Made by a program: the position numbers and the translations under genes. DNA of 37,885 nt from a virus (Duplodnaviria; Caudoviricetes). The notes beneath the pieces are model-generated. The model had not been told where the DNA came from and did no database searches. It worked only from the letters and a program-made list of their open reading frames with translations. Position 1 is the first letter of the stretch. Each line of letters starts with the position of its first letter. This document shows positions 1 to 37,885 of this stretch, in pieces. The stretch is taken from positions 1 to 37,885 of IMG/VR virus record IMGVR_UViG_3300046787_000110, one strand, 5' to 3'.

Positions 1-216
1 TTGTACTGTCGCTGTGGGTTGTACTGTCGCTGTGGGTTGTACTGTCGCTGTGGGTTGTACTGTCGCTGTGGGTTGTACTGTCGCTGTGGGTTGTACTGTC
101 GCTGTGGGTTGTACTGTCGCTGTTGGCTGTACTGTCGCTGTTGGCTGTACTGTTGCAGTAGGTTGTACTGTTGCAGTGGGTTGTACTGTTGCAGTAGGTT
201 GTACTGTTGCAGTAGG
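1..216 (-). repeat. 18-bp coding tandem repeat, at least 12 units, each encoding PTATVQ
   Basis: Six perfect ttgtactgtcgctgtggg units, then six variants whose differences are synonymous in the - strand frame. May continue past the window edge. Confidence 0.95.
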
Positions 217-2979
217 CCTTGCTATAGCCGTTGGTGTAACAGGGGTTGTTGTTTTTGTATCAACCACGGGTGTCACATACTGTTGTTGTGTGATCGGTGT
301 TGTTATTGTTTTTGCACCGGTTGCAGTTGAGCCGTTGCTGATAACAATGTTGTCGTCTGCACCACCCTCACGGCCCTGAATCAAATCAGTAGAGCGCATG
401 GTCTCTGCGTTGGCCGGTGTGAACACCTCGTTCTCACCATAGATGTTGTACTGGTTAAACAGTCCGGGGCTAGTTTCTTTCATTGCCAACGCTTCGGCGT
501 TTGAAATGCCTAAACGTTGGGCCACACTGGCAACGTCTGCAGACACTTGGTCTGTGCCAGTGCCGGGTGTGTACACCTCACCACCAACCAACAACTCGCC
601 TGCTTCGTTGTATTGGTCGCCTGTCAAGCCTGTGTTGGTCAAACCTTCAAGCGCGTCGATGTTTGCTGTGCGTGTTCCAGTCACAGTCATCTCACCCGCG
701 TCAGTCACACCGGGTGCTGTTGTAACAGTGGCGCCTTGCGTGAACGGCGTGTAGCCTGTTGGGATCTGACTAACAAGGTCAGAATTTTGTGTTTGTGTTT
801 GTGTGTTAAGTTTTTCGGGAACCAAAGAGGTTCCTTGCAAGAACGACAGGGAGCCCGCGCCACCAAAAATCCCAGAAGCAATAATCGCGTCTCTTACTTT
901 TGTGCTAACTGTTGCGGCCTCGCGCAAAGCTGTTTGGCCTGCGGGTGTTGCGGCCAGTCGTTGCAACAAAGCTGTGGTCTCTGCGGCGGCCGCACTGCCT
1001 AGTGCAGGGACCGCGCCAGCAAACGCAAGCTGGTCTGGTTGAATGCCTTCGATTTGTGCAATGACGTTTTCTGCTTCACCAGAAACAGGCAGGTCTTGTG
1101 TCAGAGTGGTTGGTGTGACCCCTGCCAGCGCAGTGTCAAATTGGTTGGACGCGGCCAGTGCGTCCTCTGGTGTACCACCAGCCGCAATAACGTCTTTAAA
1201 CGCGGTGAATGCAGTATTGTTTGTGTTGGCCGCAGTAGCCGCGTTGTTGAATGCTGACGCGGCGCTAGCAAGCGCAGAGGCGTCGCCAGTCTTTTCAAAC
1301 CGATTAAACGCGTCTGTAAGGCGCAAAGCCGACGCGGCAAGCTTGGCGTCACCACTGCCTGTCAGTGAGCCAGCGGCGTCCGCCAAACCGGCAAGATCGT
1401 TGTTAGCAAACGCGTTGGCCGCGTTAGCCAAGGTTAAACCAGTGCGGACTTCCGTGGGTAAGTTTGCACCGACTACATTGGCCGCGGAATTAACTAAACC
1501 GGCAACGTTGCCAGTTTGAAGCGCGTTCAAGCCGCTGACAGTGTTTCTTATGTCGTTGATTGGAATACCAGCGAAGTCTGTGAAACCTGCGGCTTGTCCT
1601 GCGCCAAGTGCGCCAAGTGCGGCGCCTGTCCAGTTGCCTTGGCCTGCAGAGATAGCGGCGTTCAGGCCTTGTGCAAACGGGGCCACACCGGGAATGAACG
1701 AGGCGGCGGCCAACAACGTTTGCAGATCACCGACGTCGCTACTAGACGCGCCGGTGGTGTACAGGATAGGTTGCCCTTGTGCATCAAACCCAACGCGGTA
1801 CGCTGTGTTACCCTCGCCGGTGTATGTGCCAGAGAACGCGTTACCAGAGGCACGATCATAGTCGCTGATCAGCGGTTGACCGGTGACTGTGTTGACTAAA
1901 ACTGTTTGAGTTGTCGCTGGAACATCTACAGTACCCTGCTCTGTTTCATACGAGTAGCCGGGGGTTGTAACTTCTTTTTGACCAATCTGGCTAATGTCTG
2001 TAACACCAGACGCCACCAAGTTCTGGGCCATGGCGCGTGCGTTGGCGTCCGCTGAACCAAAACCTTCACCACTCCACTGACCCATTGTGCCTTGACCAAC
2101 AATTTGGTTGTATACGTTGTTAACGTCTGCGTTATTTAGCGTGTAGTTTTGGCCTGCAAATGTTGCAGTTGTTGTGTCCGCGGGGGTAGTTGTACCTGCT
2201 TGCTGTGTTGCAATTGTCGCCGCTGTGTTTGTATCAGCACCGCGGTTTACCAAGTTGTTATATGCGTCAATAACAGACTGGTTATAAATTGATTCGCCGG
2301 CCGCGTTAAAATGCAAAGGATCGCGCAACAGCGACTGGTCCTGCAAAATGTTGCCCATGCTATCAACCAACGAGACGTTGCTGTTGTTAGCCGCAATGTC
2401 GTTGTAGAAAGAAGCTAAACCGGTGTTGAAGTTGCCACCAGTAACGTCCGCCATGGAAGAGACTTCAGGCGATCCAGTGAGCACCACGTTAACGCCTTGG
2501 TTACCAAGGGTTGAAACAATTTGGTTGATGTTGTTGGTTATGGTGCCTTGGTCAAAACCCTGCAACATGTCCACGCCGCCGGTCTGTAAGAACACAGTTG
2601 AGCCGGGGGCAAAGGAACCACCAGAGCCAATAAAGGTATTGAGTTGGTTTAGTGTGTCGGCGGTTGTTGCACCACCAACAGCGGTGTTCAGTGTCTGCTG
2701 GCCTGTTGCGGCTGTAAGCTGGTCTGCAAGCGTGTTGTTTGTGCTGTTCCAGCTTGCACCAGCCAAGATGTTACCTGACAGCACGTTGCCTGCGTTTGAC
2801 GTTGTGTCTGCGGCTGTTGTAGTTGGTGCCGCTACAGTGACCGCCGCGCCCGGAGCACTTGCTAAATTGAGTCCCCCAACGCCACCCGAAGGGCTTGATT
2901 CTGCATTCAAAGACGACAGTCCACCGAAGTCATCGCCGGTGTCTTCAAAAGCTGTTCTGTATGTGCCTTGGAGTGCCAT
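1..2979 (-). CDS. Large virion protein (putative ejection/internal protein) with N-terminal SGNH/GDSL-hydrolase-like domain; 3' end truncated by the window edge
   Basis: Missing from the ORF track because no stop codon lies in the window. Read manually from ATG at 2979 (MALQGTYRTAFEDTG...), open to base 1. Motifs ILAGASW, NTAVGGATTAD, VFLQTGGVD and RDPLHFNAAG, then Ala/Gly/Thr-rich segments and PTATVQ repeats. Preceded by the late motif. Confidence 0.8.
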   Translation of the reverse strand, partial: MALQGTYRTAFEDTGDDFGGLSSLNAESSPSGGVGGLNLASAPGAAVTVAAPTTTAADTTSNAGNVLSGNILAGASWNSTNNTLADQLTAATGQQTLNTAVGGATTADTLNQLNTFIGSGGSFAPGSTVFLQTGGVDMLQGFDQGTITNNINQIVSTLGNQGVNVVLTGSPEVSSMADVTGGNFNTGLASFYNDIAANNSNVSLVDSMGNILQDQSLLRDPLHFNAAGESIYNQSVIDAYNNLVNRGADTNTAATIATQQAGTTTPADTTTATFAGQNYTLNNADVNNVYNQIVGQGTMGQWSGEGFGSADANARAMAQNLVASGVTDISQIGQKEVTTPGYSYETEQGTVDVPATTQTVLVNTVTGQPLISDYDRASGNAFSGTYTGEGNTAYRVGFDAQGQPILYTTGASSSDVGDLQTLLAAASFIPGVAPFAQGLNAAISAGQGNWTGAALGALGAGQAAGFTDFAGIPINDIRNTVSGLNALQTGNVAGLVNSAANVVGANLPTEVRTGLTLANAANAFANNDLAGLADAAGSLTGSGDAKLAASALRLTDAFNRFEKTGDASALASAASAFNNAATAANTNNTAFTAFKDVIAAGGTPEDALAASNQFDTALAGVTPTTLTQDLPVSGEAENVIAQIEGIQPDQLAFAGAVPALGSAAAAETTALLQRLAATPAGQTALREAATVSTKVRDAIIASGIFGGAGSLSFLQGTSLVPEKLNTQTQTQNSDLVSQIPTGYTPFTQGATVTTAPGVTDAGEMTVTGTRTANIDALEGLTNTGLTGDQYNEAGELLVGGEVYTPGTGTDQVSADVASVAQRLGISNAEALAMKETSPGLFNQYNIYGENEVFTPANAETMRSTDLIQGREGGADDNIVISNGSTATGAKTITTPITQQQYVTPVVDTKTTTPVTPTAIARPTATVQPTATVQPTATVQPTATVQPTATVQPTATVQPTATVQPTATVQPTATVQPTATVQPTATVQPTATVQ

Positions 2980-3004
2980 TTTTGTGGGTATGTTGGTTGG
3001 GTAT

Positions 3005-3044
3005 TCCTATAGAGAATTACCCATAATTTAAGGCGTTTATGCCC
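3005..3044 (-). promoter_or_regulatory. Putative phage late promoter, copy 1
   Basis: GGGC-ATAAACGCCTTAAAT-TATGGGTAATTCTCTATAGGA on - strand, upstream of ATG 2979; same spacing as five other copies. Confidence 0.7.
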
Positions 3045-3276
3045 CGTCACCGTTGATCGCAACGATCAGGTTGTTGGCCCAGTCTTGCCATCTTTCGAAC
3101 ATCTCTGGGTTAGGCACAGCGTATTTATCAAACACAGGGTTGACCGTGACCGCTTGAGCTACTTCAAGCCACTGGTCTTCAGGCAAGTAAGGGAACTGCT
3201 GTTCACCAAAGTAGTGAAGCAAGTTCCCGTTCCAGTCTTCCCAAGTGCTGTACTCGGGTAAGAATTCAATCAGCAT
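3037..3276 (-). CDS. Hypothetical protein (tail/virion module)
   Basis: 79-aa ORF abutting the stop of the upstream gene. Confidence 0.7.
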   Translation of the reverse strand: MLIEFLPEYSTWEDWNGNLLHYFGEQQFPYLPEDQWLEVAQAVTVNPVFDKYAVPNPEMFERWQDWANNLIVAINGDGA

Positions 3277-5400
3277 TTAAGGACGCTCGTCGCCGAACTC
3301 GGCGGTGATTAACGTTCTACCGGCCTCGTAATCTCCGTCAATAACGTTACTGCGCCAACGCAGACTGACAAGCCTGTACTCGGCCCTCAAGTCCACCTTG
3401 CCGGACGTTGGTGAGTAAGTAAAAGGACCCTTCTCTTCTACGCCGTCGTTTGCAAAAGGCCTACCAACAATGGTGAGTTCCATGTCGCCCACCTGCTTGA
3501 AGTCTGGCTCAATACGAGTCAGGTGCATGCGTCGGTTAACACCCATGGGGTCGTCTGACGCAGGCGTTCCGCCCACCCAGCTAATGTCGCAGGTCTCTAC
3601 AAAAGAATCAACAGCGTACTCTTCTGTGTTCGTGATCTTGTTCTTACCAAACTCTTGTTCCCAGATCACGTAACCACCAGTGGCCTGTGTCATAGAGCTA
3701 CCCGCAACCACTGTGACAGGCACCGGGTCAGCAAAGGTCAGCGTGGTATAGCCACCAGAGGAGTTGTTTGTGAACACCGCGGCGGTGATCTGGTTTGCAG
3801 AGGCAAAGTCTTCACCGATCTGTGTGTCGAACACCATGAAACTGCCGGCAGGGTTGGTGGTCAGGTCACCCGGGGCAACCACCTGATATGCTGTTGTGAT
3901 TGGCGATGTGGCGTGACTAGGGCCATAGGTCAGTGTGTATGTCTGACCCAGTTCACCCGTAAAGTCCCAGCCTGCCCAAATGGGGCGGGGGAACACCTCG
4001 GTCACGTATCCACAAGACCTGCGTGCACCTTCAGCTTGGCCGGCGTCGTACCAGATGTTATCTTTAACGTTAAAAATAATACAGTCTGTGCACTCTGTTG
4101 CTGTACCGCGTGGGTAGAAGAACCAGATCTCGTTGTAGCGAGGAACCTTGGTGGCCCACACCTTTTGACGGGCTGTAAAGTTAATGTTGTCAAACAGGTA
4201 GTTAACGTTCTTGTCGTTAGGTAGAACTTTAACTCCGCCGTTGTACAGATAGAACCGGTCAACGCCCATCCAAAAGAACGTGCCGTCCATCTCAACCACC
4301 GCGCTAGACGACATGATAGACGTTTGATTAGACACCGTATCGTAGCGCCAGTAGTAAGGCGCTTGGCCTGTGAAGGACACACGTACCAAAGAGTCAGTGG
4401 CCCAGAAGAGGCCAGAGGGGGATGACGTACCGCCACGGATGGGGAAGCCACGCACGATCTTGCCGGCCGTCACGTTCACCTCGTTGGCAAGCGTGCCATT
4501 CCAGTCGCTGAACGTTTGCACGTTGGCTGTGGACGAGTTGAAGATCACGTTGTTGTTGCGTAACAGGCCGTAGTTGCCGTACACGAACACAAACGGGTGT
4601 AACACCACAACACCGCCGCTCACGTCGATAGGCAGGTACGTTGGTGCTGTGCCGGTGGAGTCAACCACCTCTGTCAGGCTGTAAATGCCTGTTGTTGGGT
4701 CGGGTAAGAAGTTACCCGCAAACAGTGACGTGTTAACACCGGAGTCAATGTTGTCTAGGTTATGGCCGGGGTGGGCCAACAGTTTGGATGCACCGTTGCC
4801 TGAAGAGTCGTACGCAATGTCAAACTGCCACAGGTGCTGGTTGCTTGAAGCAAAAACATTTGGCACATAGATCTCAAACGGAACCGTAGGCATGCCAGTA
4901 ACAGACGCCAAATGAAGTTCGGTGTAGTTGCCTCCAGAACTATACGTGGGTGTTGTCGTTGTTGTATAGTTGGTGCGAACACCTGATGTGTTGTACGCCC
5001 AGAAAGTTGTGCCGTTGGGGAACACCGCAAGATGATTGCCATGAACGTGGACCGTTTTAGGAGACACGTTAACCTGAACGATCACGTAGGTTTTGCTGAA
5101 CTCAATAGGGAACGGACCCACACCAACACCTTGGTCGGTGCCGGTGTTGAACACCTCAACGCCCTTGTAGTTGCCTGCGTAGATGTAGTTAACGCCGTTC
5201 AGTGAGTTGGTGATCATCCCGCGAGGAACGCCAGTGGGAGAGGCAAACATTTGGCGGTAGCCGCCAATCTTCTTTGCCTTGCCCCTTTGAAACCTAACCC
5301 ACTTACCGTCGCTATACTCGTCAGCCTCAAACTTTGTGCCGTCCCGCTTAATGCCGGGTTTTACAAAGAGGGTGAATATTTTTGACGGTTCAGTTGCCAT
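3277..5400 (-). CDS. Putative podoviral tail nozzle / DNA-stabilisation protein (P22 gp10 or T7 gp12 position)
   Basis: 707 aa, beta-rich with propeller-like aromatic segments (FFWMGVDRFYLYNG, NEIWFFYP), downstream of adaptor and fibre genes. Function inferred. Confidence 0.55.
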   Translation of the reverse strand: MATEPSKIFTLFVKPGIKRDGTKFEADEYSDGKWVRFQRGKAKKIGGYRQMFASPTGVPRGMITNSLNGVNYIYAGNYKGVEVFNTGTDQGVGVGPFPIEFSKTYVIVQVNVSPKTVHVHGNHLAVFPNGTTFWAYNTSGVRTNYTTTTTPTYSSGGNYTELHLASVTGMPTVPFEIYVPNVFASSNQHLWQFDIAYDSSGNGASKLLAHPGHNLDNIDSGVNTSLFAGNFLPDPTTGIYSLTEVVDSTGTAPTYLPIDVSGGVVVLHPFVFVYGNYGLLRNNNVIFNSSTANVQTFSDWNGTLANEVNVTAGKIVRGFPIRGGTSSPSGLFWATDSLVRVSFTGQAPYYWRYDTVSNQTSIMSSSAVVEMDGTFFWMGVDRFYLYNGGVKVLPNDKNVNYLFDNINFTARQKVWATKVPRYNEIWFFYPRGTATECTDCIIFNVKDNIWYDAGQAEGARRSCGYVTEVFPRPIWAGWDFTGELGQTYTLTYGPSHATSPITTAYQVVAPGDLTTNPAGSFMVFDTQIGEDFASANQITAAVFTNNSSGGYTTLTFADPVPVTVVAGSSMTQATGGYVIWEQEFGKNKITNTEEYAVDSFVETCDISWVGGTPASDDPMGVNRRMHLTRIEPDFKQVGDMELTIVGRPFANDGVEEKGPFTYSPTSGKVDLRAEYRLVSLRWRSNVIDGDYEAGRTLITAEFGDERP

Positions 5401-6674
5401 TAGAATGCCCCACCAGAGATCAGGTCAGCCTGCACGCGCCCCACAAAACGGGTCACGTAGTTACCCACACCAGCCGTTGCGTCCATTGTCGCAATGTTGA
5501 TGCCCGCAACAGAGAAGCCTAGTTGGCCGTTGTTGGGTGAGTACATGCCAGTCACTGGGTCCAGTGTGAACGTGAAAGCTGGCGCCGCGGCACTACCGCG
5601 GTTGGCCAAGTACTGACCGATGTTGGTCTGAAGTAGTGGGTACAAGTTTGTACCGTCGCTCAACACAATGACTTGTGTGGACGTTGGCAAAGAGAAGGGA
5701 GGCTGTGCGCTACCCTGCACTTGGAATTGAACGTTATAGCCACTCTGGTTGGTGTCGTTCAGCAGGTAGTACACCTGAGTCACGGCAGGCAACTGGACCA
5801 ACAAGCTGGTTGTACGTGTGCCGCTCAGGGCTGTGTAGCGCTGAATAATTGGTGTGTTGGTGATCAGGCTCAGTGTAGCGCCAGCCACCACGTCCACGTC
5901 GTACGTGGCAGAAGAGAACGTCAGGCTGTTAGGGCGTGAACGACCAACGGTAAAGAAGTCTTGTTTGGCGGGGTCTTGGTTTACGCAGATAAAGCAAGAG
6001 TCACCAAGGGGCAGTGCCAAACTGGCCAGACCATCAATTGTGGAACCCACAGAAGCCGTGTTGATTGTCAGTGTGCCGGTGCCGTTGTTACGAACCAAAA
6101 CATACCAACCCTCAGACAACGAGGCCACAGCGGGCAGTGTGGTCGAGCCTGCGCCGCCGGTCCACACGAAACACTGTGAGCGCGATGTGTCAGAGAAGGT
6201 GATAGACGAGGAGTACTCGTTGGTAACAATCGTGGTCTCTAGTTTGCCTAGAATGGCCGCTGTGCTGTTTCCCGCCAGTGTGGCGGCGTCTGCATAGGAC
6301 GTACCAACACCAAACGCCACAGTCTGCCATACGCCCGCGTTGGTGGTGTTGTCTGTGAGGTACGTGTAGTACGACTGACCCACGGGCACAGTGAACGAGC
6401 CAGTGCCGTCTGTGCGCGAAACCGTGAACGCGTTGGCGCCTTGGTTGCGGATCAAAATGTCTTCGCCGACAGACGCCTGTTGTGCGTTAGGCAGTTTTAA
6501 GATACCACCGGCGGCGGACACAACGTCAATGATTCGCGCGCTGACCTGTTGGCCTGCGTCATTAACGTACTGCGGCCAGTAAAGTTGTACTGTGCCAGAT
6601 AACGCAATCGCCTCGTAACTTACGTCCGTAGGCTGGATTGCGTTCCCGGTAAACGGGGAGGTAAATGTCGTCAT
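5400..6674 (-). CDS. Virion/tail structural protein
   Basis: 424 aa, Thr/Ser/Gly-rich with fibre-like segments (TTLPAVASLSEGW, RNNGTGTLTI); tail-module context. Confidence 0.6.
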   Translation of the reverse strand: MTTFTSPFTGNAIQPTDVSYEAIALSGTVQLYWPQYVNDAGQQVSARIIDVVSAAGGILKLPNAQQASVGEDILIRNQGANAFTVSRTDGTGSFTVPVGQSYYTYLTDNTTNAGVWQTVAFGVGTSYADAATLAGNSTAAILGKLETTIVTNEYSSSITFSDTSRSQCFVWTGGAGSTTLPAVASLSEGWYVLVRNNGTGTLTINTASVGSTIDGLASLALPLGDSCFICVNQDPAKQDFFTVGRSRPNSLTFSSATYDVDVVAGATLSLITNTPIIQRYTALSGTRTTSLLVQLPAVTQVYYLLNDTNQSGYNVQFQVQGSAQPPFSLPTSTQVIVLSDGTNLYPLLQTNIGQYLANRGSAAAPAFTFTLDPVTGMYSPNNGQLGFSVAGINIATMDATAGVGNYVTRFVGRVQADLISGGAF

Positions 6675-7292
6675 TTAAGGTTCCTGTCTTACTGCGTTGC
6701 GATCCACCATACGTTTTTGGTCTTCGCCTTTGAGTGCCGCGATGGCTTCATCGTAGTAGCCCTTCCACATTGCAAGCTTGTCTGCATTTTTAATGAAGCC
6801 TTGTGCTTGGAGCAAGGTGCCGTACAGCAAAGCCTGTGGGGCTTCGCGTGTTAAGAGGTTTTCTTGATTCGTGACATCAAGCGGCTGAATGCGGCTGAAA
6901 TAAATAATTTGCAACGTGTAGTCGTCGTCTGGAGTTGGAGCAAGAGCCCAGTGATCATAGTCGTAATCTCCGTAGTACAAGGGTTGTCCGTTATTGGACT
7001 CTGTTTGAAACTGTGACACGTAGTCCATGGACCTGTTGAGTACAGGCTGACCGTTGATCTTCATGCTGACAGTTTTACGCCAACGTGCAGGCTTTTGGAT
7101 CACAGGGTCATTGACAGTCAACGTGGTGTTGACCACGTTTAACTGCATGAGTGTTTTGATCTGAGCGGCAATGCTCTGCTCGGTCAACATGATCAACCGA
7201 GGGATCTGCGCAACAAAAGAAACATCGTCGCGCTCAGAGTAGGTAATGACATCCTCAACGAGGCTATCATAGGTCATTGCTTCTGCGGCCAT
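6675..7292 (-). CDS. Putative head-tail adaptor / tail tubular protein
   Basis: 205 aa with helical termini (YDSLVEDVITY...; LLYGTLLQAQGFIK...YDEAIAAL) around a beta core, typical of podoviral adaptors. Inference. Confidence 0.5.
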   Translation of the reverse strand: MAAEAMTYDSLVEDVITYSERDDVSFVAQIPRLIMLTEQSIAAQIKTLMQLNVVNTTLTVNDPVIQKPARWRKTVSMKINGQPVLNRSMDYVSQFQTESNNGQPLYYGDYDYDHWALAPTPDDDYTLQIIYFSRIQPLDVTNQENLLTREAPQALLYGTLLQAQGFIKNADKLAMWKGYYDEAIAALKGEDQKRMVDRNAVRQEP

Positions 7293-7305
7293 TTATCTCT
7301 TTCAG

Positions 7306-7527
7306 TTATTCAGCGTTTGCTTGCTCTGTAGGAGCTTCTTCAACAGGAGCGACAACAACTGGGGCGGCAAAACTACCGTCCTCTTGTTGAACCCAACCTA
7401 CTTGAACCTCATCTGCAACATCAACACACATGGCAAGCACTTGAGGGTGAAAACAATCCTCAATAGCAAAACCATCGATTGGCATCAAAATCTCGCCAAC
7501 TACGCCATTAAAAATTCGTGCTTTCAT
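7306..7527 (-). CDS. Small tail-fibre-associated protein
   Basis: ATG 7527 with GGAG upstream, immediately after the Gly-rich gene. Confidence 0.6.
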   Translation of the reverse strand: MKARIFNGVVGEILMPIDGFAIEDCFHPQVLAMCVDVADEVQVGWVQQEDGSFAAPVVVAPVEEAPTEQANAE

Positions 7528-7529
7528 TT

Positions 7530-8246
7530 TTACCACTCCACAATAACAAGACCTGCGCCTCCGGGGGCGCCGCCACCGCCACCACCAGCAGGATAACCAC
7601 CACCACCATTCTCACCACCACCACCACCATTAGAACCGCATTGATAGTAGCTTCCACCACCACCAGTTCCAATATAGTCAATGCTGGTTGTGTTACCAGC
7701 AGTAGGCATTGATACGCTATTTGCGTTTGTATTAGCCGCCGTCCATCCGCCAACACCAGTAAACCCTGAACCGCCACTCCATGCGGCATTATTTGAACCA
7801 CCGCCACCACCAGCGGCTGATCTAAATCTGACACCACCATTGCCAAACAAAGAAGCAGAACCACCTGAACCAGCGCCATCACCAGCACCACCAGTTGTGT
7901 TGATGTCGCCACCTACGCCAGTACCACCAGAACCAGAACCAGATGAACCGCCAGTAGCAGATACATAGGAACCAAATGACGATGTGCCTCCAGTGGAGTT
8001 AGGAGCGGCTCCAACAGTGACTGTGATTGCGGCTCCGGGTACAAGTCCGTAAATGGTTTTGAGGGCAAAGCCACCGCCACTACCAGCGTTATAGCCACCA
8101 CCACCCCATAAACGAACACGAACTGTACTTACGCCAGCAGGAACAGTAAAAGTGCCTGACATGCCTAAACCATACATCTGTATGTTGCCTGTACCAAATA
8201 CCCCAGTTATAGGGTTATTGATTTGCGAAACAATTGGGACTGTCAT
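7530..8246 (-). CDS. Glycine-rich tail-fibre/adhesin-type protein
   Basis: GTFTVPAGVSTVRVRLWGGGG ... GAGLVIVEW with many GGGG runs, the usual phage Gly-rich domain pattern. Confidence 0.75.
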   Translation of the reverse strand: MTVPIVSQINNPITGVFGTGNIQMYGLGMSGTFTVPAGVSTVRVRLWGGGGYNAGSGGGFALKTIYGLVPGAAITVTVGAAPNSTGGTSSFGSYVSATGGSSGSGSGGTGVGGDINTTGGAGDGAGSGGSASLFGNGGVRFRSAAGGGGGSNNAAWSGGSGFTGVGGWTAANTNANSVSMPTAGNTTSIDYIGTGGGGSYYQCGSNGGGGGENGGGGYPAGGGGGGAPGGAGLVIVEW

Positions 8247-9889
8247 TATTCAAGACCTTTCAAGGTTACTGTTGTTGCGCTTACGCTACCACGCTGACCA
8301 AAAATTGGTTGGCTTGCTGTGGTTTGGTATGAATAGTAAATTGGCGTTGTGACTGTGGGGTACGAAGAACCCAACTGAGCTGTACCATTCATAATCACTT
8401 GACCTGTTGAATTAGCCGCCGCATCTGTTGCGGCTACACCCATAAGGTAATACCCACCAGAAGGAAGATAACTATTACCAGTTAAGGATGTTACTCCGTT
8501 GGTTGCGGCAATTGTTGCCGCCCCAATCTGACCTACATATGTTGTCGTATATGCTATGTATAGAACAGATATAAGACCACTACCAAAACTAGCCGCAGAG
8601 AATGTCCCGGGGTTTCCTGTACCCGCACTAAAAGTAGGAGACGCAACTAAAGTTGGCCCTGTTATAGTATTAGAAGAACTTAATGTAGATAAATAAATAC
8701 TGTTTGAATAGTTAGAAACACAAGATATAGAACCATCAGCAAGAGAAGAAAAAATTGCTGAATTTCCAACGCAAAGATATGATGTACTACCAACACTTAA
8801 TGAACCTGTTGTATTGGTAGATTTTGTATATGTTAATTTTTGATAATAAATACTGTTACTAGCATACACAGGCATAACAATAGTGCCATCAGTAGCTACT
8901 GTAATGCTCATTGTTTCGCCACCTGAAGTGCCAGTAGCAGATGAAATCGTAGCAGATGTTACTGAAGAACCACCAGTATAAACACCGACTACTGGGTTAT
9001 AACCAACACTACTAAGCAATTCTTGCGCACAATAAACCCAAATATTAGTCCCAGATGTTGATGGCAAACCCACACATGGAACATAATAACTACCGCCACC
9101 ACCTACACCATATGAAGCAGTCCCTCCAGTTTGAATAGTTCCGCTACTGTTATAAATGTGAAATGTAGGAGCATAAATAATATTAGTAAGACCGCTAGAT
9201 CCACACAATACAGACCCACCACCACTTAATGCCGCCATCGAAAAGTTACCGGGACTTGCAACATATGCACCTTGATCGTTTGCGGCAACTACAACTGCAC
9301 CAGCGGGGCTATATTGTGCGACATAAAGTTGATAAGAGCCAGTATTAGGAGTCCACGCAAACTGTATATTTCCACTTGCCAAAGTACAGCAAGCAAAGTT
9401 ACCAGATCTGGTATTAGTCTGAAGTATGGTAGTAAGTGTTGTTTCAGCAACAACGGTTGCACCAGTTGAGTCAATAACTTTAAAATATAAAGTAGCTCCT
9501 GTGTTGTACATTAAAACAACATTACCATTAGCTAGTGTGCAAGACCTAGTTTGATACGATGGTACTGCTTTTACTGTGTTATTAGCTATTTGTATAGAAG
9601 CAAATGTTCTTGTCGTTCCTGTATATGTTCCTTGATCTACATAAGGGCCATATGAGGCAGTTCTAAATGCGGAAGATTGAAGACCAGTAGAAAGCCATGT
9701 TGTTCCAACATATGGTCTATCAGATCCAAGATTCACATTTCCTGTGGTTCTAGTTCCTACACCTGTGGGTGTTGTATAAACATAATCACCAGCGCTAAAA
9801 CCAGTTGTTGTAAATACTGGTGCAATAACCGATGAACCTGCCGCAACAGCAGAACCTGATGATGAAGTTTGCGTAATGCTTCTTGACAT
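8246..9889 (-). CDS. Putative receptor-binding/tail fibre protein
   Basis: 547 aa, Ser/Thr/Gly-rich with propeller-like repeats (CTLANGNVV, CTLASGNIQ, AALSGGGSV, SSLADGSIS). DNA is visibly AT-richer than its neighbours. Confidence 0.6.
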   Translation of the reverse strand: MSRSITQTSSSGSAVAAGSSVIAPVFTTTGFSAGDYVYTTPTGVGTRTTGNVNLGSDRPYVGTTWLSTGLQSSAFRTASYGPYVDQGTYTGTTRTFASIQIANNTVKAVPSYQTRSCTLANGNVVLMYNTGATLYFKVIDSTGATVVAETTLTTILQTNTRSGNFACCTLASGNIQFAWTPNTGSYQLYVAQYSPAGAVVVAANDQGAYVASPGNFSMAALSGGGSVLCGSSGLTNIIYAPTFHIYNSSGTIQTGGTASYGVGGGGSYYVPCVGLPSTSGTNIWVYCAQELLSSVGYNPVVGVYTGGSSVTSATISSATGTSGGETMSITVATDGTIVMPVYASNSIYYQKLTYTKSTNTTGSLSVGSTSYLCVGNSAIFSSLADGSISCVSNYSNSIYLSTLSSSNTITGPTLVASPTFSAGTGNPGTFSAASFGSGLISVLYIAYTTTYVGQIGAATIAATNGVTSLTGNSYLPSGGYYLMGVAATDAAANSTGQVIMNGTAQLGSSYPTVTTPIYYSYQTTASQPIFGQRGSVSATTVTLKGLE

Positions 9890-9892
9890 TTT

Positions 9893-10201
9893 TTAACCCT
9901 CGTATCCGTATACGTTAACACTGACACCAGTAGCGTTGGCATAAGCAACAACACGCTCACCAGATGTAGCCACAATACCACCTCGCTCTAAAACACCGTT
10001 GGCGGGGATCACAGTTTGGTATTCCAAATACTCACCTGCTGTTGGTGTTGCTAACGAAGCAATTGCCAAATTAACAGCAACAGGAGCACCTGTCGTGTTT
10101 ACCATATTCACGTTAAAAGTTGTAGGCGTCGCGGCGGCTGTGTAGACCGTTGTGTTGGTTGCCGCTGTAAGCGACGCTTGACCTAGTGTTCCTGATGCCA
10201 T
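9893..10201 (-). CDS. Small virion (fibre-associated) protein
   Basis: 102-aa beta-rich ORF between fibre genes. Confidence 0.65.
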   Translation of the reverse strand: MASGTLGQASLTAATNTTVYTAAATPTTFNVNMVNTTGAPVAVNLAIASLATPTAGEYLEYQTVIPANGVLERGGIVATSGERVVAYANATGVSVNVYGYEG

Positions 10202-10210
10202 GATCTATCC

Positions 10211-11767
10211 TTAAAATTGTCCAAAAAAGTACAGCTTGCCATTGGTTGTACCAATAGCAGAGGTGTCAAGCCATGTTGGAGGACTTGTTGTCCCGTTTGA
10301 CTGCAAAACTCTGCCTGCAACACCATAGTTACCGTTAAATGCCACAGCACCAACAGCGTTGATTGTCATTGAATCAGCAGAGTTATCGTTGGTCACCAAA
10401 CGCAATTCATGTGCTGTCTTTGTACCAATCACAAGATCAGAATCTGTTGAGTGCAGATAGACAGCATTAGGTAACTGGAAAGGCCCGACACCCGTGTAGG
10501 TCGAGCTATTCATACCGAAGTCACCATAGAACGTCGTTGCCGTTCCTTGGTCGTTAGAAACAATGTAGTCTACAGACGCACCTGAACCATTGTTCGTATT
10601 CTGAAGAATCTTCTGTGCATAACTGTTCACAGAAGTTGTGCTTGACTCAAAAATGTTTGTGTCAGTGTATGACAGCGTTCCGTAGCTGTATGCACCTGTT
10701 GTTGCTGTCGTGGAAATTGCTTTATTTGCAATAACCGTCGCACCAGTCACTGAGGTTGTCGCAGACAGTGATGTCCCTGCACTAATCGATGTGCCTGCAG
10801 TGATTGATGTCCCTGCGCCCACAGTCGTGGTGGAAGAAACTGCATTCCCAGAAACTGTTCCAGTCGCAGTAACGTTTGTTGTACCAAACGTGTTTGTCGC
10901 AGAATTGAACGTCAGATTAGCGTTGAATGTTGTCGCACCAACACCACTTTGGAAGGGAATCTGATACTGAGCACCACCAGCAATGTTTGTTGCAGATGTC
11001 GCGGCTGGTGCCGATACCCATGCAAACGCAGTTCCTGTCCATCCAAGAACAGTACCACCTGTTGATGGAACACCAATAAATGCCGTTGTACCTGATGCAG
11101 ATTGATAAACAACTTGGTTTGCACCACCACCAACTATGTTGGTTGCAGAACCTGCTGTTGTCGCTGTTGATGCTGAACCCGCTGTTGTAGCAAAACCTGC
11201 AGTAGCCGCACTACCCACCGACAAACTAGCTTGGCTCACAAACTGTGGTGCCGTGCCTGTGGACGTCAACACGTAGTCAAGCGCACCAATTGGAAGTGAT
11301 GTAGGTGCTGTACCGTTTGAGTAAACAATCGAACCCACTGCACCAATAGACGCGTAGGCTGGTGTTGTGCCGTTTGAGTACAACAAAGAACCCGCCGCGC
11401 CAAGTGCCGCAAACGCTGGCGCTGTGCCTGTCGAGTACACAATACCGCCGGCAGTGGGTGCTACTGAGTACGCTGGCGTTGTGCCGTTTGAGAACAGCAT
11501 GCGGCCTGCTGTGCCAAGGGTCAGGTATGTTGTTGTGCTTGGTGCGCTTTGGTATACAAGGGCACCTGCAGTGCCGCCGGGCAAGTTACCGGTTGCTGTC
11601 GAGGAGTCAGCAAGGGTCTTAACCAGACCGCCGCTGTCTTTAAAATACAGTTTACCGTCGTTGGTGTTTAGCGCCAACTCACCAGCAAGCAAGTTGCCGG
11701 CAGAGGGCACCGCCGCCGCGGTGGAACTGAAATAAAGTTGAATTGGTGTGAATCCCGCTTGTGCCAT
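10211..11767 (-). CDS. Tail fibre protein
   Basis: N-terminal PSAGNLLAGELALNTNDGKLYFK attachment-type motif and repeated G(A)AGxxLYSNGTTPAY fibre units. Confidence 0.75.
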   Translation of the reverse strand: MAQAGFTPIQLYFSSTAAAVPSAGNLLAGELALNTNDGKLYFKDSGGLVKTLADSSTATGNLPGGTAGALVYQSAPSTTTYLTLGTAGRMLFSNGTTPAYSVAPTAGGIVYSTGTAPAFAALGAAGSLLYSNGTTPAYASIGAVGSIVYSNGTAPTSLPIGALDYVLTSTGTAPQFVSQASLSVGSAATAGFATTAGSASTATTAGSATNIVGGGANQVVYQSASGTTAFIGVPSTGGTVLGWTGTAFAWVSAPAATSATNIAGGAQYQIPFQSGVGATTFNANLTFNSATNTFGTTNVTATGTVSGNAVSSTTTVGAGTSITAGTSISAGTSLSATTSVTGATVIANKAISTTATTGAYSYGTLSYTDTNIFESSTTSVNSYAQKILQNTNNGSGASVDYIVSNDQGTATTFYGDFGMNSSTYTGVGPFQLPNAVYLHSTDSDLVIGTKTAHELRLVTNDNSADSMTINAVGAVAFNGNYGVAGRVLQSNGTTSPPTWLDTSAIGTTNGKLYFFGQF

Positions 11768-11779
11768 ATTTATTTCTTC

Positions 11780-12820
11780 TTATCGGGTGTAGTAGGAAAC
11801 ATTCGGACGGAAGTAAATAGGAGACTTATCGCGGTCCTCTTCTTCGGCCGACAACGTTGCCTCTGCGGCATCTTGTTTCAGCATTTGAATTCGTGCAGGG
11901 TCAATACCGGGCAACAACTTGGCCAGACGGTGTGACAACTGGCCTTGGATGGCAGGCACCCAACGGTCTGGAATAGCAATCTCGTCAGTCAATCGACCAA
12001 CATCTTGTGGTTGCAACTCAATAATAAACTGGAACACTTGGAACGCGCTCTGGGGCACCGGCCACACGTTGATCTCAGGCGTAACCTGACGGTCCATCCA
12101 AAACTGCAACGCGCGCACACCGAGAAAATCTTTGTTGGGTAGGCTGAAGTAATCGTTGCGGTTCATCCGCGCCATAGGGATGTCTTGTTGGACAGAAGCC
12201 AACGACAACGCACGCACAACAACCGGTGTTGCGCCTGTGTTACGGAAGCGCCAGAAGCCCGCCGCAGGAGATCCGTCAATCTGCAGGTATCCCCAGTTAT
12301 TGACCGCGCTGTTGCTCACCGTGCCAACCGAGGCCCACGTAATGTCATCGTAGCTGTACTCAACAGTCAGCGTGGTGTTGGGAGTCTCGCAGTAGAAACC
12401 TGCGCTCAAGAAACGTGGGCTACCGCTGAAGTACGCTTTAGCAGACGCGCCAGCGGCGATGCTGTACGACAGGGCCAACGTGGTTGTGTTGAACACCTGT
12501 GTTGTGTCTGTTGTAGCAGACGGTGTGGTCAATGTGCGGTAGTTGGCCTCGCGAATATCCACAGTGCCCACAGGCAGTGTGTACGCGCGCTGTTGGGCCT
12601 CGCTACCCATCACAATGTATTCAAGCAACCACAGGTTCACACCGCGGTTTGACAGGTTGATCAGGATGTACCACAGCGCCTGACGGGCCGCGTTGATGTA
12701 CTCTGGCGTCAACTCCTCTGACAGCTTGCCCGCCTCTTTGTAGGCGAACGAGATCATCTGGTCGACCGAGATAGTCGTTTGACCAGTGGTGTTAGAGGTG
12801 TTGTCGTAGTTGCTTGCCAT
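11780..12820 (-). CDS. Putative head-tail connector/adaptor
   Basis: 346 aa; helical N-terminus (ARQALWYILINLSNRGVNLW), inserted beta domain, helical C-terminus. Position and architecture fit a podoviral gatekeeper. Inference. Confidence 0.5.
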   Translation of the reverse strand: MASNYDNTSNTTGQTTISVDQMISFAYKEAGKLSEELTPEYINAARQALWYILINLSNRGVNLWLLEYIVMGSEAQQRAYTLPVGTVDIREANYRTLTTPSATTDTTQVFNTTTLALSYSIAAGASAKAYFSGSPRFLSAGFYCETPNTTLTVEYSYDDITWASVGTVSNSAVNNWGYLQIDGSPAAGFWRFRNTGATPVVVRALSLASVQQDIPMARMNRNDYFSLPNKDFLGVRALQFWMDRQVTPEINVWPVPQSAFQVFQFIIELQPQDVGRLTDEIAIPDRWVPAIQGQLSHRLAKLLPGIDPARIQMLKQDAAEATLSAEEEDRDKSPIYFRPNVSYYTR

Positions 12821-12978
12821 TATTTTTTCTTAACGCGCTCTGGAAGTTTTTTCTGAGCAGGGCCGGCCTTAACAAATTCTTTTCCCACAGACTGCTTGAT
12901 GCCTACCTTCTTGGCAAACTCAGGGGAGTGCGCCACCCCCTGCATCAAACGTTCTTGGGACTTAGACTTGATGGGCAT
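12820..12978 (-). CDS. Small Lys-rich protein (52 aa)
   Basis: Read manually: MPIKSKSQERLMQGVAHSPEFAKKVGIKQSVGKEFVKAGPAQKKLPERVKKK; fills the gap exactly between flanking genes. Confidence 0.75.
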   Translation of the reverse strand: MPIKSKSQERLMQGVAHSPEFAKKVGIKQSVGKEFVKAGPAQKKLPERVKKK

Positions 12979-13281
12979 TTAGCAAGCGCCGCCCATGTTG
13001 TATTTTTCAACCGTCTTTTTGGGGCTTTTTGCCTTAGGTTGTTTGTCGTCGCTCTTAACGCCAATCAAACCACCGGCCTTGTACGTACGCACAGTGCCCT
13101 TCATCTTAGCGCGGCCGCCTTTTTTGAGCTTAGACAGGTCTGTCTTCTCGCCACCGTGGGCTTGCTCTTCGTGCATCTTGAACGCTTTTTTGACGACCTT
13201 CTTGTCCTGCGCCATGTCTGCGCCTTCGGACTCGTAGTCCTTCTTGGAGTGGTCAATACGGGGTTTGTAGTTAGTTGCCAT
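12979..13281 (-). CDS. Small Lys-rich protein with three xxxGG motifs
   Basis: 100 aa; contains LKKGG, YKAGG and YNMGG. Confidence 0.75.
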   Translation of the reverse strand: MATNYKPRIDHSKKDYESEGADMAQDKKVVKKAFKMHEEQAHGGEKTDLSKLKKGGRAKMKGTVRTYKAGGLIGVKSDDKQPKAKSPKKTVEKYNMGGAC

Positions 13282-13283
13282 GA

Positions 13284-13442
13284 TTATTTCCTTTTTGTCT
13301 TTGCAGAGTCCTTGAACGCCTGCGCTGTGGGTGCACCCTTGGTGCCGGGTTTTCTCATCGTCTCAACAGGAAGCCCTTTGGCTTTCTGGTTTTTAATTCG
13401 TTCTTGCTTTGCGTGGATGTTCGCGTACAGTCCGGGTTTCAT
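13284..13442 (-). CDS. Small basic protein (52 aa)
   Basis: Read manually: MKPGLYANIHAKQERIKNQKAKGLPVETMRKPGTKGAPTAQAFKDSAKTKRK; TGATG coupling to the upstream gene. Confidence 0.75.
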   Translation of the reverse strand: MKPGLYANIHAKQERIKNQKAKGLPVETMRKPGTKGAPTAQAFKDSAKTKRK

Positions 13443-13717
13443 CAGCAGTTCCAACTCTTCAAAGATGCTTTTGCACGTTCTGCTGGACCCTTGGCTTTAG
13501 CAACCACGCCTTCCATGCGCGCACAAAAACTGGCTTTACGCCCTGCATCCGCCTTGGTCTTAGGGTTGGGTGCAGGGGGCTTCAAATTTGAATTGTTCTT
13601 AGCGTTGTACTCAGCACGACCTTTAGCCGTCATGCCCGCACCTTTGTCAGTGGGGTTGTACGTCTTGTCTTTTCCGGTCGTTTTGCGGGGAATTGGTTTG
13701 TCGTGTGCTCGTGCCAT
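13442..13717 (-). CDS. Small basic phage protein
   Basis: 91 aa, Lys/Arg-rich (GMTAKGRAEYN...RKASFCARM); AGGAG RBS provided by the late motif. Confidence 0.8.
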   Translation of the reverse strand: MARAHDKPIPRKTTGKDKTYNPTDKGAGMTAKGRAEYNAKNNSNLKPPAPNPKTKADAGRKASFCARMEGVVAKAKGPAERAKASLKSWNC

Positions 13718-13727
13718 AGTCTTGCGC

Positions 13728-13767
13728 TCCTATAGATAATTACCCATAAAAAAGGGCTGTCATGCCC
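13728..13767 (-). promoter_or_regulatory. Putative phage late promoter, copy 2
   Basis: GGGC-ATGACAGCCCTTTTT-TATGGGTAATTATCTATAGGA on - strand. Confidence 0.7.
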
Positions 13768-13768
13768 T
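13748..13768 (-). terminator. Possible intrinsic terminator after the lysozyme gene, overlapping late motif 2
   Basis: AGGGC-ATGACA-GCCCT followed by a T-run on - strand; the stem is short. Confidence 0.45.
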
Positions 13769-14237
13769 ATTTTAGAAAGGCGGCTTCTGCAATTCGGCGT
13801 CTTGTTAATCCGGGTAAAACCCTGCCAGCGGCTTTATTCCATTTAACAATTTCTTGTCTAGCACCTTCCCAGTCTTTAGCTTCTACACGTTTGCGGAGGG
13901 TGGAAATACGGTAGTTTCCAAGGCCACAGTTATATGCAAAACTGATTAGCGCCGCAAGCTTGTTGGCGTCTGCTTCAAGAAGTTTAGGGGAGTAAGATAA
14001 TAAGCCAAGGCACTTGTTGAGTATCTCTCTGTTCAACGCGTTTTGTGCTTGTTGTTGGGTCCATACAGTGTCGTGTTTGACATCAGGTCCTGTTGTTCCC
14101 CAACCAATTGTCCAAGGCTCTTTTCCAGTGGCTGGGTCGGCGTATGCTTTACAGCCCCCGTCAGGCAGTCGTTTATGATAGCCTTCAAAAGGTTTTACTA
14201 GCGCTTCTCTTGAAATCTCGACCGCTTGTTCAATCAC
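13767..14237 (-). CDS. Endolysin, phage lysozyme (GH24/RrrD-like)
   Basis: FEG...AYADP...WTIGWG, ALISFAYNCG and WNKAAGRVLPGLTRRRIAE are characteristic GH24 muramidase motifs. Confidence 0.92.
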   Translation of the reverse strand: MIEQAVEISREALVKPFEGYHKRLPDGGCKAYADPATGKEPWTIGWGTTGPDVKHDTVWTQQQAQNALNREILNKCLGLLSYSPKLLEADANKLAALISFAYNCGLGNYRISTLRKRVEAKDWEGARQEIVKWNKAAGRVLPGLTRRRIAEAAFLK

Positions 14238-14716
14238 TGCCGATACTTTTCAATAGCCCTACCCACAAACCAAAATGTCAAGATCATAGAAAACAATCCA
14301 AAATCTTGTTCTGTCCATGTCTGCACAATCGTTTCGGCCATGTTTTGATTCAATGTGTATGAGATCCAAATAGTAGCCACTTTGACTGCGGTGTATAAAG
14401 CCATGAACCAAAATGTGATGCCCGGACGCACCGCCGCGGACATGGAAGCAACCCATTTCCACGCTTTAGCGTCTGCCTGCCCTTGTTGCTGAAAAGCCGC
14501 CTGAATTGCATCTAATGCCGCTGTGGAGTGATCTACATATTTTTCTTCTACACGAAACTCTCCGCGCATTTTCTCCAATTCTGTCTGGAGTGTAAACATG
14601 GCTAACTCGTGATTACGTTCACTAACTCGATCAAAAAATTTTAATACTTCAGGCGCGATTCTAAAAATACCCCCGATTAAGGCACCTAAAATACCGCTTC
14701 CAAAAAACTCTATCAC
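14234..14716 (-). CDS. Putative holin / lysis membrane protein
   Basis: Hydrophobic N-terminus, a coiled segment, then VRPGITFWFMALY... and ILTFWFVGR membrane segments; overlaps the lysozyme start. Confidence 0.6.
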   Translation of the reverse strand: MIEFFGSGILGALIGGIFRIAPEVLKFFDRVSERNHELAMFTLQTELEKMRGEFRVEEKYVDHSTAALDAIQAAFQQQGQADAKAWKWVASMSAAVRPGITFWFMALYTAVKVATIWISYTLNQNMAETIVQTWTEQDFGLFSMILTFWFVGRAIEKYRQ

Positions 14717-14949
14717 TTGTCTGCCTTATTGTCGAGTTTGTCAAATATCTTGTTCAGCATCTCTTTGATGTCAGCAACAGAGTCTTTGAAATCTTCACGA
14801 CGCACGAAGTCCTGATTGACTTCGCGGTTTAATTCTTTGACTTCAGTTTTCAGGTCTTTGATGGCGTCCCAGATCGTTTTCAAGATCCAACCTCCAAAAG
14901 CACCTGATAACGTAATAGCCGCGTTGAATAGGTCCTGCGAGTCCATCAT
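14713..14949 (-). CDS. Small membrane-anchored coiled-coil protein (lysis cassette)
   Basis: N-terminal hydrophobic stretch followed by a heptad-rich region. Confidence 0.6.
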   Translation of the reverse strand: MMDSQDLFNAAITLSGAFGGWILKTIWDAIKDLKTEVKELNREVNQDFVRREDFKDSVADIKEMLNKIFDKLDNKADK

Positions 14950-15230
14950 CCAACCTTCCAGTTTGTGCCGTCGGAATACACCGGTGTAGAAACTGAGCCA
15001 CCTCCAACAACAGTCGATCCGAAGGTCGGGGACAACGCGTTAGTAACAAATGCCCTTGCACCAACCCCAGAAGAGGTTGCGCTAGGCAATGTGGCTACTG
15101 TGTAAGTGGTACTACCTTGGAACAGCGCAATAGCGGCTTTCTTTGTAACACCGTCTTGAACAATAACCGTGACGTCGTTTACGTTTAAATACGTCGCTGG
15201 TGGTAGTTGGAGTATGCTTATGTCAGCCAT
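14946..15230 (-). CDS. Small virion protein
   Basis: 94 aa with fibre-like motifs YTVATLPSA and VYSDGTNWKVG. Confidence 0.6.
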   Translation of the reverse strand: MADISILQLPPATYLNVNDVTVIVQDGVTKKAAIALFQGSTTYTVATLPSATSSGVGARAFVTNALSPTFGSTVVGGGSVSTPVYSDGTNWKVG

Positions 15231-15233
15231 TTT

Positions 15234-15629
15234 TTATGCCTTGATGTCGCCGGGTGTTGGCGTACTGGACGTGTTGCCGTATGTCGCGGGGGTCAATGCG
15301 TTACCCAAACCGTCACCAAGCATGTTGGGACCTTGGTTGATATTGGCCACGTTGGGGGCGTTGGTGATAAGACCACCTTTGCCCTGAATAGCAACAGAGA
15401 CGTCAGGCCTCGGGTGCCTGAGTGTTATGTTCTCGGTTTGAATGGCGGCAAGGCGCCACGGGTCGAACTGATCCAAGTCGTCAGGGCATACCATGAGACC
15501 GGGAAAGTTAGGATCCGATTTGAGAAGCGTGTACGACATTTTGCGATTGCAACGATCGCAGACAGCGACGGACAGTACAGACTGTCCGCGCGTGTCACAA
15601 TAAGCACCGCCGTAGTAGGCGTTACCCAT
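15234..15629 (-). CDS. Hypothetical phage protein with a Cys cluster
   Basis: 131 aa; CDRC...LMVCPD; in operon. Confidence 0.7.
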   Translation of the reverse strand: MGNAYYGGAYCDTRGQSVLSVAVCDRCNRKMSYTLLKSDPNFPGLMVCPDDLDQFDPWRLAAIQTENITLRHPRPDVSVAIQGKGGLITNAPNVANINQGPNMLGDGLGNALTPATYGNTSSTPTPGDIKA

Positions 15630-15907
15630 TATCGAACTCCGGCTTGGATGACGGTGATCGTGGAGTTAGTGCCACCAGTTACCTGAATAGCCCGGAAAGG
15701 CTGATTCACGATAGGGCTGGCAGGCGCCGCAACCCAAGTCATCACTGGCGGCGTGGGGACTGGGTAGCCTTGCGCGTTCAGGGGGAATGGGTCTGTGTAT
15801 GAGATCTGCGCAGTACCGCCGCCGGTGACAACGTAAGAAACGTTGACTGGCGCCACGTACTGGTCGATTGGGACGAGAACGTCCGCTCCAACTGTTACTT
15901 GACGCAT
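15629..15907 (-). CDS. Hypothetical virion protein
   Basis: 92-aa beta-rich ORF with AAGGA RBS. Confidence 0.7.
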   Translation of the reverse strand: MRQVTVGADVLVPIDQYVAPVNVSYVVTGGGTAQISYTDPFPLNAQGYPVPTPPVMTWVAAPASPIVNQPFRAIQVTGGTNSTITVIQAGVR

Positions 15908-15915
15908 GTCAGTCC

Positions 15916-16362
15916 TTAGTTGTTAGTGTAGCCGTTGCCGACGGGTGTAATTGTGCCGTCAGGGTTACGTGGTGTGTACATCACAGACAACACGCCAATA
16001 GCACTGGCGCCGGCTGTGAAAGACACTGTTTTGTCTGTTGTGCCAATGTTGGCCAACAAAGCGGCTTGGCCTGCTGTCAACGTACCGGTGTTTACACCAG
16101 CGGCGTCAGACAAAGTAGCAACAGTTGTACCGCCCAAAGTCACGTTAGTGGCTGAAGGGGAACCTGCGGCTGTGGCCACGTAGCTTGTGAAAGAGTGAAC
16201 GATTGCGCCAGCGGGCAAAGTCAATGTAGCGGCTGTGCCACCAACAAAAGCGACTTGCTGTGTGCAGACGGAGGCGCCAGTGTTATCTGGGGCGATTGTG
16301 CCGTCGTTTGTGGGGTTGTTCCGCTTGAAAATGCGGATGGGGGTATTAAAAGTAGATGACAT
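15916..16362 (-). CDS. Putative minor capsid/virion protein
   Basis: 148 aa, Thr/Ala/Gly-rich; first gene after the capsid gene, with its own late motif. Confidence 0.65.
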   Translation of the reverse strand: MSSTFNTPIRIFKRNNPTNDGTIAPDNTGASVCTQQVAFVGGTAATLTLPAGAIVHSFTSYVATAAGSPSATNVTLGGTTVATLSDAAGVNTGTLTAGQAALLANIGTTDKTVSFTAGASAIGVLSVMYTPRNPDGTITPVGNGYTNN

Positions 16363-16376
16363 TTTTTAAGTACTTT

Positions 16377-16439
16377 CCATAGAAAGATTACAGCACTGTC
16401 TCTATGGCGTAGCCCGTGAGCCGTACGGGTTCAGTGCTG
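16377..16439 (-). ncRNA. Candidate structured 5' leader with a pseudoknot
   Basis: CAGCACTG/CAGTGCTG 8-bp stem enclosing a CCCGT/ACGGG hairpin; internal CCATAGA is complementary to downstream TCTATGG. Confidence 0.45.
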
Positions 16440-16447
16440 ATGAAGGC

Positions 16448-16487
16448 TCCTACATAGAATTACCCACATCCACAAACAAAAACGCCC
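16448..16487 (-). promoter_or_regulatory. Putative phage late promoter, copy 3
   Basis: GGGC-GTTTTTGTTTGTGGA-TGTGGGTAATTCTATGTAGGA on - strand. Confidence 0.7.
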
Positions 16488-16509
16488 TACCTTTTCAGGC
16501 AGGGCGTTT
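16474..16509 (-). terminator. Rho-independent terminator after the major capsid gene
   Basis: ACGCCCTGCCT-GAAA-AGGTAGGGCGT followed by TTTTGTTT on - strand. Confidence 0.85.
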
Positions 16510-16547
16510 AGGGTGCCGGGTTTCTTTACACCCGGCTAGGTCTGCAA

Positions 16548-17465
16548 TTACAAACCGATCGTGCCGTAAATGTTACGGGGATCGTGCCAGCCTGTAGCAT
16601 AACGCTCAGAGGCCTTGTAACGCATGCTGTCGGTCTCGAAGTCACCTTCAGAGCTACGCTCCAAAGGACGACGCATAACCAACATCAAACCGTTTTCAGC
16701 GTCGGTCTGAACGAACCAAGCCTTGCTAGAAGACAAACGAGTCACCACGTGGGCGCCGTTTGGCAACATGCCAGTAGACTTGATAGGGTTCAAATCGTTG
16801 TCTGCGCCACCGGAGCGGAGAACAGACTTCAAGATCACTTCTGCTTGGAATTCCAAGGCAGGAGGTACCACGAGTTGTTCCGCTTTGAGGCGAATACGCT
16901 TACCGTTGTTGTCCACTGCTGAACGAACTTGGATCAGAATCTGCTCAACAGATGTCTGTGACAAGGATGCCGCTGTAGACAATTGGTTGCTGAAAGAACG
17001 ACCTTGAGAGATGGGGTGATCACTTGCGACCAATGTTTTACCGTCGCCACCAACATAGCCGGCGGTGAACGCAAAGTTCAACAAGTTTGCACACAATGTC
17101 TCTTTTGTCTCGATCATGGACTGAGCCAAGTGCTTCGAGAAAGTCGAGCCGATACGAATGTGATCGCCGTCTTCCATCAAGACTTTGGTCATGGCGTATG
17201 CCAAACCATAGATCTTATAGATGAAACGGGTAATGAACAAAGTACCGCCTTGATCATACGAAACGGGTGTACCGTCAGGCATCTCAGGGGCTGTGTTCAT
17301 ACCGAACAACATCACTTCTTCGTGATAGTTACGGGGAATGCCGGTGATCTGGGTTACGAAACCCTTCCACTCGTCATCACGTTGCTGGTATACACCATCA
17401 AAGACTTCATTGAGGATAGGTTCGACTACCGCTCTAAAGTCCGTACTGCGCATTGGGGTTGCCAT
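16548..17465 (-). CDS. Major capsid protein
   Basis: 305 aa; size, position after the scaffold, strong RBS and downstream terminator fit. HK97-type motifs (LVVPPALEFQAEVIL, GDFETDSMRYKASERY, PRNIYG). Confidence 0.85.
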   Translation of the reverse strand: MATPMRSTDFRAVVEPILNEVFDGVYQQRDDEWKGFVTQITGIPRNYHEEVMLFGMNTAPEMPDGTPVSYDQGGTLFITRFIYKIYGLAYAMTKVLMEDGDHIRIGSTFSKHLAQSMIETKETLCANLLNFAFTAGYVGGDGKTLVASDHPISQGRSFSNQLSTAASLSQTSVEQILIQVRSAVDNNGKRIRLKAEQLVVPPALEFQAEVILKSVLRSGGADNDLNPIKSTGMLPNGAHVVTRLSSSKAWFVQTDAENGLMLVMRRPLERSSEGDFETDSMRYKASERYATGWHDPRNIYGTIGL

Positions 17466-17485
17466 GTGCTACTTCCTTTCTTTAG

Positions 17486-18085
17486 TTATTCGACGTTAGC
17501 GGCAACGAACGCGTCGTTGGCAAGCTTGACGTTAACGATAGTGGCATTGTCGCCCCAAGCGTTATCAATTTCACGACCAAGACCGACGATCTGCATCTGG
17601 GCTTGTGTACCAACGGCTACGTCTGTTGGATCCAGACCGGCTGTTGAGGTACCCAAACCACCGTTGCCGATGATCTGACCTGTAGAAGGTGTCAAGAAGT
17701 TGAATTCTTGGCCAACTTTCGTGTTAGCGATGCCAGCGTTAGCTTGAATCTCATACACGATTTCAGGGTCTTGGAAAATCCACATCACAACGTCAGTGGC
17801 TGTGCCCAAAGCGGGACCAAACCATTTGCTGACAGTGCGGCGGCCAGAGGCGTCTGTGTACTCAACGCCACCGAACACGCCAGCCAAACGCTGACCTGCT
17901 GTAGGCGCCGCAGTAGCGACGATAAGAGTTGATGTACCTGCAGTCGTAGCTTCATCAAAAGAGACAGGAGTACCGCTGTAGAACACGGCGCTGGTGTTAT
18001 AAGCACCAGTGTAGTTCAACGAACGGATAATGCCGCTAGGATGATATACGGGCTTCAGGCCAAAGGGAGTGTAAGTTGCACTCAT
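17486..18085 (-). CDS. Putative capsid decoration/cement protein
   Basis: 199 aa (PFGLKPV..., GVFGGVEYTD, DPEIVYEIQA), directly upstream of the capsid gene. Inference from position. Confidence 0.55.
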   Translation of the reverse strand: MSATYTPFGLKPVYHPSGIIRSLNYTGAYNTSAVFYSGTPVSFDEATTAGTSTLIVATAAPTAGQRLAGVFGGVEYTDASGRRTVSKWFGPALGTATDVVMWIFQDPEIVYEIQANAGIANTKVGQEFNFLTPSTGQIIGNGGLGTSTAGLDPTDVAVGTQAQMQIVGLGREIDNAWGDNATIVNVKLANDAFVAANVE

Positions 18086-18109
18086 TTATTGGTTCCTTAA
18101 AGTTGTTAA

Positions 18110-18661
18110 TTAAAACCGCAAGTGATGCGCGGCTCTATGTGCATCTTTTTCCATCTCCAAGAGTCCACCTTCCAAAATGGAACGTCCACCTTTACCACCT
18201 TCAGCTTGGGAGCGAACCTGCGCGGTAATGTTGCGCTGGTGTTCCAAAGGATCATCGTGGTGAAGCATTCGTGCCACTTCCTGATAAATGTCTTCCGGAA
18301 GCTTGAATAAGATCATCTCATTACAAGATATACAACCTTCAAACTTGCCCGAGCTCATCTTGCCTAAGTGTTCAAAGCCTTTTCCTAATTCGGCGGCTTT
18401 CACTGGCTCATAACCCAACGCGATGCGTTTGTCGATTGAATCATACTGGTTGGTTGTGGACAACCAGCAGAGGTGCATACCGGGCAATAACCCACCCGGT
18501 ACGTCCGGCAGTGCGTTGTTGGACCATTTGTCCCGAAAAGCCTCCAGCCTTTCACGCTTCACTGCTTCATCAGGCGAGGAAGCTTCGTTCCGCGCCTTCA
18601 GTTCATCTACGCGCCCTTGCAGGCGATCGTCTAAATCTCGTGTAATTCGATTGTTAGCCAT
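18110..18661 (-). CDS. Head-module hypothetical protein
   Basis: 183-aa ORF between the scaffold and capsid genes. Confidence 0.7.
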   Translation of the reverse strand: MANNRITRDLDDRLQGRVDELKARNEASSPDEAVKRERLEAFRDKWSNNALPDVPGGLLPGMHLCWLSTTNQYDSIDKRIALGYEPVKAAELGKGFEHLGKMSSGKFEGCISCNEMILFKLPEDIYQEVARMLHHDDPLEHQRNITAQVRSQAEGGKGGRSILEGGLLEMEKDAHRAAHHLRF

Positions 18662-18671
18662 GTCTTACCCC

Positions 18672-19679
18672 TTATTTCGTTACTCGGTTCTTGCGGTCAA
18701 AATCAGCGTAGCTACGGATTGCCTTGGCACGCTTGGCTGGGTCATCCCACATACCTGCGTCCTTGAGCGCCTGCACGCGGTCTCGGCTCAGTGTGAAGGT
18801 GTTCTTTACAGCACTACCACTCACATCCGTGCGACCACTTGAGGTTCCGCTACGGCGGTTACGATCACCACCGCCTGTTTTGCCCGTATACCGATGGGGT
18901 AAACGTTCTTTCAATCGATTGTCCAACTCGTCCCAGTACTCTGGGTCGGCTGGATCCCAACCTTCGCTTGCCAGCGCATTGTCAATCACCTTGGCAATGC
19001 GGCTGTCTGTATCTTTACCACTGGGGTCATACCAGCGGTTTGAATTCAACCATTCAGTAGCGTTTTGCTGAACCACCTCTGTTGCGGGGTTCGGCACGTT
19101 GTTACGCGGCTGTTTGGCCTCTTCCAACTGTTTCTGTTTGAGCATCTGCACTTGCGCCAACTTGTTCTTGGCGTTGTAGAACTGCTCCATGTATTCCATT
19201 TGCTCGGCCACGTTGCCTGCTTGCGCGGCCTGCGTTGCCTTCATCTTCGCATACTCTACGCGCGTGGACTCGTCTTCCAACAAGCGGTCGATCTGGGCAA
19301 ACTGGAATCCTACTGCGGCGTTTTCCACTTGGGCCAATCGGCGCTCAAGGGTCTCGTTGCGGCGTTCCAGTGCACTGATCTTATGCTTTGCACTAGCCTC
19401 ACGTTGCTTCGTCAGGTCCTTCTTTAGACGACGCTCTTCACGTCGTGCGGCACGAAGGGCCTCTCGGTCTTCTTCAGTCTCGTCGCCAGTCTCGCCACCC
19501 TCGGCAAAACTCTCGGCGTTACCACCCTCATCGTCGTTGTCTTGCGATGAGTCTTGATCATCAGAACCCTCAAACGGGTCTACATGATCTTCCATGGCCG
19601 CTAATGCGCTACCATCATCACGTTCTTTAATGGCGATGTCATCGCCAGCTTGCATCTCTGCTTTCATCACTGATTTCAT
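18672..19679 (-). CDS. Putative capsid scaffolding protein
   Basis: Acidic disordered N-terminus, long coiled coil, basic C-terminal helix; upstream of the capsid genes. Confidence 0.65.
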   Translation of the reverse strand: MKSVMKAEMQAGDDIAIKERDDGSALAAMEDHVDPFEGSDDQDSSQDNDDEGGNAESFAEGGETGDETEEDREALRAARREERRLKKDLTKQREASAKHKISALERRNETLERRLAQVENAAVGFQFAQIDRLLEDESTRVEYAKMKATQAAQAGNVAEQMEYMEQFYNAKNKLAQVQMLKQKQLEEAKQPRNNVPNPATEVVQQNATEWLNSNRWYDPSGKDTDSRIAKVIDNALASEGWDPADPEYWDELDNRLKERLPHRYTGKTGGGDRNRRSGTSSGRTDVSGSAVKNTFTLSRDRVQALKDAGMWDDPAKRAKAIRSYADFDRKNRVTK

Positions 19680-19690
19680 AACGAAATCCC

Positions 19691-20119
19691 TTATTCAACA
19701 AATGCGGGGAACATAGTCCTCGCTGTTTCAAAATTATCAATTGCACAAATAACCTCGCGGTCTTGCAAAATGATAAACACTACTTCGCCGTCACCGTGCG
19801 GTACCGCCCAGCGGTCGCCACCGTACTTGATCACGCGAACTAAATCTCCAACCTCTGCCCAAGCGCCTTCCGGCCATGGTTGCAGTGTGTTGAGATCTTT
19901 GTAAGCCAAGGGACCTACGCCGACCACCTTTGCGATTACCTCGTTCCATTTCTCTGTGGCTTTGGTGTCATTCACTAGAATGATGCCGCCCTTCGAAACG
20001 TCCTTGGCTTTTCGCAACTGAACGATGATTCGGTTGCCTTTCAGCTTTACCCCCGGATCAACAACCGGAAAACAGTCGGCTTCGCTCCGACCATCTACTT
20101 GGTACTTACTCTCTGTCAT
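19691..20119 (-). CDS. groES: GroES/Cpn10-like co-chaperonin
   Basis: GNRIIVQ...SKGGIIL (mobile loop)...KVVGVGP...EVGDLV...KYGG match the Cpn10 pattern; start chosen at the ATG with a GAGGA RBS. Confidence 0.85.
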   Translation of the reverse strand: MTESKYQVDGRSEADCFPVVDPGVKLKGNRIIVQLRKAKDVSKGGIILVNDTKATEKWNEVIAKVVGVGPLAYKDLNTLQPWPEGAWAEVGDLVRVIKYGGDRWAVPHGDGEVVFIILQDREVICAIDNFETARTMFPAFVE

Positions 20120-20306
20120 TGTCAGATTCCTCGTCCTCTCGCAGGACACTGTTGATAATTTCCAAAGCCTCTTTCAGACCTTGGCCTCTCCCTACAAGCT
20201 GGTTGTATTTATCCCAGCTATCGACTCCGCTCAAAACGCCGTTTTGTAAAAACTCAACAGCTTCTTTGATCCTGAAGATCGATTCATAGATGGGGTCTTT
20301 CACCAC
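20106..20306 (-). CDS. Small helical hypothetical protein
   Basis: 66-aa ORF overlapping both neighbours. Confidence 0.65.
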   Translation of the reverse strand: MVKDPIYESIFRIKEAVEFLQNGVLSGVDSWDKYNQLVGRGQGLKEALEIINSVLREDEESDNDRE

Positions 20307-20758
20307 ATCAAATCCTTATCTAAGAACACTCTGTTCTTTTTGGATATATTTTCAAATTCAGGCAATATTTGCAAATTCCAAGGAACATGTAATCCGCTTA
20401 CATTTTCTCCTTGCAAAGGCAAGATATGATCTACCTGATACGAAACCCCTGTATACAACTTAAAAGCTTTAGCCGCCTCATAAAAACTTTCAATCTGCTG
20501 AAAGTCTTCTTTTGTCAACCAAGAAGGCGTAGCATTTAGCTTTTTTGCTCTTCTTTTAGCATCTATTGCGTTGTACTTATCTCTGTTTGATAATTTGTAT
20601 GCTTTTTTGTAGGTTTTATCTGTGTCATACTGCTTTTTTGCAGATTTATTAACACAGAACCTACATTTAGAATTCAAACCATCAACTTTTTGTTTGTCTT
20701 TACCAAAATCATTTTCAGATTTGTGTTGTTGACAACCACAACAATATTTTGTCCACAT
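20300..20758 (-). CDS. HNH homing endonuclease
   Basis: N-terminal CxxC...CxxC; C-terminal VDHILPLQGENVSGLHVPWNLQILPEFENISK; AT-rich relative to its flanks. Confidence 0.88.
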   Translation of the reverse strand: MWTKYCCGCQQHKSENDFGKDKQKVDGLNSKCRFCVNKSAKKQYDTDKTYKKAYKLSNRDKYNAIDAKRRAKKLNATPSWLTKEDFQQIESFYEAAKAFKLYTGVSYQVDHILPLQGENVSGLHVPWNLQILPEFENISKKNRVFLDKDLMW

Positions 20759-20835
20759 TTTTTAGCCCCTTATTAGCTATGTAGTAAGAGGTAGGATGTG
20801 AATAAGGCACAAACAGGTTCCGTCGAACTTTTCCC

Positions 20836-20875
20836 TCTTATAACTAAGTACACACAAAAGTATGTACTTACGCCC
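20836..20875 (-). promoter_or_regulatory. Putative phage late promoter, copy 4 (divergent)
   Basis: GGGC-GTAAGTACATACTTT-TGTGTGTACTTAGTTATAAGA; identical spacing with a few core substitutions. Confidence 0.55.
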
Positions 20876-20879
20876 TAAA

Positions 20880-21056
20880 TTATTTTTTAAGGCCTTTACT
20901 ATTTACGGGCGGAACTTGGTACAAGGGTGCTTTAGGCGCCATCTTGGAACCAGAGGGACCTGTTTCTACTGGTGAGCCGGGGCCACCTGCGTAGCCGGGC
21001 TTGCCGGTGATCTTGTAGTTCTTACGAAAACCCATGTCTTGATTGCCTGTTGCCAT
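20880..21056 (-). CDS. Small Gly/Pro/Lys-rich protein (58 aa)
   Basis: Read manually: MATGNQDMGFRKNYKITGKPGYAGGPGSPVETGPSGSKMAPKAPLYQVPPVNSKGLKK; AGGAG RBS in the portal 3' end. Confidence 0.7.
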   Translation of the reverse strand: MATGNQDMGFRKNYKITGKPGYAGGPGSPVETGPSGSKMAPKAPLYQVPPVNSKGLKK

Positions 21057-21058
21057 TC

Positions 21059-23812
21059 TTAAACTCCTGTTGGTTGTTGTGCTTGTTGTACCGCTTGGGC
21101 CAACTGTTGTTGTGCTTGCATAGCCGCATCGTGTGCACGTTGCTCTTCTGCTTGCGCTTGATCTAACCCATGCTTACGCAGGTCTGCGTACGCTTGGCTT
21201 TCTGCCTCCAACGCAGTCATCTCTTGTGAGTGCTGTTGTTGAATCTGTTGTGCGCTCAACGCTTGGTTAGCGCCGATCATCGCCACGCGCTCTTTGGAGG
21301 CGTTGTTGATGTCTGCAATAGCAACCTTGGCCGCGTTGTCCTGATCGGCCAACTGTTGCTGTAGTCCCAGTTTGGCTTGGATCTCTGCCAACTTGGCTTG
21401 CATGTCGCGCACCTTGTCTGCCATCTCGGCCTGCATCTTCTCGCGCTCCAACTGGAACTTGGCCTGCGCTTCTTCTGTCTTGCGCTTTGTCTCTGCCATC
21501 TGTGTCTGGATGAGTGCCTGTGACGTGGGGTCTGCCATCGCCGCTGACTGCATCTGTGACTGCTTGGCCTGTTGCATTTGTTGCACCAACTGCTGGATGA
21601 TCGGGTTGATGCCCTCGAACGTCTTGGTTGCGTCTTGGTTGACCAACTGAGCGGCCATGGCCAGTGCCTCTTGTGCGGCTTGGTCCAGCTTGCGCTCTTC
21701 GTTCAACTTGAACGCGTCCTCGCCACCAGCGGCATGCGACACGTAGTTGCGCATAGACTGCAGGTAGTGCAGTGTCAAGTGTTGCTTGATGTGTTCCAAC
21801 ATCAAAGGCGTCACAGAGGGGCCAATGAGTGGGTTGCCACCGTACGCGGGGTCCATCATGTACGCCAAGTGCACCTTCAGGTGGTCGATGTGGCTTTGGT
21901 CTGGGAACGCGGCGGCCGCATGGCCCATGGTCATCTGCACGTTCTCAAGCGCAGGGTTGCTCTCAACCGAGCCCTGTGGGTTAGGCATGACCTTCTCAAT
22001 GTCAGGCACCTTCATCAACTTCATGACACGCATGTGCGCTTCACGAATGTTGTACAACTGGGGCGCTTTGTCTGCCAACTGCATCACCAATTGCGCCTGT
22101 GTCAAACGCTGTGTTTCGCTGAAGATGTTAGGGTCAGAGATCGGGCTGACGTCTGAGTTGTCTTCGAAGTCCTCTACCGCGATCTCGGCACCGGACTGGT
22201 TGTCCATGTCTTCCAAGTACCAGCAGTTCAAGCGTGACAGGATCTGCAAGCTCTTAGCCTGACTGCGGTGCAAACGAGCGTGGATGCTTGAGAACACCTT
22301 AGAGCCCTGCTCGATCAGCGCCTGTGTTGTGCCAACGGGTGTGTTGCTACCTGCGTCGGCAATACGGCCTTCGCTTGTCTTCACAACACCCTTGGCCGCG
22401 TCGGTCAGCCAACCTAACAGGTTGTACAGCACCGAGGACGGTGGGTTGAACGGCAGTGGCATCGCCAACTTACGCACGTCGTCCACGCCGGGTGAGCCCT
22501 CAATCTCAACGACCTGAGTTGGCTCAATGCGGTCTGTCTGGCCACCAATGCGTCCGCCCTTGAGCTTCAACATGGTCTGGCTGTTGTTCACGTGGGCCGA
22601 GTCCATCAACGCACGGAGCGAGCCTGTCAGTGCCGCTGAGAGGCCGCCGATAAGGTGTGGCATACCAATAGCATAAGCACCGCGCCATGGAATGAACTTG
22701 TACTCTACGATCCAGTCCAGCTTGCGCATGCGTGTGTCGCCTGCCTGCCAGTTACGGTACAGACCAACCACCTTGCTAGAGATCTCGTCCACTGTCAGGA
22801 TGTACGGTGCACGTGCGCCGCCTGTCAACGGGTCGTCATCCAAACGCAAAAACGCTGTGATCTCGTACACACGGCGCAGGCCGTCTACGTTCTTAGTTGG
22901 CTCTGTCAGGCCCTCGATCTTGTCGTTGGCCTTCTTAGACTGTGTCTGGTTCTCAGGCAACAGGTCAGACGTGTACAACTCAATGTCGCGGTACTCACCC
23001 ATCTCGATACGTTGCTTGAACATATCTTCTGTGATGTCTTGCTGTTCCGTTACGCGCGCGGCTGAGTAGAAGTTTGTTGACGCAAAAGGCAACAGAATGT
23101 TGTCGATCGGAATCCACTCGGGCACTGGGCGGTTGAGGTCCTTGTCGAATCTCCATTTGAGATACTGTGAACCACCGAGCGGCAACTGCGTGAACAACTG
23201 CTCCATCTCGTCACGGTACTCTTCAACCTGCTCGGTCAACTGCCAGTTCAGGAAGTTGGCTTTACGCTGTGCTGTCTCCAAACGCTTTTGGTCAGCCTTG
23301 CCCTTGATGAACGTGCGCACCAAGCCGTCGGCTGGCAACAACTCTTTGCACGCGTTGGACGCAAAGTCCACGCAGGCCTCTGCCATGATAGGGTGCACCA
23401 CCTTGGACGCGCCGTCGAACGTTGCGCCACCGGGGGCGTCGTTGCCCAGACCTGTGCGGCGGATGCCCTCTTCGTACTGCTTGTCACGTTGTTTGCGGGA
23501 CTCGCGGTCCACCTCAATCAGGTCAAGGTACTCAGACGCTAGTCCATCAAGAATGCCCTCTTCCAACTCTTCTGCCAAGTTGGCGTAGAACTCTGGGTTC
23601 TCTGACGGCTTCTCTGTCTCCATCATGTTGACCACAACGGAGCCGTCCTCCATCTCAATGATCTCGGACTCTACCTCGTCAATGTCCAAATCCAGCGCGT
23701 TGGCCAGATCTTGAACTTCCTGTTCCGTGTCTACTTCTTTGGTCGTCTCGTCTTCAGCGTACGACAACGTGGACAGGTTACCGCCCTTTTGGAGTGGGAT
23801 GATTGGTTGCAT
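21059..23812 (-). CDS. Portal protein (P22-like, long C-terminal helical barrel)
   Basis: 917 aa downstream of the terminase; HPIMAEACVDF, YKFIPWRGAYAIGMPHLIG and PVGTTQALIEQ; Gln-rich coiled C-terminus. Confidence 0.85.
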   Translation of the reverse strand: MQPIIPLQKGGNLSTLSYAEDETTKEVDTEQEVQDLANALDLDIDEVESEIIEMEDGSVVVNMMETEKPSENPEFYANLAEELEEGILDGLASEYLDLIEVDRESRKQRDKQYEEGIRRTGLGNDAPGGATFDGASKVVHPIMAEACVDFASNACKELLPADGLVRTFIKGKADQKRLETAQRKANFLNWQLTEQVEEYRDEMEQLFTQLPLGGSQYLKWRFDKDLNRPVPEWIPIDNILLPFASTNFYSAARVTEQQDITEDMFKQRIEMGEYRDIELYTSDLLPENQTQSKKANDKIEGLTEPTKNVDGLRRVYEITAFLRLDDDPLTGGARAPYILTVDEISSKVVGLYRNWQAGDTRMRKLDWIVEYKFIPWRGAYAIGMPHLIGGLSAALTGSLRALMDSAHVNNSQTMLKLKGGRIGGQTDRIEPTQVVEIEGSPGVDDVRKLAMPLPFNPPSSVLYNLLGWLTDAAKGVVKTSEGRIADAGSNTPVGTTQALIEQGSKVFSSIHARLHRSQAKSLQILSRLNCWYLEDMDNQSGAEIAVEDFEDNSDVSPISDPNIFSETQRLTQAQLVMQLADKAPQLYNIREAHMRVMKLMKVPDIEKVMPNPQGSVESNPALENVQMTMGHAAAAFPDQSHIDHLKVHLAYMMDPAYGGNPLIGPSVTPLMLEHIKQHLTLHYLQSMRNYVSHAAGGEDAFKLNEERKLDQAAQEALAMAAQLVNQDATKTFEGINPIIQQLVQQMQQAKQSQMQSAAMADPTSQALIQTQMAETKRKTEEAQAKFQLEREKMQAEMADKVRDMQAKLAEIQAKLGLQQQLADQDNAAKVAIADINNASKERVAMIGANQALSAQQIQQQHSQEMTALEAESQAYADLRKHGLDQAQAEEQRAHDAAMQAQQQLAQAVQQAQQPTGV

Positions 23813-25488
23813 TATTGGTTAAAGCCTTTGTATGCTTTACGAATTGGTTGAGCCATTGGCAACACGCCTAGTGCACTCATGCTCGCAGAAAAAGGGTCTT
23901 CTTTTGCAATGTAGTGGCCTGTCTCTGAGGCGTATAGTGGCGCCATGGCCATCGCGCCAGCGGGGTGGAATGACGCAATGTCTGCCAAACCAAAGTTAAG
24001 TGGTAGGTCGCTGTTTTCACCACCGATCACGTTTGCCGCAACTCTGCGAGCGGTTGGTGCTGTCATGTATTTTTTAAGAAACTTTGCGCCAGTCTCAGCA
24101 ATCCGTTCTTTCGGTGACGGGTTGTATGGGCGCATTTCGGACGTTTCTTTTTTGTCCAAATCGCTGTAATACTTACGGTACACAGAATCAACACCACGTT
24201 CAAAAGGGTCGGTAGACTCAAAAGGGTTGCGCATCATCTCCGCGGCAAACTCTTGTTGTGTCATTGGTTGTTGACCAAACAAGGGTCGTGTCATGCCACC
24301 TTTGTCGTAGCCGCGGACCATCATCTCGGCCTGCATGTCGCGGGGAGAGTACATCATGCCGCCTGCGGCCTTGCCCTCCACCTCACGGCGGCGCTTGTCT
24401 TTGAGTTCTTCCAACTGCCAGTTCTTTGCGAACGGGGCGCGTTGCTCGGGTGCCGTGTCCAGCAAGTAGTCACGCTGGTTCTTAGGGAACCAGTCAGACG
24501 GGTGCTTGGTCACAACTGACTCAGGCAGACCCGACATGCGGGCCTCGTCACGCCATGACTGCATTTCCGCAGAGGGACGGCCGCCGCCACCGGGTTGTGA
24601 TGGGCGTTGAGCGATTGGGTTTGTGCCAGTGTAGTTGTGGCGCATGGGGTTGATCATCGCGTTGATCGCGTTGACAATGTCTTCTTGGTCTGGGTCGATG
24701 CCGCGGGCACGGAAGTCCGCAACCACCTTGTCCACCAAAGCACCGTGCTTACCCAACAGCATCTCGTCTGTCAGTTTGTCCAGTCCGGGACCTTCTAGTT
24801 GCGCGGCACGTTCGGCAAACGGCGCACTTGCGCTGGTCATCTGCGGAATGTCGCCCTCAGTCTTACGCAGGGCATCAAGACCACCCATTGCGTCGTCTGT
24901 CAGGTCGATCGCCTCTTCACCCAACTGCTGGCGCGTTGCCAACTCTTCTGTTGATGGTGTGAATGACTTGTTCCATGTGCGGTTGGCTGTACGGCCTGTG
25001 TTGGCCATCGACATAAACTCGTCTTCAGGGAACGCGTTCTGGAACTGACCCTTGGGGTAGTTGCGCGCCTTGATGTTAACGGGCGACATGTCAAACTGGC
25101 TCGGTACGCCTTGGAACGGGCCAATAGTTTCGCGTGTTGTCACACCCTTGGCGCGCTCTGGTGTGATTGTTTGGCCTGTTGGGCTTGTTGCCGCGGGGTA
25201 AGGACGGCCTGATGCGTCCACAAACTGGTCTGCAAATGGTGTTTGCTGTTTCATGCGGGCCATTGTCTCGGCCGGCTTGGCTGAAGGGGCTGAAAGTGAG
25301 CGAATGTGGTCTTCCAACTGCTTCACTTCTTCGGGCGACGGGGGTTTACCCACCGCTTTGGTGTATTTGCGGATTGCGTCTTGAATTCGGCTTGCAAACT
25401 GACCCACAACATCGCCACCCTTGCCGTAATGAGGGATGCCTGCCTGTTCGTACATCATTTGTGTGGGTGTTTTAATGGGATTAAGCAT
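23812..25488 (-). CDS. Hypothetical protein (possible internal virion cargo)
   Basis: 558 aa between terL and portal; contains YGKGG, KAAGG and YDKGG. Confidence 0.7.
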   Translation of the reverse strand: MLNPIKTPTQMMYEQAGIPHYGKGGDVVGQFASRIQDAIRKYTKAVGKPPSPEEVKQLEDHIRSLSAPSAKPAETMARMKQQTPFADQFVDASGRPYPAATSPTGQTITPERAKGVTTRETIGPFQGVPSQFDMSPVNIKARNYPKGQFQNAFPEDEFMSMANTGRTANRTWNKSFTPSTEELATRQQLGEEAIDLTDDAMGGLDALRKTEGDIPQMTSASAPFAERAAQLEGPGLDKLTDEMLLGKHGALVDKVVADFRARGIDPDQEDIVNAINAMINPMRHNYTGTNPIAQRPSQPGGGGRPSAEMQSWRDEARMSGLPESVVTKHPSDWFPKNQRDYLLDTAPEQRAPFAKNWQLEELKDKRRREVEGKAAGGMMYSPRDMQAEMMVRGYDKGGMTRPLFGQQPMTQQEFAAEMMRNPFESTDPFERGVDSVYRKYYSDLDKKETSEMRPYNPSPKERIAETGAKFLKKYMTAPTARRVAANVIGGENSDLPLNFGLADIASFHPAGAMAMAPLYASETGHYIAKEDPFSASMSALGVLPMAQPIRKAYKGFNQ

Positions 25489-25678
25489 CGTAATCTCGGT
25501 TTTTCAAAATTTTGTTGTAGTTTTCAAGGTCGCCGCCCCTGACCATGTCTTTCAACATGCTCCGATACCCCGCTCTTACCTTGCCCCACACAGAAAATGA
25601 CTCACTTCGTCCTCGAATGTAGCGACACATCTGGCAATTGCACTGCCTGATCTCTTTTGCGTGCGATGAACTGTGCAT
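25481..25678 (-). CDS. Small protein with CxCxxC
   Basis: 65 aa, AGGAGG RBS from late motif 5. Confidence 0.65.
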   Translation of the reverse strand: MHSSSHAKEIRQCNCQMCRYIRGRSESFSVWGKVRAGYRSMLKDMVRGGDLENYNKILKNRDYDA

Positions 25679-25687
25679 TCAGGGGCC

Positions 25688-25727
25688 TCCTATAACCAAT
25701 CACCCATAAATGAGGGTGTTTGTGCCC
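25688..25727 (-). promoter_or_regulatory. Putative phage late promoter, copy 5
   Basis: GGGC-ACAAACACCCTCATT-TATGGGTGATTGGTTATAGGA on - strand. Confidence 0.7.
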
Positions 25728-25732
25728 GAAAA

Positions 25733-27178
25733 TCACGCCGCGTAGGGGTTATTCACCCGATTTCGCGATATGTCGTCCGCATGGACGTAGTCCCTTGCCG
25801 GCATTGGGTCTAGTTGCAACCAACCTGAGTCGCGCAAGACCCTCAAAGCCTGTGAAAGTGCGTCAACGTAGTCGTCGTGGCCCTTTGCTTCAGGGAACGA
25901 ACACACCTGACGAATGAAACGCTTGGCCCATGGGGCTACCTCGCCCGGGTTCTCTGGGTCCTCTGGCACGTACACCCGACCTTTTGCAATCAGAGGCGCC
26001 ACAATGTTCATCCTCTGCACCTTGTCGGCTCGTCCGGGGTTGTAAGACCGCACTGGCAGGTGCGCGGCCTGCAACTCTTGGATCAGCGAAATGCCCGCGG
26101 ACTTGTCTTCCATGAGAATCAGGTCCGTTTTCTTGCCTTTTGCAAACGTGTTGTCCGCGCCGTACACCACTTCCTTGTAGTCCTCGATCACTTTGCGGCG
26201 CAACTCCGGATAAGACAGGTGGTTGTCCCATGCGTCCAGCAGTATGCAACTTGTCGCGAAGTCTTCTTGCTCGAATACACCAAGCGCGATGCACGCGGTC
26301 GGGTCGTTGTGTGTCTTCTCGGACGTTGCAGGGTCATACGACACCAGCACATACTCCAAGGTCGGCGTTGGTTTGTTTGCCGGCCAGTTACGGAACCACT
26401 TACGCTTGACGATACCCGCGTTCTCAGGGTCCAAGATCTCGCCGTAGATCTCTTGCCTGCCTAGGTCGGTGCCCTCGTACGCCTCCAACTGCTTGAAGAA
26501 CGTGGACGAGAGGTTGGACCGGTTGTCGTATGAACTGGCGCGGCTGACGTACACGTCGCCGCCAACCTTACCCTCGTTCAGGTCCGTGATTAGTTCCAGT
26601 GGTTTGGGTGTGGTGGTGATGATCGACTGCACCCTAGCGATGCGCGGGTCGGTCAGACGCAACGTGAACTGTATCTGGTCGTACGCGTCGTCAATGTACT
26701 CGAACGCGCACAGCTCGTCCGCCCACATGCCGTGCCACTGTGTGCCCCGGAAGCGCTCTGGCTCAGACGCCGGGATGCCGCGGATCATGCTTCCGTTCTT
26801 CAACGTCAACTCAAACAGCGACTTGTTGTAGTCCTTGATCAGCGAGGAGGGGATGATGTTGAGGAGCCCCGAGTCACCCTCGAAGCAGGTTGCGCGAATG
26901 TCGTTTGATGTTGGCGCCGTCACCAACCAGCGCGTTTTGTCGTAGATGGCCGCTCTCAGTCCTAGCCAGTTGGACGCCGTGTGCGTCTTGCCTGAACCCC
27001 GGCCGGCTAGGAGCAAGAAGGTATCGTACTCCCCGTCCTCCGGCTCCCTCTGGTGGGGCAGGGCTGTTAGCTCCCACCTCACACGCCACAGGGCCAGATC
27101 CAGTTGGTCCTTCGGCCAGCCCTTGTTCTGCTCGGCAAACGCCTTGAGTAGTTTTTGTTGTGTGTCGTTCATAGGCAT
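25733..27178 (-). CDS. terL: Terminase large subunit
   Basis: Walker A AGRGSGKT, Walker B MWADE, coupling motif ITTTP, nuclease SYDPA and HDDYVDA. The start may be ATG 27172 (ATGA overlap with the upstream stop). Confidence 0.95.
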   Translation of the reverse strand: MPMNDTQQKLLKAFAEQNKGWPKDQLDLALWRVRWELTALPHQREPEDGEYDTFLLLAGRGSGKTHTASNWLGLRAAIYDKTRWLVTAPTSNDIRATCFEGDSGLLNIIPSSLIKDYNKSLFELTLKNGSMIRGIPASEPERFRGTQWHGMWADELCAFEYIDDAYDQIQFTLRLTDPRIARVQSIITTTPKPLELITDLNEGKVGGDVYVSRASSYDNRSNLSSTFFKQLEAYEGTDLGRQEIYGEILDPENAGIVKRKWFRNWPANKPTPTLEYVLVSYDPATSEKTHNDPTACIALGVFEQEDFATSCILLDAWDNHLSYPELRRKVIEDYKEVVYGADNTFAKGKKTDLILMEDKSAGISLIQELQAAHLPVRSYNPGRADKVQRMNIVAPLIAKGRVYVPEDPENPGEVAPWAKRFIRQVCSFPEAKGHDDYVDALSQALRVLRDSGWLQLDPMPARDYVHADDISRNRVNNPYAA

Positions 27179-28041
27179 ACTGTCAGGTACCCTTCACTCA
27201 CTAAAAATGTATTGTTGGGGTCTTCAAGCTTGATGTGCATGCAGGGCCGAATGTCCACGTTGGTAACGTGGGTAATCCTGCGCATCTCCTCGTACTGAGG
27301 GCGACGTACCGGCATCTGGTCTTCGACCAGCATCAGGTTTGTCCTGAACACCATTTGGAACTGGTGTTGGTGCTCTCTGATCTCCGTCCTGATACCAAGG
27401 GACTCCGTCAGGTTGTGTATCGACCTGAACAGCCGGAAGTTGCCGATGTTGAACCGGAACTTGGCCGAGACCCTACTGTGGCACTTTGGACGTGAGGCAC
27501 ATACCCCCCGGAGTATAGCCAAGCGCTGTTCAAACGATGAGAACAGGTACTCTTCTGGAATGTAATCTGGTATTTTGCCGTACGCCTCGATCAGCTTGGA
27601 TGTGACCTTCGTACGTTTGTCTCTGTGGGGATCCCCGATCCACATCCCCATGTCGTAGGGGTGCAGGGGTAATGGCTTGGCTGTGGGCTTGATAGGGTAG
27701 CACGTTGGCATCCTACACCACCCAGTCTCAATGTTGGCTAGGTTCTGTGGCGCGTAGATAGGGAGGATGTACTCTTCTTGGGTTGGGCGCTTGCGTCCCC
27801 ACTTGACCAGTGTGGCAAAAGACCGCTTGTCGTACACCGGAATGCCGGTGCGGCTATCCACTACCAACGTCAAGCCGTCCTTGGTCCAGATCTTATGACA
27901 CACCACCGGCGTGTACTCCTGAACAGAAACAACTTTGACTGGCAGGCCCGTGTAATCAAAAACCTCATCCCCCGGCTTGATAAACCTCGCTAACTGCCAT
28001 CCGGCAGTGGTAGGGATGGGGGTTCGTGCATCGATTCCCAT
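27169..28041 (-). CDS. Free-standing intein-like (Hint + LAGLIDADG-like) protein with degenerate catalytic residues
   Basis: TPIPTTAGW...PGDEVFD..G.PVKV (block A-like), PYDMGMWIGD, IPEEYLFSSFEQRLAILRG, and a C-terminal block F/G-like segment ending VCL instead of HN. Confidence 0.8.
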   Translation of the reverse strand: MGIDARTPIPTTAGWQLARFIKPGDEVFDYTGLPVKVVSVQEYTPVVCHKIWTKDGLTLVVDSRTGIPVYDKRSFATLVKWGRKRPTQEEYILPIYAPQNLANIETGWCRMPTCYPIKPTAKPLPLHPYDMGMWIGDPHRDKRTKVTSKLIEAYGKIPDYIPEEYLFSSFEQRLAILRGVCASRPKCHSRVSAKFRFNIGNFRLFRSIHNLTESLGIRTEIREHQHQFQMVFRTNLMLVEDQMPVRRPQYEEMRRITHVTNVDIRPCMHIKLEDPNNTFLVSEGYLTVCL

Positions 28042-28081
28042 GTCTAATCAGAATTACCCATAGATCCGGCTGTTTGTGCCC
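28042..28081 (-). promoter_or_regulatory. Putative phage late promoter, copy 6
   Basis: GGGC-ACAAACAGCCGGATC-TATGGGTAATTCTGATTAGAC immediately followed by ATG 28041; no SD, so possibly a leaderless transcript. Confidence 0.65.
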
Positions 28082-28123
28082 TATTCCAGTGGTGGGGGGT
28101 ATACAGAGCAAAAACAGCTGTTT

Positions 28124-28261
<138 letters not shown>

Positions 28262-28474
28262 AAAATGTGAACCCGCGGCCGTCACAAATAACCATGTCAG
28301 CAGTAGGGTCTATATACTCCCGGGGGTATATGTGCACATAAATGTTAACAAAACAAACTTTTTGTAAAAATATATAAAAATTGCAAAAACTTGCTGGCTG
28401 TAGGGGCCCCCCGCCCCGGGTTGCCGATGGGACCCTAATTGGGGTGTCGCTAAAAAACAACGCCCCCGTCAGGC

Positions 28475-28682
28475 TGGCACGGATCTTGCCTTAGCAAGTA
28501 TCATGCCAACTTGGCACACAAGCAAGAAGCATGCCAAGGCAGACTGGCACGGATCTTGCATGGCTAGCAAGTATCATGCCAACGTGGCATGGCACGCATT
28601 GTGCTATTAGCAAGTATCATGCCAACGTGGCATGGCACGCATCTTGCTAGTGAGGCACGCAGGCCAAGCAAGCTTCATGCCA
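28475..28682. promoter_or_regulatory. Array of nine sigma54 (RpoN) -24/-12 consensus sites
   Basis: TGGCAY-N5-(T/G)TGC on + strand at 28475, 28545, 28590 and 28633; on - strand at 28494-28508, 28522-28536, 28567-28581, 28610-28624 and 28668-28682. Confidence 0.75.
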
Positions 28683-28700
28683 ACGTGGCTAAACGCAAAC

Positions 28701-28725
28701 GCAAATGAGAATGATTCGCATTAGC
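28701..28725. promoter_or_regulatory. Fur-box-like palindrome
   Basis: GCAAATGAGAAT-G-ATTCGCATTAGC; the 7-1-7 core TGAGAAT-G-ATTCGCA resembles the Fur consensus TGATAAT-N-ATTATCA. Confidence 0.65.
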
Positions 28726-28820
28726 AATGCGCACGCGAGGCCGAGGGGCCTGTCTAGCGTCGTTTGCTTTATATAGTGTCCTGCATTTTTTCCCAGATCG
28801 TTCGTCTAATGATGATCGCT

Positions 28821-28847
28821 AACCACCCCGAGTTGACCATAGTAGTA
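28821..28847 (+). repeat. Early cassette element, copy 1
   Basis: AACCACCCCGAGTTGACCATAGTAGTA; a short hairpin lies between it and the CAGGAG RBS. Confidence 0.9.
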
Positions 28848-28896
28848 TCAGCAGGCAAATGCTTGTTGACTAACCAACCAAACAGGAGCAAACACC

Positions 28897-29196
28897 ATGC
28901 AAACAGCATACATTCACTTCATCAAGTATTCATTAGCCAAGCAGTGCACCATTTCAGTGTTCGATGGTGAAGAGTGGCAGGTCAAACGATCCACAAGCCT
29001 CAAGGCCATCATGGACGCGGTCAAATCAGTAGAAGAGGCAGACCTGCGCGTGCGTGACAGCGAGGGTAACGTGGTCGGTTGGGCCAAGGTCAGCGCCTAC
29101 GGCCTCGAACCTGAAGAGACCATGATGGACTGGTCAGTGAACCCATTCATGGACGCATGGGACGAGGCCTATCAGGCCGACACTGAAGGCAAATGA
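28897..29196 (+). CDS. Early hypothetical protein
   Basis: 99 aa, CAGGAG RBS. Confidence 0.8.
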   Translation: MQTAYIHFIKYSLAKQCTISVFDGEEWQVKRSTSLKAIMDAVKSVEEADLRVRDSEGNVVGWAKVSAYGLEPEETMMDWSVNPFMDAWDEAYQADTEGK

Positions 29197-29234
29197 TTGA
29201 TGCGTGATGCCCTGCGTGCAGGGCATTGCAGATC

Positions 29235-29261
29235 AACCACCCCGAGTTGACCATAGTAGTA
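29235..29261 (+). repeat. Early cassette element, copy 2
   Basis: Identical 27-mer; hairpin upstream at 29207-29226 and RBS downstream. Confidence 0.9.
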
Positions 29262-29285
29262 TCACCAACCAAACAGGAGCAAACC

Positions 29286-29543
29286 ATGATCACACTTTTC
29301 AAGACAACATACGTGCCGGCCACAAACACCGAGGCCTGCTATTTTCTGGTCCAGCGCATGGACGACGGGAGCAAGCCCAAGCGCTACTCTTACGAGTACA
29401 GCGCAAAGAATGCCGCACGTGCCGCGGCCTACCTGTACTCGTCGGACACATCACCCGACTGGGCGCCCAACGATGAAGACGGCCTCGAATACGTAGGCGC
29501 AGAAAAGGACGGCCTGACCTGCTACTACGCAGTGAGCAAATGA
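29286..29543 (+). CDS. Early hypothetical protein
   Basis: Start reassigned to the ATG after the CAGGAG RBS (MITLFKTTYVPATN...). Confidence 0.8.
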   Translation: MITLFKTTYVPATNTEACYFLVQRMDDGSKPKRYSYEYSAKNAARAAAYLYSSDTSPDWAPNDEDGLEYVGAEKDGLTCYYAVSK

Positions 29544-29581
29544 TTGATGCGTGAAGGCCTGCGTGCAGGCCTTTGCAGATC

Positions 29582-29608
29582 AACCACCCCGAGTTGACCA
29601 TAGTAGTA
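29582..29608 (+). repeat. Early cassette element, copy 3
   Basis: Identical 27-mer; variant hairpin at 29554-29573. Confidence 0.9.
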
Positions 29609-29631
29609 TCACCAACCAACAGGAGCAAACC

Positions 29632-29844
29632 ATGGACAAACTGTACGCATTCCAACGTCGCATGCACTCAAAGTGCCACTACTACCCACGCGAGTATTCC
29701 GTGGCCATTAACTGGAACCCTGAGGCCCGCAAGTGGGAAACCCTCACGTTCAAAATGGACAGCGAATTCAAGACCGAACTAGAAGCCTTGTTGCAAGGCA
29801 CCGACGGCCACATTTACCGCATCGACGGATATTTCACCAACTAA
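29632..29844 (+). CDS. Early hypothetical protein
   Basis: MDKLYAFQRR..., ATG after the CAGGAG RBS. Confidence 0.8.
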   Translation: MDKLYAFQRRMHSKCHYYPREYSVAINWNPEARKWETLTFKMDSEFKTELEALLQGTDGHIYRIDGYFTN

Positions 29845-29854
29845 GGAGCACACC

Positions 29855-30235
29855 ATGATCAGATTCAGCAAAACCATTCCCGACGGCCGCCACCCAATGG
29901 AGGCCCGCGACTGTACAGTGCGCGCCCTGTCGCACGTGCTCGACATGCCGTACAGCGAGGCCCACGCGACCATGGCCGCATTCGGCCGCAAGCCACGCAA
30001 AGGTGTGCCGCGCACCGAGGTGATCGCGGCCTACGCAAGCAAGGGCCTGATCTACATCAGGCGCAACGACCGGCCGACACTGGCCCAGTTTATGCGCGAG
30101 GACGGATCCAAGCATGAGCGCCTAGTGATCAACAAAACCGGCCACGTGTTTGCCCTGATCAACGGCACACAGTTGGACACGGCCAAGTGTGGACCACGCA
30201 CGCGAGTGCATGGTTATTACGTACCGGCAAAATGA
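29855..30235 (+). CDS. Early protein with Cys/His/Asp pattern (possibly papain/C39-like fold)
   Basis: 126 aa; RDCTVRAL...TGHVFALING..LDT; AAGGAG RBS. The fold call is speculative. Confidence 0.7.
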   Translation: MIRFSKTIPDGRHPMEARDCTVRALSHVLDMPYSEAHATMAAFGRKPRKGVPRTEVIAAYASKGLIYIRRNDRPTLAQFMREDGSKHERLVINKTGHVFALINGTQLDTAKCGPRTRVHGYYVPAK

Positions 30236-30269
30236 TGCGTGATGCCCTGCGTGCAGGGCATTGCAGATC

Positions 30270-30296
30270 AACCACCCCGAGTTGACCATAGTAGTA
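30270..30296 (+). repeat. Early cassette element, copy 4
   Basis: Identical 27-mer; hairpin at 30242-30261. Confidence 0.9.
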
Positions 30297-30320
30297 TCAC
30301 CAACCAATCAGGAGCACACC

Positions 30321-31064
30321 ATGAAAAAACCAACAGGATTCGTTATCTACCGCGGCCCATCTTTGCTCGACGGCACACCCATCGTGGCCATTGCCTTGCT
30401 TGGGTCAAGCAATCGCAAGACCGGCAACATGGTGCAGACCTACATCCTGCGCGACGACATGCGCCCCACCTTGGCAGTGCAGACCGGTGCCGACAGCGCG
30501 ATCTGCGGTAACTGCAAACACCGTCCCTCATTAGGTGGCGCGTGCTACGTGGTCGTGGCCCAAGGCCCCACAGTGGTGTTCAAGACCATGCAGGCCGGCA
30601 AGTACCCTACAGCGACGCCAGTTGATGTAGGCCAAATGGTGGCCGGTCGCATGGTGCGTCTTGGCACGTACGGCGACCCTGCCGCAGTGCCTGCGTACGT
30701 GTGGCAGGACCTGACAGCACAGGCCGCAGGCCGCACAGGTTACACACACCAGTGGGCAAACGAGGCCCTGCCAATGGACCATCGCGCAGACATTGCCAAG
30801 TTGACCATGGCCAGTGTGGACACAGTGGAAGAGGCACAACAGGCACGCGCAAGTGGCCTGCGCTACTTCCGGATCCGTGTGGCCACCGAGGCCCTGCAAG
30901 AGCGCGAGTTTATCTGCCCTGCCAGTGAAGAGGCCGGCAAGCGCAAACTGTGCGACACGTGTGGCGCCTGCAACGGCACGACCAAGAGCACAGGCGCAAG
31001 CCCAGTGATCATCGTCCACGGCAACAAGGCCCGCCGATTCACAGAACAGCGCGCAGTAGCGTGA
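30321..31064 (+). CDS. Cys-rich early protein (GP88-like/radical-SAM-like, possibly Fe-S binding)
   Basis: SNRKTG, ICGNC...ACYV, VRLGTYGDPA, GYTHQW, MASVD, ICPA...CDTCGAC; start after the CAGGAG RBS. Family call is from recalled motifs. Confidence 0.6.
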   Translation: MKKPTGFVIYRGPSLLDGTPIVAIALLGSSNRKTGNMVQTYILRDDMRPTLAVQTGADSAICGNCKHRPSLGGACYVVVAQGPTVVFKTMQAGKYPTATPVDVGQMVAGRMVRLGTYGDPAAVPAYVWQDLTAQAAGRTGYTHQWANEALPMDHRADIAKLTMASVDTVEEAQQARASGLRYFRIRVATEALQEREFICPASEEAGKRKLCDTCGACNGTTKSTGASPVIIVHGNKARRFTEQRAVA

Positions 31065-31077
31065 ACACATCGGGGCT

Positions 31078-31104
31078 AACCACCCCGAGTTGACCATAGT
31101 AGTA
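31078..31104 (+). repeat. Early cassette element, copy 5
   Basis: Identical 27-mer followed by an RBS. Confidence 0.9.
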
Positions 31105-31127
31105 TCACCAACCAACAGGAGCACACC

Positions 31128-31286
31128 ATGCAATTAGAGTACACACAGGACTGGCAAACACAGGCCCGCGGCACAAACGACCAAGAGTATCAGATCTACC
31201 TGTACTGCGCCAACGACGGCAAGGGTGGAGACATTACCAACAACGGCAAACCTTTAAAAACCTACGACGAATGGATCGCATCATGA
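31128..31286 (+). CDS. Early hypothetical protein (52 aa)
   Basis: Read manually: MQLEYTQDWQTQARG...YDEWIAS; CAGGAG RBS. Confidence 0.75.
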   Translation: MQLEYTQDWQTQARGTNDQEYQIYLYCANDGKGGDITNNGKPLKTYDEWIAS

Positions 31287-31471
31287 AAACAGTCACAATC
31301 ACACAACAACAGTGGTCAGAGTTAAACGTCAACCTGCTGTACACCATGGCCAAGTACTTGGCCGACGAGCACAGCGAGAGTCTGACACGTGAAGAGCGCA
31401 CAGACACCAACAACATGCTGAACGACGCGCTGTACCAGTACAAGAAAATTAAGGAGGCTTTCCAATCATGA
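31283..31471 (+). CDS. Early hypothetical protein
   Basis: ATGA overlap with the previous gene; MKTVTITQQQW... Confidence 0.7.
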   Translation: MKTVTITQQQWSELNVNLLYTMAKYLADEHSESLTREERTDTNNMLNDALYQYKKIKEAFQS

Positions 31472-31563
31472 AATACTTACGCGAACTAATCGAGGCCATG
31501 ATACTGGCCGCCATCATTGGTGGCCCGTTTTTCTACTACCTACTCTACGTGATGAAGCCATGA
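31468..31563 (+). CDS. Small membrane peptide (31 aa)
   Basis: MKYLRELIEAMILAAIIGGPFFYYLLYVMKP; AAGGAGG RBS; ATGA overlaps at both ends. Confidence 0.65.
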   Translation: MKYLRELIEAMILAAIIGGPFFYYLLYVMKP

Positions 31564-31658
31564 CAGTGTGGCCATTCCCCCCGTTTCCAAACCCACTCGA
31601 CAAGGGCACCAAAGTGCCCCGATTCAACCCCGACAATTTCGAGGACGCGCCCTTTTAA
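31560..31658 (+). CDS. 32-aa peptide ending in an SSB-tail-like FEDAPF
   Basis: MTVWPFPPFPNPLDKGTKVPRFNPDNFEDAPF; ATGA-coupled; its stop overlaps cassette element 6. Confidence 0.6.
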   Translation: MTVWPFPPFPNPLDKGTKVPRFNPDNFEDAPF

Positions 31659-31683
31659 CCACCCCGAGTTGACCATAGTAGTA
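31657..31683 (+). repeat. Early cassette element, copy 6
   Basis: Identical 27-mer followed by an RBS. Confidence 0.9.
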
Positions 31684-31707
31684 CAACCAACCAAACAGGA
31701 GCACACC

Positions 31708-31974
31708 ATGACAGCAGAACCATACACCGACCAAGTTGGCGGGTTTATCTATTACAAGAAAATGGCCTACAAGGCCTTGGACGACACCAAGTGCAGTGCA
31801 CACGGCGTGTGCGTGGCCGTGGAGTACTTCAACGGCGACTACAAATTCGTGATCTGGACACTGGGCCCCAAGGGCCTGATCAAGCACGAGTTGTTTGGTG
31901 AGACCACCAACCAAGAGCGCCTGAATGCTCACGTTATCGGTTTTGCAGAGCAATACACAAGGACAACAAAATGA
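31708..31974 (+). CDS. Early hypothetical protein
   Basis: MTAEPYTDQ..., ATG after CAGGAG. Confidence 0.75.
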   Translation: MTAEPYTDQVGGFIYYKKMAYKALDDTKCSAHGVCVAVEYFNGDYKFVIWTLGPKGLIKHELFGETTNQERLNAHVIGFAEQYTRTTK

Positions 31975-32297
31975 ACGCACACCAATTAGCATACGAGCAG
32001 GGCAAGATGGACAAATGGGAGCAGATCACGCGCACCATGGACGAAGTGCGCGCACACCACGAGGCCGGCAAGTACGTGGTCATGATCGAGGCACCGACCT
32101 ACTGCCCCTACACCGACGCGCCCATGGGCACCATGCCCCACATGGTCAAGGCCTGCAAGACACGTAAGGAGGCCGACGCGCTGATGAACGACTATTTTGA
32201 AGAGTACATCGACCACGACGTGGTGGCCATGTACATATACCCCAAACACGTGCCGGCCACACCGGCAACAGACGAATTCGAAGACATTCCATACTAA
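31971..32297 (+). CDS. Early protein ending in an SSB-tail-like DEFEDIPY
   Basis: 108 aa; Pro/Ala/Thr linker followed by an acidic-IPY C-terminus. Confidence 0.75.
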   Translation: MNAHQLAYEQGKMDKWEQITRTMDEVRAHHEAGKYVVMIEAPTYCPYTDAPMGTMPHMVKACKTRKEADALMNDYFEEYIDHDVVAMYIYPKHVPATPATDEFEDIPY

Positions 32298-32307
32298 GGA
32301 GAAAACC

Positions 32308-32646
32308 ATGGACGCTAAGACATACTGGAACGGCACAGGCCGCTACCAAGAGCAGGCAGACCTGCTAGAGACCCTGATCCCTGCATCGGGCCCAGTGTAC
32401 GACGCGGAGGGCGCCAACAAGCACCTAGACGCATTCAGGCGCGCAGTTAACTGCTACTACGACCTGTACAACAACGGCCTGTTCAATCGGGCACGTGAGT
32501 TCAAAGGTCTGTTTAAAATGTCAGGCAATGCAGACCCCGAGCGCATCGAGGACAAGATGACCCAGTTCATACTGGCCGCGATGCAAGAGCAGTTTGGCAA
32601 CGACGAAGAACAGACAAACGAGAGTTTTGCATACCACGGGGCCTAA
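32308..32646 (+). CDS. Early hypothetical protein
   Basis: MDAKTYWNGTGRYQ...YYDLYNNG; AAGGAG RBS; its stop overlaps element 7. Confidence 0.8.
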   Translation: MDAKTYWNGTGRYQEQADLLETLIPASGPVYDAEGANKHLDAFRRAVNCYYDLYNNGLFNRAREFKGLFKMSGNADPERIEDKMTQFILAAMQEQFGNDEEQTNESFAYHGA

Positions 32647-32671
32647 CCACCCCGAGTTGACCATAGTAGTA
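32645..32671 (+). repeat. Early cassette element, copy 7
   Basis: Identical 27-mer followed by an RBS. Confidence 0.9.
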
Positions 32672-32696
32672 TCAGCAACACAAACAGGAGCACACC

Positions 32697-32951
32697 ATGA
32701 AAAAATTACAGAAGTTTATAAAAGCAGAAAACGACTGGCGCAAGTTGTTCGGCAACAGTGAGTTGTCAATCGACACCCCTGAGGGTAGACAGCAGGTGGC
32801 AGAGTTGATCGACATTCAACTAAGCCCCGAGAACCTGTACTGTGATGGGGAGATCAGCCACACAGAGGCACAGATGAAGTACCGCATGTTGTCAGGCGCG
32901 GCCAAAGACCTGATGAAGATCGACCCCAACGTAGTCATTTATGAAATCTAA
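32697..32951 (+). CDS. Early hypothetical protein
   Basis: 84 aa, LSPENLYCDGEI; CAGGAG RBS. Confidence 0.8.
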   Translation: MKKLQKFIKAENDWRKLFGNSELSIDTPEGRQQVAELIDIQLSPENLYCDGEISHTEAQMKYRMLSGAAKDLMKIDPNVVIYEI

Positions 32952-32961
32952 GGAGCAAACC

Positions 32962-33222
32962 ATGAACAGCAATGAATTAGCATCTATCGTGGCCGAATCA
33001 AACGGCCGTTTTGTCAGCGTGGTGTTTGTCAAGAAAGACGGCACACAGCGCGCCATGCTCTGCCGACTGGGCGTGACCAAGCACCTGAAGGGTGGCGAGT
33101 CTAAGCTTAACGCGGACCAGTACTTAACAGTATTCGACGTGCAGAAAGAGGCCTACAGGGCCATTAACAAAGACACCATTTTGTCGGTCAAGTTGGCCGG
33201 TACCACATACGTACAGGAGTAA
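32962..33222 (+). CDS. SH3/Sm-like beta-barrel (WYL_2-like) protein
   Basis: FVSVVFVKKDGTQRAM...VFDVQKEAYRAI pattern; AAGGAG RBS. Family call is from recalled motifs. Confidence 0.55.
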   Translation: MNSNELASIVAESNGRFVSVVFVKKDGTQRAMLCRLGVTKHLKGGESKLNADQYLTVFDVQKEAYRAINKDTILSVKLAGTTYVQE

Positions 33223-33225
33223 GCC

Positions 33226-33444
33226 ATGATCGAGTACAAAATCGACCGCAATTGTGACGGGCAAGACGTGTTCTTCGACGGCAAGAAGGTGGGGTGGTTA
33301 TCGTTCGGTGACCTGCGCAGTCTGTATGAAGACCGGCGCCCTGTGACCATGTTGATCATGGACAAGGGCACCAAGCACCACGACAACATGGACGTGGCCA
33401 AACAATACATCGAGTCAGTTTACCAACGGGAGCAAACAGCATGA
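33226..33444 (+). CDS. Hypothetical protein
   Basis: 72 aa, CAGGAG RBS. Confidence 0.7.
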   Translation: MIEYKIDRNCDGQDVFFDGKKVGWLSFGDLRSLYEDRRPVTMLIMDKGTKHHDNMDVAKQYIESVYQREQTA

Positions 33445-33782
33445 CAGTACTAGCAAAACAACACGCGCCTAATCGCGCAGAGATTTTGATCGGTGACGAC
33501 AACGGGTGGGTGGCAGTGCACATGACACTGGGCACACTGTGGGTGGAGGTGTACGACCGCAACGACAACCCAATCCACATCTACAAGGAAGACTGGCCCG
33601 AGCCGGTCAAGCGCAAGTTTAAGGTGCGTGCATCGTACCAAGCCATGTGCGAGACAGAGATCGAGGCCAACAGCATGGACGAGGCCTACGAGTTGGCCAA
33701 GCAATTAGACGGGTCATCATTCGACACACACTGCGACCCTGATGACTGGCACATTGAAGACGTATGGGAGACAGAGCGATGA
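33441..33782 (+). CDS. Hypothetical protein
   Basis: 113 aa, ATGA overlap; EIEANSMDEAYELA motif. Confidence 0.7.
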   Translation: MTVLAKQHAPNRAEILIGDDNGWVAVHMTLGTLWVEVYDRNDNPIHIYKEDWPEPVKRKFKVRASYQAMCETEIEANSMDEAYELAKQLDGSSFDTHCDPDDWHIEDVWETER

Positions 33783-33940
33783 AAACACACATTTTGAAAC
33801 ATGTACGTTCACTTTTCGTGCACGAAATGGTACCTACAAGTACAGCGCGCCACAACATGCGCCAGTGGGTCCGGTCGGTGCGCAGACTGGGTGACAAGCA
33901 TTTATTAGCGGCCAAGGTGGCCAAGAAGGAGAAATCATGA
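33779..33940 (+). CDS. Hypothetical basic protein (53 aa)
   Basis: Read manually: MKTHILKHVRSLF...RQWVRSVRRLGDKHLLA...; ATGA overlaps at both ends. Confidence 0.7.
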   Translation: MKTHILKHVRSLFVHEMVPTSTARHNMRQWVRSVRRLGDKHLLAAKVAKKEKS

Positions 33941-34176
33941 AATTCAGAAAGAAACCCGTAGTCATTGAGGCCACACAGTGGTTCAAGCATGGCGACCACC
34001 CTGCAGTCGTTGAGGCAAGCGTTGGTGGTGTAAACGTTAATTTAATCGAAACACTGGAGGGCGATCACTGGGTCACTGAGGGTGACTGGATCATCACAGG
34101 CGTGAAGGGTGAGCACTACCCATGCAAGCCCGACATATTTGAAATGACCTACGAGCCAGTAGAGGAGAAAGCATGA
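33937..34176 (+). CDS. Conserved phage protein (FRKKPVVIEA / GEHYPCKPDIF type)
   Basis: 79 aa with motifs common in phage proteins. Confidence 0.85.
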   Translation: MKFRKKPVVIEATQWFKHGDHPAVVEASVGGVNVNLIETLEGDHWVTEGDWIITGVKGEHYPCKPDIFEMTYEPVEEKA

Positions 34177-34370
34177 ACAACGAAACAGCGTTTCCGGCCC
34201 AAGCATTGGGTGGTTTGGGATATACCACAGGCATGACCCTGCGTGACTACTTTGCGGCCAAAGCGTTGCAAGGGATTATGGTTGACCCAATGATGACTAT
34301 GAGCGCAGACAAGATTGCAGACTGGGCTTATGAAATGGCAGACGCAATGATGGAAGCGAGGACAAAATGA
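34173..34370 (+). CDS. Conserved phage protein (GMTLRDYFAAKA type)
   Basis: 65 aa; motif familiar from proteobacterial phages. Confidence 0.85.
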   Translation: MNNETAFPAQALGGLGYTTGMTLRDYFAAKALQGIMVDPMMTMSADKIADWAYEMADAMMEARTK

Positions 34371-34585
34371 GATCACTAGAAGACTACAACATTCGCGACG
34401 TGGCCGAGTACCTGCGCGATTGGGGCTACGTGGTGACAGCCCCTGCCGACGCAGGCGACGGCCTATGGGTCAGCCAAGAGCAGTTGGCAGACATTGAGCA
34501 CCTACTGGTGTGCGGCCAAAAAGAGGCGGCACAGAACGACCTGTTTGACCTAGTAGGGAAAACCCTTAACCGGAGCATGACATGA
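34367..34585 (+). CDS. Hypothetical protein
   Basis: 72 aa, ATGA overlap. Confidence 0.7.
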   Translation: MRSLEDYNIRDVAEYLRDWGYVVTAPADAGDGLWVSQEQLADIEHLLVCGQKEAAQNDLFDLVGKTLNRSMT

Positions 34586-34800
34586 TGAAACCAATCACAC
34601 GATTCACCCTAGAAGACCAACTAATGGAGTGTTGGGGTGTGGTGGACGACATAGACATGGTGTACAGCACCGAGGCCCTGTACCAAGATCAGGACCGCAT
34701 GATGAACGTCCTGCTAGGCATGCAGGAGCTATACAAGATCCGTTTTCAGCGTTTATTTGACACATTCGAGCATTTAGTCCATGAAGGGAAGATCACATGA
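34582..34800 (+). CDS. Hypothetical protein
   Basis: 72 aa, GGAG RBS, ATGA overlap. Confidence 0.7.
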   Translation: MMKPITRFTLEDQLMECWGVVDDIDMVYSTEALYQDQDRMMNVLLGMQELYKIRFQRLFDTFEHLVHEGKIT

Positions 34801-34955
34801 TCTACATACACGTCGCGTATAGTGCCTCCAACGAGCGTTGGGAGGTTTGGGCAGGGTCAGGCCGCACCTACATCGGAAAATCGCGCCTAGAGGCCATAGA
34901 GGCGTTCAAGGCCCGTATCCCACCGGATACACCTGTTAGGGTTGTGTACCGATGA
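34797..34955 (+). CDS. Hypothetical protein (52 aa)
   Basis: Read manually: MIYIHVAYSASNERWEVW...; ATGA overlaps. Confidence 0.6.
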   Translation: MIYIHVAYSASNERWEVWAGSGRTYIGKSRLEAIEAFKARIPPDTPVRVVYR

Positions 34956-35056
34956 CCCTGCCATTGTTTGGTTTGACCATTGCACTGCTACTATGGGCGG
35001 CAAAACAGACACGATGGGCACTCGTCATGGTGCTCTTGGTGTGCTATTTTGACTGA
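34952..35056 (+). CDS. Hydrophobic peptide (34 aa)
   Basis: MTLPLFGLTIALLLWAAKQTRWALVMVLLVCYFD; ATGA-coupled. Confidence 0.5.
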   Translation: MTLPLFGLTIALLLWAAKQTRWALVMVLLVCYFD

Positions 35057-35158
35057 ATTGAGGATTCATGCGGCCTGCGCTTAACTGTTCAGGGTACAAC
35101 CCGCATGGATCCTAGGTTTTAAAATTGCCTATTTTTTAAGCAGGTAAAAAAGCTAATG

Positions 35159-35221
35159 AAATCAACAACTTACACGATTTTATACCTCCGTAGGTATTTA
35201 GTAGGTGTAAGTTGTTGATTT
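35159..35221. promoter_or_regulatory. 17-bp perfect inverted repeat made of two IHF-consensus sites
   Basis: AAATCAACAACTTACAC (35159-35175) and GTGTAAGTTGTTGATTT (35205-35221); each contains AATCAA-CAAC-TTA, matching WATCAANNNNTTR. Confidence 0.7.
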
Positions 35222-35241
35222 TAAAGGAAAAAGTGCCTTGC

Positions 35242-35382
<141 letters not shown>

Positions 35383-35383
<1 letters not shown>

Positions 35384-35589
35384 TGAAATCACTGGAAGAT
35401 GCACCAAAACAGGGCTTACTGCAAGACGAGCTGTCAAACAGCGAGACAAAGAGACTGAGCCGGTGGTTTGCAAGCAGACCCGACGCAAGGTATGTACTCA
35501 AGAAACAATTGGAGAAAGAACGTGATGAAAAAGCTAACAGGACTGGACGAGGCCATAATGGGCATGGTGTCGGCGATGATCGAGGGTGA
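35383..35589 (+). CDS. Possible hypothetical protein
   Basis: ATG 35383 (MKSLEDAPKQG...); long overlap with the next ORF. Confidence 0.4.
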
Positions 35590-35773
35590 GAGGGTTAACA
35601 CACTGGTGTACAGTGGCAACAAGATACATGCCATTCTGCAGGCGAGGGACGGCATGGAGTGGGACGAGGCGCTAGACTTCATTGACTTCAACATAGAAGG
35701 TATGTATATTGGCAAGGACACCCCACTACTGGTGTGGGACTTACCCGACGACTGGGAGGCGCTAGACCTATGA
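35525..35773 (+). CDS. Conserved phage hypothetical protein
   Basis: MKKLTGLDEAIMG...DGMEWDEALDFIDFNIEGMYIG. Confidence 0.75.
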   Translation: MKKLTGLDEAIMGMVSAMIEGERVNTLVYSGNKIHAILQARDGMEWDEALDFIDFNIEGMYIGKDTPLLVWDLPDDWEALDL

Positions 35774-36018
35774 ACCAAGACGACATTATTGAGATGGCTG
35801 AACAAGCTCATCAAAAATTGGTGACAGAGGTTTATGTTGGTCACATGAAACAGCTAGATCCTTGGACTATTGAGTTGTTAAAAATATTTGCCAAGCTAGT
35901 AGCACAGAATGAGCGCGAGGCATGTGCGTACAGAGCAAGAATTGCGTTACTGGGTGTTGATCGTGATCTTGCAATTCGTGTCGATAAAATTATAGGGCTC
36001 AGATATGAACAAAGATGA
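35770..36018 (+). CDS. EREACA-motif phage protein
   Basis: MNQDDIIEMA...FAKLVAQNEREACA; GGAGG RBS. Confidence 0.75.
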   Translation: MNQDDIIEMAEQAHQKLVTEVYVGHMKQLDPWTIELLKIFAKLVAQNEREACAYRARIALLGVDRDLAIRVDKIIGLRYEQR

Positions 36019-36247
36019 AATCAGAAAAATAGCGATACAGGCAGGGTTTTTTATTGGGTTGGATAGTGTCCCGTTTAATGTTCAAACTATTGAAGACTTT
36101 GCCAAGCTAGTAGCACACCATGAGCGTGAGGCGTGTGCAAAGGTGTGTGATGACATCAACGCAAAGTACAAATGGCCTGATGATGTAGCAGAACGAGTTG
36201 CAAGCCAATGGTGTGCTGATTCCATCCGAGCAAGGGGGCAAGCATGA
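36005..36247 (+). CDS. EREACA-motif phage protein (paralogue of the previous gene)
   Basis: FAKLVAHHEREACAKVCD...CADSIRARG; shares tttgccaagctagtagcac with the previous gene. Confidence 0.8.
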   Translation: MNKDEIRKIAIQAGFFIGLDSVPFNVQTIEDFAKLVAHHEREACAKVCDDINAKYKWPDDVAERVASQWCADSIRARGQA

Positions 36248-36438
36248 CAGAAATTTATGTTGTCCGCAAACACAAGATTACCCGACACAAGTATTTTATA
36301 GATGGGCTTTCTTACTACAATGCGTTCGAAATTCATGGAGCCTATGCAATGAAAAAAGAAGCTAAGGTTGAAGCCGAAAAAAAGAACGCAAAATCCAGAG
36401 ATTACATTTACCTTGTTGGAAAGGTGGTGGTCAAATGA
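36244..36438 (+). CDS. Hypothetical basic protein
   Basis: 64 aa, ATGA overlap. Confidence 0.65.
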   Translation: MTEIYVVRKHKITRHKYFIDGLSYYNAFEIHGAYAMKKEAKVEAEKKNAKSRDYIYLVGKVVVK

Positions 36439-36770
36439 CAACCAAATTGCACAAAGAAACAGTTGCCGCAATTGAGAAGTGGTGCGCCAAAAAGAAGTGG
36501 AAGTTGATTAGTAAACCGCGCCATGTGCATCCTCGGTCGTATGTGGTGGGGTACGCGGCATCGAAGTGCCTGATTGTGGCAAGGTGTTGGGCAGACAGCG
36601 AACCACAAACTATGAACTGGAACAAACAACACCCGCTAGAGATTGTGCACGAGTTTGACGAAACATTGAAGGCAGGGGACTGGTGTGCAACGGCGTACGT
36701 CAGCACAATAGGGTTTGGTCAACCGGTGGCCATTCACATACCCACCACCCAAGCAAGGAGCAAAGCATGA
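36435..36770 (+). CDS. Hypothetical protein
   Basis: 111 aa, ATGA overlap. Confidence 0.7.
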   Translation: MTTKLHKETVAAIEKWCAKKKWKLISKPRHVHPRSYVVGYAASKCLIVARCWADSEPQTMNWNKQHPLEIVHEFDETLKAGDWCATAYVSTIGFGQPVAIHIPTTQARSKA

Positions 36771-37009
36771 ACCAAGATGAATTCAACAACGCAGAGACAG
36801 AGTCCAAGTTGCGCATGGAGTTGATAGCGCAACAGGAGAAGTACAAGACGGGGTGGCCCCTTGGCGACCCAAGGGAGTTTTTTAACCAACCACAGCGCGA
36901 GTGGGTTGGGTTGACAAGAGAAGAGATATTGGAGGCACGTTGGCATAACAAATCAAGTTACAAGTTTGCACGAGTATTAGAAGACATGTTAAGGGAGCGC
37001 AACACATGA
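36767..37009 (+). CDS. Hypothetical protein (REWVGLT motif)
   Basis: Start reassigned to the ATG after AAGGAG. Confidence 0.7.
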   Translation: MNQDEFNNAETESKLRMELIAQQEKYKTGWPLGDPREFFNQPQREWVGLTREEILEARWHNKSSYKFARVLEDMLRERNT

Positions 37010-37290
37010 GCGAAGACGAGATGAAGTTTTTAGCCGAGGTGGCGCATCGTGCCAAAGACCCGACCATGATGCAGTCAATCATTATGTCGGCGGTGGGTGG
37101 CGTGCGTCGCAATGCCGAGGAGGTGCGCAAACACGCAGTTGACATGGAGGTGGTGGCCAACATGGCGATGAACACGCGGTTGTTCAAAGGCAACGAGAAG
37201 TTCTTGGCCGACAAGCTTGAAAGTTGGAAGCACATGAACGGCCTGCGGTGGGATGACCAAATTGCCAAACTGAAAGAGAAGAGCACATGA
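37006..37290 (+). CDS. Hypothetical protein
   Basis: 94 aa, GGGAG RBS. Confidence 0.7.
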   Translation: MSEDEMKFLAEVAHRAKDPTMMQSIIMSAVGGVRRNAEEVRKHAVDMEVVANMAMNTRLFKGNEKFLADKLESWKHMNGLRWDDQIAKLKEKST

Positions 37291-37469
37291 GCAAGTTAAT
37301 TGGTTTTTTAATCCTTGGGTTTGTTTGGCTTTTCTTTGTTTGGCTTGCGTTTTCGTTTGGCCTATGGGATCTGAACCCTGCAAACTGGGACGGCGCGGTT
37401 AGAGTAACATGCGCTTTTATTGGATTCTTTCCACCATTATTTATAGTCCCACAGATGTGGTACGATTAA
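37287..37469 (+). CDS. Small membrane protein (two hydrophobic segments)
   Basis: 60 aa, Phe/Leu/Trp-rich. Confidence 0.65.
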   Translation: MSKLIGFLILGFVWLFFVWLAFSFGLWDLNPANWDGAVRVTCAFIGFFPPLFIVPQMWYD

Positions 37470-37477
37470 GGAACAAC

Positions 37478-37711
37478 ATGAAGGTAAAAGACCTAATTGC
37501 CGTACTGCAGACGTACGACCCTGAATTGATGGTAGTCAGGTCAGGGTACGAGGGTGGCGTGGATGAGATTATGGGCCACGACAAAGAAACAATCGCGCTG
37601 AACGTCAACGCAGAATGGTACTACGGCCCCCACGAGGTGGTGACGGACGAAGACCAAGACGAGCCGGAGTACGAAGGCCATGAGCGCACACAGGCAGTTT
37701 ATCTGCGATAA
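37478..37711 (+). CDS. Hypothetical protein
   Basis: MKVKDLIAVLQTYDPEL...GYEGG; AAGGA RBS. Confidence 0.75.
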   Translation: MKVKDLIAVLQTYDPELMVVRSGYEGGVDEIMGHDKETIALNVNAEWYYGPHEVVTDEDQDEPEYEGHERTQAVYLR

Positions 37712-37719
37712 GGAACAAC

Positions 37720-37885
37720 ATGAAGCTATACGACGTACCAAGACACAGCACAGTCATTTTGGAAGACGGTGAAGAGATTTACTTCTACCGAGTTGACGGC
37801 ATGTATTCATACTGCAAAAACAAAGAGGGTGACGTGGTGCACTTGGCCGCGTGGACCGAGGTGACAGTGAAGGAGAAACAAGATG
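37720..37885 (+). CDS. Hypothetical protein, runs off the window edge
   Basis: MKLYDVPRHSTV...VDGMYSYC...; AAGGA RBS. Confidence 0.65.
   Translation, partial: MKLYDVPRHSTVILEDGEEIYFYRVDGMYSYCKNKEGDVVHLAAWTEVTVKEKQD

Follow-up and report, generated by a model that had tools for sequence, protein, structure and literature searches.

The window, i.e. the whole stretch of 37,885 bp analysed here, is a partial tailed-phage genome that was found in public sequencing runs of mostly freshwater origin (22 runs listed, all contigs). Its genes are arranged in two divergent arms, a leftward late arm with the genes for terminase, portal, capsid, endolysin and virion proteins and a rightward early arm of small genes without assigned function, and the gene-free gap separating both arms extends from 28042 to 28896. 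The late arm starts with a gene of 290 amino acids (27169..28041, minus strand) that resembles large terminases in their N-terminal part; next comes terL (25733-27178). The early arm starts with a gene of 99 amino acids without assigned function (28897..29196, plus strand). The 290-aa gene, which resembles a terminase N-terminal part of the intein type, is a separate frame overlapping the start of terL. Also in the late arm, a GroES homologue is encoded at 19691-20149. Neither terS nor a tRNA was identified in the window. The host search yielded no genome for the window and no host from the cluster names, and a motif guessed for a host group was not enriched over its control (5 of 41 genomes compared to 6, and 0 of 41 compared to 4).

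Within the gap, a poly(A) tract lies between inverted repeats (28124..28260), with an inverted copy at approximately 35243-35385. This element is likely a replication-origin element. The two copies bracket the array described below together with the early genes, and as a pair they could be origin-like or form the ends of an invertible segment; a D5-type primase-helicase encoded by a complete relative bears on the origin-like reading. A conserved leader precedes the early genes (copy 1 of 7 at 28821..28850, plus strand). This 26-bp leader is present in seven copies (28822, 29236, 29583, 30271, 31079, 31658 and 32646), which sit just 5' of early-gene ribosome-binding sites and are preceded by a hairpin in three of seven cases. 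By eye, no sigma70 -35 match was seen in the leader copies, and a search for sigma70 promoters found one compared to 1.6 expected by chance. The genes between the leader copies are swapped among strains. The leader is likely the early promoter and not of the sigma54 type.

Two side observations concern the relatives. The complete relative G002 (L229:7287-7799) encodes a 170-aa sigma70 fragment comprising regions 1.2, 2 and 3 without region 4, possibly a decoy or a specialised sigma factor. In addition, open reading frames of relatives encode Tad2-like, ketoacyl-synthase-like and Rap1a-like proteins (L230:1831-2175, 15422-16456; L229:9605-9928).

The nine-site array

The gap contains a dense array of sites of the sigma54 -24/-12 type at 28475..28682. 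All eight strict matches to TGGCAY-N5-TTGC in the window lie within these 208 bp, compared to a mean of 0.31 and a maximum of 2 in 100 dinucleotide shuffles of the window, and the only other relaxed match (29664) is intragenic. The ninth site is a GTGC variant at 28590..28604. The initial annotation had described nine matches, one of them with GTGC, four on the plus and five on the minus strand, and this count was confirmed in the order + - - + - + - + -.

Site 1 (28475..28489, plus strand) faces site 2 (28494..28508, minus strand) across 4 bp. They are followed by a lone -24 half site without a -12 element (28512..28517, plus strand), which is probably a truncated unit, and by site 3 (28522..28536, minus strand). 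Site 4 (28545..28559, plus strand) faces site 5 (28567..28581, minus strand) across 7 bp, and site 6, the GTGC variant on the plus strand, which reads TTGC in the strain of run X9, faces site 7 (28610..28624, minus strand) across 5 bp. These three gaps agree with the three convergent pairs of 4-7 bp described before, to which a fourth, previously unlisted pair has to be added: site 8 (28633..28647, plus strand) faces site 9 (28668..28682, minus strand) across 20 bp. The divergent, back-to-back gaps are 8, 8 and 8 bp, and the single tandem gap is 13 bp.

The array units in the window are near-identical tandem duplicates. Since overlapping contigs of one public run, possibly the origin of this DNA, span the array with zero letter differences and variants of it are present in runs from two other studies, the array is not an assembly artefact. 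Strains in other runs showed nine substitutions inside the array, none of them in core bases (P 0.036 if independent). This drift of the spacer bases but not of the core bases argues for selection on each copy and against neutral expansion. In one strain, 72 bases at the left end of the array are replaced by 148 others. The array strand folds better than shuffles (z -3.7), and no Rfam structured RNA came close to its gathering score. A reading as structured RNA was rejected, since folding is expected from inverted repeats and the pairing partners are not conserved in order.

Conservation in relatives and the identity of the binder

Relatives were picked by their terminase alone, and the best 80 of 161 loci were used (74 tabulated, six with the match cut by the contig start). 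Among these, 29 of the 30 relatives with at least 1.9 kb of upstream sequence showed at least two sites in the equivalent gap; the sole exception, L192, has zero sites. L130, L132 and L179, which have 1.6-1.8 kb of upstream sequence and lack sites, were excluded, as they probably end short of the array. Two shorter loci chosen for showing sites were added, resulting in a working set of 32, of which 31 have sites. These counts are not independent, because the relatives are kin with terminases 76-98% identical. For the analysis of spacing, the removal of six loci without anchor and two duplicates left 24 unique gaps.

In these 24 gaps, GG-N10-GC (GGCA...TGC) occurred at 156 sites in 23 gaps, compared to 5.3 in shuffles. 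A spacing of N9 gave no site and N11 gave two. The spacings N14 (24 sites) and N18 (17 sites) were also above shuffles, which probably originates from neighbouring array units. The full sigma54 consensus reaches beyond the GG/TGC core and includes secondary positions. At positions that had not entered the search, the sites fit this consensus, with T-26 at 0.80, Y-21 at 0.96, G-20 at 0.87, T-15 at 0.86 and W-11 at 0.89 over 128 distinct contexts and 72 distinct cores. According to the available part of PMC3844500, GG at -24 and TGC at -12 with a spacing of 10 bp form the core of a sigma54 site, and the E. coli sites tabulated in the accessible part of PMC4591121 are in line with the full consensus.

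The exact palindrome of the window is present in only 9 of 32 relatives, and TGCCA-N3-TGGCA in 15 of 32. It had been proposed that conservation of the palindrome alone would point to an operator; in the relatives, it is the palindrome that is lost, whereas the spacing and the consensus positions outside the search anchor persist, as expected for an RpoN-type motif. Facing sites are 3-8 bp apart in 42 of 54 distinct pairs, and this variation of the gap excludes a fixed dimer site. Furthermore, neither a sigma54 DNA-binding domain nor an activator domain was found in five related records, two of them rated complete. Taking together the spacing, the consensus, the lost palindrome, the varying gaps, the spared cores and the absence of a phage sigma54 or activator from these records, it is highly probable that the array sites bind sigma54, and the binder is most likely the host sigma54 holoenzyme. 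In one order, chosen from a Dechloromonas-titled MAG and a guess as host group, rpoN is present in 189 of 201 genomes (a tally including the unpublished G031), and Caulobacter, the host of the relative RW, also has rpoN.

The alternative binder would be a phage-encoded protein, such as a terminase subunit or a replication or packaging factor, whose operator resembles a sigma54 site. The gap adjoins the terminase genes and the origin-like element, and most early proteins of the complete relative have no Pfam family, so that such a binder could hide among them. However, a phage operator would hardly match the host consensus fully at positions outside the search pattern, nor would it be expected to recur as one motif in roughly 30 crude lineages as well as in T5-like phages, with NtrC and IHF boxes nearby in relatives. 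Together with the variable facing gap and the missing sigma54 DNA-binding domain, this makes a phage-protein operator highly improbable.

The layout of the sites differs between the relatives. The clade array comprises 0 to 10 sites per gap in differing order, with back-to-back gaps of 8-9 bp in 28 of 40 cases and 20 bp in 5 of 40, i.e. in clusters that differ by about one turn of the helix. In 24 of 26 clade arrays, the last site towards the early genes is directed back into the array; both end sites point inward in 16 of 26 and outward in none of the 26. In the window, the nearest gene starts lie about 240 and 440 bp from the array, beyond opposing sites or the poly(A) element, and a gene a short way downstream of a site was found only for the lone site of the relatives L181 and L184 (see below). 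The variable number and order of the sites and the outermost early-side site facing away from the early genes indicate that these are not ordinary promoters, as had been suggested initially. Considering also that the early genes have their own leader, the array does not resemble a promoter for the early or the late arm. Since the convergent gap, the number and the order of the sites all vary, bulk occupancy rather than a fixed geometry appears to be relevant.

Exchangeable boxes, possible regulation and distribution

The array had initially been considered alone, which missed Fur-, IHF- and NtrC-like boxes and a promoter in relatives. In the window, a Fur-box-like palindrome of 19 bp lies at 28704..28722; the strain of runs X4/X7 has a different sequence in its place. 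The Fur-, IHF-, DnaA- and LexA-like boxes are presumed assignments based on consensus patterns. Fur-like boxes occurred in 9 of 22 gaps, compared to none in shuffles and coding controls, and IHF-like boxes in 6 of 22 compared to 1.4 in shuffles, with none in the gap of the window. DnaA boxes were not enriched in the clade (5 of 22 gaps compared to 4.0 in shuffles) and are absent from the gap of the window, and LexA boxes were found in none of the 22 clade gaps.

For NtrC-type boxes with a correct spacer, there were 21 matches in 14 of 25 regions, compared to 4-12 in shuffles. They are perfect in L188 (two) and L193 (one) and have one mismatch in L191 (four) and L124 (one). The gap of the window contains none, and the sole match, with two mismatches, lies inside the first early gene. 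Other enhancer-binding activators share no common consensus according to the part of PMC3844500 at hand. About 300 bp past the array, L181 and L184 show three DnaA boxes, NtrC-like boxes, an IHF box and a lone sigma54 site, which is followed by a ribosome-binding site and the first early gene and lies about 2.0-2.3 kb upstream of terL. This layout would correspond to a textbook sigma54 promoter and possibly represents a nitrogen-regulated phage early promoter. Together with the NtrC boxes it strengthens the sigma54 reading and at the same time keeps the regulatory rival alive.

According to this rival, the gap would be a unit gated by the state of the host, with real enhancer-dependent promoters (NtrC, PspF or other) or repression by occupancy, by which the arms would be tuned to nitrogen or envelope status. 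Besides the NtrC boxes and the L181/L184 promoter, it can refer to the lytic phage YuA, for which one sigma54-like promoter is mapped in the available part of 10.1101/2023.10.13.562163, and to CtrA sites in alphaproteobacterial phages as a precedent (available text of PMC9437464). On the other hand, the gap of the window has no NtrC box, the outer sites point inward, and all strict sites of L191 are upstream of its NtrC boxes. A single promoter would require just one site rather than nine facing ones, and the L181/L184 promoter is separate from the array. We therefore regard gating by host state as rather unlikely.

In L192, other iterated boxes are present instead of sigma54 sites. This replacement and the exchange of 72 for 148 bases in one strain suggest that the gap is a set of exchangeable modules. 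Judged from the sequences, the array is one module of a gap that in relatives also has Fur-, IHF- and NtrC-like boxes. As a separate observation, the array is replaced or flanked by other repeated palindromes in L124-L154 and L156-L199, namely a LacI-family-like box, a repeat of 20 bp and a palindrome of 14 bp. The enrichment of four additional iterated motifs is circular and does not count as evidence, since these motifs had been defined by eye on the very sequences in which they were counted.

Beyond the clade, a search of 26 of the 64 parts of IMG/VR with a three-site pattern gave 121 loci, corresponding to about 300 stretches overall. Twelve of the 80 flanked viral loci belong to the clade of the window. 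Single linkage at 40% protein identity divided these 80 loci into 30 groups, an overcount where flanks are short. The arms are divergent at 33 of the 52 orientable loci, co-oriented at 16 and convergent at 3; for the remaining 28 the orientation could not be told.

Among 185,579 cellular genomes the same pattern was present at 18 loci, all on MAG contigs. Four of them lie with phage-type genes (L206, L208, L209 and L213), nine among chromosomal genes, and five are unclear. Four of the nine are in one MAG, and two look like chance matches in coding sequence. The array is thus enriched in phages but not exclusive to them; with about half of the cellular loci among chromosomal genes, facing pairs also arise without a phage. 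Similar clusters of three to four sigma54-type sites were noticed at L207, L211, L214 and L221, all from one Deltaproteobacteria MAG, and at L219. At L211 the cluster comes after a transposase of the IS1595 family, and the cluster of this MAG may belong to the end of an insertion sequence.

The position at the point of divergence would be compatible with a roadblock or insulator between the arms, or with a mere repeat expansion of an ancestral promoter without a role for the extra copies, for which the near-identical duplicate units and the one relative without sites could also be cited. The selection on core bases described above speaks against neutral expansion. Regarding the roadblock, which had been one of the initial proposals, divergent arms send no transcript over the gap. 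In addition, transcription in E. coli was not lowered by sigma54 sites within genes (3 of 85 genes, p 0.47) according to the accessible part of PMC4591121, a study that did not include arrays. Roadblock and expansion are consequently disfavoured and, taken together, very unlikely.

The other initial proposal, a decoy, can be extended to a DNA sponge: after replication, hundreds of arrays would titrate sigma54 holoenzyme, along with Fur or other repressors, thereby damping stress responses and derepressing uptake genes. The sites are orientation-free, of high consensus and iterated, and their density is far above that of bacterial chromosomes, which showed 18-51 strict matches per 3.3-5.2 Mb in five genomes. 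A decoy role of non-canonical sites is also raised as possible in the available text of PMC4591121. In the same text, however, 135 sites bound in ChIP are given for E. coli, compared to which nine overlapping sites, or about five usable ones on a single entering genome, are few; titration would be weak at entry and possible after replication. Moreover, facing sites would waste capacity, judging from the footprint given below, and a sponge has no need for the observed confinement of all sites to one gap. T5-like phages still carry such sites, although they degrade the host chromosome (available part of 10.1101/866236). In sum, titration is clearly unlikely as the role of the array.

Genome ends and a possible docking role

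The nearest isolates are Caulobacter phage RW and its kin, with 65% identity in the capsid and 42% in the terminase; no DNA homologues in cultured phages covered over 80% of the query. The RW record contains a terminal repeat of 2,940 bp, read from the record layout, which ends in the equivalent divergent gap. The only matches in RW are three weak sites, two of them overlapping, at 65-120 bp inside the repeat end. Since a reversed control pattern also gave three matches in the RW genome, their position is only a hint. The sites are 2.8 kb from the left end and not at the tip, and RW differs from the clade of the window in that its terL is separated from the gap by terS and small genes. Nothing on the RW termini or on such sites appears in the available part of PMC11053796, which states that the capsid gene of RW was not identified; the RW 'hypothetical protein' at 49833-50744 of MK929790.1 is 65% identical to the major capsid protein of the window.

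Short matches to cultured phages (E up to 10) served only as leads for whole-record scans. In T5-like Vibrio phages, the sites are concentrated in the pre-early non-coding DNA, with DnaA- and Fur-like boxes, and LexA-like boxes by eye, among them. In VCPH, seven of nine genome matches lie at 116.8-119.8 kb beside A1/A2, including a facing pair 4 bp apart; in VPT02 all four matches fall within 2.6 kb, in pVp-1 four of five within 2.8 kb, and in the unclassified phage D419 all six within 4 kb. As these four phages were found by motif similarity, they are a selected set. Coliphage chee24 showed no strict site in 5 kb around its repeat region, where Fur and DnaA boxes are present. Box-like sequences were also seen by eye in the pre-early non-coding DNA of VPT02 (L225, 2988-4345), VCPH (L227, 2774-4047) and chee24 (L223, 2090-2960), which we take to be LexA-like, Met-box-like and ARG-box-like boxes beside those for DnaA and Fur.

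For the clade itself, no pile-ups of starts or ends marking a genome end were found in the runs, which consist of contigs only. In two runs of one study, the contigs were 1.3-1.5 times as deep over the gap as over the late arm, and in the run matching the window both depths were about equal; as evidence for a terminus, this proves nothing. Contig ends of relatives clustering at the poly(A) element were likewise rejected as genome ends and read as assembly breaks. The initial idea of a function at the entering genome end gains indirect support from the site positions in RW and the T5-like Vibrio phages, while the clade's own end was not located in the contigs.

On such sites, the holoenzyme of sigma54 forms stable complexes that start transcription only with the help of an enhancer-binding ATPase; its footprint extends from about -34 to -5. 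Based on this footprint, facing sites 3-8 bp apart would be mutually exclusive, and each facing pair would form an orientation-free socket for one holoenzyme. Since facing sites exclude each other, the array would hold about four or five holoenzymes. Host sigma54 RNA polymerase would load onto it as silent closed complexes. By analogy with RW, the gap may be placed at the inner edge of a terminal repeat, where the bound mass, together with other host proteins, could grip or shield the predicted terminal DNA just after entry. Physically, this mass could hold the DNA as it enters, cover one of its ends or mark the boundary of the repeat; a role of this kind has been proposed for DnaA boxes at the injection stop of T5.

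We tentatively propose, at somewhat less than even confidence, that the role of the array is the physical docking of silent host polymerase on terminal control DNA. This proposal builds on four observations: orientation, number and order of the sites seem not to matter, boxes of unrelated regulators can take their place, all sites are confined to one gap, and in cultured phages they are found in a terminal position, from which we infer the function. Against physical docking, the NtrC boxes and the full promoter layout in some relatives would fit regulation equally well, RW is distant and has three weak sites, and chee24 has no strict site in the 5 kb scanned. A further-reaching version is doubtful: many unrelated lytic phages would share a modular host-protein patch on terminal DNA, with silent sigma54 polymerase as the main clamp that pulls in, pauses or shields the entering genome. 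Facing pairs would make this grip orientation-free, and Fur, NtrC, IHF or DnaA boxes could substitute for it.

Compared to bacterial sigma54 sites, including silent and intragenic ones (available parts of PMC3844500 and PMC4591121), the array shares the GG/TGC spacing, the flank preferences and the expected stable closed complex. It differs in comprising nine sites in 208 bp, mostly facing each other at 4-7 bp, without a gene directly downstream and without an enhancer box in the gap of the window. A close parallel in layout is Repeat Region 3 at the T5 injection stop, described in the available part of 10.1101/866236 as a repeat-rich block without genes that carries host-protein boxes at the inner end of the terminal repeat. 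In that text a physical role is proposed for a bound host protein, only DnaA boxes are named, and sigma, RpoN, Fur and LexA do not occur. The gap of the window is likewise non-coding and repeat-rich, its terminal-repeat position being suggested only by the analogy with RW. The Fur-like box of the window weakly matches T5-like repeats (E 0.3-4), with no other sequence homology. In contrast to T5, no A1/A2 family was found among the 54 ORFs of the window or the 47 ORFs of the complete relative (the latter by Pfam only), and paired DnaA boxes in inverted repeats are absent from the gap of the window.

Host-factor sites in the gap or terminal repeat of lytic phages are likewise described in the accessible part of PMC9437464, namely the CtrA clusters of LPEG alphaproteobacterial phages and the Spo0A sites of phi29. 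In contrast to these, the array suits a sigma factor-polymerase and not a response regulator, and comprises facing pairs. The promoter P015 of the lytic Pseudomonas phage YuA, which uses host sigma54 (available part of 10.1101/2023.10.13.562163), resembles the lone, IHF-flanked L181/L184 site, but is a single active promoter compared to a bidirectional array. In the full-text literature searched, i.e. outside subscription journals and supplements, no dense facing arrays of sigma54 sites were found in phages.

Phage sites for single host regulators (DnaA in T5, CtrA, Spo0A and LexA) and the YuA sigma54 promoter were known already. The array is real, conserved, widespread and most likely composed of true sigma54 sites. 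Cultured phages for a test are available with RW on Caulobacter and with pVp-1, VPT02 and VCPH. If the clamp were true, it would also identify a host partner so far lacking for the T5-type injection stop of Vibrio phages. If the silent polymerase acts physically, this would be a new use of a sigma factor that bears on the pull-in, pausing and protection of entering phage DNA, and the rpoN status of a host could then affect its sensitivity to phages.
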